Positions 1-64,000 of a DNA stretch of 64,000 nucleotides are shown one piece after another. The stretch covers positions 181 through 64,180 of the forward strand of contig JAEEOQ010000099.1 of assembly GCA_016284355.1 (NCBI GenBank), read 5' to 3'. Within the stretch, counting starts at the first letter, position 1. Every line of letters starts with the position of its first letter. The position numbers were made by a program, and so were the translations under genes. The stretch comes from Lachnospiraceae bacterium (GTDB lineage: Bacteria; Bacillota; Clostridia; Lachnospirales; Lachnospiraceae). The notes under the pieces were generated by a model. It made no database searches. It had not been told where the DNA came from and saw nothing but the letters and a program-made list of their open reading frames with translations.

Positions 1-195
1 GATAACTACGTCTGTTATTGATGTTTCATCAACTGTAATAGTAACGGTAACATCTCCGCCAAAACCGATCTCGGTAGCAGAATAAGTACCAGGGGTATAT
101 GAAGCTGCTTTAACTACTTTGCTTCCGGCAAAACTCTGAAGGATAACTGCAAGTGAGAGAAGCGCCATAGCGAAAAGTTTAATCTTTTTACTCAT
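1..195 (-). CDS. Secreted FMN-binding (FMN_bind-like) domain protein, N-terminal part only; the gene runs off the window start
   Basis: The minus-strand ATG at 193-195 overlaps the rnfE stop by 1 nt. My translation is MSKKIKLFAMALLSLAVILQSFAG (signal-like), then ...GFGGDVTVTITVDETSITDV, which resembles the FMN_bind domain core. It is not in the ORF track because it is truncated. Confidence 0.55.
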   Translation of the reverse strand, partial: MSKKIKLFAMALLSLAVILQSFAGSKVVKAASYTPGTYSATEIGFGGDVTVTITVDETSITDVVI

Positions 196-938
196 TACTT
201 TGTCTCCTCCTTTGCTGCCTTGGCTGCCTTAGCTGCCTCTGCCTTATTTTCAAGGATCTTTGCGTGGTTTTCAGCACAAATGGCTGCAGAACACTGATCG
301 CATCTTCCGCCGCAGCCTGCTGTGGCAACTACGCTGCCGTTTGTAGCGCTCTTAAGCTTGAACTTGTTCTGAAGAGCGGTAAGACAAGCAAGTACAAGGA
401 ATGCACCCGGTGCCTTTGTAAAGATAGCGATAGGCTCGTAATTGCCCGGCATGATCTGGAAACCAAAGATTGTTCCGGCACCGATAAGCTCTCTTACGAT
501 AGCTACGCTTGTAACACCGATGGTGAAACCGATACCCATACCGATTCCGTCAAAGATCGAAGGAAGGACAGGGTTCTTACTTGCATAAGCCTCTGCACGG
601 CCAAGAATAATACAGTTAACAACGATAAGTGGAATAAATACTCCAAGTGCGTCGTTAAGATCTTTAAAGTAAGCCTTCATAAACATCTGAACGATAGTTG
701 TAAATGAAGCAACAACTACGATGAAGGCAGGAATTCTGACACCGTCAGGAATAACCTTACGAAGTGCAGAAATAATAGCATTTGAACATATAAGAACTAC
801 TGCTGTTGAAAGACCCATACCTACAGCGTTTTTAGCGGATGTGGTAACAGCAAGTGTAGCACACATACCAAGCATAAGAACGAAGGTAGGGTTTTCTTTG
901 ATGATACCGTTATATAAACGTTCTAAACATTTTTTCAT
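195..938 (-). CDS. rnfE: Rnf electron-transport complex subunit E, with an extra Cys-rich C-terminal tail
   Basis: Polytopic membrane protein with RnfE/NqrD-type motifs (NPTFVLMLGMCATLAVT, IPLIVVNCIILGRAEAYASKN). It sits after rnfG in an rnfC-D-G-E order. Confidence 0.9.
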   Translation of the reverse strand: MKKCLERLYNGIIKENPTFVLMLGMCATLAVTTSAKNAVGMGLSTAVVLICSNAIISALRKVIPDGVRIPAFIVVVASFTTIVQMFMKAYFKDLNDALGVFIPLIVVNCIILGRAEAYASKNPVLPSIFDGIGMGIGFTIGVTSVAIVRELIGAGTIFGFQIMPGNYEPIAIFTKAPGAFLVLACLTALQNKFKLKSATNGSVVATAGCGGRCDQCSAAICAENHAKILENKAEAAKAAKAAKEETK

Positions 939-943
939 GAGCT

Positions 944-1546
944 TTACTTACCTCCAAACCCTTTGGCAAGCACAAGAGCAGAGTTAACGGCACCTGTAAC
1001 GGCTCTACTTGTAATGGTAGCTCCGCTTAAGCCTTCGATATTCTCACCAACGGTGAAAGATTCTGCGTCCTGGCCGTAAAACTGTGTTCTCCACTCAGGT
1101 TTATCTTTAGCATTCATACCCATACCTGCGGTCTCATGGATATCGATAAACTCTATGCCTGTAATTTTGCCGTCTGTTGTAACACCGATACTGATAGTAA
1201 GGTCGCCGTCGAATGCCTTTGTACTTTTTGCATTCATAACGTAACCGATAAGATTGCCGCTTGCGTCAACTGCCTCAAAAGCCTCAACAACAGATGCATC
1301 TTTAACACCTGCGCTGCTAAGTGCTTTTTTGTAATCGCCTGATTTAACGTAAGCTGTAAGTTCTTCGCTCTCATTAAACATGTCTGCATCAGCATATACA
1401 GCATAGTAAGCTGCTGTCTTTGCGCGCTGCTCTGCCTCGGCGATAGGACCTTTTGTTATCTCGTTTACAAAAGCAAGGCAAAGTCCGGCAACAACAGTGA
1501 TGATAGTTAAAGCTAAAGTGTCTTTTATGAATGTACTCTTTTTCAT
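944..1546 (-). CDS. rnfG: Rnf complex subunit G (FMN-binding)
   Basis: N-terminal membrane anchor followed by an FMN_bind-like region (DGKITGIEFIDIHETAGMG ... SGATITSRAV). It lies between rnfD and rnfE and overlaps rnfD by 4 nt. Confidence 0.85.
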   Translation of the reverse strand: MKKSTFIKDTLALTIITVVAGLCLAFVNEITKGPIAEAEQRAKTAAYYAVYADADMFNESEELTAYVKSGDYKKALSSAGVKDASVVEAFEAVDASGNLIGYVMNAKSTKAFDGDLTISIGVTTDGKITGIEFIDIHETAGMGMNAKDKPEWRTQFYGQDAESFTVGENIEGLSGATITSRAVTGAVNSALVLAKGFGGK

Positions 1547-2478
1547 GCTTTCTTAGCACCTGCCTTTCCAAATGGCGCAGGAATGGTAACTTTCTCGATA
1601 AGAGGAACAAGAAGGTTGCTGATGATGATAGCATAAGAAACACCTTCTGTAGTAGCTCCCCAAAGTCTGAAGATACCGGTAAGTACGCCTAAAAGCACAG
1701 CGTAGATAACCTGACCCCAAGCTGTGATAGGGCTTGTTGTGTAATCATTTGCCATAAAGAATGCACCGATAAGAAGACCGCCTGTAAGTACCTCGCTAAG
1801 GAGATATTTAGCGTCAAAGCCGAATCTTCCGAAGATGCCGATGAAGATCACTGTTGTAGCAACATATATTACAGGGATCTTCCATGTAATAACTTTCTTT
1901 ATAAGGAGGTAACAAGCACCGATAAGAAGACAAAGAGCACTTGTCTCGCCGATGGTACCTGCATAGTTACCTATAAAGTATGTTAAAAGCTCAGGTGTAG
2001 CACCGCTTCTAAGCTTAGCCATAGGAGTGGCTGCTGAAACACCGTCATATACCCATGCTGTCATACGACCTGCAAAGCTGATCATAAGGAAGCATCTTGC
2101 TGCAAGAGCAGGGTTCATAAAGTTCTGGCCGATACCGCCAAAAAGCATCTTAACCACAAGGATAGCGAAAACGCCGCCAAGTACGCACATCCACCAAGGA
2201 GCGGATGCAGGAAGGTTAAGTGCAAGTAAAAGTCCTGTAACTACTGCTGAAAGATCTCCGATTGTAACCGGCAGTTTCATAAGTTTCTCATAACAGAACT
2301 CGGTACAAACACAAGTAGCAACTGTGATAAGGATCACAAGAGCTGCGCTTAAACCGAAGTTGTAAATACCAAAGCCTGCGGCAGGAAGAAGCGCGATGAT
2401 AACATCGAGCATGATCTTTGTTGTGCTCGCTTTGGATCTGACATGAGGTGATGCCGATACGTTATATAAATTACTCAC
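1543..2478 (-). CDS. rnfD: Rnf complex subunit D
   Basis: Polytopic protein with an RnfD/NqrB-like N-terminus (VSASPHVRS) and a conserved TGATP-like region (SAATPMA). I place the start at the GTG at 2478, preceded by AGAGGTG. The longer track ORF (to 2526) would overlap the end of rnfC. Confidence 0.88.
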   Translation of the reverse strand: MSNLYNVSASPHVRSKASTTKIMLDVIIALLPAAGFGIYNFGLSAALVILITVATCVCTEFCYEKLMKLPVTIGDLSAVVTGLLLALNLPASAPWWMCVLGGVFAILVVKMLFGGIGQNFMNPALAARCFLMISFAGRMTAWVYDGVSAATPMAKLRSGATPELLTYFIGNYAGTIGETSALCLLIGACYLLIKKVITWKIPVIYVATTVIFIGIFGRFGFDAKYLLSEVLTGGLLIGAFFMANDYTTSPITAWGQVIYAVLLGVLTGIFRLWGATTEGVSYAIIISNLLVPLIEKVTIPAPFGKAGAKKA

Positions 2479-2494
2479 TGTATTACACCTCTTT

Positions 2495-3811
2495 CTATTT
2501 CTTCTTGCGATCTGCAAGTATCTCACTACGTGTTCTTACAAATAACTGAGTAAGCTGCTTCTTTGCAGGACATACGTAAGTACAGCTTCCGCAGCCGTAG
2601 CACTCCATACCGTGAAGCTTTTCAAATGTTGCTTTGTCTCCCTTGCGGCAAGCTGCTGCCATCTTGGTAGGAACAAGCTGCATAGGACAAGCTGCAACAC
2701 AGCGACCACATCTGATACAAGCGGTCTCTTTGCTGTCTGCCACATCATCTTTTGCAAGAGCAAGAAGTGATGAGCTTGTCTTTGTAACAGGGATATCAAG
2801 TGTACTTAATGCTTTACCCATCATAGGGCCACCGGAGATGATCTTCTTAGGATCTACTCCAAAACCGCCGGCCTGTTTAACCATCTCGGCATAATGCATA
2901 CCGATACGTACGTTAACATTGACCGGTTCACGCACTGCCTCGCCTGTAAGTGTGATAATTCTTCTGATAAGCGGTGTGCTAAGGCATACTGCGTTGTAAA
3001 TTCCGATAACTGTATCAACATTGTCTACAATACAGCCTGCATCTGCAGGAAGTTTGTCTGAACCGATCTTTCTGCCGGTTACCATGTAGATTATCTGACG
3101 CTCAGCACCCTGTGGGTACTTGGTCTTTAATACTTTTACTGTGATATTTGATTCATTTGCTGTAAGCTCCTGAAGCTTCTTGATGGCTTCAGGCTTATTG
3201 TCTTCGATAGCAATGACACCCTTTGCTCCGTCAAAAAGACTGAGCATAACCTTAAGGCCGCCGATAACCTTTTCCGGCTCCTCAAGTAACATTCTATAAT
3301 CGGATGTGAGATAAGGCTCACATTCTGCTGCGTTCACGATCACGTGATCGATCTTTTCAGGCTCCTTTGGAGCGAGCTTTACATGTGTCGGGAAACCGGC
3401 TCCGCCCATTCCGACAATACCGGCCTCTTTAACGATCTCTTTGATCTCATCTTTACTGAGCTTGGTGTAGTCTCTTTCTTTGCCAAAACCTTCAACCGTT
3501 CTGTACTCTTCGTCGTTTTCGACGATGATGGACATAACCTTTGAACCGTCTACAGTCTGTCTAGGCTCGATAGCCTTAACCTTACCGGAAACAGAGCTGA
3601 TAACAGGAGAAGATACAAAACCTGTAGCTTCTGCTATCTTCTGTCCGACAAGGACAACATCTCCGACAGCAACGATAGGACTGGCCGGAGCGCCGATGTG
3701 CTGGCTTACCGGGAATACCATATCGCCCTTAGGTTGAACGGTCAGCGTAGGCTTATTCATAGAAATAGTTTTACCCTCGTAAGGATGAATTCCACCACGA
3801 AACGTTGACAT
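2495..3811 (-). CDS. rnfC: Rnf complex subunit C (NADH-binding, 2x[4Fe-4S])
   Basis: MSTFRGGIHP N-terminus, a GMGGAGFPTHVK nucleotide-binding motif and two ferredoxin-type motifs (CIRCGRCVAACP and CYGCGSCTYVCP). Confidence 0.92.
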   Translation of the reverse strand: MSTFRGGIHPYEGKTISMNKPTLTVQPKGDMVFPVSQHIGAPASPIVAVGDVVLVGQKIAEATGFVSSPVISSVSGKVKAIEPRQTVDGSKVMSIIVENDEEYRTVEGFGKERDYTKLSKDEIKEIVKEAGIVGMGGAGFPTHVKLAPKEPEKIDHVIVNAAECEPYLTSDYRMLLEEPEKVIGGLKVMLSLFDGAKGVIAIEDNKPEAIKKLQELTANESNITVKVLKTKYPQGAERQIIYMVTGRKIGSDKLPADAGCIVDNVDTVIGIYNAVCLSTPLIRRIITLTGEAVREPVNVNVRIGMHYAEMVKQAGGFGVDPKKIISGGPMMGKALSTLDIPVTKTSSSLLALAKDDVADSKETACIRCGRCVAACPMQLVPTKMAAACRKGDKATFEKLHGMECYGCGSCTYVCPAKKQLTQLFVRTRSEILADRKKK

Positions 3812-3964
3812 ATTCGTAATACCTCTTTCCTTAATATAATAGTTAACAGTTACACAAATTTGACAATGCAGAAAATTTGTTATAAAATCACACGTAGCAA
3901 TTATATCACAATTTTGTCCATTTTCAAATGATTATTGGGCGATAGGGTTTTTAATGAGGCATAA

Positions 3965-3988
3965 AATTGTACTTTTTAAAGTACAATT
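3965..3988. promoter_or_regulatory. Perfect palindrome AATTGTACTTT-TT-AAAGTACAATT, candidate TetR-family operator
   Basis: Two 11-bp perfect inverted arms in the rnfC / tetR divergent intergenic region, about 80 nt upstream of the TetR start. Position and symmetry are the only evidence. Confidence 0.3.
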
Positions 3989-4066
3989 GTCTGATCCGTC
4001 GGATTATTTTTAATTGTTTGATTAATTGATATGATTTTAACAATTTAGGAGAAGACCATTTAAAGT

Positions 4067-4681
4067 ATGAGAAATTTTGATGAAATAGACCGTACTATCC
4101 TTGATATATCAAGACAGCTTTTCTTCGATCAGGGTATCAGGAAAACAGAGATGAAAGATATAGCTTTAAAATGCGGTATCGGCAGAAGTACGCTTTATCG
4201 AAGATTTGAGAGCAAAGATGTTATTGCTTTTTATATTGCAAACGAGATATTGGCAGATCTTTCTGTTGCTACAGATTCCGTTCTTTCAGATGCAGGCGCT
4301 CTTTCCGGTCTTGATAAATTTAAGAAATTTGCTCATTCTTACGCAAATACTCTTATGACTCATCCTTTAGAAGTCCGTTTTCTTGATGAGTTTGACCAGA
4401 TCTTTACAGATGAGTACCCGGCAGAAGTAGGCGAGATATCCTTTACTTCTTCCCACAGCCCTAAGAATCGTTTTCTTATCGACATTATGGAAGAGGGCAA
4501 AAAAGACGGCAGCATGAATTACACCGAAACAGCGGATTATATGGCCTGGCTCTTTACAAATATGATAATGGGCATAGCCCAGCGTGTTTTACCAAGAGAA
4601 AAACACTACATCGAAGAGCAGGGCTACGGCAAAGAATTTGTTTCGTCGGCAGTTGAGATATTTATTAATTCGATCAGATAA
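4067..4681 (+). CDS. TetR/AcrR family transcriptional regulator
   Basis: N-terminal HTH typical of TetR (RKTEMKDIALKCGIGRSTLYRRFESKD). About 200 aa with an all-helical C-terminal half. Confidence 0.85.
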   Translation: MRNFDEIDRTILDISRQLFFDQGIRKTEMKDIALKCGIGRSTLYRRFESKDVIAFYIANEILADLSVATDSVLSDAGALSGLDKFKKFAHSYANTLMTHPLEVRFLDEFDQIFTDEYPAEVGEISFTSSHSPKNRFLIDIMEEGKKDGSMNYTETADYMAWLFTNMIMGIAQRVLPREKHYIEEQGYGKEFVSSAVEIFINSIR

Positions 4682-4684
4682 CTC

Positions 4685-4722
4685 AAAAGCTGTGAACCGC
4701 AACCCGGTTCACAGCTTTTTTG
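4685..4722. terminator. Bidirectional rho-independent terminator
   Basis: A 12-bp GC-containing stem (AGCTGTGAACCG / CGGTTCACAGCT) with a 5-nt loop. It is flanked by AAAA on one side and TTTTTT on the other, and lies between the convergent TetR gene and the rSAM operon. Confidence 0.8.
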
Positions 4723-4875
4723 CTAGTCTTCTATTCCCTTTTGGGTCTCATCGATCAGTTCACTTACAAGTCTGTCTACTTCTTCTTTGTCCCCGTTTTT
4801 ATTAGCCTCTTTTATGGCCTTAAGCCTGAAAAGAAGTCCACGAAGATAACTTTTGAAAACTGCCATGTCTTCCAT
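4723..4875 (-). CDS. Small 50-aa helical protein, last gene of the rSAM/Cys-repeat operon (not in the ORF track)
   Basis: Hand translation gives MEDMAVFKSYLRGLLFRLKAIKEANKNGDKEEVDRLVSELIDETQKGIED. The ATG is preceded by GGAGAGGTGGTG. It lies 42 nt downstream of the rSAM stop and directly upstream of the terminator. I recognise no family. Confidence 0.4.
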   Translation of the reverse strand: MEDMAVFKSYLRGLLFRLKAIKEANKNGDKEEVDRLVSELIDETQKGIED

Positions 4876-4917
4876 AACACCACCTCTCCGTAATTATATT
4901 ATTTTTTTAGAGTTAAA

Positions 4918-6189
4918 TCAATCAAGTGAAAGTATATTTTTCACAAAATCCGCGTCAAGATTGCATTTGATCCGTTCCTTCATACCTTCCGCGCGGTAGA
5001 GGTGATTGAAGTAGTAGGCATTTGCAAGGGCTCTTGCTTTATGCATCCTGCAGATAAAGGTGGTTCGCTTGTCCGGCGTTCCGTAGCAGGTGTAATTGCC
5101 GGCGCTGCACCAGGCGCAGCCCTTTGCCACAGGGCAGTTATAGCACTCATCGGTGCTCTGAGACCGTCTTGTTATACAGTTCATGCATTTTATGCGGGAC
5201 TGCTCAAGGGGCCTTTTCCCGATACCGTTTTTAATGTCCCCTATGGTAAATGGCGGATACTTGTCTCCCACAGAGCTTTCCATGTAGCGAAGACACGGAA
5301 ACAGCTTACCGTCAGGGTCAATTGCCAGCATTTTCCCGGTGCCGCCGCACCAGTTCTCGTTGTCATCTTCTCCCATAGGCTGAAAAAAGTATTCCTCAAA
5401 CAGCGAGACATAGATTTTTTCGTAAAGCTTTTCTCTTATCATTAGATCTGCGATCTTCTTCAGTTCTCTGTAAAAGATCTTCTCGTCCCCTTCTTGCCAC
5501 ACATCTTCAAATACGCAGTTTGCATATATGTCGCGATACCCAAGCTCTATCATGTTAAGCACCGCATCGTAAAGATATGGCAGGTTCTCATGAGAAATAG
5601 TGATCTTAGAGCCAAAATTCCTGTCGGTTTTAAGCATATCAAGGGCCGGCTTTATGGCAAGGTCATAGCTTCCTCTTCCGTCAGGGAACTTTCGGCATGA
5701 GTCGTGAAGCTCTTTATTGCCGTCTATGGTAACGGTGTAACTTAGGTGATGTTCATGTTTTTTAAGAAACGCCTTTACCTTCGGGGTATAGATGGTGCCG
5801 TTTGAAGTTATAGAGACCATCCACCTGTCTTTGTATTTCATATCTCCCGTAAGGGTCTTTTCCTGAAAATAGTCAATTATCTCGTCCATAAGGTCAACAG
5901 CAAGCATAGGCTCGCCCCCGATAAACTCAAGGATAACCCCCGGCAGATGTTTTATATCAAGGTAATCATCAAACCCCTTATCTCCCGTAAAAAGAAGGTC
6001 GATAAATTTCTTTGCAGTCTCAATGTCCATGACCCTGTGGCCTTTGCATATCTGGTAGCAGTACGTACAGGCCAGGTTGCAGTCATCTGTTACCTGCAGC
6101 GTTATGGTCTTTACTATGCCCTCTTCCTTTAATACCGTATTTACAAAATCTCCGAATTCCTGTGCTCTCTTATATAGCTTCACGTGCAT
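4918..6189 (-). CDS. Radical SAM / SPASM-domain peptide (protein) maturase
   Basis: Cx3Cx2C motif in VTDDCNLACTYCYQ. The C-terminal SPASM-like cysteine cluster reads WCGGTGKMLAIDPDGKLFPC ... CMNC ... CYNCPVAKGCAWC. It is adjacent to a cysteine-repeat protein. Confidence 0.9.
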   Translation of the reverse strand: MHVKLYKRAQEFGDFVNTVLKEEGIVKTITLQVTDDCNLACTYCYQICKGHRVMDIETAKKFIDLLFTGDKGFDDYLDIKHLPGVILEFIGGEPMLAVDLMDEIIDYFQEKTLTGDMKYKDRWMVSITSNGTIYTPKVKAFLKKHEHHLSYTVTIDGNKELHDSCRKFPDGRGSYDLAIKPALDMLKTDRNFGSKITISHENLPYLYDAVLNMIELGYRDIYANCVFEDVWQEGDEKIFYRELKKIADLMIREKLYEKIYVSLFEEYFFQPMGEDDNENWCGGTGKMLAIDPDGKLFPCLRYMESSVGDKYPPFTIGDIKNGIGKRPLEQSRIKCMNCITRRSQSTDECYNCPVAKGCAWCSAGNYTCYGTPDKRTTFICRMHKARALANAYYFNHLYRAEGMKERIKCNLDADFVKNILSLD

Positions 6190-6760
6190 TCATTTCCTTT
6201 TTCTTTAATCTAAGTTTTCTGCTGCCAAAATCAAGAGTCCACTCGTAGAGGCAAAGTGGAAAGCCCTTTGGAAGTATTGTCTCTTGAAAGATAACAGCAT
6301 CCATGTAATAGTCGCCCGCCTTCTTTTCATAGTCATTTATCAGCCTGTTTAAGCTGTCTTTAAGGGAATCCCTTGAAAATGCAAACACCACATCATCAAG
6401 AGCCCGCTCCTTCTCATATCCGTCTCTTTGAAGTCTTTCAAAAGCTTCATCTCCTGCTGCCGAAAGGTCTGCATTTATCTCAGACGGCAGGTGCGCATCA
6501 TCAGGGTATATCTGCAGGGTACCTTCAGAATGGTTAACGTAATAATATGCACCCGCAAGATCCATATTTTTAGGGAAAAATCCGGTTTTAAGTCTTACTG
6601 CGATCTTTTCTCTTTCAAGCAGGTTTTTATCAAGATCCGGCTTAAAGGCAGGGATCTTTGCAGCAAGTTCCGTGTAAATGTTTACATACACATCATTTAT
6701 CATTATCTCGGTCAGAAAATCTTCAGGTATCTTAGTTTCATACAAAAGGTCAAATTTCAT
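6170..6760 (-). CDS. Hypothetical protein (196 aa), rSAM-system accessory candidate
   Basis: ATG preceded by AGGAG. It overlaps the upstream gene by 11 nt and the rSAM gene by 20 nt, consistent with translational coupling. No family recognised. Confidence 0.65.
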   Translation of the reverse strand: MKFDLLYETKIPEDFLTEIMINDVYVNIYTELAAKIPAFKPDLDKNLLEREKIAVRLKTGFFPKNMDLAGAYYYVNHSEGTLQIYPDDAHLPSEINADLSAAGDEAFERLQRDGYEKERALDDVVFAFSRDSLKDSLNRLINDYEKKAGDYYMDAVIFQETILPKGFPLCLYEWTLDFGSRKLRLKKKEMNAREAI

Positions 6761-7073
6761 CTGTTATTACTCCTGTATTTCCGTTTGCGGAAAGGAACAC
6801 ATTTAAAAACTCCGTGGTATCGCCAAAAATATATCGGATGTTAGCCACGCATGCGTATTTCCTAAGGATCTCTTTTCCGGCGCTATTTATAAACTTTACC
6901 TCGCTTACATTCTTGTCCGTAAATGAGACCGCGATCTCTTCCGGTGTCTTTTTGCCAAGTTCCTCCTCATTTATAAGAAAATCGTCAAATGCACTCTTTC
7001 CGGGCTCAGCCTTCAGGTTTGCCTGAAGCCTGTCTATTTTAAACTCTGTACCGTCTTTTAAAACTATCTTCAT
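6750..7073 (-). CDS. Hypothetical protein (107 aa), rSAM-system accessory candidate
   Basis: ATG preceded by AAAGGAAG, 51 nt downstream of the Cys-repeat gene. No family recognised. Confidence 0.6.
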   Translation of the reverse strand: MKIVLKDGTEFKIDRLQANLKAEPGKSAFDDFLINEEELGKKTPEEIAVSFTDKNVSEVKFINSAGKEILRKYACVANIRYIFGDTTEFLNVFLSANGNTGVITDEI

Positions 7074-7124
7074 GTATCTTCCTTTCGTGGTTCTTGGTTT
7101 TTGTTTATTTTCTATGGATCTCTT

Positions 7125-7811
7125 TTACTTAAAGGATGAGGACATACAGCTTGAGCCGCCGCAGCCCCCAAGGCATACTCCGGAGCAATTACCGGAGCAC
7201 TTGCTTGAACTTATTGCACACTGTCTTGTACAAACTCCTACGCAGCTTGTACATGCAGATGTACAGTTTCCTTTGCATGCAGATGTACACCCGGAGCACC
7301 CGCCGCTGCAGGTTCCGGTACAAGAGGTGCAGCCTCCGCTGCATCCACCGCTGCAGCCCGTACAGCTTCCGCTGCAGGTTCCCGCACAGCCTCCGCAATA
7401 TGCAGAGCAGGAAACGCAACTTCCCTCGCAGGAACCGGAGCATGAAGTGCAGGCAGAAACGCAGGCAGATATGCATAGTCCGCTGCATGCACCTGCGCAG
7501 GAGCTTTTGGCTCCGTATCTTTTTGTTTCTGCCGCAAGTCTGTCCACATGGGCAATAAGCTCTGTATCAAAGCCATCAGGTATAGGGTCGCCCTTTTTTA
7601 CTTCTTTAAGACCGTTTACGGGAGCTATCTTTAAAATGAGGTCGATGGTTTTTTGCCCGTGCTCTGCCATAACAGGGCTTCCTGCTTCAGGCACCAGGTT
7701 AAAATCATAGTCGCTTCCCGCAAACACGGTCAAAGACCCGTTGCCGTCTCTTCGAAGAAGTTCGCTTTTTATCTTTGCTTTTAGTGTATTGATGTCTTTT
7801 GCGCTTAGCAT
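7125..7811 (-). CDS. Cysteine-repeat protein (228 aa): about 104-aa Cys-free N-terminal domain plus a 125-aa array with 31 Cys; presumed substrate of the adjacent rSAM maturase
   Basis: The C-terminal sequence is CAGACSGLCISACVSACTSCSGSCEGSCVSCSAYCGGCAGTCSGSCTGCSGGCSGGCTSCTGTCSGGCSGCTSACKGNCTSACTSCVGVCTRQC...CSGNCSGVCLGGCGGSSC. The ATG lies 3 nt after the preceding stop. The ORFs on the opposite strand here are low-complexity mirror images. Confidence 0.85.
   Translation of the reverse strand: MLSAKDINTLKAKIKSELLRRDGNGSLTVFAGSDYDFNLVPEAGSPVMAEHGQKTIDLILKIAPVNGLKEVKKGDPIPDGFDTELIAHVDRLAAETKRYGAKSSCAGACSGLCISACVSACTSCSGSCEGSCVSCSAYCGGCAGTCSGSCTGCSGGCSGGCTSCTGTCSGGCSGCTSACKGNCTSACTSCVGVCTRQCAISSSKCSGNCSGVCLGGCGGSSCMSSSFK
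7128..7499 (-). repeat. Coding tandem repeat: C-x2-C-x3-C-x3 units (11 residues, 33 bp), about 6 clear copies inside a longer C-x2/3 array
   Basis: Units read directly: CEGSCVSCSAY, CGGCAGTCSGS, CTGCSGGCSGG, CTSCTGTCSGG, CSGCTSACKGN, CTSACTSCVGV. The region is visibly more GC-rich than its flanks. Confidence 0.85.
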
Positions 7812-7814
7812 AGA

Positions 7815-8075
7815 TTACCCCCAAACAGCCCTTGTGGTCTCCCAGGTTACTCCGTTGTAGTACTTTATAACTCCGCCGGCTCCGGTATCTACCCAAAGGC
7901 TACCCTTATCAGCAGGTACAGAAGGTGATATCACTACTTCTGTTTTTATGTTGTCTTTAAATGTCATGCCGGAGGCAAGGGCATTTACAGGGTTTGCCAT
8001 CATAATCCCCGCCGCTGTAAGCGCTGTACCTTTTACAAAATCTTTTCTTGTGATCTTCTTATCAAATATGCTCAT
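7815..8075 (-). CDS. Small secreted protein (86 aa) with a twin-arginine-like (RK variant) signal peptide
   Basis: The N-terminus MSIFDKKITRKDFVKGTALTAAGIMMANPVNALA/SG resembles the Tat consensus S/T-R-R-x-F-L-K, followed by a hydrophobic region and an AxA cleavage site. AAGGAGA RBS. It lies between the coiled-coil gene and the Cys-repeat gene. Confidence 0.7.
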   Translation of the reverse strand: MSIFDKKITRKDFVKGTALTAAGIMMANPVNALASGMTFKDNIKTEVVISPSVPADKGSLWVDTGAGGVIKYYNGVTWETTRAVWG

Positions 8076-8084
8076 TTTTTCTCC

Positions 8085-9785
8085 TTAACCGTTATATATC
8101 ATTATCCGCTCTACGTAAGTGTCTGCAGGGTCTGCGATGTAAATACGCATATAGCCCTTATCGCCCTCATACCTTACTCTGCTTTGCGGCAGCACCGTGT
8201 AGAGAACCTCCACATGGGAGTCTGCCGTAAATGCGCTGTTTCTTATCTCGTAAAAATATTCGCCCTCTGCACTCTCCCAGCTTTCCTTTGCGATCTTAAA
8301 GCCTTTTATGTAGGTGATGCCAAGTCTTTCTTCGAGCCCGTCAAGTCTTCCGGCAAGAGCATCCCTCTCTGTTTTTGCATTTTCTTTTTCAGTTTCAATG
8401 CTGCCTGTAAGCTCTGTTTTGGCGTCTTCTATAGCTTTTTCAAAGTTTTTAGCAAGGTCATCTCTTGCGCTTTCAAGCTCGTTTCTTACAGATTCAAGGC
8501 CTAAAGCAAGGTCCTCTTTGGTATTTTCAAGATCTTCCTTGGTACTTTCAAGATCTTCCTTGGTACTTTCAAGGTCTTCCTTTGTTTCTGCAAGGTCTTC
8601 CTTTGTTTCTGCAAGGTCTTCTTTGGTGGCCGCAAGATCTTCCTCGGTGCCTGTCAGTTCTTCCCTGGTCTCGGCAAGATCCTCGTTTACCTCATCGATC
8701 CGCTCGTCAAGCCTTGATGATGTGGCCTCATTTAAAAGGTCGTAAAAGCCTTCAAGGATCTTCCTGCTGTAATCATTCTCCTTTGTTTTTATCTGCATGA
8801 GGCTGCTGATATCAAGATCTGCTGCCCCCTCAAGAGCAGTGGTGATCTCTGATTCGTATAGATCAATGGCAGCAAGAAGTTCTCCCCTCTTAGCTTCTGC
8901 TACATCAGGAAGCCTAAGGCCTGCCGTCTTAGCCCTTGCAAGGCCTGCGTATGCTACAACTCTTTCTGCAAGTTCCGCAGCATTTATGCCGCGGCGAAGG
9001 GAGTCTATAAGCTCTTTTGTATTTCCGTTGCTTGTGTTAAGGTCTTCTGTCAGGACGTCAAGCCGCAAGGAAAGATTTGCCACCTGCCTGTCAAGGCCCT
9101 TAAAGCGCGCCTCTCCCTCAGCCATATACGCGTAAAGTTTTTCGGAAAGCCCTGAGATAGATGCCATAAGGCTTGCACTCTTGCTTTCCGTAAGCCCGGT
9201 AAGCTCAGTTTTTATCTGTTCAAAGCGAAGGTCCGTGTTTTCCTTGTCTTCTCCCCAGGTGTGGTTAAGGTTTTCAAGCTTTTCGCTGACCGCCCTTACC
9301 TCTTCCTTAAAGGAGCCAAGGTTATTTCTGTATTCTTGTAAATTTTCTCTGTATTCTTTTAAATCGTCTCTGTATTCTTTTATCTCTGTTTCATTTTTGC
9401 CACTTAGCTTAACTTCACTCTTCAGTTCCCCGTCAATGCGCTCGATGCTGCTAAAAATGCTGTCAATCGAAGCATTTACCGTTTCAAGACCTGTGATAAG
9501 GGCGGGCGCATCCTCTTTTTTTGCATCTTTTACCTTTTCCTTAAGGTCTTCTATATCCGCCACCAGGGCGGCGATCTTTTCGTCTATCTCTTCTTTGTAT
9601 TTGCTGCTTGCTCCGGTGTTTTCCGCTTTTCCACTTTCCGCGGATTTCCCGCTCTCATTTTCCACACGTGTGGAAACTTTTTCCGCCGCTGCTCTCTTCC
9701 CGCTGCCGCTTACTAGGCCCACACTCGCAAAAAGCGCGAGCACAAGGCTAAGGGCAAGAGCTGTGGCTGTTATCTGTTTTTTCAT
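8085..9785 (-). CDS. Signal-anchored coiled-coil protein (about 566 aa) with heptad tandem repeats and a small beta-rich C-terminal domain
   Basis: I place the start at the internal ATG at 9785 (MKKQITATALALSLVLALFASVGLVSG, with AGGAGA upstream). The track ORF extends to 9857 inside tatC. Most of the protein is long charged heptad-rich sequence. Confidence 0.8.
   Translation of the reverse strand: MKKQITATALALSLVLALFASVGLVSGSGKRAAAEKVSTRVENESGKSAESGKAENTGASSKYKEEIDEKIAALVADIEDLKEKVKDAKKEDAPALITGLETVNASIDSIFSSIERIDGELKSEVKLSGKNETEIKEYRDDLKEYRENLQEYRNNLGSFKEEVRAVSEKLENLNHTWGEDKENTDLRFEQIKTELTGLTESKSASLMASISGLSEKLYAYMAEGEARFKGLDRQVANLSLRLDVLTEDLNTSNGNTKELIDSLRRGINAAELAERVVAYAGLARAKTAGLRLPDVAEAKRGELLAAIDLYESEITTALEGAADLDISSLMQIKTKENDYSRKILEGFYDLLNEATSSRLDERIDEVNEDLAETREELTGTEEDLAATKEDLAETKEDLAETKEDLESTKEDLESTKEDLENTKEDLALGLESVRNELESARDDLAKNFEKAIEDAKTELTGSIETEKENAKTERDALAGRLDGLEERLGITYIKGFKIAKESWESAEGEYFYEIRNSAFTADSHVEVLYTVLPQSRVRYEGDKGYMRIYIADPADTYVERIMIYNG
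8499..8687 (-). repeat. 21-bp (7-aa) coding tandem repeat, TKEDLxx, about 8 copies
   Basis: Protein: EDLAETREELTGTEEDLAATKEDLAETKEDLAETKEDLESTKEDLESTKEDLENTKEDLALG. The DNA shows near-identical 21-mers (for example ggtactttcaagatcttcctt twice, and tttgtttctgcaaggtcttcc twice). Confidence 0.8.
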
Positions 9786-10494
9786 CTTTTTTGATTTCTC
9801 CTGTTGTTTTTTTGCTTTTAAGTAAGGCGCCAAGGGTACAGACTTCATAAACCGCAAGAAGCGGAAGCGCCACCGCTATCATGCTGAAAATATCCGGTGG
9901 GGTCATAAATGCCGCAAGAAGAAAAGCAAGCGGATACACCGCAGGTCTGATCTTCTTTAATATGGCAGACCCCACTATCCCCCTTCTGACAAGTAAAAGA
10001 AGCAAGGAAAAAGCAAACGCAAGGATCCCGCAGGAAATGCCGGCACTTAAGAGGAAAGATAACGCTTTTTCCAGCGTAAATTCAGCCCTAAGCCCCTGTC
10101 CTTCCGAAACTTTTATAAAGAGCCTTACTGCAGCGTATACAAGAAATCTTACTCCGCAGATTGCCCCTGTTATGAAGGCCGCAAAAGGTGCGATCAAAAG
10201 TCTTTTTTTGACGCGGATCTGCAGATAGGATGCCAGAGAAAACAGGGCAAACGGGGCTGTCAGCACAAGGGCCGATACCGCAGCCAGATTTACGCCGCTT
10301 ACAATGATCTCGACAGGTGATAACATACGTATATCAAGTCCCATCTTTTTTGACTCATTTACAATTGTTTTAAGTATTTCCGGAGATAAAATGTAAAATA
10401 AGATAAACAGAATTCCCCAGATAATAAGACAAAAAGCTGTTTGCTTTCTTGCTTCTTTAATATGTTCGCCCACGGTCATAAGGTCATCTTTCAT
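9748..10494 (-). CDS. tatC: Twin-arginine translocase subunit TatC
   Basis: Six-TM protein with the characteristic TatC motif region (AFMTPPDIFSMIAVALPLL) and a typical N-terminal amphipathic segment (GEHIKEARK). It overlaps the end of tatA. Confidence 0.85.
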   Translation of the reverse strand: MKDDLMTVGEHIKEARKQTAFCLIIWGILFILFYILSPEILKTIVNESKKMGLDIRMLSPVEIIVSGVNLAAVSALVLTAPFALFSLASYLQIRVKKRLLIAPFAAFITGAICGVRFLVYAAVRLFIKVSEGQGLRAEFTLEKALSFLLSAGISCGILAFAFSLLLLLVRRGIVGSAILKKIRPAVYPLAFLLAAFMTPPDIFSMIAVALPLLAVYEVCTLGALLKSKKTTGEIKKDEKTDNSHSSCP

Positions 10495-10627
10495 TTCCCA
10501 TGCCGCCGCTCTTTAAATAGTCCATAGACTGTTTTAATGCCTCTGTGACCTTTGGAAGCTGCTTTGGTCCAAATAACAAAACAACCACAGCAAGTATCAC
10601 CAGGGCTTCAGCCATTCCGATGCGCAA
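10484..10627 (-). CDS. tatA: Twin-arginine translocase subunit TatA/E (47 aa, not in the ORF track)
   Basis: Hand translation from the TTG at 10627 (GGGAGGTG lies 7 nt upstream) gives (M)RIGMAEALVILAVVVLLFGPKQLPKVTEALKQSMDYLKSGGMGNER. This has the TatA hallmark of a TM helix followed by FGPKKLP-like and amphipathic segments. An alternative ATG is at 10615. Confidence 0.65.
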   Translation of the reverse strand: MRIGMAEALVILAVVVLLFGPKQLPKVTEALKQSMDYLKSGGMGNER

Positions 10628-10662
10628 TGCATCTCACCTCCCTTTCGTAATTTGCAGGGCAT

Positions 10663-10691
10663 ATGATACCTAGTTTTCCCTGCAAAATCAA
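10663..10691 (-). promoter_or_regulatory. Candidate sigma-A promoter for the tatA-to-rSAM operon (TTGATT-17-TATCAT)
   Basis: Read on the minus strand about 35 nt upstream of the tatA RBS. It overlaps a 7-bp inverted repeat (TGCAGGG / CCCTGCA). Two TTTGTACA boxes lie further upstream. Match to consensus is the only evidence. Confidence 0.3.
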
Positions 10692-11035
10692 CCCGTAATA
10701 ATGTACAAAGTTTTTTGCGGGAAAGGCCTCTTAAATCTTTGTACAAATTGACGAAAAAGTATTTAGTTTTACATATTTTACTTTCAAGCAACTGACATGG
10801 GCCCCGGGCGTAAAGCGTGGATTTTGGCTGATTTAAGAGGTACGTGATTTTTATGAACAATAGTAATTTTGGACGTCGAAAACATCAGGCTTGACAATAT
10901 TTGATGTAAAAGTCGGAAACGCTTGCAGTTTGGGGCTTTTCGGCAAGAGCGATTAAAATAGATCAAGCCGCCATGGATTTTTTATCATCTCTGGCGGCCT
11001 TATTTTTCTTTTATTTTTTGTGATCTACCCCGGGG

Positions 11036-11995
11036 TTACTCCTTATCAAACTCCCACACTCTGGTGTAGGTCTGCTCTTTACCGGGTCTTAAAGATATTG
11101 TTACGAAATTTTCTGCGCACATAACGTGGTCTGTGCCCCAGATGGTGATCTTTTCAGGGAAGAAGCTTCCGCTTTCTCGCACCGATAGTCCTTCTATCGT
11201 ATCTTTAAGTTCGTAGTAAAAGTCAGGGAACTTAGCCTCGCTTTCATCTACAAGCCTACTTTTTGGAAGCTCAAGGAAAATATTAAGACCTTCCACATTT
11301 TTAGTCCAGCTTATCTCGTTTCCTTTTACGCTAATAGGCGACTCTGCCTTTCCGCATACTATTCCGTGCTCATCCGTCTTATCAAAGATAAAGCTTTCGC
11401 TTTCAAGGCTTTTTGCAAAAGGAACTGTCATTTTATAGTCAGGACCGATGGGTTTGCCGTTTGCATTAAAGAAGTTGTGCTGGTACTCATTGATATTTAT
11501 ATCTTTTTTGCCGGCATTTGCAATTACGGTCTTAATAAGGATCTTGTTTCCTGTTACGGATAGTTTTTTTGTTATCTCAATAGGGAAAGCAGGTGTTTCT
11601 TTGTCTCCTGTTTCAGGGCTTTGGGTAAATGTAAAGCCGTCTTCTTCCTGCTTTATATCTATCTTAAAGGTCTTTGCCTTATAATCTCCGAATATGTAAA
11701 AAGGCATTCCGTCTTTTAGCTGGCAAAGAAGCCCCACCCCGGGTTTTGTAAACCACTCGCCCTCTTTTAAGGACTGAAGGTCTTCAGGAACCGAAAACTC
11801 TGCAGAAAGTCCAAAACCATTTGCAGAAACTCTGCCTTCTTTTATCTGTTCGCTTGTTCCAAAAGAATATTTTCCGTCAAGTACTATCTCTTTTACTCTG
11901 CAGGCCGCGTCAAAACGGAGCGTAGAGCGCTCATTTCCTTCCGGAATCTCCAAAACCAGCCTTAACCTGTCTTTTTCAAATACAATATCTTTCAT
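11036..11995 (-). CDS. Hypothetical protein (about 319 aa), beta-rich, possibly galactose-mutarotase-like fold
   Basis: Long ORF with normal composition. I place the start at MKDIVFEKDRL (ATG at 11995), because the track ORF extension to 12148 runs through a terminator and two tRNA genes. The fold suggestion is a weak impression only. Confidence 0.6.
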   Translation of the reverse strand: MKDIVFEKDRLRLVLEIPEGNERSTLRFDAACRVKEIVLDGKYSFGTSEQIKEGRVSANGFGLSAEFSVPEDLQSLKEGEWFTKPGVGLLCQLKDGMPFYIFGDYKAKTFKIDIKQEEDGFTFTQSPETGDKETPAFPIEITKKLSVTGNKILIKTVIANAGKKDININEYQHNFFNANGKPIGPDYKMTVPFAKSLESESFIFDKTDEHGIVCGKAESPISVKGNEISWTKNVEGLNIFLELPKSRLVDESEAKFPDFYYELKDTIEGLSVRESGSFFPEKITIWGTDHVMCAENFVTISLRPGKEQTYTRVWEFDKE

Positions 11996-12022
11996 ATGTA
12001 AGCCCCCGTTTTTCATAGTACG

Positions 12023-12049
12023 AAAAAAGGAGATACCGTAGTATCTCCT
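12023..12049 (-). terminator. Rho-independent terminator after tRNA-Leu
   Basis: The minus strand reads AGGAGATAC-TACG-GTATCTCCT followed by TTTTTT. Confidence 0.65.
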
Positions 12050-12055
12050 AAGTAA

Positions 12056-12135
12056 TGCGGGTGACAGGACTTGAACCTGCACGCTCTCGCACAAGAACCT
12101 AAATCTTGCGTGTCTGCCAGTTCCACCACACCCGC
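12056..12135 (-). tRNA. tRNA-Leu (anticodon UAG)
   Basis: The minus strand reads GCGGGTG...CAAGA-TTTAGGT-TCTTG...long variable arm...GGTTCAAGTCC...CACCCGCA. Cloverleaf arms identified by eye. Confidence 0.85.
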
Positions 12136-12140
12136 AAAGC

Positions 12141-12211
12141 TGGGCCAACTGGATTCGAACCAGCGAGTGCAGGAGTCAAAGTCCTGTGCCTTACCGCTTG
12201 GCGATGGCCCA
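12141..12211 (-). tRNA. tRNA-Gln (anticodon UUG)
   Basis: The minus strand reads TGGGCCATCGCCAAGCGGTAAGGCACAGGA-CTTTGAC-TCCTG...GGTTCGAATCC...GGCCCA. Confidence 0.85.
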
Positions 12212-12227
12212 ATAATGCTACCCGAAT

Positions 12228-12236
12228 ATTATAACA
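12228..12236 (-). promoter_or_regulatory. Candidate extended -10 promoter (TGTTATAAT) for tRNA-Gln/Leu
   Basis: On the minus strand about 17 nt upstream of the tRNA-Gln 5' end and downstream of the internal terminator. The -35 is weak. Confidence 0.4.
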
Positions 12237-12260
12237 TGATTAATCTTCGGAGTGAATAAA

Positions 12261-12299
12261 AAAGTAAAAAAATAGAGCAAAGAATTAATCTTTGCTCTA
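12261..12299 (-). terminator. Rho-independent terminator immediately after tRNA-His
   Basis: A 10-bp stem (TAGAGCAAAG / CTTTGCTCTA) with a 7-nt loop, followed on the minus strand by TTTTTTTAC. Confidence 0.65.
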
Positions 12300-12375
12300 G
12301 GGTGGATACAGGGATTCGAACCCTGGGCCTCCAGAGCCACAATCTGGCGCGCTAACCAGCTGCGCTATACCCACC
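12300..12375 (-). tRNA. tRNA-His (anticodon GUG)
   Basis: The minus strand reads GGTGGGTATAGCGCAGCTGGTTAGCGCGCCAGA-TTGTGGC-TCTGG...GGTTCGAATCC...ATCCACCC, including the extra 5' G typical of tRNA-His. Confidence 0.85.
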
Positions 12376-12416
12376 ATGATATGAAATAAGCAACACTAAT
12401 ATTGTGTTGCCCGTAA

Positions 12417-12490
12417 TGTGCCAGAAGGGATTCGAACCCCCGACAACCGGCTTAGAAGGCCGATGCTCTATCCAGCTGAGCTACTAGCAC
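12417..12490 (-). tRNA. tRNA-Arg (anticodon UCU)
   Basis: The minus strand reads GTGCTAGTAGCTCAGCTGGATAGAGCATCGGC-CTTCTAA-GCCGG...GGTTCGAATCC...GGCACA. Confidence 0.85.
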
Positions 12491-12549
12491 AAACCTACCA
12501 AGCAAAGTGATCAATGCAATGGTAATTAATATGTTTAAAAACATATTAA

Positions 12550-12620
12550 AGCGGGTGATGGGAATCGAACCCACGTATCCAGCTTGGAAGGCTGGTGTTC
12601 TACCATTGAACTACACCCGC
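12550..12620 (-). tRNA. tRNA-Gly (anticodon UCC)
   Basis: The minus strand reads GCGGGTGTAGTTCAATGGTAGAACACCAGC-CTTCCAA-GCTGG...GGTTCGATTCC...CACCCGCT. Confidence 0.85.
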
Positions 12621-12630
12621 AAGTTAAAAG

Positions 12631-12705
12631 TCGGGGTGACAGGATTCGAACCTGCGACCTCTTGATCCCAAATCAAGCACTCTAGCCAAACTGAGCCACA
12701 CCCCG
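12631..12705 (-). tRNA. tRNA-Pro (anticodon UGG)
   Basis: The minus strand reads CGGGGTGTGGCTCAGTTTGGCTAGAGTGCTTGA-TTTGGGA-TCAAG...GGTTCGAATCC...CACCCCGA. Confidence 0.85.
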
Positions 12706-12745
12706 ACGGTGTTATGTCTGCGCCTATTCGCCAGACGCAAGAAAT

Positions 12746-12774
12746 ATTATATATGATGAATTGTTTATTGTCAA
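12746..12774 (-). promoter_or_regulatory. Consensus sigma-A promoter for the tRNA operon (TTGACA-17-TATAAT)
   Basis: The minus strand reads atgTTGACAataaacaattcatcataTATAATatttc, about 40 nt upstream of the tRNA-Pro 5' end. Confidence 0.75.
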
Positions 12775-12822
12775 CATAAAATTTAAAAAATTACAAATTT
12801 TTTTCTTTACATTTTTTTGTTG

Positions 12823-12846
12823 CACAGGTACCTGGTACATATGTCA
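12823..12846. repeat. Palindromic-element family, copy 1 (single arm: CACAGGTACCTGGTACATATGTCA)
   Basis: It matches one arm of the 64-bp palindrome at 18163-18226. Its terminal TCA is the stop codon (TGA) of the minus-strand gene 12844-13320. Confidence 0.7.
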
Positions 12847-13320
12847 AATGTAATTGATGTTAAAGAAGGGATTATCATGTTGGTCAAATTCAAGGAGCAT
12901 ATAGCTGTGTTTTCCGTCTTCCTGGCGAGGAGAGGTAACAGAGCCGGGATTAGCCACGCAGATATCTCCGTACTCCACATACGGCACGTGGGTATGACCG
13001 TAAAGGGCGATATCACAGCCCCGGTCTTTTGCCGCGTCTTTAAGCATCTCTGTGCCAAAGCCAACATGGTAAGCGTGACCGTGTGTGATAAATATGCGGT
13101 GTTTACCGACCTCTATAACTTCTTCTCCCGGCAGGCTTACATCAAAGTCACAATTACCCCTTACCATATGGCAGGGGCAATCAAACCAGGATCTTATAAA
13201 GTCTGCATCGCTTATTACATCGCCAAGATGGATCATCATATCCACCTTACCGACTCTTTCAACTACATCCTGAAGATACCCGAGTAGACCGTGGGTATCA
13301 CTTACTACAAGTATTTTCAT
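12844..13320 (-). CDS. YfcE/MJ0936-family metallophosphoesterase
   Basis: MKILVVSDTHG ... HLGDV ... GNCD ... THGH ... GHTH motifs of calcineurin-like phosphoesterases. 158 aa. Confidence 0.85.
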   Translation of the reverse strand: MKILVVSDTHGLLGYLQDVVERVGKVDMMIHLGDVISDADFIRSWFDCPCHMVRGNCDFDVSLPGEEVIEVGKHRIFITHGHAYHVGFGTEMLKDAAKDRGCDIALYGHTHVPYVEYGDICVANPGSVTSPRQEDGKHSYMLLEFDQHDNPFFNINYI

Positions 13321-13937
13321 ATTTCTCCCGCTTCCTTAAGTTTTTCCACCATGGCGCGAAGAGCCTTTCCTCTGTGGCCGATCTTGTTTTTTTCTGTAAG
13401 CGGAAGCTGTGCATCCGTCTTGCCATACTCAGGAAGGAAAAAGATCGGGTCGTAGCCAAAGCCGTTCTCTCCTGCAGCCTCGTAGGCCACTTTCCCTTCA
13501 AGGGTGGCAAATGTGGTATATTCATGCTCCAACGCATCTACGGCTGATGACCCTTCAGGGAACACGCAGGCAATAGAGCAGGCATACCTGCAGGTACGCT
13601 TTTCATCAGGCACGTCTTTTACCTGATCCATAATATATTGATTCTTTATTACGTAAGATGTGTCTTCTCCAAGAAAACGGGCAGAGTAAACGCCCGGCTC
13701 CTTATTCATGGCATCTACTTCAAGGCCTGAATCATCTGCCATAGCAGGAAGCCCCGAGGCTTTAGCCACTGCTCTTGCCTTTATAAGGGCATTTGCCTCA
13801 AATGTGGTTCCGTCTTCCACTATATCTGTCTTAATGCCGGCTTCTTTCATGGAAACCACTTCAATCCCGGTGTTTTCCATTATCATGCGCACTTCACGCA
13901 TCTTTCCCTCATTGCCGGTTGCAAAAATGATCTTCAA
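13317..13937 (-). CDS. rdgB: RdgB/HAM1 non-canonical purine NTP pyrophosphatase
   Basis: MKIIFATGNEGKMREV N-terminus, FGYDPIF and SHRG-like (IGHRGKAL) motifs. About 200 aa. Confidence 0.9.
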   Translation of the reverse strand: MKIIFATGNEGKMREVRMIMENTGIEVVSMKEAGIKTDIVEDGTTFEANALIKARAVAKASGLPAMADDSGLEVDAMNKEPGVYSARFLGEDTSYVIKNQYIMDQVKDVPDEKRTCRYACSIACVFPEGSSAVDALEHEYTTFATLEGKVAYEAAGENGFGYDPIFFLPEYGKTDAQLPLTEKNKIGHRGKALRAMVEKLKEAGEI

Positions 13938-15206
13938 TTATCTTCCCTCTTCCTCGTAAGCCTTTAATATCGCAGCGTAGATCCCGTCTGCAATAAGCTC
14001 GATATTTTTTTCATCCTGCAGCATAGCAAGATCGTCAGGATTTGTAAGGTAGCCAATCTCAAGTAAAGCTACCGGCACCTTGCTGTGCCCTATTATAAAT
14101 GTGGTAGAGCCCATTCTAAGGCCACGGTTTCTGTTGTTAAGCCTTCCCACAACCTCATTTAAAAGGAGGGTCGCAAGCTCTTTAGAATCCACATTACCGT
14201 CTGTTTCAAGCAGTTCATTGTATAAAACCTCAGTTCCGTAGGCCCACCTGTTGTAGTAGGCGTTGTTGTGTACGGAAACAAAGTAATCGGCCTCAGCCTC
14301 ATTTGCAAGGGTTACACGCGGTAAAAGGTATACGGACGAGTCGTCTGTGCGGGTGTAAAACGCCTTGATGTCTGTCTGGGCGTCAAATCTTTCTTTTATC
14401 TTTTTGATGATCTCAAGGTTAAAGTCTTTCTCAAGATACTTTCTGTCGTTACTCATAGTACCGGGGTGCTTTCCGCCGTGACCGGCATCAAATACCACGA
14501 TCTTGTCGTAAACTTCTTTTGGATTTTTAAGGTCGATGTAATAATTTGCCTCATCCTCATATAAAACAGGGATGTAAAGATGGTCTGTAGTAAGGCTCAT
14601 CTTAGCTATCTCTGAGGCTTCATCGTACTCTATGTTTACTGCGCGAACAAGGTCTTCAGGGCCTTCTTTTTTCTCATTTTCGATCTTAAGATCTTCTGCA
14701 TCGATCTTATCAAGGTCAGCAGGCTCTTCATCATCATAAAGGTACTCGTCTTTGTATACCTCAAGGTGCGCCGTGTCGGCTTCGCCCGTAAATTCCTTGC
14801 CCTCGCTGTATCTGCGCACACACATGTTGTCCCAAGTAAGTTTGGTTACGCCGGTTGCTTTAAGGGTTATCACTCTGTAAAGGTAATCCTCATCTATAGC
14901 AAGTTCTGCAGTCCCGTCCGAACCGTTCTTTGGGATAATAAGATAGCGTTTGCCAAGCTTTTCCACCATTTCTTCTTCGCGGCTTACAGGTTCAGGCTCA
15001 GGCACCGGTTCAAGCTCAGGTTCTTCTTCATTTTCCTCAACGCCAATTAAGGAAGTCTCTTCTACGACTTCCTCGCTGCCGGCCATAACAACACCGGGAG
15101 TATTCTCTTTTGTGACATACGCCGAAAAGATCAGCATGAAGATCATAAGCAGCACGCTGTTTCCGGCGGTGCGTTTAAGGAGTTTTGAATCCAACCCTAT
15201 CACCAC
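13938..15206 (-). CDS. N-acetylmuramoyl-L-alanine amidase (Amidase_3) with N-terminal membrane anchor and acidic linker
   Basis: The C-terminal domain carries VVFDAGHGGKHPGT ... FVSVHNNA ... LLEIGYLTN, typical of the CwlB/AmiC type. The first codon appears to be GTG, so the start is uncertain. Confidence 0.85.
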   Translation of the reverse strand: MVIGLDSKLLKRTAGNSVLLMIFMLIFSAYVTKENTPGVVMAGSEEVVEETSLIGVEENEEEPELEPVPEPEPVSREEEMVEKLGKRYLIIPKNGSDGTAELAIDEDYLYRVITLKATGVTKLTWDNMCVRRYSEGKEFTGEADTAHLEVYKDEYLYDDEEPADLDKIDAEDLKIENEKKEGPEDLVRAVNIEYDEASEIAKMSLTTDHLYIPVLYEDEANYYIDLKNPKEVYDKIVVFDAGHGGKHPGTMSNDRKYLEKDFNLEIIKKIKERFDAQTDIKAFYTRTDDSSVYLLPRVTLANEAEADYFVSVHNNAYYNRWAYGTEVLYNELLETDGNVDSKELATLLLNEVVGRLNNRNRGLRMGSTTFIIGHSKVPVALLEIGYLTNPDDLAMLQDEKNIELIADGIYAAILKAYEEEGR

Positions 15207-15288
15207 CTTTTTTAATTATATTCTAGGGCAAAAAAATGTGCAAGTTTTTATTTGGTTATGCTATACTTGATAGTAGAAATAAAAAAAC

Positions 15289-16218
15289 ATGGGGGTGTTT
15301 TTATTGGAGACAGGTAATTTAACAGTTAAACAGGCTGACGGTTTTAACACAAAGGTTTTTTCCTACCTTTCAGATACGCCTAAGGCCAGCCTTGTTATTT
15401 TTCACGGAATGGCAGAGCATCACGAAAGATACGATGACTTTTGCAGATTTCTTTGCGAGAACGGTTTTGACGTATACATTTACGACCACAGAGGCCACGG
15501 CAAAGACACCAAACTTGAAGATCTTGGCTTTATTGCCGAAAAAGACGGCGACAAGCTCCTTACCGGAGATGCCGTAAATGTGGTAAATACAGTAAGGGCG
15601 CAGTCACGTACCAAAGATTTCTTTGTTTTTGGTCACAGTATGGGTTCCTTTATTTGCAGAGTCGTTATTCAGGAAATCTGCGACATAAACGGTGCCGTTA
15701 TCTGCGGTACCAACTACCCTGACGGCGCCACAAAGGCAGGCGGGCTTTGCATCACTGCTCTTGCAAGAAAATTTAAGGGAGCTAAGAAGAAAGCTCCGGG
15801 GCTTAACAAGTTCATGTTTGAAAACAAAGACTATCTTTCGGTTTCCACAAGGACCGTTATGGACTGGCTGTCCCGCGACAACACTGTGGTTGGCCAGTAT
15901 ATAAATGACCCGTATTGCGGTTTTGTCTGCACCAACTCTTTCTACCACGACCTTATTGCGGTCATTACTCAGGCCGCAAAGAAGAAGGCTCAGCTAAAGA
16001 CGAGAAAGGACTTTCCGATGTTCTTTATTGCAGGCGCCAAAGATCCTGTGGGTGGCTTTGGAAAGCAGGTTGATGCTCTTGTTAAGTTCTATAACAAGAA
16101 CGGCTATACCGCCGTGAAGGAAAAGATCTACCCTGAATGCAGACATGAGCTACTAAATGAACTAAACAAAGAAGAAGTTTATAATGACGTACTGACATGG
16201 CTTAATGAGAATATTTAG
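15289..16218 (+). CDS. Alpha/beta hydrolase (lysophospholipase / monoacylglycerol lipase-like)
   Basis: HGMAEH oxyanion region, GHSMGS nucleophile elbow and a C-terminal histidine region (ECRHELLNE). Confidence 0.8.
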   Translation: MGVFLLETGNLTVKQADGFNTKVFSYLSDTPKASLVIFHGMAEHHERYDDFCRFLCENGFDVYIYDHRGHGKDTKLEDLGFIAEKDGDKLLTGDAVNVVNTVRAQSRTKDFFVFGHSMGSFICRVVIQEICDINGAVICGTNYPDGATKAGGLCITALARKFKGAKKKAPGLNKFMFENKDYLSVSTRTVMDWLSRDNTVVGQYINDPYCGFVCTNSFYHDLIAVITQAAKKKAQLKTRKDFPMFFIAGAKDPVGGFGKQVDALVKFYNKNGYTAVKEKIYPECRHELLNELNKEEVYNDVLTWLNENI

Positions 16219-16227
16219 TTTTGGGAA

Positions 16228-16261
16228 GGAGCGGTGCTTTTTGGTGCCGCTCCCTTTTTTC
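16228..16261 (+). terminator. Rho-independent terminator
   Basis: A 10-bp stem (GGAGCGGTGC / GGTGCCGCTCC, with wobble pairs) followed by TTTTTT, 10 nt after the stop at 16218. Confidence 0.7.
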
Positions 16262-16724
16262 TTTTTCGCAGTCAAAAAACACGCATTTTCTGACAATGTT
16301 CCGTCGCTTTTTCTTAAATGTGCATGCTGCGCTTAAAACTCGCCGCTCGGGGGATTCGGGGATTTTTGTCCTAAACGATTTAAAATGCCATTAAGCGGCC
16401 ACATCTCGCTAACGCGAGCTGATTCAGAAATATAAAAAGTCGCCTTTCAAGCAAGCTTGAGACGACTTTTTTATATCTCTTCTTGGTGCTGACGCACCAT
16501 ATGACCGCTTCTAATCTACAAACCATATATATCACTATATCCCCTCATCCCACCCTCCCGGCTCAAACAATCGCTCGCATGCACGCAAAAAGCTCCTTGG
16601 AACCTTGAGAAAATGGTATTTTTCTCCAATCGCGAAACAGAAAAAAGCGAGCTGCATAAGCACCGCATCTATAGTTATTATTTAACATGAATACATATTT
16701 ACATATTCATGAACATATTCACTA

Positions 16725-16751
16725 TGACATATGTACCTGGTACATGTGTCA
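16725..16751. repeat. Palindromic-element family, copy 2 (collapsed form: TGACATATGTACC-T-GGTACATGTGTCA)
   Basis: It shares the TGACATATGTACC terminus and its inverted partner with the other copies. Intergenic. Confidence 0.6.
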
Positions 16752-16774
16752 TGCTCTGCCTGGGTGAGTGTAAA

Positions 16775-16910
16775 AATCCTTGATCTGCTTAACTGCAATA
16801 TATCCGGCGCGGAAGGTTTGTCAATCCTGCGCTTTGCGCACCGCGAAGCGGCTACGGGATTGACAGACATTACGAGCCGGATAAGATTGTAATTAAGCAG
16901 ACCAAGGATT
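16775..16910. repeat. Nested-hairpin element of about 135 bp, copy 1
   Basis: Outer 18-bp stem (AATCCTTGATCTGCTTAA / TTAAGCAGACCAAGGATT, 1 mismatch), middle stem (TATCCGGC / GCCGGATA) and inner stem (TGTCAATCC / GGATTGACA), with a TGCGC-TTT-GCGCA tip. Same architecture and conserved blocks as 63569-63700. Confidence 0.7.
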
Positions 16911-16937
16911 AAAATGCTATCTATTTTATTTATTATG

Positions 16938-18029
16938 CTATTTTGTAAATGTACGGGTTTCTGTTTCAAAGCCTGTAGCTCTTACTTCTACTGTATGCTC
17001 TCCCGGCGCAAGGTTTTCTGTTTCGATCCAGTTTGCATATACGCCGTCTCCATTTACAAATGATTTTGCAGGTGTTACTTCCACACCGTCAATGAGAATT
17101 GTTGCCTGTCCTTCTGCATATTTGTTAAGTGAGCAAAACAGGTACTCTGTTCCTTTTACATTTCCTATGTAGGGACTTCCACTGATAAGTACATCAAATG
17201 GAACATGCATGAAAATATATTCTTTGGTTTCATATCCTTCTGCCGAAATATATACATGGGTTCCCTGATCCTGCTGTACATCCGTAATATCTATCCAAAG
17301 AATATAGTCACCATCCCCACTTATAAAAGAATCAAATGGCTCTACTTCTTCTTCAAGTCCAAATGTTATTTTTACTATGTCCTTTACTGCCGGGTTAAGT
17401 GCAATGTACAAAGTATTATCTCTGGCAAATGGCTCGAAAGAACCGATCAAACCATCAAAGGATGGTGCCTTATATGTAAAGCTCCATTCATAATCGTTAT
17501 AGCCGTCTTTAGTTATTTTTAATGTGTGCTTTCCTTCTGAAACCGGCTCATTAAAAATAACATATGACTTTCCCTCTTCATCGGTAGAGACTTCGTTATT
17601 ATTTAATGCTTGTCCGTCAATATAGTAGCTACAATCCGGTACTAATTCGCCCACATATCTAAATCCGGAAGCATCACCAAGACAGCTAAAACTGTCCTCT
17701 TTATATCCAAATTCTTTTTTAATTTCCTTCACAGTTACTATGCAGGTGTACTTCTTCTTAGTAGTCTTATTTGTAGCAACGATTTTCGCAGTACCCGCTT
17801 TAACTCCGGTTACCTTTCCTTTCTTTGTGACAGTGGCAACAGTCTTATCAGAAGACTTCCATGTAACATTTTTTGCGCCACTAAGCTTTAAACTGACGCT
17901 CTTTCCAGCATTAACAGTAACTTTCTTTTTGTTAAGTTTAACTGCAGCATTAACCTTTGTAGTAGGAACTACTGTAAGGAACATTGCAAAAAACAATACT
18001 GCCGCTACAATCATTTTTCTAAACTTCAT
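16938..18029 (-). CDS. Secreted protein with one Big_2 (bacterial Ig-like group 2) domain and a repeated C-terminal region
   Basis: Signal peptide MKFRKMIVAAVLFFAMFLTVVPTTKVNA. Big_2 signature KKKVTVNAGKSVSLKL...SSDKTVATVTKKGKVTGVKAGTAKIVA. Confidence 0.8.
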   Translation of the reverse strand: MKFRKMIVAAVLFFAMFLTVVPTTKVNAAVKLNKKKVTVNAGKSVSLKLSGAKNVTWKSSDKTVATVTKKGKVTGVKAGTAKIVATNKTTKKKYTCIVTVKEIKKEFGYKEDSFSCLGDASGFRYVGELVPDCSYYIDGQALNNNEVSTDEEGKSYVIFNEPVSEGKHTLKITKDGYNDYEWSFTYKAPSFDGLIGSFEPFARDNTLYIALNPAVKDIVKITFGLEEEVEPFDSFISGDGDYILWIDITDVQQDQGTHVYISAEGYETKEYIFMHVPFDVLISGSPYIGNVKGTEYLFCSLNKYAEGQATILIDGVEVTPAKSFVNGDGVYANWIETENLAPGEHTVEVRATGFETETRTFTK

Positions 18030-18128
18030 AAACGCCCTCCTTAAGGCAAAACAAAAAAAACAGTTGGCGTCATTATAACATGGTTACATTTTTATATCAA
18101 TATTTTATTTGGCATTATTTCTTGTAAC

Positions 18129-18158
18129 CAAAAAGCAGAACCTTATGACTCTGCTTTT
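18129..18158 (-). terminator. Rho-independent terminator downstream of the patatin-like gene
   Basis: A 9-bp stem (AAAAGCAGA / TCTGCTTTT) with a 10-nt loop and a T-run on the minus strand. Confidence 0.55.
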
Positions 18159-18162
18159 AAAA

Positions 18163-18226
18163 TGACATATGTACCAGGTACCTGTGTAAAAAACGTTTTT
18201 TACACAGGTACCTGGTACATATGTCA
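18163..18226. repeat. Palindromic-element family, copy 3: perfect 64-bp palindrome
   Basis: TGACATATGTACCAGGTACCTGTGTAAAAAAC | GTTTTTTACACAGGTACCTGGTACATATGTCA. The terminal TCA (18224-18226) is the stop codon of the patatin-like gene. Confidence 0.85.
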
Positions 18227-19078
18227 TAGTTCTGAGTTCAGAAATGCTTTCAGGGCTTCGAGTTTTTCGGTCATGACTTGTCTGCCGATATCATAGGCAG
18301 CCTGGAGTTTTTCAGGGTCATGCTCTATTCTGCCGACAGGTAGCTTGGCGGGCGGAGCAATCACAAATGCTTTGCCCTTTTTCTCCTGCTCTTTTACGTA
18401 CTCTACTTCCCTGTTGTACATCTTGTGGCGTCTTTCGAGGGCCTTTATCATGCCAGGGTATTTCCTCAACGAAACGTCTGTAAGAAGCTTAAAGGATGAA
18501 GGCTTTTTGACGTAATCCACAGGCTGGGTGCGGACCACCACATTTTTGGTATAGCCCTCATCTTCCATAAATTTTAAAGGAATAGAGTCTGATATCCCGC
18601 CGTCAAGGTATTCCTTATCGCCGATCTTTACAGGCTTTGAAACCATAGGCATAGAAGCAGATGCCTGCATCCATTTAATGGCTTTTCCCCTGCAGCTTTT
18701 TAAGTTTACATATACAGGGCTGCCGGTGGTGCAGTCAGTAGCCACAACGTAAAACGGCATAGGATTTGACTCATAAGTGGCATGGTCTATCTTGTCAAGA
18801 TCTTCAGGTATGTCCTCGTAGCAAAACTTTACTCCGAAAATATCGCCTGTTAAAAGGAGCGACGTAAAGGAACAGAATCTTGGATCTATTGCAAATCTTT
18901 TGCAATACCTAAGCGGTCTTCCTATCTGTTTTGACTTATAATTGCATCCAAATGTGGCTCCGGCGGAAACTCCGATGGCTCCGTCAAACCAGATCTCATT
19001 TTCCATTAAAACATCAATAACTCCGGCGGTAAACATGCCTCGCATTGCTCCGCCTTCAAGTACAAGTCCGGTCTTCAT
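18224..19078 (-). CDS. Patatin-like phospholipase
   Basis: GLVLEGGAMRG glycine-rich oxyanion motif, GVSAGA nucleophile motif and a DGG Asp motif (YLDGGISD). I place the start at MKTGLVLEGG (ATG at 19078), preceded by AGAGGAGAG. Confidence 0.85.
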   Translation of the reverse strand: MKTGLVLEGGAMRGMFTAGVIDVLMENEIWFDGAIGVSAGATFGCNYKSKQIGRPLRYCKRFAIDPRFCSFTSLLLTGDIFGVKFCYEDIPEDLDKIDHATYESNPMPFYVVATDCTTGSPVYVNLKSCRGKAIKWMQASASMPMVSKPVKIGDKEYLDGGISDSIPLKFMEDEGYTKNVVVRTQPVDYVKKPSSFKLLTDVSLRKYPGMIKALERRHKMYNREVEYVKEQEKKGKAFVIAPPAKLPVGRIEHDPEKLQAAYDIGRQVMTEKLEALKAFLNSEL

Positions 19079-19113
19079 GTCATACTCTCCTCTTTGTTTT
19101 TTCAAAATTAAAT

Positions 19114-20817
19114 TTATTCAAAAAAGTCTTCCATGGTAAAATTCTTGTATTTTGGCGCATCTGCAACATTTTCAAGGTACAGAGCGTAGCGCATCTCTTC
19201 AGTTGCGAGATACTTTTCTCTTACCTCTTCTGAAACCATAAGGCCCTCAGACGGCCCGATGCCGTAATCAAAAGGAACCCACATCTCTTTTCCTACGTTG
19301 TTGGTAACTCTAACTACTGTCCATGCGTGGTTTATATTACCACTGCTGCAAGAGTAGCATTCAAAGCCAAGCATCCTGAATACCAGCTTTTCATAATCCG
19401 CAAACACCTGACAAACGCCGCTTGCCTTGCCGTCCATGAGCTTTTGCAGGCCTTCCGCATAGTTGCTTGTTCCCATATCATAATGGTCGTATGAGTAGAC
19501 CATCTGCAGGCTACCATCATTTGGGAATTCCCATACACAGTCAAAAATGCCGCTGTACATTAATGCGAAAAGCTTGCCGGCGTCACTCAAGTCTGCAAAT
19601 GACGTATTTGCAAGATAAGAAAGCTGTGAATTATCCACATTCTTAAAGGTATTTGAACTCCACCAATATCCGCTGTCTGCAAGGCGTTCGTTCGCCCTTG
19701 CCTTGTACTGGGCTTCAAGCCTTCTAAAAAACTCTTCGCTTTTCTTGTATACATTTGCGTAATCTTTACTTACCCCTACATACACACAGGTATCTGACAT
19801 CGTCGTGCTTACATCGCACATAAATGTATATCCGCCGGATTTTTTGCACATCAGCCTGTGAAGGTCTTTTAAAATAACTTTTGCCTCGCTTTCCGGGGCA
19901 TCTATTTTTAACGTAAAACTCTCACCTTTAAGGAGTTTTTCATGAAGAGAATCTGCCAGCTCCTCATTTGCGGCTGTCACGGTGATCATGTTTTTGATCT
20001 GTTTTTTCGTAAATGAGCCGTTCAATACCTCTTTATCGACAGTTGCTTCTATCGAGGTATACTTTTTCTTGTAGGTTTTTGTCTTGCCGTTCTTTTCGCT
20101 TAACGACCTATATTTTACGGTACCCGGTTTTGTTATCAGATACACCGAAACCTTATGGGTACCAAAACGATTATTTACCCGAACATATCTGTTTTCTTTT
20201 AGCAGGAGCTTACAGCACCCTGCTCCCGACTCGATCTTGCCGTCTATTATCGTAAGTGTATCAAGAACCTGATCGTATTTTTCAAGATAGCAATCCTTGG
20301 GATAAACATCGTTTTTTCTCTGATAGTAATAGTAAAACGAGTGAGTAAATCCGGCAAGCATATCTTCGATGGTGTTCCATTCACCTACGTTGAGATTTTT
20401 TGCAAATTCAGTAAAAAAGGCGGGAGCCTCAGAAGGCTCGATATAATCATAAACTGTGGAACCGGTTGTTTTTCTAAGTTTGCTTAAGTATTTGTTCGTT
20501 TTCTTTTTGCTTGAAGAAAGTGTGCCCCAGTTACAATTAACCATAGTTGCCACAACTTTTGCTCGTTCCTTAACAGGCAAAGCCGCAAGAGCCTCTGTAT
20601 TCATGCTGTAAACATCAAAATATGTCTTTCCGCCATCGTAAGTGGATTTGTCTTCAATGACGTACTTTTTTACATAGCTTGCCAGCACCTTATCAGAAGG
20701 CAGCTTCATGCCGGTGTAAGAAGCAGCATGCACCGTAACTCCGCTTGTAAGGAGGCTTACCGCTATCATGGCAAAGGCACAAAGTAGGCATATTGTTCGT
20801 TTTAAAGTCTTTTTCAT
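19114..20817 (-). CDS. Secreted transglutaminase-like (papain-fold) domain protein, paralog 1 (predicted Cys nucleophile present)
   Basis: Signal peptide ending VHAASY. The C-terminal core reads ASGVCQVFADYEKLVFRMLGFE ... INHAWTVVRV ... WVPFDYG, matching the Cys-His-Asp transglutaminase-like pattern. Confidence 0.7.
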   Translation of the reverse strand: MKKTLKRTICLLCAFAMIAVSLLTSGVTVHAASYTGMKLPSDKVLASYVKKYVIEDKSTYDGGKTYFDVYSMNTEALAALPVKERAKVVATMVNCNWGTLSSSKKKTNKYLSKLRKTTGSTVYDYIEPSEAPAFFTEFAKNLNVGEWNTIEDMLAGFTHSFYYYYQRKNDVYPKDCYLEKYDQVLDTLTIIDGKIESGAGCCKLLLKENRYVRVNNRFGTHKVSVYLITKPGTVKYRSLSEKNGKTKTYKKKYTSIEATVDKEVLNGSFTKKQIKNMITVTAANEELADSLHEKLLKGESFTLKIDAPESEAKVILKDLHRLMCKKSGGYTFMCDVSTTMSDTCVYVGVSKDYANVYKKSEEFFRRLEAQYKARANERLADSGYWWSSNTFKNVDNSQLSYLANTSFADLSDAGKLFALMYSGIFDCVWEFPNDGSLQMVYSYDHYDMGTSNYAEGLQKLMDGKASGVCQVFADYEKLVFRMLGFECYSCSSGNINHAWTVVRVTNNVGKEMWVPFDYGIGPSEGLMVSEEVREKYLATEEMRYALYLENVADAPKYKNFTMEDFFE

Positions 20818-20873
20818 GTTTTGTTTCCTTCCGATTTTGGCACCCAGGGACGGAGTTAAGGGGCCATTTTAAT

Positions 20874-22610
20874 TTATTCAAAGAAATCCTCTAAAGTAAA
20901 ATTCTTATATTTCGGTGCTTCCTCTATTCCATAAAAGTATAAGTATAAGGAATATCTCATTTCTTCCGTTGCAAGATACTGCTCTCGTACTTCTTGCGAA
21001 ACATCAATGTCCTCACATGGCCCGATGCCGTAATCAAAAGGAACCCACATCTCTTTTCCTACGTTGTTGGTAACTCTAGCTACTGTCCATGCGTGGTTTA
21101 TAAGAGCATTATGGCTGTAATAACACTCAAAACCAAGCATCCTAAAAACAAGCATCTCGTATCGTGCTATAACACTGCTAATACGGCTTACATATCCGGT
21201 TTGCAGATTTTGCAGCGCTTCCTCGTATGTATTTACTCCCCAGCTATAAAAAATCTCTCCATCCTCCTTCTGCAGTCTGCCGTCAATCAGCCATCCATAA
21301 TGCCAATCAAAAATACCGCTAAACATTATGACGTATAACTTCCCGGCATCGCTAAGATCTGCAAAAGGTGTATTTGCAATATAAGACAGTTTTGAATCAT
21401 CAACGTTCTCAAATTCATTTGAAAGCCAAGAATATTCGCCGCCTGCAAGGCGATCTGCTGCTTTTGCTTTATACCGCGCTTCAAGCTGCGTAAAAAACTC
21501 TCCGCTTTTCTTGTATACATTTGCGTAGTCCTTTTTGATATTTACATAGACGCAGGTGTCTGTGATCGTGTTGCTTAGATCACGCAAAAATGTATAACCT
21601 CCTGACCTTTTACAGATCAGCTTATCAATATCTTTTAATATGACTTTTGCTTCTTTTTTTGGTGCTCTTATATTTAGGGCAAATTCATCACCGTTAAGAA
21701 GTTTTTTATGAATTAATTCTGCAAGCTCCTCATTTGCTGCATCTACGGTGATCATGTTTTTGATCTGCTTATCCGTAAAAGAGCCTTCCAAGGCCTCTTT
21801 ATCTATTGCAGCTTCTAGGGAAATATATTTTTTCTTGAATGTTTTTTTCTTGCCACTCTCATCGTCTACCGATTTATATTTGACTGTACCCGGTTTTGTT
21901 ACCAGATACACCGAAACATTATGCCTTTCATAATTATCTTTAACAAAATCGTATCTGTTCGCTTTTGTAAGAAGTTTGCAGCAACCTGCTCCGGATTCAA
22001 TCTTCCCGTCTATTATCTTAATGATATCAAGGACTTGATCATATTTATCAAGAGCAAAGTCATTAATGTCGACATCACCCTCCTCTTCATAACGCATGAT
22101 ATAATCAACAATCAGCCCCCCAATCTGCTCATCGATATACTCATAGTCTCTGATATTGAGATTTTTAGAAAGCATATAAAAAAAGGACGGTGCTTCGTAA
22201 GCACTTAAATAACTGTATGTTTGAGTGTTACCAAATGCTCTGCCGAGTTTATTAATATACTTGTTCGTTTTCTTTTTACTTGAAGAAAAAGTACCCCGAC
22301 AGCAATTACACATAGTAGCAACCACTTTTGCCTTTTCCTTTACAGGAAGAGCCTTAAGTGCCTCTATATTCATGGAGTAAAACCTGTTTTCTTCAACAAC
22401 GTACTTTTTTACATAGCTTGCAAGCACCTTATCTGAAGGCAGCTTCATACCGGTGTAAGATGCGGCCTGCGCCGTAACAGGGCTAAATGCAAGGCTTGCA
22501 ATGATTATAGCAAAAGCGCCAAGCAGGCAGGTAAGTCTTTTCAGTTTTTCTCTAAGTTTGTATTTTTCGGTCATTTTCTCATTGTCCTTTCTTTTTGATA
22601 TCATTGCCAA
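20874..22610 (-). CDS. Secreted transglutaminase-like domain protein, paralog 2 (predicted nucleophile position is Ser)
   Basis: Collinear with paralog 1, with an identical AASYTGMKLPSDKVLASYVKKYV and an identical INHAWTV..RVTNNVGKEMWVPFDYGIGP. The core region reads VSRISSVIARYEMLVFRMLGFE. The start is uncertain (TTG at 22610 or MTEKYKL at about 22574). Confidence 0.7.
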   Translation of the reverse strand: MAMISKRKDNEKMTEKYKLREKLKRLTCLLGAFAIIIASLAFSPVTAQAASYTGMKLPSDKVLASYVKKYVVEENRFYSMNIEALKALPVKEKAKVVATMCNCCRGTFSSSKKKTNKYINKLGRAFGNTQTYSYLSAYEAPSFFYMLSKNLNIRDYEYIDEQIGGLIVDYIMRYEEEGDVDINDFALDKYDQVLDIIKIIDGKIESGAGCCKLLTKANRYDFVKDNYERHNVSVYLVTKPGTVKYKSVDDESGKKKTFKKKYISLEAAIDKEALEGSFTDKQIKNMITVDAANEELAELIHKKLLNGDEFALNIRAPKKEAKVILKDIDKLICKRSGGYTFLRDLSNTITDTCVYVNIKKDYANVYKKSGEFFTQLEARYKAKAADRLAGGEYSWLSNEFENVDDSKLSYIANTPFADLSDAGKLYVIMFSGIFDWHYGWLIDGRLQKEDGEIFYSWGVNTYEEALQNLQTGYVSRISSVIARYEMLVFRMLGFECYYSHNALINHAWTVARVTNNVGKEMWVPFDYGIGPCEDIDVSQEVREQYLATEEMRYSLYLYFYGIEEAPKYKNFTLEDFFE

Positions 22611-22615
22611 AGCAT

Positions 22616-23947
22616 CTAGCGGGCATTTTTGTGGTACTTATTTGCAAAATACAGAGGAATGAATATCAGGAATGATATGCATCCTGCCGCATAAAACAGG
22701 GTTTCTGTCGGAAGATACTCTTTTAGCCCGTATTCATTTACGATCTCGCCGCTCTTTTTGATGATCGGGTTTGAAATAAGCGGAGCCACGATCATAGGGA
22801 TCAGCACAAAGAAAAGGATCCTTATGCCCTCAAACTGGCCCTTTGTTTCCTTCGGGTAAAGGCCCTTTGCCCACACAGATATGGTCTGCAGGAAAGTTAC
22901 GTAACCGACTCCGATAAAGAACACGCAAAGCAGCATAACAGGGTTCAAGATGGTTCCTGTGTTTACTGTCTCCGGGCGGACCGTAATTGCAAGGATAAAT
23001 ACTCCTAAGATATTGAAAATAACGGAAACAAACGCTATCGGAGCGTAGATTCCCTTATTTATAAGCTTTGTAGCCGGGATAACCGTAAGCATGGCAAGCA
23101 CGAGGGCAAGACCCTCGATATATCCCATCATATCAGGCGTAAAGCCAAGGTAGTAGATCATAAAGTTGCCAAGATGGGTAAAATACATGTTAAACGCTAT
23201 AAAATAGGCGGCAAGAGTGAGATTTACCCACACAAGTTCCTTAAGTTCAAAATACTTTTTGAAATTGAACACGCTTGCAAACTGCTGCCAGAATCCGCCA
23301 TTTACGTATGGTTTAAGGTCAGGCGCATCCTTCATGCAAAACAGAGCAAGGATGCCGCAAAGTATTACAAATACGCCCATTGATACAAAGAGACGCATGT
23401 AGTTATTTTCGCTTCCCACAAGCATTCCGCCTACAACGGTTCCCACGATTGTTCCAATAATTGGCTGGGTGGCGAGAGCCGCGCCGATCTGGCCTCTGTT
23501 AGAGTCGTTCATGTGGTCGTTCATCCAGGCGTTAAATCCGGAATCATTTCCCATAGATCCAAAGAAACTCATTATCGCATCCGCACAGACAACAGCCATA
23601 CCTGCCACAAGAAGAGTATTTGCCGCAGGGCTTTTAGCGCCCTTTGTGATAAATTCCGTAAGGCCAAAAACTATGGTAAAGATGCCCCAGAAAATGTAAC
23701 CTACGGCAACAGCAAACTTTCTTCTACCTTTCCTGTCTACCATAGTTCCCGTAACAAATGTAGAAATCGTGGTGGCTGTGGCAGAGATTGCTACCATCCA
23801 GGAAATGATAGTAGGGTCTTTTGCAATCTTTTCGTACACAAATGTGTTAAACCACTGATTTTCCATGTTCCAGCAAAGCTGTCCGGCAAGCCCAAGGCCC
23901 CAGACTAACAGCCAGAAATTAAATCCGTTTTTCTTTTCGTTTCCCAT
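22616..23947 (-). CDS. MFS transporter
   Basis: Twelve predicted TM segments and an MFS loop motif (MVDRKGRRKF). The substrate cannot be inferred. Confidence 0.8.
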   Translation of the reverse strand: MGNEKKNGFNFWLLVWGLGLAGQLCWNMENQWFNTFVYEKIAKDPTIISWMVAISATATTISTFVTGTMVDRKGRRKFAVAVGYIFWGIFTIVFGLTEFITKGAKSPAANTLLVAGMAVVCADAIMSFFGSMGNDSGFNAWMNDHMNDSNRGQIGAALATQPIIGTIVGTVVGGMLVGSENNYMRLFVSMGVFVILCGILALFCMKDAPDLKPYVNGGFWQQFASVFNFKKYFELKELVWVNLTLAAYFIAFNMYFTHLGNFMIYYLGFTPDMMGYIEGLALVLAMLTVIPATKLINKGIYAPIAFVSVIFNILGVFILAITVRPETVNTGTILNPVMLLCVFFIGVGYVTFLQTISVWAKGLYPKETKGQFEGIRILFFVLIPMIVAPLISNPIIKKSGEIVNEYGLKEYLPTETLFYAAGCISFLIFIPLYFANKYHKNAR

Positions 23948-24004
23948 AATGATCTCCTCTAAAAAAATATTAAAAATGAGCGCTTTAACCCCGGCATAAA
24001 GTGG

Positions 24005-24613
24005 TCATTTGATTACCAGGATATTTGAAAACAGCGGGTTGCTGGTTCGTTTCATGTATTTTTCGTACTCTGCTTTGTCTATGTCAAACTTCTTTCCCCA
24101 GGAGGACACGGCAAGCTTATCTTCCGTCATATTTGTTATGGTAACGTAGTGGGCTCTTGCCTTATCGTTAACCTTTCCTGTCATAGCAACTGACTCTTTG
24201 CCTGTCAGGATCCTGTTATTGGGGCCTATAGCAAGCACCACAGGCCAGCCCTTATCAAGCATCTTTCCTGCGGTCTCCCAGATATGAGAAGGAAGGCAAC
24301 CCCAGAACGCCCTATGGGGCAGTCCGTTTCTTATAAAATACGCATTTGCACCAAATGCAAGCTCAAGGCCGTTTATTCCAAAGCCGGGAACCACAGGCAG
24401 GTACCACTTTTGCAGCTTTTCCGCAAGATGCATAAAACGCGCCTTGCTTATAGATGCATTATCAAGTTCCTTTGTAAGGATGCAGTTTGCAAGAGCGATA
24501 ACGCCGCAAGCATAATCTTTTAGGCGCCTGCTCTCAAACCAGGCCTGATCTCCGCCGTAATACTCTTTTTTGCATGCCTCATCAATTACCGAAATAATAC
24601 GATCTTCATCCAT
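24005..24613 (-). CDS. Hypothetical protein, possible C39-like/papain-like cysteine peptidase fold
   Basis: A candidate Cys motif (DYACGVIALANCIL) and a His motif (AHYVTITN) at spacing compatible with C39-like peptidases. I place the start at MDEDRI, after the upstream stop at 24630. This is a weak call. Confidence 0.4.
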   Translation of the reverse strand: MDEDRIISVIDEACKKEYYGGDQAWFESRRLKDYACGVIALANCILTKELDNASISKARFMHLAEKLQKWYLPVVPGFGINGLELAFGANAYFIRNGLPHRAFWGCLPSHIWETAGKMLDKGWPVVLAIGPNNRILTGKESVAMTGKVNDKARAHYVTITNMTEDKLAVSSWGKKFDIDKAEYEKYMKRTSNPLFSNILVIK

Positions 24614-24629
24614 ATTTTTTACCCTTGGT

Positions 24630-25532
24630 TTATCTAAACTTATATCCATATTTCGTAGCGACCTCAAGAGGTACTTCCATGCGGCAGGTTCGTTTAGGAT
24701 CTACGCACTGGCAGATCTCAAGATTTCCAACTGCGCTAAGTAAAAACCCTGCATCATGCATATCGATTCCCACTTCATCAATCAAAAATTCGCGCATAAG
24801 TAGCGTAGCTCCGTCTGCAGCCTCATCTACAGTCTCCGCGGAATATATCGTCATCATATCATTGCCGTCAATAAGGAAAGGCGTCTTGTATTTGCAATCT
24901 TTAAGCACGGTAACCTTCGCCTCAACCTCGCCAGCAATCTCGATGCCGCATACACATACTTCTCCGTTTCCCATACGGGCATGCAGATCGCCCATGGCAA
25001 GCAGGGCTCCCGGCACATTTACAGGAAGATACAGCGTTGCCCCTTCGCGAATACGGTTACAGTCCATATTTCCGCCGTGATAGTCCGGCGTGCTTGTTGA
25101 AATGCTCTCGCCCTTCTTTGGCGCAGTCCCGATAACACCGATCATAGGGTCTATCTTAAACTTTAATAAATCATTTAATACAAATTCATCTCCTACGATA
25201 GGGATGATCTTTGCGGCCTCATCAGTAAGAGCTTTTCCGGTAACACCTTCGCCGGCGCCTTCGTAAATCACGCCATGATCAGCAATGGTGATCCTTTTGA
25301 TCTCCACCTTAAGTACATCTCCTGCTTCCGCTCCCTCAACAAAAAGAGGGCCTGTTGCAAGGTTCATCCTGCCATCATCAAGCTCTTTATTTACATCTGC
25401 CTCGCATTCAATCTGACCGCCAAAACAGTCAACAGTCTCAAAAACCACGGTATCTCCCGGCTTGCAAAAAAGCGCAGGCTCGTTATCTGCCGTCATATAT
25501 CTTACAGAAGTTTTTGCTGATATCTTTAACAT
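24630..25532 (-). CDS. Acetamidase/formamidase family protein
   Basis: Family-typical segments: DYHGGNMDCNRIREGATLYLPVNVPGALLAMGDLHARMGNGEV. Confidence 0.8.
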   Translation of the reverse strand: MLKISAKTSVRYMTADNEPALFCKPGDTVVFETVDCFGGQIECEADVNKELDDGRMNLATGPLFVEGAEAGDVLKVEIKRITIADHGVIYEGAGEGVTGKALTDEAAKIIPIVGDEFVLNDLLKFKIDPMIGVIGTAPKKGESISTSTPDYHGGNMDCNRIREGATLYLPVNVPGALLAMGDLHARMGNGEVCVCGIEIAGEVEAKVTVLKDCKYKTPFLIDGNDMMTIYSAETVDEAADGATLLMREFLIDEVGIDMHDAGFLLSAVGNLEICQCVDPKRTCRMEVPLEVATKYGYKFR

Positions 25533-25544
25533 TTTTCATTCTCC

Positions 25545-25850
25545 TTAAATGCGGATAAGAAGCATATATGCTGCTGTTCCAAACAAAATGCTAAGCACGG
25601 CATTTCTTTTTATGGCCTGCAACGCCACCACCAAAATACCCGCTATAAGCTCCGGTATGCCGTGAGAACCCGAAGATATATCCACATCCTTAAGACAGTA
25701 TACCACTAAAAGCCCTATCATGGCACTAGGAAGTACTTTCCCAAGGTATTTTATGTATTTTGGAGTTTTTTTGCTAAACACTAAAAAGGGCAAAAATCTG
25801 AGGGCGCAGGTGGTAAGCGCCATAGCTAAGATCAGTATCGGTGCTCTCAT
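25545..25850 (-). CDS. azlD: Branched-chain amino acid transport protein AzlD
   Basis: Hydrophobic protein of about 100 aa immediately downstream of azlC with an ATGA overlap. Confidence 0.8.
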   Translation of the reverse strand: MRAPILILAMALTTCALRFLPFLVFSKKTPKYIKYLGKVLPSAMIGLLVVYCLKDVDISSGSHGIPELIAGILVVALQAIKRNAVLSILFGTAAYMLLIRI

Positions 25851-26515
25851 CACGCCTTCTCCTCTCTGCTTCTTATAAGAGTAAGTACAAGGGTGATAAG
25901 AAGCATTGCAGGTATAAGAAACCTGTCAGGTCCAAAAAGCACAAGAGAAAAAACTGTGCACAAAATGCCTGTAAGCGCCGGAATGTGGTCTTTGCTCTCT
26001 ATCCACTGCTCCGTAAATGAGGCAATAAAAAGTGCCGTCATGGAAAACTCGATGCCCTTTGTAGAAAAAGGAAGTACTGCGCCCAAAGCGCTTCCGATAA
26101 CGCTTCCCAAAACCCAATAAATATGGTTAAACATCGAAACAAGAAAGCGGTAACGGTTATCACTTTCGGGGTCACTGCTAAGAAGTGAGTATGTTTCATC
26201 TGTAAGCGCAAAGATAAGGTACGGCTTATACTTGCCCGCACCTTTATATTTTCCTATCATAGATATGCTGTAAAATAAGTGCCTTGCATTTACCATAAAT
26301 GTGGTAATGACAGTCGTAAGCACCGTTGCGCCGCCCGTAATAAGGCCGATACCGACATATTGCATAGAACCCGCGTAAATAAGCAGACTCATGGCAAGCG
26401 CATAAATAACTCCGTATCCGGCATCCTTAAGCATGATCCCAAAGCCCATTCCAAGGACCATGTATCCCGCCATAACCGGAACTGACCTTAAAAAGGCCTT
26501 TTTAACGATATTCAT
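25850..26515 (-). CDS. azlC: AzlC family branched-chain amino acid exporter subunit
   Basis: A 221-aa polytopic protein with AzlC-like N-terminal sequence (VPVMAGYMVLGMGFGIML), paired with azlD. Confidence 0.8.
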   Translation of the reverse strand: MNIVKKAFLRSVPVMAGYMVLGMGFGIMLKDAGYGVIYALAMSLLIYAGSMQYVGIGLITGGATVLTTVITTFMVNARHLFYSISMIGKYKGAGKYKPYLIFALTDETYSLLSSDPESDNRYRFLVSMFNHIYWVLGSVIGSALGAVLPFSTKGIEFSMTALFIASFTEQWIESKDHIPALTGILCTVFSLVLFGPDRFLIPAMLLITLVLTLIRSREEKA

Positions 26516-26553
26516 AGTATAAATCTCTCCCCCTTATTTCCCTCGCAAGCAGT

Positions 26554-26757
26554 TTATTCTTCGTCAGTGTAATATTCAATCTTTGCAGCTGCTGCCTCGT
26601 TACACTCCGCTATTTCCTTTTTGCCGTCGATATAATCTCTATATATCTCCCATATATCCACGTCCGCATCATCCATGCTCTCATCTTCCGGCTGCCAGGA
26701 TCTTATAAGCGCGATGCGCTGCTCTTTTGTAGTATTTTTAATGCTGTATTCGTCCAT
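26554..26757 (-). CDS. Small acidic hypothetical protein (67 aa)
   Basis: ATG at 26757 preceded by AGGAAGG. No family recognised. Confidence 0.5.
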   Translation of the reverse strand: MDEYSIKNTTKEQRIALIRSWQPEDESMDDADVDIWEIYRDYIDGKKEIAECNEAAAAKIEYYTDEE

Positions 26758-26782
26758 ATATTCACGCCTTCCTAACACTCAA

Positions 26783-26810
26783 ACCGGCAAAAGACTGTCC
26801 CTTTTGTGGT
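26783..26810. repeat. Degenerate copy of the ACCAAAAGGGA-CTG-TCCCTTTTGGT hairpin
   Basis: Reads ACCGGCAAAAGACTGTCCCTTTTGTGGT. Compare 32398-32422 and 38118-38144. Confidence 0.4.
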
Positions 26811-26816
26811 TAGAGT

Positions 26817-26903
26817 AATAATTTCATCTCCGCCTCAATCTTATCTACCAGTGTAAGATCTGCAGACAGCCAGTGCACGCTTCTCAGCGTCTCTTTTGTG
26901 ATG
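26817..26903 (-). pseudogene. Remnant of a NUDIX hydrolase 3' end (about 27 codons)
   Basis: 26821-26893 is about 88 percent identical by my hand alignment to 31783-31855, the 3' end of the intact NUDIX gene. In frame it reads ITKETLRSVHWLSADLTLVDKIEAEMK, versus TKETLRSVQWLPADLTLINKIEAEMK in the intact gene. No upstream coding part remains. Confidence 0.55.
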
Positions 26904-26977
26904 GAACGTAGGATAATCTTTCTTTTCTTAATGTGCCCGGAAATCCATCACTGCAATCTGATTTATTGGCGGAAATC

Positions 26978-27955
26978 TCATGACCATCTGTTAAAGCGTA
27001 CTCTTTCAGAAAAAGGCTTTTTACTCGGAGAATGGACTTCATCTGCCGCCTTTCCTACAGGAAGGATACATACAACATCATATTCCTTCGGTACATTCAG
27101 GACAGAAGCAATCTTATCGCAGATCCTGTCGTCATCGGTGATATGCCCTTCATACCAACAGCTCTGATAGCCCAACTCAACGATGGCAAGCAGCATATTC
27201 TCTATAGCCGCAGAATAATCCTGAACGGCAAAGCATCTGTCCCTGTATGCATTGATTCTTTTTGACAGGACAATGATCATGGCGGGAGCCGTCCCTGCGA
27301 CCGGAGGATCTATCTGCGCCTTTACCCGGGCAAGGATCTCAGGATCATTGACAATGATCACATCGGTAGTCTGTTTATTGCATCCTGACGGTGCATTTAT
27401 CCCTGCTCCTGCTATCGTTATAAGATCTTCTTCAGGTACATTTTCCTGCAAGTATGTCCCGCGATAACTGTGGCGTGCCTCTATCGTATTTACCGTGCTT
27501 TTCAAAGACATCACATAGATCTGGCAAGGATTCGCTTCATCCCAATAATCCGGTAATACTTCAAGCTCTTTAAAGCCAAGGCTCTTATAAAATTCATTTG
27601 TTATGTCATAATCCTCATATACACCTGATCGGACAGTCTTAACCTGAATGAATTCGTATCCTTTCCGGGCAGCATAATCTTTGGCCGCTGCAAAAAGCCT
27701 CCTTCCTATCCCCTTCCTGTGACACTCCTTGCGGACTCCCATTACGGCAAGTTCCATTGTCTCTTTCCCGGTCTCTTTAAGGCAAAGAAAACCTTCGTTA
27801 ATACCTTCATCAACAGAAGCCCAGAAAGGCTGTCCTGCCGAATCTGCGATATACTTTTCCCGGCTCTCTTCTACTTCAAACCAATCTGTCAGGGATTCAA
27901 GAATTTCTCTTGCAATCCTTCTTTTTTCATCAGCAGTTTCTATAAATCTGATCAT
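26978..27955 (-). CDS. GNAT acetyltransferase - nitroreductase fusion protein
   Basis: The N-terminal half has a GNAT motif A (VRKECHRKGIGRRLFAAA). The C-terminal half is nitroreductase-like (ARHSYRGTY ... INAPSGCNKQ). Confidence 0.75.
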   Translation of the reverse strand: MIRFIETADEKRRIAREILESLTDWFEVEESREKYIADSAGQPFWASVDEGINEGFLCLKETGKETMELAVMGVRKECHRKGIGRRLFAAAKDYAARKGYEFIQVKTVRSGVYEDYDITNEFYKSLGFKELEVLPDYWDEANPCQIYVMSLKSTVNTIEARHSYRGTYLQENVPEEDLITIAGAGINAPSGCNKQTTDVIIVNDPEILARVKAQIDPPVAGTAPAMIIVLSKRINAYRDRCFAVQDYSAAIENMLLAIVELGYQSCWYEGHITDDDRICDKIASVLNVPKEYDVVCILPVGKAADEVHSPSKKPFSERVRFNRWS

Positions 27956-28000
27956 TTATTCTCCTTTTCTGTGGAATCCGGATAATCCAAGCGCTAACCC

Positions 28001-28861
28001 TCAATCCTTTTCGTAGTACACAATATCCATCCTCTCATTGATCTTATCGACCCGGCCTGTCTGATGATAGCCAAGCTTCTCATAGAGATGAATATTGCCT
28101 TTTTCCTGCAGAATAGTATCCAAACACCAGTGATCCGAACCATATATCTTTTCAGCCGCCAGAATTGCCTGCTGCGCATAGCCTTTATTTCGATACTCTG
28201 GCATGATCCAGATTGGTGATATACGTTTTCTGCTGCCATCCTGTTTGTCTACTACTCGAATGGCTCCAACTTTTATTCCGCCTGCAATAATAAAGTAATA
28301 CTTTGTCCATGGCTGCTCGAATCTGGCTATGACTTTATCAATGCTTTCAGCAGCGGGACTCAAATCAAAATCCTGATATTTGTCCAGAAGATCCGTGAAT
28401 GCCTCGACCTGCATTCTCCATAAAAGCTCAATATCCGCTTTCTGCACCGGATCCAATTTCACCATTTTGCCGGTAAGATTCTTCTCTTTTTCAAAAAATG
28501 CCGTTTTTAACCTCTCGTATTCATCGTCAGTACAGACCTTACGGCACATCGGCTCAAAGGATTTTGTCACCTCAAAACAATCTTTTATATTGTCGCAAGG
28601 ATACTCAGGGCACTCACCGCAGGTTTTTATCCCTCGGTCCACGCAGCATTTTATTACCCGGTATCTGCACCAGTTTTCGGGCTTACAACCATGACAAGAT
28701 ATCTCTTCATTTGACACAATATGATCCCGATAACCGATCTTCATCCATAATTCTGCGGTCTTACGCAGCTCTTCATCTGTTTTCTCATACGGATGTGCCG
28801 TATACCTCGGGCAGGCGGCGCAATCATTTCCGCATGCAGCTATGATCTTATCTTCCATCAT
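28001..28861 (-). CDS. DUF3795-like Cys-rich domain - GNAT acetyltransferase fusion protein
   Basis: The N-terminus reads CGNDCAACPRY ... CHGCK ... CGECPEYPC. The C-terminal GNAT has IMPEYRNKGYAQQAI. Confidence 0.7.
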   Translation of the reverse strand: MMEDKIIAACGNDCAACPRYTAHPYEKTDEELRKTAELWMKIGYRDHIVSNEEISCHGCKPENWCRYRVIKCCVDRGIKTCGECPEYPCDNIKDCFEVTKSFEPMCRKVCTDDEYERLKTAFFEKEKNLTGKMVKLDPVQKADIELLWRMQVEAFTDLLDKYQDFDLSPAAESIDKVIARFEQPWTKYYFIIAGGIKVGAIRVVDKQDGSRKRISPIWIMPEYRNKGYAQQAILAAEKIYGSDHWCLDTILQEKGNIHLYEKLGYHQTGRVDKINERMDIVYYEKD

Positions 28862-28916
28862 TTTTACTTCCTTTTCTTAGGAGCCGGATGTTCTGTCACC
28901 TATGAAGCCATCTGCC

Positions 28917-29363
28917 TTATTTCTCCATTCCCAGCCACTGAATAAAGGCTGTCTTGTCGCTGCTGTTGTATCCGGCTTTTTCATAAAACCGAAGAGTCTC
29001 CGGCTTCTTTGAACCTGTCAGTAGCATCATCTTATAGCAGTTCTCTTTTTCTGCAATCTCCCTGGCAAACTCAAGGCACTCACCGGCATAGCCCTTTCCC
29101 CGATACTCCTCACGTGTCACCACGTTCTCAATAAAAGCGTAGGGACGGATATTCCTTGTCAGATTTGGGATTATCACGCACACGCAAGATGAAACGATCT
29201 TACCATCCACCTCGTTCACGATCAGATGGTGATTTGGATCCTGTATTATCTGAAGCCATGTATCTCTTAAATGCTCATCTTTTTCAGGGATACTATCCTC
29301 ATGCAGAAACAGATACAGTTCAAGTATTGCATCCAGATCACTTTGTTCAGCTTCTCTAACCAT
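28917..29363 (-). CDS. GNAT family N-acetyltransferase
   Basis: 148 aa with motif A (TREEYRGKGYAGECL). Confidence 0.8.
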   Translation of the reverse strand: MVREAEQSDLDAILELYLFLHEDSIPEKDEHLRDTWLQIIQDPNHHLIVNEVDGKIVSSCVCVIIPNLTRNIRPYAFIENVVTREEYRGKGYAGECLEFAREIAEKENCYKMMLLTGSKKPETLRFYEKAGYNSSDKTAFIQWLGMEK

Positions 29364-30158
29364 TTATACCTTCTTTCGTAGCACTGCAAGAGCTGCATAG
29401 TGTAGGACTTCAAAATGCTCCGGCGCAATCCTGTCCAATAGCTCCTTGTGTTCTTTATCCCACTTGACCAACTCTTCCTCTGACAACGAAGCTCCCACAC
29501 CTCTGCAGGCTCGCATCCTCCCATGCCAGGATTCCTTGGTAAACGGTACCATCAGATCATATTCCTCATGGTCTTCCATCTCAAAAAATTCATATGCAAT
29601 ATCCGGAATCCAGATCGGATGCCTTGTTTCCCCGGCACCTGACCACATTGGGCTGTACTTAAGCACAAGTTCTTCGCTTGCACCTGCAATAATGTCTTCA
29701 TACGGAAGCCATGCCATATAAAGAATGAGCAGCTTTCCATCTGTTTTCAAAAATTCTGCCAGTTTCGGCATAACTTTTTCATGATCAAAATACCAGAAAC
29801 ACTGGCAGGCTGTGATCACATCAAAGGTCTCTGCCGCAAAATCCAGTTGTTCTGTCGAAACAGCCTGAAAATCTATCCTCATATTTGAAGCGGAAGCCAG
29901 TACCTTTGCCTTTTCAATCTGTTCCGGCGAAATATCTGTTCCTGTCCATTCTGCCCCATATTTATACATATTTCTCGGTAGCACACCGGTTCCGGTTCCA
30001 ATATCCAGAACCCTCTGTCCTTTTATGCAGAGACCTCTTTTCACGATCTTCTGATAAAATTCTTCCGGATAGATATCTCTATACCTGGCATATTCTTCAG
30101 AAGTTCTTCCCCAGTCAAAAGCTTTTCCTGCATCTATTCGAGCATCTTTTATTTCCAT
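29364..30158 (-). CDS. Class I SAM-dependent methyltransferase
   Basis: Motif I (VLDIGTGTGVLP) and a post-I acidic residue (GTDISPEQ). Confidence 0.85.
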   Translation of the reverse strand: MEIKDARIDAGKAFDWGRTSEEYARYRDIYPEEFYQKIVKRGLCIKGQRVLDIGTGTGVLPRNMYKYGAEWTGTDISPEQIEKAKVLASASNMRIDFQAVSTEQLDFAAETFDVITACQCFWYFDHEKVMPKLAEFLKTDGKLLILYMAWLPYEDIIAGASEELVLKYSPMWSGAGETRHPIWIPDIAYEFFEMEDHEEYDLMVPFTKESWHGRMRACRGVGASLSEEELVKWDKEHKELLDRIAPEHFEVLHYAALAVLRKKV

Positions 30159-30162
30159 TCAC

Positions 30163-30699
30163 CTATACCCCCTCAAATGATTTATCAGATCTGTTACCAT
30201 CTCTCGATCTTCCATCAATTTCACTCTTTCTTTTCTTAAGGTGCCGATTACGCACCAGAACCATACACTCATCCGAATCCTTAAAACCACATTTCCTGTA
30301 AAGCGGTCTCCCGGATTCTGTGGCGTCAAGGCTTATTTCTGTAGCACCTCTGTTCCATGCCTCTTCGATAAGCATGGTAGTCATTTTATACGCTATACCC
30401 TGCCGCCGGTATGCACCATTCGTATATACATTCATAAGATGTGCACGTTTTCCAGTCGGATGAGAGAATGTCGGCATAAGTTCCATAAAACAAATAGAAC
30501 CGCATCCAACAACAATATTGTCCCGAAGTGCAAGCACCGTTATCTGGTCACCTTTCAGAAAATATTCTCTGCTTGCCTGCACAAAGTCTTCTCCAAAAAC
30601 AAAATCATCTCCCAGATTATTTACAACTCGAAGCATTTCCAGTCCACTCTCTACGAGAGCATCAATATCAGGAACTGCAGCAAATCGATACTCTATCAT
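30163..30699 (-). CDS. GNAT family N-acetyltransferase
   Basis: Motif A (AYRRQGIAYKM). I place the start at MIEYRF, giving an ATGA overlap with the upstream stop. Confidence 0.75.
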   Translation of the reverse strand: MIEYRFAAVPDIDALVESGLEMLRVVNNLGDDFVFGEDFVQASREYFLKGDQITVLALRDNIVVGCGSICFMELMPTFSHPTGKRAHLMNVYTNGAYRRQGIAYKMTTMLIEEAWNRGATEISLDATESGRPLYRKCGFKDSDECMVLVRNRHLKKRKSEIDGRSRDGNRSDKSFEGV

Positions 30700-31736
30700 T
30701 TCATAGTCTCCCAATCTTCCTTCGTCATCAGGCTCACATGGCCTGTCCTCTTCTCCTTCATCAGCGGTACATCCACATTCTCAGATTTCCACTGATACTT
30801 AAAGCCACATTTCTCCTGGACACGCTTGGACTTGGCATTGCCTTCATAATATCCGATCCAGACCTTCTGCATACCTAAGTCCTCAAAAGCATGGCGAAGC
30901 ATTTCCTTCACAGCCTCAGGCATAATACCCTGACCCCAGAAGGGTTTTCCGAGCCAATATCCCATCTCGCACTCATCATCCCGGTCAGTCATATCGGTAT
31001 GACCGTTCAGCTTCAGTTCGATGGCACCGATTGCTATTCCATCCTCTTTCAGGCAGATGGCATAAGCTTCCTTACCGCTTAGAACATTCTTTATCACATC
31101 ACGGCTTTCCTCGATGTTCCGGTGAGGTGGCCATCCTGCAATCGGACCCACATCCGGATCACTGGCATATTTGTATAAATCCTCTGCATCGCTATCTTCC
31201 CAGCGGCGTAGGAACAGGCGGTCTGTTTCAAGCGTCCTTTTTATAAACAACTCCATATCCACACAATTCCAAATACCTATCGGCATTTCACATTTTCTCT
31301 GAGCATACTCTGTAAAACCTACGGCTTCATAACAATGCCTTGCGCTCTCATTATTCTCAAAAACGCCAAGATCAATGCGTGAAGCATGAAGGCGCTCCTT
31401 AACAAACTCTATGCCGGCCTTCAGCATTTTCTTGCCGTAGCCCTTTCCTCTGATATTTGGATCAACTATTACAAAGCCAAACCTTACTGAGCTGTCATCA
31501 TCCTCTTTCGGATAACGCACAATAAAATGCCCTACCACATTTCCCTCATCATCTACCGCCGTAAGCGGAAAGAAACGCCCCGACTTAACAGCCGGCTCAT
31601 AATTTGCAATAATGTCGTCCCCTTCAAGCGGAAACTTGTTAAACCTGTCCGCCGACCACCTGTATAACTCATCCTCAGACCGCAGCCACGAGGCAATGAT
31701 CGGTGCATCTTCATTTTTGAAATCTCTAAGAGTCAT
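30696..31736 (-). CDS. Tandem double-GNAT acetyltransferase
   Basis: Two GNAT units: PNIRGKGYGKKML in the first and a RimJ/RimL-like second half (WLGKPFWGQGIMPEA). Confidence 0.75.
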   Translation of the reverse strand: MTLRDFKNEDAPIIASWLRSEDELYRWSADRFNKFPLEGDDIIANYEPAVKSGRFFPLTAVDDEGNVVGHFIVRYPKEDDDSSVRFGFVIVDPNIRGKGYGKKMLKAGIEFVKERLHASRIDLGVFENNESARHCYEAVGFTEYAQRKCEMPIGIWNCVDMELFIKRTLETDRLFLRRWEDSDAEDLYKYASDPDVGPIAGWPPHRNIEESRDVIKNVLSGKEAYAICLKEDGIAIGAIELKLNGHTDMTDRDDECEMGYWLGKPFWGQGIMPEAVKEMLRHAFEDLGMQKVWIGYYEGNAKSKRVQEKCGFKYQWKSENVDVPLMKEKRTGHVSLMTKEDWETMK

Positions 31737-31780
31737 GTAACTTTCTCCTCATGTACCTGTTTGATTTTACAATCTTAGCT

Positions 31781-32383
31781 CTATTTCATCTCCGCCTCAA
31801 TCTTATTTATCAGGGTCAGATCTGCCGGCAGCCACTGCACGCTTCTCAGCGTCTCCTTCGTAAGCCACTTTGCGTCCTGAGCTTCTTTTAGTACAAGCTC
31901 TCCGCGTACAACCTCCGCCCAGAAGCAGTCCATAGAAAGATGAAATGTGGGATAGTCGTACTCGATGGTATGAATCAACTCTCCCACCTTGATCTCAGCA
32001 GTTAGCTCTTCTTTTATCTCACGAACTGTAGCTTCCTGAGGCGTCTCGCCTTCTTCAATCTTTCCGCCCGGGAACTCCCAGCCGCCTTTAAACTCGCCGT
32101 AACCTCTGGCTGTAGCAAAGATCTTTGTTTTGTTTTCGACAGAGTCACAGATAACAGCTGCCACAACGCGGACATACTTTAAAAGGCTGCCGTCCGGCAA
32201 AATACATACCTTCTTGCCCTCGGCTATGCCTCTTTCAGCTATTAACTTTTCCGTCATCTCCACATATTTTACTTCCGAAGAATCAATGGCACTGAGTTTT
32301 ACAAGAGCTGTCGGCTCCTTGCGTCCCGTTTCCTCACAGCCAAAATCCGCCTCGGTAATCTGGTTTACTAAATAAATACTCAT
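31781..32383 (-). CDS. NUDIX hydrolase (MutT-like) with an N-terminal extension
   Basis: Nudix box: GGWEFPGGKIEEGETPQEATVREIKEEL. Confidence 0.85.
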   Translation of the reverse strand: MSIYLVNQITEADFGCEETGRKEPTALVKLSAIDSSEVKYVEMTEKLIAERGIAEGKKVCILPDGSLLKYVRVVAAVICDSVENKTKIFATARGYGEFKGGWEFPGGKIEEGETPQEATVREIKEELTAEIKVGELIHTIEYDYPTFHLSMDCFWAEVVRGELVLKEAQDAKWLTKETLRSVQWLPADLTLINKIEAEMK

Positions 32384-32397
32384 AGTTTTTGTAAATG

Positions 32398-32422
32398 ACC
32401 AAAAGGGACTGTCCCTTTTGGT
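32398..32422. repeat. Perfect hairpin ACCAAAAGGGA-CTG-TCCCTTTTGGT
   Basis: An 11-bp stem with a 3-nt loop, between the helicase stop (32422) and the NUDIX start (32383). No flanking T-run. Confidence 0.6.
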
Positions 32423-35403
32423 TAAACTGTCTCCTTTAAAATGTTACTCTGCAAATATCTTAGCAAGTCTTCGCGTACCGGCTGTCTCATTTTCATCTTA
32501 ACCTTTGCAATCGGTTTGAGTTTGCCGTTGTTGTCTTCCTTAGTACTATCAACAGACTCAACAATATCAAACTGACCCATATAGTAAAAGCTCGTCTCAG
32601 CATCACTTTTCTTAACAAGAAGATGTTTTCTCGGTGCCTCTATAACCTTTTTCATATATGGACTGCTATTGTTTTTGCCAATCTGTGAATCCCATCTAAA
32701 AATCTGGTTGTCTTCAAACGCATCGGCGTAATCAGGTTTACCTTCTACGTAGTTTTTGCCTTCTTCAGCCTCTTCTTTGTGGTATGTGATGAAAATAAAT
32801 AAATCATCATTAATCCTACTCATTCCATACATTGTTGAAGAAAGGTCTTTTCCGCAGTTTGTAAGCAAGCTTACATCACGTCTTGAATACTTCTCATATA
32901 AAACAAACGGAGTCTCACTATATCTGCCTGTAGAATACTTGTCTTTATATCTAGCAAGTCCCACATTGATTATATCTTTAATCTGCTCGCTAAATTCAGC
33001 ATGTTGCAAGCATAAAAAGAAGCCATTAAGTCTTTTGATCTCGCCATCTTCTTCATTTTTTATAATATCAATATCCTTAAACTTCTGATACTCTTCATCT
33101 TTACTGGTAAAGAAACCCTGTAAAACTCTGGCAGATTCACTTATCTCAGTATCGGTTATTTTATAGCTAAATCTTTCAAGCAATTCTTTTTGAATATCCG
33201 AAGGCAAAATAAAGTCTTTATCGAGAAGTTCCTGCAATATTACAAGCTCATTTGGTCTCACGCCACTAAGGATAGTTTTGCTGAGATATTCAAGTATTAG
33301 CTTCTCGTGTGAAGTAAGCATGCAGTTATAATTATCTTTTTCAACTGACGTCATAAACTGCCAGTAAGTCTTATATTCTTTGATGATAACAAGCGGATCT
33401 ATCTCGCCTTGCTTATAAAAATCATAAAGAAGAGGTCTTCTTCCAAGCCTGTTCTTCAACGAAACATAACTTTCTTTTATTATTGCTTTGATTCCTTTAA
33501 TTTTATCTATGGAGTGAAAAATCTTATCCTTTGCCACCTCATCAAAATGAACCGTCGATGCCCCCGGAATTGTATTATTACCGGAAATGACATATTTTCT
33601 GATTGTATCAGGATTATATGTCCTGTCACCGGAAAGCGCCACGGGAATCATAAAGTTATTATTATAGTTTCCAATAAAATCAAGTATAACAACAAACTCT
33701 TTTCCTTCAGCTTTTCTGAGTCCTCTTCCGAGCTGCTGAATAAAAACTATAGGAGATTGCGTCGGCCTTAGCATAATAACCTGATTTACTTCAACTATAT
33801 CAATACCCTCGTTTAAAATATCAACTGAGAATATGTAGTCAAGCGGTTGCTTATCAGAAGTTGCATCTTCCTCATTCATAGCAAGGCGCTCAAAAGCCTC
33901 GGCTCTTTCCTTTTCAGAGTTTGCGCCGCTGAGTGCCACTGTTCTATAACCGAGCTTATTGAATTTCTCAGAAAGCTCATTACATTCCTTATTTCTGCTG
34001 CAGAAAATTAAACCCTTTACTCTGTCTCCGCTATAGCCGTAGTATTCAGCCTGTTCAATCACGTGCTTTACTCGCTCATCGCTGGTAAGCATGTTAAAGT
34101 CTTCTTCCGTAATCTTCTTTGCCATAACCTGTTCATCAGTAAGTAAAGAAATGTCACTGATTCCAAAGTAATGGAACGGACAAAGAAGATCTTCTTCCAT
34201 AGCCTGCTGGAGCCTGATTTCATAAGCAATCTGGTAGTTAAACAGCTCATAAACATTCTTGCTGATGTCCCCGTCTTCTCTTTTATCAGGAGTTGCAGTC
34301 ATGCCAAGGAAAAGTTTTGGTGTAAAGTACTCCATAACCTTCTGATAAGTATTTGCCGGACTATGATGTGCTTCATCAAGAACTATGCAGTCAAACTCAT
34401 TAGGACTAAACTTCTTCAGATTCTCCTCTTTATGCAGGGTTTCAACCATGGCAAAAATAAAATCTGCGTCGTATTCAGCCTTGCCATCACCCACAAGTCC
34501 CATAGATTTACTATTATCAAATACATTTTTAAACGATGCCATGGCCTGTCTTGCAAGAGCAGCTCTATGTACCAAAAACAGCACTTTCTTATATCCAAGT
34601 TCCCTAATCGCAAATGCAGAAGCATAGGTCTTTCCAGTGCCTGTTGCAGAAATAAGAAGTGCTCTTGATTCGTTTTTATCAACTATTTTTCTAAGGTTTG
34701 CTATAAACCCAAGCTGCATGGAGTTTGGCTTAAGGGTATACTTAATAAGCGAAGTAACATTTCCCGACTCCGCAATCTTTCTCTGTTTCTTGATAATCTC
34801 GTATTCTTCTTTATATCGATCTATGAACTCCTCATAAGGAACAGCATATTCAGAATTCCAGAACTCGGTAAATTCTCGAACGATCTCTCCTGCGATTTCA
34901 CCCTGTTCTGTTGAGATTATCTTTGTGTTCCACTCTTTATTTGTAGTAAGAGCAGTGCTTGTAATGTTAGAACTACCGATGATTATTCTGTAAAGCTCAT
35001 CACGTCTAAAGATATAGCCCTTTGTATGAAAACCCTCACGAGACTTATTTACATCGTACATTTTGAGGGTGATATTTTTGCGCTCAGCTAACCTCTTAAG
35101 AGCCTTTGGTTCTGAAAAATTAAGATAATTTGTGGTAAGGATTTCGCCCGGTATATTCTTCTCTTCAAGTTCCTTAAGAGTCTGCATAAGCGGCTCAATA
35201 CCATTATCAGTAATAAACGCCACACTGATTTGGAATTTGTCGCATTTTGCCAGTTCTTCCTCAATCTCAGCCAGAACTTTCTTACCCTCACCGGGATTGT
35301 TAGAAAGAAACATAGGCTTATAAGCCGGCATAGCAGCTGCCGCCCCGTCAATGTATGCAGTTGTAAGGCCTTCGTTAAGAAGATTAAGCTTTTCCTCGGT
35401 CAT
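32422..35403 (-). CDS. PLD-nuclease-like / SF2 helicase / DUF3427-type C-terminal domain protein (993 aa)
   Basis: HKD motif (HTKGYIF...IIIGSSNIT). Helicase motifs I (ATGTGKT), II (DEAH), III (TATP) and VI (QQLGRGLR). The C-terminal domain of about 300 aa matches my memory of DUF3427-containing helicases. Confidence 0.8.
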   Translation of the reverse strand: MTEEKLNLLNEGLTTAYIDGAAAAMPAYKPMFLSNNPGEGKKVLAEIEEELAKCDKFQISVAFITDNGIEPLMQTLKELEEKNIPGEILTTNYLNFSEPKALKRLAERKNITLKMYDVNKSREGFHTKGYIFRRDELYRIIIGSSNITSTALTTNKEWNTKIISTEQGEIAGEIVREFTEFWNSEYAVPYEEFIDRYKEEYEIIKKQRKIAESGNVTSLIKYTLKPNSMQLGFIANLRKIVDKNESRALLISATGTGKTYASAFAIRELGYKKVLFLVHRAALARQAMASFKNVFDNSKSMGLVGDGKAEYDADFIFAMVETLHKEENLKKFSPNEFDCIVLDEAHHSPANTYQKVMEYFTPKLFLGMTATPDKREDGDISKNVYELFNYQIAYEIRLQQAMEEDLLCPFHYFGISDISLLTDEQVMAKKITEEDFNMLTSDERVKHVIEQAEYYGYSGDRVKGLIFCSRNKECNELSEKFNKLGYRTVALSGANSEKERAEAFERLAMNEEDATSDKQPLDYIFSVDILNEGIDIVEVNQVIMLRPTQSPIVFIQQLGRGLRKAEGKEFVVILDFIGNYNNNFMIPVALSGDRTYNPDTIRKYVISGNNTIPGASTVHFDEVAKDKIFHSIDKIKGIKAIIKESYVSLKNRLGRRPLLYDFYKQGEIDPLVIIKEYKTYWQFMTSVEKDNYNCMLTSHEKLILEYLSKTILSGVRPNELVILQELLDKDFILPSDIQKELLERFSYKITDTEISESARVLQGFFTSKDEEYQKFKDIDIIKNEEDGEIKRLNGFFLCLQHAEFSEQIKDIINVGLARYKDKYSTGRYSETPFVLYEKYSRRDVSLLTNCGKDLSSTMYGMSRINDDLFIFITYHKEEAEEGKNYVEGKPDYADAFEDNQIFRWDSQIGKNNSSPYMKKVIEAPRKHLLVKKSDAETSFYYMGQFDIVESVDSTKEDNNGKLKPIAKVKMKMRQPVREDLLRYLQSNILKETV

Positions 35404-35441
35404 TTTCTTGCATCCTTTACCAGGTTAAAGTATTACACTTG

Positions 35442-35450
35442 ATTATATCA
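35442..35450 (-). promoter_or_regulatory. Candidate extended -10 promoter (TGATATAAT) for the helicase gene
   Basis: On the minus strand about 39 nt upstream of the ATG at 35403. A TTGACG lies upstream, but the spacer is short. Confidence 0.4.
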
Positions 35451-35622
35451 TTTATGCCAGCGTCAAACAATAAAAACACCACATATAAATCTCAAAAATC
35501 ATTACTATAAATCTTCTTGGCAGCTACTTTAGGAGTACACGATGCACCGGCCCAATCTTTGAAAAGAAGCTTAGAAATGTCCGGATGCAGAGCCACTTTC
35601 AGTTATTCACTTAAACTTTAGC

Positions 35623-35676
35623 AAAAAAGGGCCGGCATTAAGCCGGCCCATCCCGTTAGACATAAATGTCTATTGA
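35623..35676 (-). terminator. Double-hairpin terminator module, copy 1 (downstream of AbiEii)
   Basis: The minus strand has a GGGCCGGC-TTAAT-GCCGGCCC stem followed by TTTTTT. The module also contains AGACAT-AA-ATGTCT. The same module recurs at 37278-37322. Confidence 0.7.
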
Positions 35677-35727
35677 CATTTACCAGTAATAAAAAAAACA
35701 ACTATAAATCATGTATAACAATTGTAG

Positions 35728-36582
35728 CTATACATATTCTACTGTCACTTTTTTTCCAACTTCTCTTACAGCCTTCATAACATCCTCGAAAGAAGTGTCT
35801 GCCGAATAACTATTATTGTTTCTGTAGTTCTCCCAAAGAGACTTTAGAGATAAATCCTGTGACATTTCACTGCAGATTTCCATCCAATCAGCCAATTCTT
35901 CCTCCGATCCACGTTTCCGAGATGTTCTTGTTACCGCAGTTTTAAGGACTTCGTAATCTATCTCATTTTGATAAAGATTAAAGAACATATATAGATCATA
36001 AAAATCTCTTGCCCTGGTTATTCCTATATTCCTTCTGATGATTGTCTCGTATTTTTCAGCAATAATAGTTTCTCTATTATAGGCTTTAACCTCTATCTCA
36101 TCCTTATCGAGAATTGTCTTGTATGAATAATCAATCGCACTTGGAGTAATAATATCTCCGGTAGTTATATCCATTTTCATTTCGTTTGCAATCTTCCCAT
36201 AATGTGCCACAAAAAATACTCTGAAGTTATTGTAATCATCATCTTCCCGTATAGGTCCTGTTTTTGAAAGCTCGAACTCAATCCCGTCACCCACATCAAT
36301 TGAAAGAATTTCGGTTATTATCTTTTGTATCTCATCTTCTTTCATATCAATCCCGGTAACAGTAGTATCCATATCCATAGTAGTTCTCTCCTCAACACCA
36401 AACATGGATGAAATGAGAAGTCCGCCTTTTAATACAAAATTATCTTTGTATTGTGATTTTGCGAGTCTATCCAAAACTCTTTCAAACATATACATTTGAA
36501 GTACTTCTTGTGGCTGAAGGTTCCTTTGGGTAGCAAAGTTTCTAATTTGTCCTTTAAGTTGCTCCGGTGTCCTTACCTTCAT
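35728..36582 (-). CDS. AbiEii/AbiGii-family nucleotidyltransferase toxin (type IV TA / abortive infection)
   Basis: DUF1814-like N-terminal region (NFVLKGGLLISSMFG...RTTMDMDT). It has an ATGA overlap with the upstream AbiEi-like gene. Confidence 0.8.
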   Translation of the reverse strand: MKVRTPEQLKGQIRNFATQRNLQPQEVLQMYMFERVLDRLAKSQYKDNFVLKGGLLISSMFGVEERTTMDMDTTVTGIDMKEDEIQKIITEILSIDVGDGIEFELSKTGPIREDDDYNNFRVFFVAHYGKIANEMKMDITTGDIITPSAIDYSYKTILDKDEIEVKAYNRETIIAEKYETIIRRNIGITRARDFYDLYMFFNLYQNEIDYEVLKTAVTRTSRKRGSEEELADWMEICSEMSQDLSLKSLWENYRNNNSYSADTSFEDVMKAVREVGKKVTVEYV

Positions 36583-37190
36583 TGCAGTACCTCCATGTAG
36601 TTTCTGACTTTGGATTCTATATTAAACTCTTTTGCATACTTAATCATCTTTCGCGGATTACACATACTTTTAAAATATTCCTGAACAGCTTGTATATAAA
36701 TCTGCTTATCAATGTTATCTTTATCTTTTATCAGATCACAGATGCAACGTTCAGGATCATATACTCGTACGTTATATCCCATAGGAGTGGTCACGCTCAT
36801 TATGCCCAAATTCCAAAGTTCTTTCTTGCAATAATGAAACCTCGTATTCTGATATGACTTCTTGATCCTAGAAATATTATCTCCTTGTGGAACTGTAATA
36901 TCTAAAATATGTGGTACACGATCTGACATACCGTGCAAAAAAAGAGCTGTGCCATGTGAATATATCAGTTTCTCAGACCGGTTCTGTATAATCTTATATT
37001 CATCCGGCTCATTTTCGCTCAAAACATAATTACCATGAGATTCTTTCTTAAGTATTCCACTTGTCAGAAGCGCATAAATTTTGATTCGTTCAATACCGGC
37101 ACTCTGAAGGTCAGCAGCGGATATAACTCCCCCATTAGATTCTATTAATATCTTTAGATTTTCATAGCTATAATCCACATCTTTCACCAC
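36579..37190 (-). CDS. AbiEi-family antitoxin / transcriptional regulator
   Basis: N-terminal winged-helix-like segment (GGVISAADLQSAGIERIKIYALLTSGILKKESHGNYVL), paired with AbiEii. The start codon appears to be GTG and is uncertain by a few codons. Confidence 0.75.
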   Translation of the reverse strand: MVKDVDYSYENLKILIESNGGVISAADLQSAGIERIKIYALLTSGILKKESHGNYVLSENEPDEYKIIQNRSEKLIYSHGTALFLHGMSDRVPHILDITVPQGDNISRIKKSYQNTRFHYCKKELWNLGIMSVTTPMGYNVRVYDPERCICDLIKDKDNIDKQIYIQAVQEYFKSMCNPRKMIKYAKEFNIESKVRNYMEVLQ

Positions 37191-37277
37191 CTTTTCATTT
37201 CGTTCTTTAATTGTATCATTTTAAAGAACGTTTTGTAAATACCCTTTTTATTTATCAAAAAGTAAAGAACATATTTC

Positions 37278-37322
37278 AAAAAAGGGCCGGCATTAAGCCG
37301 GCCAGACATAAATGTCTATTGA
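37278..37322 (-). terminator. Double-hairpin terminator module, copy 2 (downstream of the 76-aa Cys-rich gene)
   Basis: Reads AAAAAAGGGCCGGCATTAAGCCGGCC-AGACATAAATGTCTATTGA. It is identical to copy 1 except for a 9-nt insertion in copy 1. Confidence 0.7.
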
Positions 37323-37356
37323 GTTTTATTATATTTTATGCTTTGCCCGAAAAGCC

Positions 37357-37587
37357 TTACTTTTCCTCTTTCGTAAGGCTATTGATCAGTGCTGCAAAGT
37401 CCTCAAAGTACCAGTCTTTTGTTGGCTTTACTCCGCCTGCTGCCCTAAAGAAGCAACCGGGAATCTCGTGATTTTTTAGGTTCTTTTCGATGCAAGGTGT
37501 ACAGCCCATATCGTGATTTGACGGATGATTCGGGCAAGTTGTGGCTGTGCATGTGCAAAAATCAACCGTTAACTTCTGCTCACTCAT
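37357..37587 (-). CDS. Small Cys-rich protein (76 aa), DUF6485-like by recollection
   Basis: Reads CTCTATTCPNHPSNHDMGCTPCIEKNLKNHEIPGCFF. It lies 1 nt downstream of the flavodoxin gene. Confidence 0.5.
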   Translation of the reverse strand: MSEQKLTVDFCTCTATTCPNHPSNHDMGCTPCIEKNLKNHEIPGCFFRAAGGVKPTKDWYFEDFAALINSLTKEEK

Positions 37588-37588
37588 T

Positions 37589-38026
37589 TTATATCTCCTC
37601 TGCGCTATGTATAAGTTTTGCTGTTACGCTGCTTGCACCTTCTACATATGGCGCCAGCTTTTCTGCTGTCTTTCCGATGCCGCTTCCGCCGGATGTAGCA
37701 AATGCTTTTACATTCTTTCCTGTCCAGTCGTATCCCTTGCAGAATGTATAAACCACTCTTGGGGCCTGTCCGTACCAGATTGGGAATCCAATATAAACTG
37801 TGTCATACTGCTCGAAATTATCGACCTTCCCTGCTACAGGCACGTCTTTTCCCGCTATCTGCTCTCTGTTGCATCTTGCGATCGGATTTGTCCATTTGAT
37901 ATCTGCTGCCGTATAAGGCTCAACCGGAACTATCTCAAAAAGATCCGCTCCATTTTTTTGCGCAAACTCCTTTGCCACCTTTGCTGTAGTGCCCTCGGCA
38001 CTGAAAAATGTTACTAATGTGCTCAT
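37589..38026 (-). CDS. Flavodoxin
   Basis: MSTLVTFFSAEGTTAKVA (FMN phosphate-binding loop) and the WYGQAP region. I place the start at ATG 38026, preceded by AGGGAGGAT. Confidence 0.85.
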   Translation of the reverse strand: MSTLVTFFSAEGTTAKVAKEFAQKNGADLFEIVPVEPYTAADIKWTNPIARCNREQIAGKDVPVAGKVDNFEQYDTVYIGFPIWYGQAPRVVYTFCKGYDWTGKNVKAFATSGGSGIGKTAEKLAPYVEGASSVTAKLIHSAEEI

Positions 38027-38117
38027 TTTAATCCTCCCTAGCGTAAATATCTTCCTTGCTTTTATGTATAAACAAAGCATAACATTATTCTACTAAACCG
38101 ACATCCGAATTACAATA

Positions 38118-38144
38118 ACCAAAAGGGTCACAGTCACTTTTGGT
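38118..38144. repeat. Hairpin ACCAAAAG-(GGTCACAGTCA)-CTTTTGGT, related to 32398-32422
   Basis: An 8-bp stem sharing the ACCAAAAG/CTTTTGGT arms. The loop contains GTCACAGTCAC. Confidence 0.45.
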
Positions 38145-38292
38145 CATCCGGTTTATATCTAATTTTGCAACGGTCGTTGCAAAATTTAACTATAACTTTA
38201 TGTGGTTCTCAATATCCTCTATGGATGGCAGATTTTCCATTATTGCAGGATTCATCTTATTAGATACTCTATATCAACAAAAACACCCTCGT

Positions 38293-38847
38293 TTATGGCA
38301 ATCTCTCTATAAGCCTTCCGCCTTCTGTTTTTAGCTGTCTTCTATCTTCCCTGTATGTTGGCTGATATTTTTCTACTTCGCGCCAAAATGCCGCCGAATG
38401 GTTCATGTGTCTTCTGTGGGCAAGTTCGTGCACCACCACATATCTTAAGACATTTTCAGGAAGAAGCATCAAGAGGCAGTTAAAATTCAGGTTGCCTTTT
38501 GCTGAGCAGCTCCCCCACCTGGTCTTTTGGGCACGTATTGAAACAGTCCCGTAAGTGACGCCCATCTTTGCTGCCACTTCTCTGACAAGCCCAGGTATTT
38601 CTTTCCTTGCCTCTGCCTTAAAACGCGCCACCTCGGCACCGGAAAACTTTTGCACCTCCGCAGCCGGCGCCTTCTCCGCGATCTTTTTTCTCGTCTTAAC
38701 TATCCAGTCCATCTTCGAAAAGAGGAAACGCTCCGCCTCAGCCCTGCTGCACCGCATTGGGGCACGCAAAACCACGCTTCCATCCTGCTTTATTGTAATC
38801 CCTATAGTTCTTCTTCTCGATCTAACAAAAGTATATTCAAAATCCAT
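38293..38847 (-). CDS. YgjP-like (DUF45, M48-related) zinc metallopeptidase
   Basis: HEXXH motif in VVHELAHRRHMNHSAAFW. Size and N-terminal region are typical of the YgjP family. Confidence 0.8.
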   Translation of the reverse strand: MDFEYTFVRSRRRTIGITIKQDGSVVLRAPMRCSRAEAERFLFSKMDWIVKTRKKIAEKAPAAEVQKFSGAEVARFKAEARKEIPGLVREVAAKMGVTYGTVSIRAQKTRWGSCSAKGNLNFNCLLMLLPENVLRYVVVHELAHRRHMNHSAAFWREVEKYQPTYREDRRQLKTEGGRLIERLP

Positions 38848-39023
38848 AATTTACTTAACATCTATCCTTTATCTATATCTTCACCTTTCCCTATTCTACT
38901 TTATCCTTCCATAATGTACAACTTTTAATTATATTCCTATATTTAATTTTGGTTTCAGAGGGACAGAATGTAACGCGACCGCGCCAGGTATTTGTTCGAG
39001 ACGAACTCGCTTTTTCGTCGGCT

Positions 39024-39267
39024 TTAGCGGCCTACTAAGCTCAGTTTCACTTCGCTAAGGGGCCACTATGCCTCGCACGTAAGCCTCGTGAAACACTCGG
39101 CAAGTGCTCATGGCTATGCCCCGTGGATGGGAGGGTATCACCACCCCATCCCGAGAGCCGGCGGTAACGCCCGCCGGTTAGCGGCCTACTAAGCTCAGTT
39201 TCACTTCGCCAAGGGTGCGCTATGCCTCGCACGTAAGCCTCGTGAATCACTCGGCAAGTGCTCATGG
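39024..39267. repeat. 90-bp unit present twice with a 154-bp period, in a GC-rich intergenic region
   Basis: Copy 1 (39024-39113) and copy 2 (39178-39267) both begin TTAGCGGCCTACTAAGCTCAGTTTCACTTCGC and end CACTCGGCAAGTGCTCATGG, with a handful of substitutions. Confidence 0.8.
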
Positions 39268-39458
39268 CGAGGTCGAGAGGGGTTAACTCGCCCTAAGAAA
39301 AAGCGATGAGACGAGAAAAATACCGTCCGGCAGGGAGCGTCCCCACCAAAGCCCACGAAAGTAATTTATAATTATTCATTTTCCCTTGTATTTATTACTT
39401 TATTGTGGTAATCTGTTAACGAGGTAAATAATTAAAGTAAAATAAAGGGGGTTTTTCT

Positions 39459-41009
39459 ATGACTATCGCACAGATCGGTATTGTCATCTCTATCCTTGTG
39501 TACCTTTCGGCTATGCTCCTTATGGGTTTTGTCTCCTCAAAGGACACCAACGACGTTAAGGACTTCTACCTTGGCGGAAGAAAGCTAGGTCCTCTTGTTA
39601 CGGCTATGAGCGCCGAAGCATCAGACATGAGCTCATATCTGCTTATGGGTGTTCCGGGTCTTGCCTACCTTACGGGTATTGCAGATGCGGGCTGGACAGC
39701 CGTTGGCCTTATCGCAGGTACATATCTTAACTGGCTCTTTACAGCCAAAAGACTTCGTAATTATACGGAAAAACTTGACGCCATCACTATTCCGGATTAT
39801 TTCAAGAAAAGATTCCGCGACAAGAGCAACATTATCCTTTGCATCGGCGCCGTCTTTATCCTTATTTTCTTCGTGCCATATACGGCTTCGGGTTTTTCTG
39901 CATGTGGAAAGCTTTTTTCATCGCTCTTTGGCGTTAATTATCAACTTGCCATGATCGTATCGGCGGTTATAATCGTGGGTTACACCACCACAGGCGGTTT
40001 CCTTGCCGCATCAAAAACCGACTTTATCCAGTCTATCGTTATGTCCCTTGCCCTCCTTTTTGTACTCGGGTACGGAGTGTACAGTGCAGGCGGCCTTGGG
40101 TCGGTTATGGAAAATGCCAAGGCTCTTCCGGGATTCCTTAACGTAAGCGCCACCTATGATAACGCCGCAAACATAGCAGCCCCTTACGGTCTTTTTAATA
40201 AGATCACCATGTTTTGCTGGGGTCTTGGTTACTTTGGTATGCCACATATCCTGCTTAGATTTATGGCAGTAAGAAAAGCGGGAGAACTTAAGCTTTCAAG
40301 ACGTATTGCTTCCATCTGGGTTGTGTTCTCTCTTGGCATTGCGGTATTTCTTGGTGTGGTTGGAAGAGCTCTTACACAAACAGGCGCTCTTAACAGCCTT
40401 GTAGATGCAACAAACCCGGGCAGTGCTTCAAAGGCAGAAACTCTTATAGTAGTACTTGCACAGCAGATAAGCGAGCACGGTTTTATATTTGCCCTTGTGG
40501 CAGGTCTTGTACTTGCGGGAATCCTTGCTTCCACCATGTCTACCGCAGATTCACAGCTTATTGCCGCTTCTTCTTCTGTATCAGAAAACATCATCCAGGA
40601 GACATTTGGCATAAAGCTTTCAGAAACTGCCGCCATGATAACAGCAAGAGCAACTCTTATAGCAGTTGCGGTATTTGGCGTTATCATCGCCTGGAATCCA
40701 AACAGCTCGATCTTTGGTATCGTATCCTTTGCCTGGGCAGGTTTTGGCGCCGTATTCGGCCCTATTATGATACTTTCCCTTTACTGGAAACGTACCAATA
40801 AATTCGGCGCAGTAGCAGGTATGGTATCCGGCGGACTTATGGTATTTATCTGGAAATATTTTGTAAGACCTCTTGGCGGAGTATGGGATCTTTACGAGCT
40901 TGCTCCTGCGTTTCTTGTGGCTATCATCGTTATAGTGCTTGTAAGCCTTGCCACAAAGCAGCCTGAAAAAGAAGTAACAGATACCTTCGAAGAAGTAAAG
41001 AATATGTAA
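39459..41009 (+). CDS. putP: Sodium/proline symporter (SSS family)
   Basis: About 13 TM segments. The PutP-like N-terminus reads DFYLGGRKLGPLVTAMSAEASDMSSYLLMGVPGLAY. Confidence 0.85.
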   Translation: MTIAQIGIVISILVYLSAMLLMGFVSSKDTNDVKDFYLGGRKLGPLVTAMSAEASDMSSYLLMGVPGLAYLTGIADAGWTAVGLIAGTYLNWLFTAKRLRNYTEKLDAITIPDYFKKRFRDKSNIILCIGAVFILIFFVPYTASGFSACGKLFSSLFGVNYQLAMIVSAVIIVGYTTTGGFLAASKTDFIQSIVMSLALLFVLGYGVYSAGGLGSVMENAKALPGFLNVSATYDNAANIAAPYGLFNKITMFCWGLGYFGMPHILLRFMAVRKAGELKLSRRIASIWVVFSLGIAVFLGVVGRALTQTGALNSLVDATNPGSASKAETLIVVLAQQISEHGFIFALVAGLVLAGILASTMSTADSQLIAASSSVSENIIQETFGIKLSETAAMITARATLIAVAVFGVIIAWNPNSSIFGIVSFAWAGFGAVFGPIMILSLYWKRTNKFGAVAGMVSGGLMVFIWKYFVRPLGGVWDLYELAPAFLVAIIVIVLVSLATKQPEKEVTDTFEEVKNM

Positions 41010-41074
41010 ATTTTTTCCCCGCAGACCTTTTTTGTGTTAGAATATACAAAAATGGGTTTACGGGGAATTTTTTT

Positions 41075-42598
41075 ATGAAGGTAGTTATTGTTGAAGATGA
41101 AATAAGAATTAGAGAGGGCATCGAAAAGCTGTTATCAAAGCTGGAGGAAGACTACGTTGTATGTGGAGTGGCAGAAGACGGAGAAAGCGGTCTAAAGATA
41201 ATCCGGGAGACAAAGCCGGATATCGTAATAACAGATATCAGGATGCCTGTTATGGACGGTCTTGAGATGCTTAAGGCACTCTCAGAAGGTGGCATAAAGA
41301 CAAAAGCGGTGGTACTTAGCGCATACTCCGAATTTGATTATGCGCGTACAGCCATGAAACTCGGCGTTACGGAATATATCTTAAAGCCCGTCTCTCTTAC
41401 CGACTTTGCCCAGGCTATGAGCCATGTTCGCGAGCAGGTTCTTATTGAAAAGAGCCGCAAGCCGGCAGAAGTCGGCACTATCGATCAGATAATAAGAGAT
41501 GCCATAGACGGCCGCTTTACGCTTAACGACAAAGTAGCTGAATATCTGAATGACAACTACGGCATAAAAGCAGATGGGGACTTTATCCTCATTACCGCTT
41601 ATCTTGGCAAAACCTTTGAAAAAGACAGCAAACGGGCATTTTCGGTTATAAAGCACATTCTGTCCCTTGAAAAAGATATCGCCTATGTGGCAGAAGAAAT
41701 AACCTACCGAAAGTCCATCGTTATCCTCGTATATAAGTGGGGCGACAAAAAAGACCTGCGCCACTTCTTCCAAAACAGCATCCTTGCCTCAAACGAGGTC
41801 AGTATGGCTGTGGGATGGGTTGAATGCAGCGGTCTTGACGGCATACACGAAAAATACGATCTTTTAAATTCTTATATGGACTGGAATATCGCCTTCGGGA
41901 AAAACGTGCTTATTACCTACCCGAATATAACAGGTGTTAAAACCGATTCCTGCATTTACCCGGCTGAGCTTGAGGTCGCTATGCGAAGTGCCATATGCTC
42001 TTTTGACGAAGCAAAGATAAAAAAGACTGTAAGCGCCTTCCACAGTACCTTCAGAAACGGCAAAGTCTATATTCCAAAAGAAATAAAGGAATGTTACGTA
42101 AGGTTCATGTGGATGATGATCGGCGTTGCAAAAGAGGTCGGCGCCCTTAAGGAAGATGCGGTGGATCAGCAAAAGATCCTTACGGGCATCATGGATTCCA
42201 AGCTTACGGAAGAACTTGATAATGAGGTGGAAAACCTTATCTCAAACATCCGATTTAAGGAAGATGAATATGCCGATGTGCATCTGGCGGTAAAAAAAGC
42301 CATCAGTATGGTCCAGGAATTCTACGGAACCGGCATCACCCTCGAGGAAATAAGCCGCAAGCTTTCCCTTACCCCCGAGTATCTTGGTATGCTCTTCCAC
42401 AAAGAAACAGGCCGGCAGTTTAGCACATACATAAAGAATTACAGGGTTGAAAAAGCAAAGCAGCTGATCTGCGGTACAAACATGAAGCTTTACGAAATAT
42501 CCGCAAAGGTTGGCTACGCAGACCCGAAATACTTTGGAAAAGTCTTTAAAGAGGCAACAGGAATGCTTCCAACGGACTACAGAAAAAAAATGAAATAA
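41075..42598 (+). CDS. Response regulator with AraC-type HTH output (YesN-like)
   Basis: REC domain (MKVVIVEDE ... DIVITDIRMPVMDG ... KP) and a C-terminal AraC HTH (YADPKYFGKVFKEATGMLPTDYR). Confidence 0.9.
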   Translation: MKVVIVEDEIRIREGIEKLLSKLEEDYVVCGVAEDGESGLKIIRETKPDIVITDIRMPVMDGLEMLKALSEGGIKTKAVVLSAYSEFDYARTAMKLGVTEYILKPVSLTDFAQAMSHVREQVLIEKSRKPAEVGTIDQIIRDAIDGRFTLNDKVAEYLNDNYGIKADGDFILITAYLGKTFEKDSKRAFSVIKHILSLEKDIAYVAEEITYRKSIVILVYKWGDKKDLRHFFQNSILASNEVSMAVGWVECSGLDGIHEKYDLLNSYMDWNIAFGKNVLITYPNITGVKTDSCIYPAELEVAMRSAICSFDEAKIKKTVSAFHSTFRNGKVYIPKEIKECYVRFMWMMIGVAKEVGALKEDAVDQQKILTGIMDSKLTEELDNEVENLISNIRFKEDEYADVHLAVKKAISMVQEFYGTGITLEEISRKLSLTPEYLGMLFHKETGRQFSTYIKNYRVEKAKQLICGTNMKLYEISAKVGYADPKYFGKVFKEATGMLPTDYRKKMK

Positions 42599-42697
42599 AA
42601 TGAGTTTTGATTACTCCCCCTTTTTTTGGTTTTTTCCCATATCTTACCCGGCAGATCCGTTATAAGATAAGGACGAGAAAAAAGGAGGAGTTTTTTC

Positions 42698-43606
42698 ATG
42701 AAGAAAGTCAAAAGATTTTTCAGGCACGACAATGCAGGGCTGCTTTTTGTTTTACCGGCAGTCATCTATATGCTGGTATTTGTGGGCTACCCTATACTTA
42801 GCAACATCTTTTTGAGTTTTCAAAACGTTACCGTAAACAACCTTGTAAGAGGGGAGAAAAAGTTCATAGGGCTTGGCAATTACAAGGTACTGTTTAAAGA
42901 TGCAGTCTTTATTAAATCCCTTACAAATACTGTATTTTTTACGGTCAGCTGTCTTGTGATACAGTTTATTATCGGTTTTGCGCTGGCACTTTTCTTTAAC
43001 AAGAAGTTTACCTTTTCAAAGCCTGTTCGCGGGATCCTCATGATCCCATGGATGATGCCCATGACTGTTACCGCCCTGATCTTTAAGTTTATGTTCCAGT
43101 CAAAGGTGGGTATCTTAAACTATATCCTTATGAACCTGGGGCTTATTTCAGAAAATATAGACTGGCTTACCAAGCCTCATACCGCCATGTTTGCGGTTAT
43201 CGCCACCAATATCTGGATCGGCATCCCCTTTAATATGATCCTTATTTCCACGGGACTTACCTCAATCCCGGAAGAACTTTATGAAAGCGCGGCAATTGAC
43301 GGAGCAGGAAGCTTTAAAAAATTTACAAAGATCACTCTCCCTCTTATGCGCTCCACCATCGAGTCTATACTTGTACTTGGTTTTATTTACACCTTTAAGG
43401 TTTATGACCTTGTATACGTTATGACTTCAGGAGGACCTGTTAATTCCACTCACCTGCTTTCAACCTACTCCTACAAGCTCTCCTTTGACAATTTTGAGTA
43501 CAGCTTAGGCTCATCTGTTGCAAATGTGCTCCTTGTCATACTTCTGCTTGTGGGTATCTTATATCTTAAGATCACTATGAAGGGGGAAGAGAAAAATGAA
43601 CAGTGA
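42698..43606 (+). CDS. Carbohydrate ABC transporter permease (MalF/UgpA-like)
   Basis: Six TM segments and an EAA loop (ESAAIDGAGSFKKFTKITLPLM). Confidence 0.9.
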   Translation: MKKVKRFFRHDNAGLLFVLPAVIYMLVFVGYPILSNIFLSFQNVTVNNLVRGEKKFIGLGNYKVLFKDAVFIKSLTNTVFFTVSCLVIQFIIGFALALFFNKKFTFSKPVRGILMIPWMMPMTVTALIFKFMFQSKVGILNYILMNLGLISENIDWLTKPHTAMFAVIATNIWIGIPFNMILISTGLTSIPEELYESAAIDGAGSFKKFTKITLPLMRSTIESILVLGFIYTFKVYDLVYVMTSGGPVNSTHLLSTYSYKLSFDNFEYSLGSSVANVLLVILLLVGILYLKITMKGEEKNEQ

Positions 43607-44441
43607 GAAAATGAAAATACCACAAAATATATTATTTAACATTCTTTCCATAATTGTAGCTTTTCTCCTTTTGTTTCCGGTATTCTGGATGCTCATCACT
43701 TCTTTTAAAACTGAAGTGGAGATCTTCCGGATACCGCCGACATTTTATCCGCATGTGTTAAACCTTAAGTCCTATGCGGCTCAGGTTGAGACCGGCGATT
43801 TTAATATGTTTAAATCCTTTGGAAACAGCTTTGTTATCTCAACAGGTGCAATGCTGATCGCAGTACTCCTTGCGGTACCTGCCTCCTACGCCATAGCAAA
43901 GTACAGATTTGCAGGCAGAAAAGCAGTGCTCCTTGGATTTCTTGTAAGCCAGATGCTTCCAGTGTCTGTACTGCTTACACCAATGTTTATAATGTTTAAG
44001 CATTTTCATGTTTACAACACCTGGTTTTCAGCCATTCTTGCCGATGCCACCATCGGTATCCCGTTTTCGGTTCTTATTTTGAAGAACTATTTTGCGGCCA
44101 TACCAAAGGCTCTTGAGGAAGCGGCATATATTGACGGCTGTAACAGGTTCGGGGCATTTATGCGGGTTCTTGTGCCCGTAGCCAAACCCGGCGTAGTAGT
44201 CTGCGCCATCTTCTCTTTCCTGTATGCCTGGGGAGACCTGGCCTACGGAATGACTTTTATCATCAATCAGCAGAAACGACCTATCACAGCGGGGATCTTT
44301 AATTTTATGGGGCAGTACGGAACAAAGTGGAGCTATTTGTCGGCCTTTGCCATAGTTACCATCATTCCGGTGGCGATAATCTTTATCTTTATGCAAAAAT
44401 ATATTATCGCCGGCATGACAAACGGCGCTGTAAAGGGGTGA
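43596..44441 (+). CDS. Carbohydrate ABC transporter permease (MalG/UgpE-like)
   Basis: EAA loop (EAAYIDGCNRFGAFMRVLVPV). It overlaps the preceding permease gene. Confidence 0.9.
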   Translation: MNSEKMKIPQNILFNILSIIVAFLLLFPVFWMLITSFKTEVEIFRIPPTFYPHVLNLKSYAAQVETGDFNMFKSFGNSFVISTGAMLIAVLLAVPASYAIAKYRFAGRKAVLLGFLVSQMLPVSVLLTPMFIMFKHFHVYNTWFSAILADATIGIPFSVLILKNYFAAIPKALEEAAYIDGCNRFGAFMRVLVPVAKPGVVVCAIFSFLYAWGDLAYGMTFIINQQKRPITAGIFNFMGQYGTKWSYLSAFAIVTIIPVAIIFIFMQKYIIAGMTNGAVKG

Positions 44442-44540
44442 AAATAAGGGCTTCCGGAAGGTTTTCTTCCGGAAGTTCTTATTGATTTTGGGGCTTAAAT
44501 TCATTAAGATAGAGATTAGAAATGTACCCGGGGTGAGCAA

Positions 44541-46325
44541 ATGAAAAAGTATTCTTTAAAGGAACTGCTTGTCTTTTATTTTGGCATAATCGTTGCCACT
44601 ATAATCCTGATCATCAGTTTCTATATGTCATATAAGGTTATTTCCGCCATAAATAAAAATACAAAAAGCCTTACCGCCATCAACATGAAGGAGGCAGATG
44701 ATATCCTCAGTATCAGGCTCGAGGAATACGAAGACCTTCTTTATCAGCTTTACACCAGCGAAGATATGGTGGAATGGGCAGTCAATATGAATGAGGGCCT
44801 TGATACCGCCGTTACCACAAGCAAGCTAAGGCGCTATCTTAGCAGCGTGCTTAACTCAAAGGACTACATAAGGTCTATTTCCGTTCTTTTTAAAGGCGGT
44901 ACCATCATTACATACGATCAGCTTACTCCCGCCACATACGAAAACACCTGGATAGACAACTTCAGCATGACCTTTGACGAGTTCTATGCGGATGTAAACA
45001 AAGATAACAAATATCACATCTACTCAACGGAATTTGGCAACAACTTTGCAAATAAAGACAACTATCTTTTCCATATAGCCCACAGGATCACCAATTACAA
45101 AAGAGTGGGCGAAGAATATGGCATCATTATCGTAAGTATCGATGAGGCTCTTCTTGAGGCCGTACTTGATTCTGTTAAAAATGAGAGCGAAAGCGTTGTT
45201 TTCCTTGTAGGAAAGGAAGGCCGGGTTATCAGCGATAATGACAAAAGCCACATTAACGTAAGCGTTTTTGACACCACTCCTACCCAGGAGGAAAAGCTTG
45301 GCATTTACCAGCGCTATATTGAAAAGACCTATGACAAGCGCATCTCTAACCGTAAGTTCTACCTGTTTTCAAATATGGAGTACGGCTGGGATATCGTCTA
45401 CATTTATGATGATAGCGAATACATGTCCTCCGTAAGTGAAAATGTGGTTCATCTTTTCCTTATCAGCGTTGTGCTGCTTATCTTATCTATCTACGGTGTA
45501 TTTAAGATATCCGGCATGCTTACAAAGGACATAGGTCTTGTTGTTGACGGAATGCAAAAAACCAACGAGGCGGGTATTCCCCTTAAGATCGAGGATGCTC
45601 CCACTGCCCTTGAAGATGTTAAGCTTATAAGTACCCAGTACAACGATACCCTTGACAGGCTTTACGAGGCTATGGAAAAGGAGCGACGGGAAGAAGAGAA
45701 CACGCGAAACGCCGAGCTTAAGATGCTTGAGGCTCAGATCAACCCCCACTTTATCTACAATACCCTTGATACCATAAACTGGATGGCTATAGATAAAGAT
45801 GAATACGACATAAGCAACGCTATAAATACCCTTGCCATCATCTTAAGGTACGCCATAAGCAACAGAAATCAGATAGTTACCATTAAAGACGAGATCGACT
45901 GGTTAAAAAAATACGTATATCTTCAGCAGTTCAGACTTAAGAACAAGTTTGTCTGCAACATAAATGCCGACAACGACCTTTACGATATTAAGATACATAA
46001 GATGATGATCCAGCCTTTTGTTGAAAATGCCGTTATTCACGGTTTTAACGCCAAAAGAGATGAATACAGACTAAGAGTGGGCATTTATTCTGCGGATGAC
46101 AGGATCTTTATTGAGGTTGAGGATAATGGCAAAGGCCTTTCAAAGGATATGACCGATGTCATAAACGCCGGCGACCCGGAAACCATAAAAGAAAAAGTTG
46201 GCGTTGGCATGTATAATGCCATTACAAGACTTAATATGTACTCCGGCGGCAGCGCAAATATCAGTATTGAAAGCAGGGAAGATGCCGGAACCACCGTAAA
46301 AATAAGCATTCCGAGAATAGATTAG
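44541..46325 (+). CDS. Sensor histidine kinase (YesM-like, His_kinase/HATPase_c)
   Basis: Two TM segments flank an extracellular domain. Phospho-acceptor region (QINPHFIYNTL) and ATPase motifs (VEDNGKGL, GVGMYN). Confidence 0.9.
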   Translation: MKKYSLKELLVFYFGIIVATIILIISFYMSYKVISAINKNTKSLTAINMKEADDILSIRLEEYEDLLYQLYTSEDMVEWAVNMNEGLDTAVTTSKLRRYLSSVLNSKDYIRSISVLFKGGTIITYDQLTPATYENTWIDNFSMTFDEFYADVNKDNKYHIYSTEFGNNFANKDNYLFHIAHRITNYKRVGEEYGIIIVSIDEALLEAVLDSVKNESESVVFLVGKEGRVISDNDKSHINVSVFDTTPTQEEKLGIYQRYIEKTYDKRISNRKFYLFSNMEYGWDIVYIYDDSEYMSSVSENVVHLFLISVVLLILSIYGVFKISGMLTKDIGLVVDGMQKTNEAGIPLKIEDAPTALEDVKLISTQYNDTLDRLYEAMEKERREEENTRNAELKMLEAQINPHFIYNTLDTINWMAIDKDEYDISNAINTLAIILRYAISNRNQIVTIKDEIDWLKKYVYLQQFRLKNKFVCNINADNDLYDIKIHKMMIQPFVENAVIHGFNAKRDEYRLRVGIYSADDRIFIEVEDNGKGLSKDMTDVINAGDPETIKEKVGVGMYNAITRLNMYSGGSANISIESREDAGTTVKISIPRID

Positions 46326-46432
46326 TTTTCTCCCCCTTTTTTTAGAATTGTAGAGTATGTCATTTTAAGTTCCGCTTATATAATTAAGCTACAGTTCAGA
46401 AAAGAAAGGAACTGAAAAAGGAGGATAAAATA

Positions 46433-47704
46433 ATGAAAAAATTACTTGCAGTTGTACTTGCCATCTGTATGCTTGGCACAGTACTGGCAGGCTGCGGAGA
46501 AAAAGGCAGCGATCTTACGGAAGATGTAACACCTTCTTCATCTGCACAGGTTTCCTCAAGCGGGGATCAGGCAAATGCCACCGGCGCAAAGGGTGACGTA
46601 ACAATCTGGTATTACTGGGAGACAGAAGGCCATCAGAAGGCACTTGACCACATTATCGAGGAGTTCAACAACTCACAGAGCGATATCAAAGTTGGAGCCA
46701 AGTACGTACCTTTCGCAGATTTTAAGAAACAGCTCTCTATCGGCGCTGCAGCAGACGAGCTTCCGGATCTTGTTATCCTTGACAATCCGGATCACGCTTC
46801 TTACGCAGCCATGGGAATTTTTGCAGACATTACGGGTAAATTTGATGTAAGTACTTATTATCCGGGTCCTGTTAACTCATGTACTCTTAACGGAAAGCTC
46901 TACGGTGTTCCTTTTGGAAGCAACGACCTTGTACTTTTCTATAATGAGGACATGTTAAAGGCTGCAGGCCAGACCGTTCCTACAACCTGGGATGAACTTC
47001 TTACCGTTGCAAAAGCCTGTACAACCGATACTGTTTCAGGTTTTGCTCATTGCTCACTTCAAAATGAAGAGGGAACCTTCAACTTCCTTCCTTGGGTATG
47101 GTCTACAGGCGCTACTGCTTACGAGATCAATTCAGAAGGCGGTATAAAGGCTCTTACTCAGGTAAAGAAAATGGTAGATGAAGGCGCCATGACACTTGAG
47201 GCTATCAACTGGACACAGGGAGACACCATGAATCAGTTTGCTTCAGGCAACCTTGCAATGATGATCAACGGAACATGGCAGATACCAACCATGCGCGAGA
47301 TGAACCTTCCATTTGGCTGGAACGTGGCTTCTATACCACAGGATAAATATCAGGCTTCAGGTCTTGGCGGCGAGAACTATGCAGTTATCGCAGGAGGCAA
47401 TGAGAACGCTGCCGTTAAGTTCCTTGAGTTTGCAACAAGCCGCGACACATGCCTTTATATGATGAACGCCATGGGCTACATCTCCTCTGACTCAACCATC
47501 GCAGAGGGACAGTTTGACGGCGATCCTATCTACCAGGTATTCGTAGATGAAATGCAGTATGCAAATGCAAGAGGTCCGCTTCCTGAGTGGCCACAGATCT
47601 CAGATGCCATCTCACTTGCATTTAACGAAGTAATGACAGGCGGTGATCCTGCAGAGGCTGCAGCCAAAGCACAGGCAACCATCGATTCCATAATTAAAAA
47701 ATAA
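46433..47704 (+). CDS. Sugar ABC transporter substrate-binding lipoprotein
   Basis: Lipobox (LAGCGE) followed by a family-1 solute-binding-protein-like sequence. Confidence 0.9.
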   Translation: MKKLLAVVLAICMLGTVLAGCGEKGSDLTEDVTPSSSAQVSSSGDQANATGAKGDVTIWYYWETEGHQKALDHIIEEFNNSQSDIKVGAKYVPFADFKKQLSIGAAADELPDLVILDNPDHASYAAMGIFADITGKFDVSTYYPGPVNSCTLNGKLYGVPFGSNDLVLFYNEDMLKAAGQTVPTTWDELLTVAKACTTDTVSGFAHCSLQNEEGTFNFLPWVWSTGATAYEINSEGGIKALTQVKKMVDEGAMTLEAINWTQGDTMNQFASGNLAMMINGTWQIPTMREMNLPFGWNVASIPQDKYQASGLGGENYAVIAGGNENAAVKFLEFATSRDTCLYMMNAMGYISSDSTIAEGQFDGDPIYQVFVDEMQYANARGPLPEWPQISDAISLAFNEVMTGGDPAEAAAKAQATIDSIIKK

Positions 47705-47721
47705 CATAATTTGGACCATTT

Positions 47722-47745
47722 GGGGGGCTTTGTCCCCCCTTTGGC
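47722..47745 (+). terminator. Weak hairpin (GGGGGG-CTTTGT-CCCCCC + TTT) after the SBP gene; possible partial terminator
   Basis: A 6-bp G/C stem with a short T-run, lying between the SBP gene and the GH127 gene. Confidence 0.35.
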
Positions 47746-47771
47746 CATCTTTTCTACCGGGGGAATGTGAA

Positions 47772-49715
47772 ATGGAAAAAAATATTACTCTTACAGACAG
47801 ATTCTGGGGCAGGTACAGGGAACTTGTCCGCACTGAGATGATCCCTTATCAGTGGAAAGTCTTAAGTGATTCCATTGACATCAATATCGAAAAAGAGAGG
47901 GATGATGACTACATCCCAAACGAAAAAAGCCATGCCATCGAAAATTTCAAGATTGCAGCAGGAAGGTCTAAAGGCCATCACTACGGCTGGATGTTCCAGG
48001 ACAGCGATGTTTATAAATGGCTTGAAGCTGTGGCTTATTCATTGGCAGATAAATACGATGAGGAACTTAAAAACCTTGCTGACTCTGTAGTCACGCTTAT
48101 AGGAGAGGCTCAGGAGCCTGACGGCTATCTTTCCACTTTCTTTACCATCGAGGCTCCAAAAAGAAAATTCCTGCAGCTTGGTGAAAGCCATGAACTCTAC
48201 TGTATGGGACATTTTCTTGAGGCGGGAGCAGCTTATTACAATGTAACGAAAAGTCAGGCGGTTTTTGAGATTTCTGAAAAGCTTGTAAACTGCCTTTTTG
48301 AATATTTTGGCTTTGAAGAGGGAAAACATGCCATAGCAGATGGTCATGAAGAAATAGAGATCGGTCTGGCAAAGTGGTATGAGGCCACAGGCAATATGAA
48401 AGCTCTTACTCTTGCCAAGTTTTTCCTTGATGTAAGAGGTCTTGACCCGCTTGTATACGATAAACAGCGAAAGGACCCTGCTTATCACGGTGATCCAAGC
48501 GGTATGGCAAGGCTTCCTAAAAAGTATTACCAGATACATAAACCGGTAAATGAGCAGGATACGGCAGAAGGTCATGCAGTGCGAATGCTGTATCTTGCTA
48601 CGGCTATGGCTGATGTGGCGGCAAAAACCGGCGACAATGCACGTTTTGAGGCCTGCAAAAAGATCTGGCGCAATATTGTTGATACAAAGATGTTTATAAC
48701 CGGCGGTGTCGGCTCTACGGTACACGGCGAGTCATTCACCTTTGAATACGACCTTCCAAATGATACCATGTACTGTGAGACCTGTGCATCTGTAGCCCTT
48801 ACCTTCTTTGCAAGGAAGATGCTTGAAAATGAGATAGACTCCGAGTACGCAGACATCATGGAAACAGCCCTTTATAATACAGCTATAGCAGGTATGGCCC
48901 TTGACGGAAAGCATTTCTTTTACGTTAATCCTCTTGAGGTAAACCCTGTGGCAAGCAGACTTGACCCCGGTAAGAGTCACGTAAAAGCTGTAAGACCTTC
49001 ATGGCTTGGATGCGCCTGCTGCCCTCCAAACCTTGCAAGGCTTGTTACTTCTGTTGAAAACTATATATATACCAAAAAAGAAGACAGACTATATGTAAAC
49101 CTCTTTATTGGCAACACCGCAGAATTTAATATATGCGGAAACCCGGTAAGCCTTGAGATAAAAACAGGTTACCCCTGGAGCGGCGACGTAACCATCACCG
49201 TAAACAATGCAGGTAACAGCAATGCTTCTCTTGGAGTAAGAGTACCGGGCTGGCACGAGGAAGTTACTTATACAATGGATAACAGCGAGATAACTCCTGA
49301 TACAGAAAAGGGCTATGCTGTTTTTGAAGCAAAGCCCGGGAAAACCACTATTGTCATGCGACTAGATATGATCCCTTGCAAATATACCGCAAATCCTAAG
49401 GTTTCTGCGGATGCGGGAAAGGTTGCCATAAAGCGCGGACCTCTTGTTTACTGCCTTGAAGGCGTAGATAACGGAGAGAACCTTGCAGGCATATATCTTG
49501 ATGACAGTACTTCTTTTGTTTGTTCTTACGAAAAAGAGGTGCTTGGGGGAGTATGTACCATAGAGTGCGACGGACTTCGGATAAAAGAAGAGACAGGACT
49601 ATATAAAAAATACACTCCTGCCTCATTTACAAAGCAACATCTTAAGTTTATCCCTTATTTTGCCTGGGCAAACAGGGGCGAAAACGAAATGAGAGTCTGG
49701 GTAAATCAAAAATAA
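47772..49715 (+). CDS. Glycoside hydrolase family 127 (beta-L-arabinofuranosidase-like, DUF1680)
   Basis: Family-typical cysteine motifs (YCETCASV and GCACCPPNLARL). I place the start at MEKNITL (ATG 47772). The track ORF begins earlier, inside the hairpin. Confidence 0.85.
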   Translation: MEKNITLTDRFWGRYRELVRTEMIPYQWKVLSDSIDINIEKERDDDYIPNEKSHAIENFKIAAGRSKGHHYGWMFQDSDVYKWLEAVAYSLADKYDEELKNLADSVVTLIGEAQEPDGYLSTFFTIEAPKRKFLQLGESHELYCMGHFLEAGAAYYNVTKSQAVFEISEKLVNCLFEYFGFEEGKHAIADGHEEIEIGLAKWYEATGNMKALTLAKFFLDVRGLDPLVYDKQRKDPAYHGDPSGMARLPKKYYQIHKPVNEQDTAEGHAVRMLYLATAMADVAAKTGDNARFEACKKIWRNIVDTKMFITGGVGSTVHGESFTFEYDLPNDTMYCETCASVALTFFARKMLENEIDSEYADIMETALYNTAIAGMALDGKHFFYVNPLEVNPVASRLDPGKSHVKAVRPSWLGCACCPPNLARLVTSVENYIYTKKEDRLYVNLFIGNTAEFNICGNPVSLEIKTGYPWSGDVTITVNNAGNSNASLGVRVPGWHEEVTYTMDNSEITPDTEKGYAVFEAKPGKTTIVMRLDMIPCKYTANPKVSADAGKVAIKRGPLVYCLEGVDNGENLAGIYLDDSTSFVCSYEKEVLGGVCTIECDGLRIKEETGLYKKYTPASFTKQHLKFIPYFAWANRGENEMRVWVNQK

Positions 49716-49719
49716 ATAA

Positions 49720-50526
49720 TTATTTGATCGCGTTATAAATATCTCTTATGTTTTCGCAATAATATGTAGGTGGAAACTCCGTAGTGGCAAGGTCTTCGTA
49801 CTTTGCTTCGCCTGTAAAGACCACTACGGTGTCTACCCCCGCATTTATACCGCAGGCAATATCCGTATAAAGCCTGTCTCCTATTACTACGGTTTCATCT
49901 TTGCTGTAACCAAATGTTGCCATAGCCACATCAGCCATAACGCTGTTTGGTTTGCCGATATATACCGGTTCTCTTTTTACGGCATTTACTATCATGCCGC
50001 ATATAGAGCCGCAATCAGGTACGTACCCAAAGCCCACAGGGCATACAAGGTCGGGATTTGTCGCAAGGAAAGGAAGGTTTCGCTCTAAGAGAAGCTTACA
50101 GGTAAGCACAAGCTTGCTGTAGGTAAGCTCGCTGTCATATGCCACAAGTACAGCATCTATGCCTTCCTCTTCTTTTTCCGTTACCCTGATCCCATTTGCC
50201 ACAAGCTCAGCTATAAAGCTCTTTGTTCCGCATACATAGATAAGCTTTCCTGCATACTTCTCTTTTAAGTAAAGGATAGTTGCACTTGTCGCGGTAAGAA
50301 AACTTGTGTTATCAACAGGGATCCCCATTTTCAGGAACTTATCCACATAATCCTTGTTGCTCTTTGTGGAATTGTTGGTTATAAATATGTATTTGCCACC
50401 GTTTTTACGTACTGCCTCGCAAAAATCGAGGGTTCCGTCAAAAGGGGTGGCATCAAAGGAAACTGTTCCGTCTATATCAAGAAGGAACAGTTTTTTGCTA
50501 CGTATATCGGATTTTAATCTTTCCAT
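49720..50526 (-). CDS. HAD-IIA family hydrolase (NagD-like sugar phosphatase)
   Basis: FLLDIDGTV motif I, FITNNS motif II, and GKP plus VVIGDRLYTDI motifs III/IV. Confidence 0.85.
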   Translation of the reverse strand: MERLKSDIRSKKLFLLDIDGTVSFDATPFDGTLDFCEAVRKNGGKYIFITNNSTKSNKDYVDKFLKMGIPVDNTSFLTATSATILYLKEKYAGKLIYVCGTKSFIAELVANGIRVTEKEEEGIDAVLVAYDSELTYSKLVLTCKLLLERNLPFLATNPDLVCPVGFGYVPDCGSICGMIVNAVKREPVYIGKPNSVMADVAMATFGYSKDETVVIGDRLYTDIACGINAGVDTVVVFTGEAKYEDLATTEFPPTYYCENIRDIYNAIK

Positions 50527-50528
50527 AA

Positions 50529-50921
50529 TTATTTTGCTAAATGTAGATCATTTTTGATCTTTGTAGTGGAAATGCCTTCGGTACGAGGAAGATATACAAC
50601 TTCGCAGTAATCTTTAAGGAAATCAAATTTGCCTTCCCAGTCGTTACCCATAACAAATACATCTACATTGTTGTCCTGTACATCTTTGATCTTCTGGTCC
50701 CAGGTAGTCTCAGGGATAACCTCATCAACATACTTGATGGCCTCAAGGATAGCCTTTCTGTCTTCAAAAGAATGATAAGCTTCTTTGTGCTTTCCAGCAT
50801 TAAACTCATCTGTGGAAACAGCTACGATAAGGTAATCGCCAAGAGCCTTTGCTCTTCTTAAAAGATTGATATGACCTATGTGAAGAAGGTCAAATGTTCC
50901 GTAAGTAATAACTTTTTTCAT
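50529..50921 (-). CDS. tagD: Glycerol-3-phosphate cytidylyltransferase
   Basis: Reads MKKVITYGTFDLLHIGHINLLRRAK, with HxGH and RTEGISTT motifs. Confidence 0.9.
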   Translation of the reverse strand: MKKVITYGTFDLLHIGHINLLRRAKALGDYLIVAVSTDEFNAGKHKEAYHSFEDRKAILEAIKYVDEVIPETTWDQKIKDVQDNNVDVFVMGNDWEGKFDFLKDYCEVVYLPRTEGISTTKIKNDLHLAK

Positions 50922-50948
50922 GATCTGATACCTCTTTATTTTGATTGA

Positions 50949-51692
50949 TTAATTTTCACTGATCTTGCTCTCATAGATGGCGATAACATCTTCCACATCG
51001 CCGCTTGCCACAAGGTGTCCCTGTTCAAGTAAAATAGCCTTGTTGCAGATATCTCTTACCTGATCTATGGAGTGAGATACGAAAAGAACAGTAACGTTCT
51101 TATCTATCATTGATTTGATCTTTTTTTCGCTCTTTTTTCGAAACTTCGCATCGCCTACCGAAAGTACCTCATCGAGAATGAGGATATCAGGCTCTACTAT
51201 GGTTGCGATAGAAAAACCAAGTCTTGATTTCATACCTGAAGAATAATTCTTTACAGGTACATTTATAAAGTCTCCAAGTTCAGAAAACTTAACTATCTCT
51301 TTGTATTTTTCTTCGATAAAGCTCTTTGAATAACCAAGCATAGCGCCGTACAGGTAGATATTTTCAGCGCCGGTGTACTGCTTGTCAAAACCTGCTCCAA
51401 GCTCGAGGAGAGGAACAATAACGCCTTTAGTGGTGATCTTGCCTTCTGTAGGCTTAAGAACACCTGCCACGCATTTTAATAGGGTACTTTTTCCTGCTCC
51501 GTTAAGACCAAGTATACCTACTCTGTCGCCCTTTTTTACCTCAAAGGTAACGTCTTTGAGCGCCCAGAATTCCTTATACATAAGCTGTCTTTTAAGGAAC
51601 TTTATCACATAATCTTTCAGGTCGTCGACCTTTTCGGAAGCAAGATTGAACTTCATTCCGACATGGTCAACGCTAAGTACTGTCTTACTCAT
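50949..51692 (-). CDS. tagH: Teichoic acid/polysaccharide export ABC transporter ATP-binding protein
   Basis: Walker A (GLNGAGKST), signature (YSSGMKSRL) and Walker B (ILILDE). Paired with an ABC-2 permease. Confidence 0.85.
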   Translation of the reverse strand: MSKTVLSVDHVGMKFNLASEKVDDLKDYVIKFLKRQLMYKEFWALKDVTFEVKKGDRVGILGLNGAGKSTLLKCVAGVLKPTEGKITTKGVIVPLLELGAGFDKQYTGAENIYLYGAMLGYSKSFIEEKYKEIVKFSELGDFINVPVKNYSSGMKSRLGFSIATIVEPDILILDEVLSVGDAKFRKKSEKKIKSMIDKNVTVLFVSHSIDQVRDICNKAILLEQGHLVASGDVEDVIAIYESKISEN

Positions 51693-51706
51693 TTTGCCTC
51701 CGAAAC

Positions 51707-52483
51707 TTAGATATTCAGGATAAATTTATCCTGTTGCTTGTAGAATACAAATATTCCAAGTACAAGCGTAACACATGCAAATGTGGTTGAAAATGCAAAC
51801 GCACGCATGTCAAGCGGTCTTCCGAATACCGCATCTCTGAAATTCTCTATAACCCAGTAAAGAGGGTTGATCTCAAGTATCCATCCAAATCCGGTCTTTA
51901 TAACTCTCTTTGGCTCGTAGAATATAGCGCAGCAATACATAATAAGGGTAAGCACTATTCCCCAAAGGTATTCCATATCTCTGAAAAATACCGAAAATGT
52001 GGCAAGCATCAGGCCTACTCCAAGAGTCATAACAAGGAGATTAAGTATCGGCACTACGGCAAGGAATACGTATTTTGTAGGATATACCCCGAGTACCAGA
52101 GCCACTGCCACAAGAACTATAAGTGAGATCATGAAAAATATAAAGTTCGAGCAGATGGTGGAAATAGGGTAAATGTATTTTGGTACATATACCTTTTTTA
52201 TCATACCTGCATTTGACCTTATGGATTTTGTGGCTGCCTTTGTGGAGTTACTAAAGAATGTAAACAAAAGGCGGCCGGTAAGGATATATACCGGGAAGGT
52301 CTTGTCAGACTTTCCGTAAAACCCTGAAAACACAAGGGTAAGGACCATCATGGTAAAAAGAGGCTCAAGCAGCGTCCAGAGAATACCAAGATATGACCTT
52401 CTGTATTTAAGTTTTATGTCTTTTTTTATAAGCTCCCTAAGAAGATATCTGTACTTAAGGAAATTCTTAAACAAACGCTTCAT
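51707..52483 (-). CDS. tagG: ABC-2 type transporter permease (TagG-like)
   Basis: Six TM segments and an ABC-2 N-terminal motif (ELIKKDIKLKYRRSYLGILWTLLEP). Confidence 0.85.
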   Translation of the reverse strand: MKRLFKNFLKYRYLLRELIKKDIKLKYRRSYLGILWTLLEPLFTMMVLTLVFSGFYGKSDKTFPVYILTGRLLFTFFSNSTKAATKSIRSNAGMIKKVYVPKYIYPISTICSNFIFFMISLIVLVAVALVLGVYPTKYVFLAVVPILNLLVMTLGVGLMLATFSVFFRDMEYLWGIVLTLIMYCCAIFYEPKRVIKTGFGWILEINPLYWVIENFRDAVFGRPLDMRAFAFSTTFACVTLVLGIFVFYKQQDKFILNI

Positions 52484-54750
52484 CAGTCAACTCCAAAAAC
52501 TCGCTTGCAGACATTCTTTGCTGCGTTGCCGTCTTCCCAGCCGCAGAATTTCTCGTAAAATACATCGTATCTGTCTGCATACTTAGCTGTAACTCCGTCG
52601 ATATCTTTTATTGAATCGATAACTTCCTGAGTTGTAAAAAGAAGTGGTCCCGGAAGTTCCTCTTCGATGTCGATATAAAATCCTCTAAGAACATCTCTGT
52701 ACTTTTCAAGATCGTAAGTATAGAAAAGCATAGGTCTCTTAAGGTTTGCATAATCAAAGAATACTGAGGAGTAATCTGTGATTATTATATCTGATGCAAG
52801 GTAAAGCTCTGTGATATCGTTGTATTTACATACGTTAAATGCAAATCCCTTGTAAGGTGTAAGGTCAAGAGCATCTGCTATAAAGTAATGGGTACGGAGA
52901 AGTACCACGTATTCATCGCCGAGCTGGTCACGCATCATATCAAGATCGAGCTTAAGGGTAAATTTGTATTTTCCTTTGTCGTAAAACTCGTCATCACGCC
53001 AGGTTGGTGCGTAAAGTATAGTCTTCTTGCCCTCAGGGATCCCAAGCTTCTTTCTGATATCAAGACCTATCTGATCGCGGTCAGGTGCATGCATAAGGTC
53101 GTTTCTTGGATAACCGTATTCAAGCATCTCATTGTCATACATAAAGCAGCTTCTGAAAACCTTGCTTGAAAAACCGTTTGCTGCTATAAGATAATCCCAT
53201 GCTCTAGACTGGTTATATACCTCTTTCTTGTAGAGAGGAGAAGCCGAATGAACCTCATCCATATCAAATACAAGCTTTTTAAGAGGTGTTCCGTGCCAGG
53301 TCTCAAGGAAGACCATACCGTCTCTTTTTACAAACCATACAGGCTGTCTCATGTTAAATACGAAGTATTTGCTTACAGCAAGGTAATAGTAATATCTAAA
53401 GCCCCTTCTGCTGATCTTTGTGCCTTCGTATGGGAGCTTGGTTTTATTGTCAAGGATCCAGACAAATTTGTATTTGCCCGGGTAATTCTTAGCGAGGTAC
53501 TCGTAAATATACTTAGGGCTGTCGGAATAATTCTTTCCAAGGAAACTCTCAAAGAGGATAACATTTTCTTTGATTGGTTTCTTAAGGAAAACATGTGTAT
53601 AAAGCACTCTTCTTATGGTCTTTGGATGGCGGAGAAGCTTAAAGAATCTCTTTACCATAAGGTGCGCTGTTATAGCCTTATACGCCTTAACCGCATCGCC
53701 CTGATGAAGAGCCTTAAGAAGTCTTCTCTGGTGAAACTTAAGGTGCTTTTTGTTTTCTTTTGGTATAGTGTCGATAACCTTGCGGATCGCCTCAAACTTG
53801 GTGGTACGCCACTCATCGTTTTCACTTCTTCTGATCTTAAGTGCAAGGTAACCTGTATAGTATCCGATAAGCTTGCGGTCAAGATGAAGTCTTGCCTTTG
53901 AATCTTCAGGAAGCCCTTCCACCGCCTTCTCATAGGAAGACAGCATGTCCATAAATCTGTTTTCATCCTGGATCTGGGCTAATGATGGCGTATTTATAGG
54001 ATCGCTGTGTTTTCTCTTTACATAATATACATCCTGGATACGTCTTACTTTTACTGCATTTTCAAGGGCATGAGCCACAAAAGGAACATCTACGTAGTAG
54101 GTGCCTGCCTCGTCAAACTGAAGCCCCGCATTTTCAATAAAGCTTTTTCTGAAAAGGATATGAAGTACGGATATGTTCTTGAAACCTTTTCTCTTGGTAA
54201 TGAGGTACTTTACGGCACGTGATCTTTCTCTTTCTTCGAAGGCCTCAGGTTCAAGCTCTTCATCGCCTTCGGTGTCGTTGTCGTCATTGACAAGCTCGTT
54301 GCCGCCCTCTTCGCCTTCTTCGTTTTTACTCTCGTCTACAAGTCCTGCCTCAACAGGATCAAATGTGCTCTGAAAACCGCTTCTTGTAAACCAGGTGCTG
54401 ATCTTCTTACCGTAAATGAGGTCGGTGCCTTCTGCATCTGCAAGGGCTACGAGCTTTTCAAACTCGCTGCCGTCGTACATAAAGTCATCTGCATCGATAA
54501 AGTAGATATATTCGCCTGTTGCGTTCTTTATACCTGTGTTACGTGCAGCCGCAACGCCTTTACCTTCACTGTCTACCGTATTTATACGAAGTGCAGGATA
54601 CTCTGCCACAAGCGCGGATACATCTTCTGTGTCGTGGTCTCTTACAAGTACCACTTCAAAATCTTTGTATGTCTGCTCTGAAAGCGAGTCAAGACAATCC
54701 TTTAACATCTTTATTCCGCCTGAAAACGGAACTATAACACTAAGTTTCAA
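52483..54750 (-). CDS. Bifunctional GT2 glycosyltransferase / CDP-glycerol glycerophosphotransferase (TagF/TagB-like)
   Basis: N-terminal GT2 (LSVIVPFSG ... YIYFIDADD), then an acidic linker. The C-terminal TagF-like domain reads ETWHGTPLKK ... ILYAPTWRD ... DYSSVFFDY. The start is TTG with a TAGGAGGA RBS. Confidence 0.85.
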   Translation of the reverse strand: MKLSVIVPFSGGIKMLKDCLDSLSEQTYKDFEVVLVRDHDTEDVSALVAEYPALRINTVDSEGKGVAAARNTGIKNATGEYIYFIDADDFMYDGSEFEKLVALADAEGTDLIYGKKISTWFTRSGFQSTFDPVEAGLVDESKNEEGEEGGNELVNDDNDTEGDEELEPEAFEERERSRAVKYLITKRKGFKNISVLHILFRKSFIENAGLQFDEAGTYYVDVPFVAHALENAVKVRRIQDVYYVKRKHSDPINTPSLAQIQDENRFMDMLSSYEKAVEGLPEDSKARLHLDRKLIGYYTGYLALKIRRSENDEWRTTKFEAIRKVIDTIPKENKKHLKFHQRRLLKALHQGDAVKAYKAITAHLMVKRFFKLLRHPKTIRRVLYTHVFLKKPIKENVILFESFLGKNYSDSPKYIYEYLAKNYPGKYKFVWILDNKTKLPYEGTKISRRGFRYYYYLAVSKYFVFNMRQPVWFVKRDGMVFLETWHGTPLKKLVFDMDEVHSASPLYKKEVYNQSRAWDYLIAANGFSSKVFRSCFMYDNEMLEYGYPRNDLMHAPDRDQIGLDIRKKLGIPEGKKTILYAPTWRDDEFYDKGKYKFTLKLDLDMMRDQLGDEYVVLLRTHYFIADALDLTPYKGFAFNVCKYNDITELYLASDIIITDYSSVFFDYANLKRPMLFYTYDLEKYRDVLRGFYIDIEEELPGPLLFTTQEVIDSIKDIDGVTAKYADRYDVFYEKFCGWEDGNAAKNVCKRVFGVD

Positions 54751-54768
54751 AATTATCCTCCTAAAGCC

Positions 54769-56127
54769 TTACGTTTCGCTGTGAATTTCCCCGTTAGCTT
54801 CTTCACCCGTACCGTTTTCCGGCAGACCTTCTTCGCTGCCTTCACTACCTTCTTGCCCCTCTCCGCCTTCTTCAGGTGGAAGTTCGCCTTCTTCAGGCTC
54901 TTTATCTTTAAGTCCGACTTCTACTATCATAATGTATTTTTCTGACATCTGGTAGTCGGCTTCAAGCTCAAATTTGATCTCTGCGTTGTACTGTCCTTCT
55001 TCCGTATACTGAGAAAGATCGATATACGGGCGAAGACCCGTAAGCTCAAGTTTGTCGATCTTGTCTGAAGGACCGAGTACTTTTACGGCAAAGGTTCCTT
55101 CCTGCGGAAGTCCGTATACATACTCTTCAAGGTTTGCGTTTCGAAGCTGAACATTGTCAAAAGGTACGTCAAATACCTTTGTGGCAAGACGCTCGATACC
55201 TACCATAATGCTGACTGCTTCTGCAGCATTTGGAAGGTAAGCTCCCTCAGGTAAAAACTCTGAAACTTCTATAGTCTCTTCAACGTCTGTGATCTTGTTG
55301 CTTACATCCACAGGGATGCTGATACTCTCAAGAGTACTTAACATACGGGAATCGCCGGCCACAACTATGGTCTTTGGCTCGTACTCAAGGGTCGATACGC
55401 GGTAGCCCGCATAAGGCTCGCCCATAAGCTCAACCTGTACAGGTACTTCCTTTGTACCGTATACGGTGGTCTGGACGCTTACCGTTTCTTTTGAGAATGT
55501 AAGCTTTCCGGTCTTGATCTCTGCACCGTCAGCATCGTATGCCTTTGGCTCAACATCTGCCGTAAAGTCTTCAGATACGAAGTCTACATTAACAGGTACA
55601 ACAACCTGCGCGATACGGTTGATAGCCGACTTGGCGCCTGTAACCTGGATAAGGTTCGGTTTTGTGGTAAAACCGCCGATGTAGTAGCCGTCTGCCGGTG
55701 TTCCTTCCGGAAGCACAGAAAGCTTAAACTGCTTTTCCGCCACATCTTCAAGGCGTATCTCAAGCATACGCACCTTGCCCACAAAGCTTATCTCTACGTT
55801 GTTTGACTTTGTACATACAACATCGATGTCTGCGTGGTATGTAGGAGAAAGCTTTGAGATATCTGCCGTAGCCTTAAAATCCGTAGTCTTGAGGGAATTT
55901 ATAAGGCTGGTGTTTCCTTTGGCAGAAATAGTGACCTGATCGCCTTCTATCACTTCATACACTTTGTTAAGAGAAGTAATGGCATCTTCATTTAAGATAT
56001 TTACATCAAGAACGAAGGTGGCTGTGGAGGCCGGGTCATATGTGTATACGATTATAAGCCAGATAACTACTGCAAATAACAGGGAAAGAAGTTTCAGTCC
56101 GAGATTATTTGTTAGCTTTTTTCTCAT
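54769..56127 (-). CDS. cdaR: YbbR-domain protein, CdaA regulator
   Basis: N-terminal TM segment, repeated YbbR-like beta domains and an acidic tail. It is immediately downstream of cdaA and overlaps it. Confidence 0.8.
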   Translation of the reverse strand: MRKKLTNNLGLKLLSLLFAVVIWLIIVYTYDPASTATFVLDVNILNEDAITSLNKVYEVIEGDQVTISAKGNTSLINSLKTTDFKATADISKLSPTYHADIDVVCTKSNNVEISFVGKVRMLEIRLEDVAEKQFKLSVLPEGTPADGYYIGGFTTKPNLIQVTGAKSAINRIAQVVVPVNVDFVSEDFTADVEPKAYDADGAEIKTGKLTFSKETVSVQTTVYGTKEVPVQVELMGEPYAGYRVSTLEYEPKTIVVAGDSRMLSTLESISIPVDVSNKITDVEETIEVSEFLPEGAYLPNAAEAVSIMVGIERLATKVFDVPFDNVQLRNANLEEYVYGLPQEGTFAVKVLGPSDKIDKLELTGLRPYIDLSQYTEEGQYNAEIKFELEADYQMSEKYIMIVEVGLKDKEPEEGELPPEEGGEGQEGSEGSEEGLPENGTGEEANGEIHSET

Positions 56128-56992
56128 GATTTATCCTTCCCTTCAATGACTTAAATGCGTTCTTTGAAACGGAAGCTCCGGTGCGGTCCTGTGCAAGAGC
56201 AAGTCTTTCGCGAAGGTGCTCTCCGTCGATATTGCGCTTAAGAATACCGTTTTCGGTAACTGATACTTTTCCGGTTTCTTCCGATACGACTATGGTTAGA
56301 CAGTCTGCATTTTCACTGATACCGACTGCCGCACGGTGTCTTGTTCCAAGCTCTTTGCTAAGTTCCATATTGTCTGATAAAGGAAGATAGCAGGTGGCGG
56401 CAGACACTTTGTTGTCGCGGATTATAACTGCTCCGTCGTGAAGCGGAGTATTGTGTTCAAAAATATTAACAAGAAGCTGACTTGTAATGACTGCATCGAT
56501 AGGGATACCGGTACGTTCATACTCTGTAAGCTTGATGTTTTGCTCAATAACTATAAGGGCTCCGGTCTTGCTTCTTGCAAGCTCGTACGTAGCCTTTACT
56601 ATCTCGTCGATAGCCTTGTCTGAAAAGCGCTTGTTTTCATTTCTTTCATCAAGCCCCCAGATGGTAGGAACAATGTTCCTTTTTCCAAGCTCTTCAAGAG
56701 CTTTTCTGAGTTCAGGCTGGAAAAGGATAACTACCGCAATGATTCCGACGCTGATGGCATTTTTGATTATCCAGAGGATAACGTCAAGCTCAAGAAGCGC
56801 CGCCAGCACACAAAATGCCACAAGCACAAGAAGGCCTTTGACAAGCGCCCAGGCCCTGGTGTTTTTGATCCATTTAATTACCTGATAGATAACGAAAGCG
56901 ATAATAAATATCTCAAGGATATCCGATGCCGTAATGGAAGGAAGGGATATCCATGTGAAGTAATCGCTAAAAAACGTCTTTATCTGCTCCAT
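56105..56992 (-). CDS. cdaA: Diadenylate cyclase CdaA
   Basis: Three N-terminal TM segments and a DAC domain with TGALIVIE, HDGAVII and LGTRHRAA motifs. Confidence 0.9.
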   Translation of the reverse strand: MEQIKTFFSDYFTWISLPSITASDILEIFIIAFVIYQVIKWIKNTRAWALVKGLLVLVAFCVLAALLELDVILWIIKNAISVGIIAVVILFQPELRKALEELGKRNIVPTIWGLDERNENKRFSDKAIDEIVKATYELARSKTGALIVIEQNIKLTEYERTGIPIDAVITSQLLVNIFEHNTPLHDGAVIIRDNKVSAATCYLPLSDNMELSKELGTRHRAAVGISENADCLTIVVSEETGKVSVTENGILKRNIDGEHLRERLALAQDRTGASVSKNAFKSLKGRINHEKKANK

Positions 56993-57983
56993 CTATAGGT
57001 TCCTCCAAACCGTCTTCGTAACTGTCGGTTTCTTCTTCATCTTCGCCCGCATCTGCCTTGCTTATGGTCTTAACATTAACCTCAGGGCTTGATACTCGAA
57101 GCTTTGGAACCGCTTTTACGTAGTAATAGAAGTCATCATCTTCAAACTGTACTTTCTTTGTGGCACTGTAATCAAGTACAAACCTGAAGAACTGTACCAC
57201 ATAGGCGATGATACCTGAAGCTACCGAGCCAAGGATCATAGCCCCTGTAGAATCAAAACGTCCGAAGGTTATACCTGTTACGAGGCTAAGAATGATGGTA
57301 AGTAAGGTACTGCCGATAATAGCGATCTCGAAAGCATGCTCAATGCGAAGCTTTCTGATAATATATGTGATAAATAAAACTATTATAAAGACGGCCGCCA
57401 TGGCGATCATCTTTTTGTTGCCGGTAAAACTCTTTATAACGTAAGTATAAAGGGCAAGGATGTCATCTGCCGCAAATGCTGTTCCTGCCGCTATTGTGGC
57501 TGCCTCTTTTATAAGGCTTATAAGAAATGTCACCACAACACCTACTATCACAGCAAAGGATGCCACCGGAGTACCGATAAGACCGAGTATCATAGGTACC
57601 ATGTACGCAAGGTGGAATTTGTGAAGCACCGGTATCGCTACGATAACCCAGGCATAACGAGGTGAAAACCTTGCAAATAAAAAGTAAAGTATAGCAATAA
57701 TGACAAGAAAAAGAGCTGCAAGGATCTTTGATGCCGCAAAAATATGGGCAAGGGAAAGAATCGATGCCAAAAACACCATAAATGCTCCCGGTGTAAATGC
57801 GGAAACTGCCGAAAGAATAAGTGTAATGCTCTTTTTTGCCAGTCTTTCGTCATAGCCTATCTCTTTTGTAAGTGTAGAAAAAACTATAAGCGCTAGAACA
57901 AACTTAAGAACTATTATAAATATCTTGTCGTACTTGCGAAAAATATCCCTTATCTTATCTTTTATTACAAGTAATTGTGTCAT
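56967..57983 (-). CDS. Polytopic membrane protein, unknown function, with an acidic C-terminal tail
   Basis: About 8 hydrophobic segments. It overlaps neighbouring genes at both ends. No family recognised. Confidence 0.65.
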   Translation of the reverse strand: MTQLLVIKDKIRDIFRKYDKIFIIVLKFVLALIVFSTLTKEIGYDERLAKKSITLILSAVSAFTPGAFMVFLASILSLAHIFAASKILAALFLVIIAILYFLFARFSPRYAWVIVAIPVLHKFHLAYMVPMILGLIGTPVASFAVIVGVVVTFLISLIKEAATIAAGTAFAADDILALYTYVIKSFTGNKKMIAMAAVFIIVLFITYIIRKLRIEHAFEIAIIGSTLLTIILSLVTGITFGRFDSTGAMILGSVASGIIAYVVQFFRFVLDYSATKKVQFEDDDFYYYVKAVPKLRVSSPEVNVKTISKADAGEDEEETDSYEDGLEEPIDGADKDVF

Positions 57984-58381
57984 TTTGTCTCCTCTTTCTT
58001 GTAGATACCCGAAAGTCTCTTAAGGCTCTTTTCGTACCTGCCAAGATTTCTTCTTTCTCTGTTATACTTGTAGCTGTAACCTATAACTGCACCCGATACG
58101 TATATTACGATAAGTACAAGATAAATACCAAGTACTTTCATAAGTATTCCCCTGTAATCAAGCACAAGTGCGTTTGCTATCAAATATTCGAGTTTATAAA
58201 GCACCACCATGCCAAGGATGAGGACGTAAGCGATGGTTACGCTTATGATCGTCTTTATAAGCTCCCAGCGGATATAGTCATGTTTAAAATAATGGCCTAT
58301 CCGGATCGCTTCTTTTCCCTCTTCGGACTCCTCAAATATGGTCATCCTGGTCATGAGACGAAGCTTCTCGTTTGTGATCAT
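57980..58381 (-). CDS. Small membrane protein (133 aa), unknown function
   Basis: Two or three TM segments. It has an ATGA overlap with the downstream gene. Confidence 0.6.
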   Translation of the reverse strand: MITNEKLRLMTRMTIFEESEEGKEAIRIGHYFKHDYIRWELIKTIISVTIAYVLILGMVVLYKLEYLIANALVLDYRGILMKVLGIYLVLIVIYVSGAVIGYSYKYNRERRNLGRYEKSLKRLSGIYKKEETK

Positions 58382-58493
58382 GGGCCCACTTCTCCTTATA
58401 ATTAAAAGTATCCATCCTGAGTATTATAACAAAGAGACGTCAAGAAGTAAAGAAAAGACAGAATTGTTAAAAAAGCTGTAACATATAAATATA

Positions 58494-58547
58494 ACATATG
58501 TACCAGGTACCTGTGTAAAAAATTTGCACGGGTACCTGGTACATATG
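58494..58547. repeat. Palindromic-element family, copy 4 (imperfect)
   Basis: Reads ACATATGTACCAGGTACCTGTGTAAAAAATTTGCACGGGTACCTGGTACATATGT. It lies 9 nt downstream of the stop of the minus-strand response regulator gene. Confidence 0.8.
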
Positions 58548-58555
58548 TAAAAAAA

Positions 58556-59332
58556 TTATTTAAGCATTTCTTTTATCCTTTTTTTCTCAAAGAATTCGTC
58601 TACATAAGCGATTATCTCTGCAGGCTTCATGGTTTTTAAAAGGTAGCCCTCGGGCTTTAGCGATACAACCTTTGCCACGCTTTCCTTATCGTTCTTGCTT
58701 GTAAGGAACACAACGGGCACGTCTGCAAATTCACTTTCCGAGCGTATCATTTCAAGAACCTGCTTGCCGTCTATTACAGGCATCTCATAATCAAGGAGCA
58801 CCAGATCCGGCCTGTTTATGGCAAGGTATTTTATGGCCATTGTGCCGGAATTTGCAAGGATAACCTGATATTTCCCTTCAAGCCAGCCCTTTACGTTTCT
58901 AAGCATTGCACCCGAATCGTCTACCACAAGGATCTTCTTTTTCCCGCTCTTGCCGTTATCTTCAAGGTATTCTGTGATCTCAGATACCATGTCCGTAACG
59001 TTTATCGGCCTGTTGTATTTTTTGATGATGCTCTGATCCGATATGATCTTGCCTATGCTTGATAGTTCGTCGGAATCTCCCACTACAAAAAGCGGCGCAT
59101 CTTTTTCAAGAATCTTATCTCTTATAAATACAAGGGCCTGCTGGTCTGAAACAAGCTTTTCATCAGAGTATATGATCGCTGCTTCAAGCTCGTCTTTTAC
59201 CGCATCGATCTCTTTTATCTTCCCTGAGGTGACGATCGCCTTACAGCCCTTTTCCTCGAACTTGCTTTTTATCGACGCCGTTATGTACCCTGCCTGGTCC
59301 GCTATTATCAGTATATTCTTTACTTCGTTCAA
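58556..59332 (-). CDS. Response regulator: degenerate N-terminal receiver-like domain plus a canonical REC domain, no output domain
   Basis: The second half reads KKILVVDDSGAML ... DLVLLDYEMPVIDG ... GYLLKT. The start is TTG at 59332 with an AAGGAGG RBS. Confidence 0.8.
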   Translation of the reverse strand: MNEVKNILIIADQAGYITASIKSKFEEKGCKAIVTSGKIKEIDAVKDELEAAIIYSDEKLVSDQQALVFIRDKILEKDAPLFVVGDSDELSSIGKIISDQSIIKKYNRPINVTDMVSEITEYLEDNGKSGKKKILVVDDSGAMLRNVKGWLEGKYQVILANSGTMAIKYLAINRPDLVLLDYEMPVIDGKQVLEMIRSESEFADVPVVFLTSKNDKESVAKVVSLKPEGYLLKTMKPAEIIAYVDEFFEKKRIKEMLK

Positions 59333-62300
59333 CGTTCTTTTCCTCCTTAAGTATTGATATCATATTGTCACAAAGACTTATAACATCTTCCATAGCAACG
59401 TCGGCTACAAGTGCCGAAAGTTTCTCCGCATGCTCACTTATGGCTTCCGGCATACGGATCTCTTCAAGTCTTTTAAGCGCTGCATCCGCGCTGTCAAGAT
59501 CAAAGCTTTCCATAGCTTCTTTAATGGCCAAAAGCACTTCTTCTATCTCTTCATCACCGGCATTTTCCTTGTTTTTGTTCTCACTTTCAGCATATGGCTT
59601 TAATACCTGCTTGTAGCTGTTATAAAGCTTTAGAGTTTTCCCTGTGTCCCTTTCTATGGTTTCCATATCTTCTGCGTTTCCAGCATCTTCAAGAGAATGG
59701 AACATATCAGAAAGCTCTAAGGCTCCTATCATCCTTGCCGTATTTTTAAGGGCATGAACCTCTATGGTGTAATCTCTGATATCACCGTCAGCAAGGCATT
59801 TTTCAATCTTCGTGGTCTTTATGTCTATAAGTTTGTAAAAATCGGCAAGAAGTGAAGTAAAGAGCTTTAAACCGCCGGAGTTTTCTACTCCTGCCTTTAC
59901 ATCAAGCCCCTCAATAACAGGAAGATCCTTTTCCAAAACCTCTTCTTCCCTTATTTCTTCCGCTGCTTCAATAAGCCCCTCGGGAAGAAGCTTTTTTATG
60001 GTCTTGCAAAGTTCTTTTGTATTGATAGGTTTTGCAAGGAAACCGTTCATGCCTGCTTCATTAAAGCTTTCCCTTGCGGATGAGACCGCATTTGCGGTAA
60101 GTGCAACTATCGGAAGCTTCTTGTATTTTTCTTCCTCAAGCCCTCTTATCGCCTTTGTTGCCTCGATTCCGTCCATAACAGGCATCATGTGGTCCATAAA
60201 GACTATATCGTAGTCATTTTTCATGATCTTTTCCACTGCCTGCTTGCCGTCATTTGCGGTATCTATCTGCATCTGAAGAGGAGCCATAAGGCCAAGGGCA
60301 ACTTTCCTGTTCATTTCATTATCATCTACCACCAGCACTTTTGCCTTTGGTGCTTTAAAGTTTAATATAAACTCCTGCTTGCTCTCAAAGGAAAGGACCT
60401 CGTGGTTTATGGCCTGGGCAAAGTTAAGGGAATAGAGCGGCTTATTTAGCAGGGTATACTCAGAAGAAGCAACGGTCTCAACCATAGGATCGTAAAGTAT
60501 TATGACTTCACAGTCAGTCTTGTTCAGATTACCCACAAGTACGCCAAGTTCTTCTGCTTCTTTTCCCTCGCCGTTAAGCAGTTTGTTTTCCACAAACAAA
60601 AACTGCGGTATCTTTCTTCCTTCAAGTATGTCATTTCTGCTTACATATTCAAGGTCAAAATCTTTGCACAATTTCTTAAGCACATGTGTGTTTTCTTTAG
60701 AGCTCATAAGTCCGCCTGCGCTTACCTTTTTATTTCCGTGTATCTCGGCGGCAGGTTCCTTATTTACGACTCCCTGTACAAAATTAAAGGTAAAAGTACT
60801 GCCTTTTCCGTATTCGCTTTCTACGCTGATGGTGCCGCCCATAGCTTCAACAAGCTGTTTTGCTATGGAAAGACCAAGTCCGGTACCCTCCTTGTTTTTG
60901 TTTTTCTTAAGGTCAACCTGTGAAAATGCGTCAAAGAGTTTGTCTATGTCTTCTTCCCTGATGCCGGTTCCGGTGTCAGATACGCGGCATATTATGTTAA
61001 GTTTTCCGTCCGGTCTCATCTCACACCTTACCGAAAGCATAACTATGCCCTCATCGGTGTATTTGATGGCGTTATTTACTATATTTACAAGAACCTGTCT
61101 TATTCTGCCTGCGTCGCCGTACAGTTTTCGCGGCAAAGCCGGGTCGATGTCAAATAAAAGCTCAAGCGGTTTTTCGCCGATCCTGTTTAAAAAGATCATG
61201 CTAAGATCGTTAAACATGGACATAGGCTCGTACTCATCGTCCACTATCTCAAACTTTCCCGATTCGATCTTAGAAAAATCAAGGATGTCGTTTATAAGTG
61301 AAAGCAGTGCATTCCCCGAGTTTTTAATGTTGTTTAGATACTCTGTGTTATACTCGTCCTGCTTTCTTCTAAGAAGTATCTCTGTCATGCCCACTATGGC
61401 GTTCATAGGCGTTCTGATCTCATGGGAAATACTCGACATAAAGTTTGTCTTGGCCTCATTTGCGTCGATGGCTTTCTGCTTTTCTTCCCGGAGCCTTTCG
61501 CGAAGCTTTACTTCATCTGTCATATCCATAAGAAGCAGTGAGTGCCCCACCATTTTTTCATTTATATCAATAGGAGAACTTCTGCACACAAACTTTTTAT
61601 CGTTCCATTCGTATTCGCCGGCGCCCTCTTCTATGATCCTTTTTATCTCGCCGCCAATAGCTTTGCCGGGAATCGCATCTCTAAGCTCTGCAAACGCTTC
61701 CTTGGCGTAGTTGTTGCATTCTATCAGCCTGTATTTGTTGTCTACGATAACAAATATATCCTCATACTGCTTTAAGATCCAGAGTTTGCCAAGAGCGGAA
61801 ACATCAAGGATATTGCCCTTAACAACGCCAAGTATCAGCACAAGTACGGTAACAGAACTAAAAAGCGGCACAAGGTCGTAGGTAAGATTGGCAAAAAGAG
61901 TGGTAAGTGTGGATCCAAGGACAAGGATAAGCGTAACAAAAACATAGGCCATTCGTTTTCTTTCCTGTCTGTCTTTTATCCTTATAAATCCGATAATATC
62001 ACCAAGTAGAAACAGGAACAAAACCCCCGACAGCACCATATATCTGATGTTGTAGAGTGCGCCGCCTTTAACGTGCATATATACATATCCGTTTGCTCTG
62101 CTTGAAACAAATTCTCTGCTTTCCGGCGGCTCTTGCGTAGCATTACCGTCAGTGCCGGCCTGCTCCTCTGTAATACTTTGATCCTGCGTCTCATCTTCAG
62201 ACTGTTCTTCGCTGATAACAGTGTTGCCACTGCCGTTTCTTAATCTGTATTCAATATCTCTGTATCCGTTTTCGTTGTTTGACCAGACTGCCCCCACTGT

Positions 62301-62636
62301 GGCAAGGTCGAGGATGGTAATAAAGATAAATCCGATATTTAAAATCTTGGATATTTTTAATGACTTGTAAAAAGAACCGATAAATCTGATGAAAAAAACA
62401 TAAAACAGCGGGTTGCCCACAAACATTATCTTGTAAAGGGCCATGGCTTCGAAATAGGTTCTTGACTGGAGCAGGAGCATATAGCCCGCATTCATGACAA
62501 GTGCCCCCACATTGGTCACCATAAGGCACATGGTTGTCTTGTCCTGCTCTCTGAAATAAAGCAGAACTATAGCCACAAGCGGAATGATCATGCCTATCGC
62601 AGTTAAAATAAACACCAGCCAATAACCTATATTCAT
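59241..62636 (-). CDS. Hybrid sensor histidine kinase (multi-TM sensor, PAS-like, HisKA, HATPase_c, REC, Hpt)
   Basis: H-box (SHEIRTPMNAI), N/G boxes (DTGTGI, GTGLGLSI), REC (VLVVDDNEMN ... DHMMPVMDG ... KP) and Hpt (HALKNTARMIGA). I place the start at MNIGYW (ATG 62636) with an AGGAGG RBS. Confidence 0.9.
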   Translation of the reverse strand: MNIGYWLVFILTAIGMIIPLVAIVLLYFREQDKTTMCLMVTNVGALVMNAGYMLLLQSRTYFEAMALYKIMFVGNPLFYVFFIRFIGSFYKSLKISKILNIGFIFITILDLATVGAVWSNNENGYRDIEYRLRNGSGNTVISEEQSEDETQDQSITEEQAGTDGNATQEPPESREFVSSRANGYVYMHVKGGALYNIRYMVLSGVLFLFLLGDIIGFIRIKDRQERKRMAYVFVTLILVLGSTLTTLFANLTYDLVPLFSSVTVLVLILGVVKGNILDVSALGKLWILKQYEDIFVIVDNKYRLIECNNYAKEAFAELRDAIPGKAIGGEIKRIIEEGAGEYEWNDKKFVCRSSPIDINEKMVGHSLLLMDMTDEVKLRERLREEKQKAIDANEAKTNFMSSISHEIRTPMNAIVGMTEILLRRKQDEYNTEYLNNIKNSGNALLSLINDILDFSKIESGKFEIVDDEYEPMSMFNDLSMIFLNRIGEKPLELLFDIDPALPRKLYGDAGRIRQVLVNIVNNAIKYTDEGIVMLSVRCEMRPDGKLNIICRVSDTGTGIREEDIDKLFDAFSQVDLKKNKNKEGTGLGLSIAKQLVEAMGGTISVESEYGKGSTFTFNFVQGVVNKEPAAEIHGNKKVSAGGLMSSKENTHVLKKLCKDFDLEYVSRNDILEGRKIPQFLFVENKLLNGEGKEAEELGVLVGNLNKTDCEVIILYDPMVETVASSEYTLLNKPLYSLNFAQAINHEVLSFESKQEFILNFKAPKAKVLVVDDNEMNRKVALGLMAPLQMQIDTANDGKQAVEKIMKNDYDIVFMDHMMPVMDGIEATKAIRGLEEEKYKKLPIVALTANAVSSARESFNEAGMNGFLAKPINTKELCKTIKKLLPEGLIEAAEEIREEEVLEKDLPVIEGLDVKAGVENSGGLKLFTSLLADFYKLIDIKTTKIEKCLADGDIRDYTIEVHALKNTARMIGALELSDMFHSLEDAGNAEDMETIERDTGKTLKLYNSYKQVLKPYAESENKNKENAGDEEIEEVLLAIKEAMESFDLDSADAALKRLEEIRMPEAISEHAEKLSALVADVAMEDVISLCDNMISILKEEKNVERSKEYTDNSGPGRVHNGVDKKQVRGKGL

Positions 62637-62677
62637 AAGCGCCTCCTTTGGCAATGCCAAAAACACACCTAAAGCAG

Positions 62678-63484
62678 CTAGATCTGATGAATGTCGATCT
62701 GTTTGAACGGAATGGAGAATCCGTTTTTGTCAAATTCTGTCTTAACCTGCTCTAACAGGTCAAAATATACGTCCCAGTAATCATCTGCATTAACCCAGAC
62801 AAAGAAATTATAATCAAGGGAACTGTCGTTATGTTTGTTAAGTCTTACAAGAGGGGCAGGGTCTGCAAGAACCTTCGGATGCTCTGCCGCTATGGTTGTA
62901 AGAAGCTTCTTTACTTCTTCTATATTGTCATTATACGAAGCTGAAACCGTAAGGTCTACTCGCCTTGTAGAGTTTGCACTGTAGTTGATTATCTTTGAAT
63001 TGGTAATGGTACCGTTTGGAATGGTTATCACCTTATTGTCCTTTGTAGTAAGGATGGTGTAGATAACCGTTATGTCCTTAACTGTTCCGCTTACGCCGTC
63101 ATTTTCAATAAAGTCCCCAACCTTAAATGGCTTAAACAAAAGTATAAGCAGGCCTCCGGCAAAGTTTGAGAGGGCTCCCTGAAGTGCAAGGCCTATCGCC
63201 ACGCCTGCCGAGGTAAATACCGTAATAAATGATGCTGTCGGCACGCCCCAAAGGATGGCTACGCTTGAGATAACCAGGGCATAGAGCACAACCTTAAGGA
63301 AACTCCTTATAAAGCTTTGTATACTTTTATCAAGCTTTGCAAAGCCCTTGCCTTTTCCTATTTTGCCAATAATGAACTTTGAAAGCTTGATCCCAACTAT
63401 AAGGATCACTACTCCAAGAACAATATTAACTCCTGCATGTGTAACATAATCTACAAGATTTGACCACATTTTTTCCATGTTCAT
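62678..63484 (-). CDS. Mechanosensitive ion channel (MscS family)
   Basis: Three TM segments followed by an MscS beta-domain signature (FKVGDFIENDGVSGTVKDITVIYTIL). The start is uncertain: MNMEKMW at 63484 has an AAGGGGA RBS, while the track ORF extends to 63505. Confidence 0.85.
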   Translation of the reverse strand: MNMEKMWSNLVDYVTHAGVNIVLGVVILIVGIKLSKFIIGKIGKGKGFAKLDKSIQSFIRSFLKVVLYALVISSVAILWGVPTASFITVFTSAGVAIGLALQGALSNFAGGLLILLFKPFKVGDFIENDGVSGTVKDITVIYTILTTKDNKVITIPNGTITNSKIINYSANSTRRVDLTVSASYNDNIEEVKKLLTTIAAEHPKVLADPAPLVRLNKHNDSSLDYNFFVWVNADDYWDVYFDLLEQVKTEFDKNGFSIPFKQIDIHQI

Positions 63485-63568
63485 GAGAAACATCCCCTTT
63501 TTCATTTATAGATTAAGTATAATTATTTTTAATGAAAAACGCAAAATATTTTTGAGTGACAGTCTTAT

Positions 63569-63700
63569 ATCTTGATCTGCTTAACCAACCAAAATCTGCC
63601 GCAGGCTGCATGTCAACCCCTTAGCCGCGGTGCGGTGCGCTATGCGCAGGGTTGACACTCGGCCTACGGCAGATAAATTAGCACTTAAGCAGATCAAGAT
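63569..63700. repeat. Nested-hairpin element of about 135 bp, copy 2
   Basis: Outer 16-bp stem (ATCTTGATCTGCTTAA / TTAAGCAGATCAAGAT), middle 12-bp stem (ATCTGCCGCAGG / CCTACGGCAGAT, 1 mismatch) and inner stem (TGTCAACCC / GGGTTGACA), with a TGCGC-TAT-GCGCA tip. Confidence 0.75.
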
Positions 63701-63760
63701 TATAATTGCGCAATCTGCGCCCACTTCAACAAGATTGAGTTTGGAAACGATTTTAGGTCG

Positions 63761-63949
63761 TTTGTGACTGAATTAGACGATTCGAGGCATTACAGTCACA
63801 AAAACCAGACGAAATAGAAAGAAAACTGCGCTGTTTGTGACTCAATCACTCATTTTTTGCAGTTTCAGTCACAAAACTTTCTTATAACGAAGCTAAACAG
63901 ACATATTTTTGTGCCTTATAGGCCTGATTTTATCATTTTCAGTCACAAA
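63761..63949. repeat. Array of five exact GTCACAAA / TTTGTGAC octamers in alternating orientation
   Basis: The copies are at about 63761 (rev), 63795 (fwd), 63834 (rev), 63868 (fwd) and 63942 (fwd). The first two pairs can form 9-10 bp stems with a 34-nt arm-to-arm offset. A near-copy TTTGTGCC is at about 63908. Confidence 0.6.
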
Positions 63950-64000
63950 TGAGCTTCTGATGTATACCAAATGAAGCTTTATTATGTGCCTATAGTTGCT

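Follow-up and report, generated by a model that had tools for sequence, protein, structure and literature searches.

A probable REP-type family of palindromic repeats in cattle-gut Lachnospiraceae, associated with a RAYT-like Y1 transposase

Introduction

To our knowledge, systems in which REP or REPIN repeats are paired with a RAYT transposase have been studied almost entirely in Proteobacteria. In Escherichia coli, REPs are short imperfect palindromes outside genes, arranged singly, as inverted pairs or in clusters (BIMEs), with copies inside operons and near stop codons, and their arrays bracket the gene of the Y1 (HUH) transposase TnpA-REP (the REPtron arrangement), whose structure in complex with a REP hairpin is 4ER8. 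Another example has been described in Pseudomonas and Enterobacteria, where inverted doublets that form long hairpins, the REPINs, are paired with a repeat-specific transposase, and where repeat and enzyme diverge together (Bertels and Rainey; PMC3116915, PMC5581495). Highly abundant flanking repeats were found for RAYT Groups 2 and 3 only, and Group 1, which is also present in Clostridia, had 16-mers of low abundance (Bertels et al., PMC5581495).

A third relative is the TIRtron, in which the TIRYT protein, equivalent to TnpA-Y1 subclass 2.1, is a longer RAYT-like protein with a C-terminal helix-turn-helix (HTH) extension (Di Nocera 2013, PMC3733652; Quentin 2018, PMC6006769). The repeats that flank TIRYT genes are non-GTAG and sometimes self-complementary, and they can be moderately abundant, as dimers or clusters (Di Nocera et al., PMC3733652), and no REP-like sequences were found near subclass 2.1 genes by Quentin et al. 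(PMC6006769). More distantly, the IS200/IS605 elements IS608 and ISDra2 have the same catalytic fold, hairpin ends and a single-strand mechanism that leaves no target duplication. No paper was found in the literature that links REP-associated transposases with repeats of Lachnospiraceae or Clostridia.

Here, a family of palindromes is described that was noticed in a 64,000-nucleotide stretch of Lachnospiraceae DNA, referred to below as the window. These palindromes are probably a REP-type family of cattle-gut Lachnospiraceae, tied to a RAYT/TnpA-REP-like Y1 (HUH) transposase in a REPtron/TIRtron arrangement. The family is dispersed and turns over without target duplication, and it is linked both physically and evolutionarily to a RAYT-like Y1 enzyme.

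Palindromic sites in the window

The original prediction described a perfect 64-bp palindrome at 18163-18226, a second copy with mismatches between its arms, a "collapsed form" at 16725-16751 and a "single arm" at 12823-12846. A repeat search recovered the first of these at 18162-18227, with 33-nt arms that are 100% complementary and directly abut, and the second at 58494-58548, with 26-nt arms that are 92% complementary. The labels given to the other two were wrong, in that 16725-16751 is a complete single unit, a near-perfect 27-bp palindrome, and 12820-12846 is likewise a complete single unit, of asymmetric type (Table 1). The 64-bp palindrome is a derived, doublet form of this 27-bp unit, in which the units stand head to head; the 18176/18213 unit pair within it is 37 bp apart, an exception to the 32-bp spacing described below. 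The perfection of the 66-bp palindrome argues for recent activity or homogenisation. The core GTACCWGGTAC is present in six copies at four sites of the window, where base composition would predict 0.023, and the suggested pattern search with the 17-mer ACATATGTACCWGGTAC, allowing up to 2 mismatches, returned 10 matches in the window against 0.01 expected from shuffles.

Table 1. Units, doublets and an adjacent terminator hairpin in the window
Feature	Position	Strand	Composition
Inverted doublet, REPIN-like	18162..18227		units 18163-18189 and 18200-18226, 10-nt spacer AAAACGTTTT
Inverted doublet, REPIN-like	58492..58550		units 58492-58518 and 58524-58550, standard 32-bp centre-to-centre spacing
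Single nearly symmetric unit	16725..16751		TGACATATGTACCTGGTACATGTGTCA
Single asymmetric unit	12820..12846	minus (canonical orientation)	TGACATATGTACC-A-GGTACCTGTGCAA
Intrinsic-terminator hairpin, outside the element	18127..18157	minus	GCAGAG..TTCTGC and U-run, 4 nt downstream of the doublet (fold)

It had also been noticed that two copies supply the stop codon of the neighbouring gene, and this is borne out, as the terminal TCA of the unit ends the ORFs 12844..13320(-) and 18224..19105(-). The former is phosphoesterase-like and takes the first TGA of the asymmetric unit as its stop; the latter is patatin-like, and its TGA stop is the terminal TCA (18224-18226) of the perfect doublet. A third gene, the response-regulator-like 58556..59332(-), has its stop 5 nt from the other doublet, and the unit at 16725..16751 sits in the 720-bp spacer of the convergent genes 15289..16218(+) and 16938..18029(-). 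When the four sites were compared with the metagenome loci described below, no synteny was found beyond the element itself; the exact patatin-like protein is also encoded on an 8.9-kb metagenome contig.

Folded as RNA, the perfect doublet is predicted to form a 31-bp hairpin within a structure of -65.7 kcal/mol (z = -12.5), and the nearly symmetric unit a hairpin of -17 kcal/mol (z = -3.9). The asymmetric unit alone folds no better than shuffles (z = -0.5), which is what one would expect of an imperfect REP in monomeric form. An Rfam scan of the window returned six tRNAs only, with no match at any palindrome.

Two further observations concern the surroundings of these sites. The six tRNA genes (12056-12705, minus strand) are preceded by a perfect consensus promoter (TTGACA, 17 nt, TATAAT) at 12746-12774(-), and the asymmetric unit precedes the -35 box of this tRNA-cluster promoter by about 46 nt. 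A second repeat family, separate from the 27-bp unit, is present at 16801-16883, 50 nt from the single unit at 16725, and at 63594-63674; it is a nested inverted repeat with 27-/26-nt arms that are 85% complementary around a 29-nt loop, and its two copies have TGTCAA(T/C)CC / GG(A/G)TTGACA in common.

Distribution and structure of the unit

In species-representative genomes, a 22-nt pattern of the unit found one relevant contig, from a rumen Lachnospiraceae MAG, and two other matches that look like chance. In a metagenome collection, the same pattern found at least 80 loci, almost all of them from a few cattle-gut or rumen projects, and these loci hold 176 unit cores in 683 kb. Once the copy that led to each locus is discounted, arrays occur in the locus DNA at a density of one per 19 kb, close to the one per 16 kb of the window; as the search pattern was itself derived from the window, this density and the consensus given below are biased toward that type. 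By extrapolation, a genome of a few megabases would carry on the order of a hundred or more arrays. A phage origin was considered and dropped, since neither the unit nor its GGACCWGGTCC variant (see below) had a match in viral contigs.

The sequencing runs that contain the window are bovine-gut metagenomes. In three of these DNA metagenomes, summed unitig depth was 59-171 over the element and about 5 in its flanks, and contigs end inside the element and continue into many different flanks. Contigs from several independent cattle-gut samples (runs X1-X4, at window positions 18156-18226) end in this way, which points to systematic assembly breaks for the lineage.

From an alignment of 174 cores, taken from the window and the related loci, the basic unit is a 27-bp palindrome, TTACATATGTACC-W-GGTACATATGTAA. 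Its consensus, T(T/G)ACAYRKGTACC-W-GGTACMYRTGT(A/C)A, consists of two TACATATGTA boxes around CCWGG, and on both strands it is flanked by a T-rich run on the 5' side and an A-rich run on the 3' side. The commonest unit is asymmetric, ACATATGTACC-A-GGTACCTGTGT, and in this main type the two halves pair with a T-C mismatch and a T-G wobble. With a length of 27 bp, the unit is an imperfect hairpin-forming palindrome within the 20-40 bp range by which REPs are defined. The GT[AG]G foot of canonical REPs is absent from it, and its ends are T(T/G)ACA / TGT(A/C)A with T- or A-run flanks; the unit would therefore work like a REP without being a canonical GTAG-REP.

Among the arrays in the loci, 68 have one unit, 42 have two and 8 have three. 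Centre-to-centre spacing is exactly 32 bp in 50 of 58 cases, and most doublets are head to head, with the CTGTG halves facing inwards. These doublets are predicted to form very stable hairpins (z = -7 to -12.5).

The associated Y1 transposase and its relatives

One of the repeat-bearing loci, the 2.2-kb contig L024, carries a 276-aa ORF (83-913, minus strand) between triple unit arrays at 1-85 and 1002-1092. This ORF matches Pfam Y1_Tnp (2.3e-11, above the curated cut-off); its best NCBIfam match is NF047646, the REP-associated tyrosine transposase, at 57.5 bits, which is below the curated cut-off of 80. Its only sequence match in the PDB is E. coli TnpA-REP, at a marginal E = 0.34, and the two proteins align at the HUH and Tyr motifs. 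Across 26 aligned homologues, H86, H88 and Y145 (RYIHNNP) are invariant, and a C-terminal HTH motif, GxSxRQxxRLTGIxR, is conserved. The AlphaFold model of the protein has a mean pLDDT of 86, with helices 214-275 above 85, and a fold search of the PDB ranked 4ER8 first (E = 1.7e-6, TM 0.69), before the IS200, IS608 and ISDra2 transposases. The protein itself has a weak HTH_26 match (E = 0.03), and Bac_DnaA_C or HTH_3 domains are present in its homologues.

The transposase gene was seen once among 81 repeat-bearing loci, with none in the other 80 and none in the window. At 85% identity or more, the gene was not seen in the contigs of X1, the run that best matches the window, and it was present in X2-X4. 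The window copies may be served by a gene that is unassembled or more divergent, or they may be orphans.

Relatives of this enzyme are found with repeats of their own. The transposases of L084 and L086, 75-76% identical to that of L024, are flanked by arrays of 3-5 units of GACATATGGACCTGGTCCATGTGTC, a GGACCWGGTCC type that has the same architecture as the unit and differs from it by a symmetric stem change from GTACC to GGACC (T-to-G, A-to-C). A relative at 64% identity is followed by a different repeat, and the homologues of L087 and L090, at 33-36% identity, have their own palindromic doublets on both sides, with two further sites of the L087 family within 20 kb. These variant and private repeats around the enzymes of L084, L086, L087 and L090 indicate that repeat and enzyme co-diverge, which is a hallmark of REP-RAYT pairs.

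In L086, the transposase relative (232-977) is split into ORFs of 160 aa and 81 aa, and the near-identical gene of L084 is intact, with 252 aa; the L086 gene is possibly a frameshifted copy that still has variant-unit arrays on both sides. The L087 doublets, at 5270-5335, 9805-9878, 10758-10841 and 13987-14052, form a REPIN-like family, TGTCAGGGGGACGTACCT, whose arms are 48 nt apart. The Y1 gene of that contig sits inside a polysaccharide-biosynthesis cluster, and the contig also encodes a protein that NCBI names for a Lachnospiraceae MAG.

Position relative to genes

Although a crude ORF call assigns 89% of the locus DNA to ORFs, essentially all arrays are intergenic; ten arrays that were first scored inside ORFs lie in spurious or over-extended ones and look like ORF-calling artefacts. 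The spacers that hold arrays are tandem in 46 cases, convergent in 19 and divergent in 16, and unit orientation shows no bias with respect to the direction of the flanking genes (19 vs 22 and 16 vs 9). Many arrays occupy the whole gap between co-directional genes, leaving only the RBS, and must therefore be transcribed within operons.

Where an array side faces the end of an ORF of at least 100 codons (107 sides), the stop codon is no more than 5 nt from the array edge in 36 cases, and in 8 of those 36 it is supplied by the first TGA or TAA of the unit itself, so that what was seen in the window holds for the whole family. The TGA/TCA target preference that had been proposed is only partly upheld by these counts. 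The close stops and the unit-supplied stop codons are in keeping with it, a clean empty site without a TGA target (described below) is not, and selection for harmless positions could explain the proximity to stop codons equally well.

The same positions, together with the very stable folding of doublets and the fact that three of the window's four copies are at the 3' ends of genes, raise the question of whether the primary role of the element lies in RNA, as a terminator or 3' stabiliser of upstream mRNAs that was duplicated because it is useful, and stabilising and terminating roles of REPs are indeed cited in PMC6006769. Such a role is nevertheless improbable as the origin of the family. 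The terminator reading, which was among those first proposed, is contradicted by the AT-rich stem, by a T-run before and an A-run after it on both strands, which is the reverse of a terminator, and by a terminator scan that made no call at the element. At the perfect doublet, a separate hairpin with a U-run (18127..18157) comes after the element, followed by the promoter of the next gene (TTGATA-17-TATAAT at 18100-18072); the doublet is therefore not the terminator of the patatin-like gene, and it is within the 3' untranslated part of the patatin-like mRNA. Moreover, many copies lie between cistrons or directly upstream of an RBS, the 16 arrays in divergent spacers show that these are not avoided, and asymmetric single units fold no better than shuffles. 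In four metatranscriptomes that contain related mRNAs, depth over the element was zero, as opposed to 59-171 in DNA, a weak point in that it comes from sparse contigs, which say no more than that the element is not abundant as RNA. A role in RNA would also leave the association and co-variation with the transposase unexplained.

Common descent and turnover of the units

When the centre of the unit is read as CCAGG, the CTGTG-type half is 3' in about 60 non-redundant units and 5' in 1-2. This linkage is not an ascertainment artefact, since the search pattern permitted both arrangements, and a ratio of about 60:1 points to copying from a master sequence, as opposed to convergent evolution of binding sites.

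One rival account takes the units for phased duplex sites to which an abundant protein of the host binds, for instance a nucleoid-associated protein or a global regulatory dimer, and which are conserved by selection for binding as opposed to mobility. Each unit is indeed a strict palindrome with two TACATATGTA boxes, which are presumably similar to the TACAnnTGTA boxes of BlaI/CopY-type repressors; the array period of 32 bp corresponds to roughly three turns of the helix, A/T tracts flank the units, and the associated transposase itself has a C-terminal HTH. This account must be judged unlikely, a shade more so than the preceding one. The sites have no fixed relation to promoters, and many of them are found between cistrons or 0-5 nt past a stop codon; the linkage of centre and half is unexpected for sites that are selected independently; near-identical contigs gain and lose units; and the largest arrays stand on both sides of a transposase gene, the relatives of which have units that co-vary. 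The suggestion that the palindromes are the operator of a dimeric protein is not supported either, as there is no fixed promoter position, many copies are inside operons or 3' of genes, and the linkage indicates common descent.

The comparison of presence and absence that had been proposed was run on related metagenome contigs, and units are gained or lost between homologous pairs. One such example is L054, where one 33-nt unit sits precisely between a stop codon and the following gene's RBS; the corresponding site in L060 is empty and has no TGA target, and the insertion has ATTTT on both flanks. In a second example, a doublet of L024 is missing from L057 and from Logan contigs of runs X1 and X2, where alignment with the empty allele leaves a 59-nt gap with 5 nt of microhomology, and the empty allele retains a single TAC(G/A)CATGTAA half-unit. 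Unit number also varies within the pairs L022/L056, L027/L079 and L052/L036. Solo half-units number 8 in 667 kb, against about 0.65 expected by our estimate, which is consistent with units being deleted through slippage between their two direct boxes; several of the polymorphisms could likewise arise by slippage or recombination between direct TACATATGTA boxes.

A target-site duplication was sought with all edge definitions of 9-18 nt and lengths of 3-7. Identical flanking 5-mers were found in 2 of 101 arrays (1.0 expected), and no register gave a signal; the flanks show only a weak, diffuse compositional similarity (z about 3.5). Although two 13-nt inverted termini in each unit, ATTTT on both sides of the clean L054/L060 insertion and the diffuse excess of direct flank similarity might suggest a MITE moved by a DDE-type transposase, with the Y1 association coincidental, this is highly improbable, because no register carries a real duplication (the 2 perfect 5-mers in 101 against 1.0 expected), known MITEs are much longer than a 27-bp unit, the 683 kb showed no DDE transposase with the unit's termini, and the unit or its variant is found on both sides of three related Y1 genes. 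The broader reading of the original prediction, a REP/MITE-like mobile palindrome, gains support on its REP side: the family is dispersed, extragenic and polymorphic for presence and absence, and it flanks a tyrosine transposase of the REP-associated type.

Proposed mechanism

For a REP-type family moved by a Y1 transposase, the following series of steps can be proposed. The enzyme would recognise the unit as a hairpin in single-stranded DNA and would cut and rejoin it, a step that we infer from the established chemistry and structures of TnpA-REP and IS200/IS605 enzymes (PMC6006769). Units and doublets would then be copied into new intergenic sites without target duplication, preferentially beside existing units, giving rise to the 32-bp arrays. 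Slippage between the two TACATATGTA boxes of a unit would delete copies and leave solo half-units, and copies would survive only where they are harmless, that is, after stop codons, between cistrons, or between terminators and promoters. Retained copies would be transcribed as part of the mRNA, and hairpins within about 5 nt of a stop codon might, more speculatively, have a secondary effect on translation termination or mRNA decay. In E. coli, REPs close to stop codons have been reported to lower translation, and REPs to stabilise upstream mRNA.

Relation to described systems

The E. coli REPtron is matched in the form and arrangement of the repeats, in their placement within operons and near stop codons, in the bracketing of a Y1/HUH gene by repeat arrays, and in the enzyme, where 4ER8 is the best fold match and the HUH and Tyr motifs are conserved. 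The Lachnospiraceae unit differs from the E. coli REP in that it is AT-rich, lacks the GT[AG]G foot, is perfectly symmetric in some copies and forms arrays with a strict 32-bp period, and the L024 enzyme differs from TnpA-REP in that it is about 100 residues longer, with a C-terminal HTH, in a Gram-positive anaerobe. With the REPIN-RAYT systems, the family has in common the inverted doublets with long hairpins, the repeat-specific transposase and the co-divergence of the two, whereas in the present family singles are just as frequent as doublets, and some arrays are triplets.

The longer RAYT-like protein with its HTH extension and the non-GTAG, partly self-complementary flanking repeats are reminiscent of TIRYT systems, and from its architecture the L024 protein is inferred to belong to subclass 2.1. 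The GGGGWSAS motif of most TIRYT repeats is, however, absent from the unit; a related sequence, GGGGGAC, was seen in the repeats of the distant L087 homologue only. The catalytic fold, the hairpins and the lack of target duplication are also those of IS200/IS605, as opposed to which, with elements that move with their own gene and have distinct left and right ends, the 27-bp repeat disperses alone.

It can be suggested, tentatively and as something that is more doubtful than the REP-type assignment itself, that HTH-bearing Y1 transposases of subclass 2.1 (TIRYT-type) drive a high-copy REP/REPIN population in rumen Lachnospiraceae, which would be the first documented in Firmicutes. If so, the GTACCWGGTAC unit with the L024 enzyme and the GGACCWGGTCC unit with the 75%-identical enzyme would amount to a natural specificity swap from which a recognition code could be read, and the placement of copies at 0-5 nt from stop codons would be due to targeting or, alternatively, to a use of the hairpins at the level of the host. 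A clear and abundant repeat family that comes with its transposase, in uncultured Lachnospiraceae of the rumen, would extend REP/REPIN-RAYT systems to Gram-positive anaerobes, supply co-diverged repeat/enzyme pairs for recognition tests, explain recurrent assembly breaks in rumen metagenomes, and flag many genes that end in, or right beside, a strong hairpin. No new kind of system is revealed; what is new here is a Gram-positive example with natural co-diverged pairs.

Composite sites

Some units are joined to other sequences. In a doublet at L015:5253-5348, the units are 69 nt apart instead of 32, and the space between them holds an additional G+C-rich hairpin, AAGCCCATACC..GGTATGGGCTT; it appears that this REPIN-like pair either picked up a terminator-like stem-loop or was split by one.

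At seven sites, a unit or half-unit is followed 3 nt on by a perfect DnaA-box 9-mer, TTATCCACA, then by AAAATG and then by a hairpin. Full units are present at L067:4227-4300, L067:4910-4985, L062:800-866, L070:1250-1348 and L041:1440-1492, and half-units at L067:5880-5930 and L062:2470-2520. The stem of the hairpin varies yet stays complementary (GACCGCT..AGCGGTC vs GATCACTT..AAGTGATC) around the loop CCCCGGCTT. This module looks like the end of a second repeated element that has been joined to the palindrome family, and a DnaA-C-like HTH is present in some of the transposase homologues.
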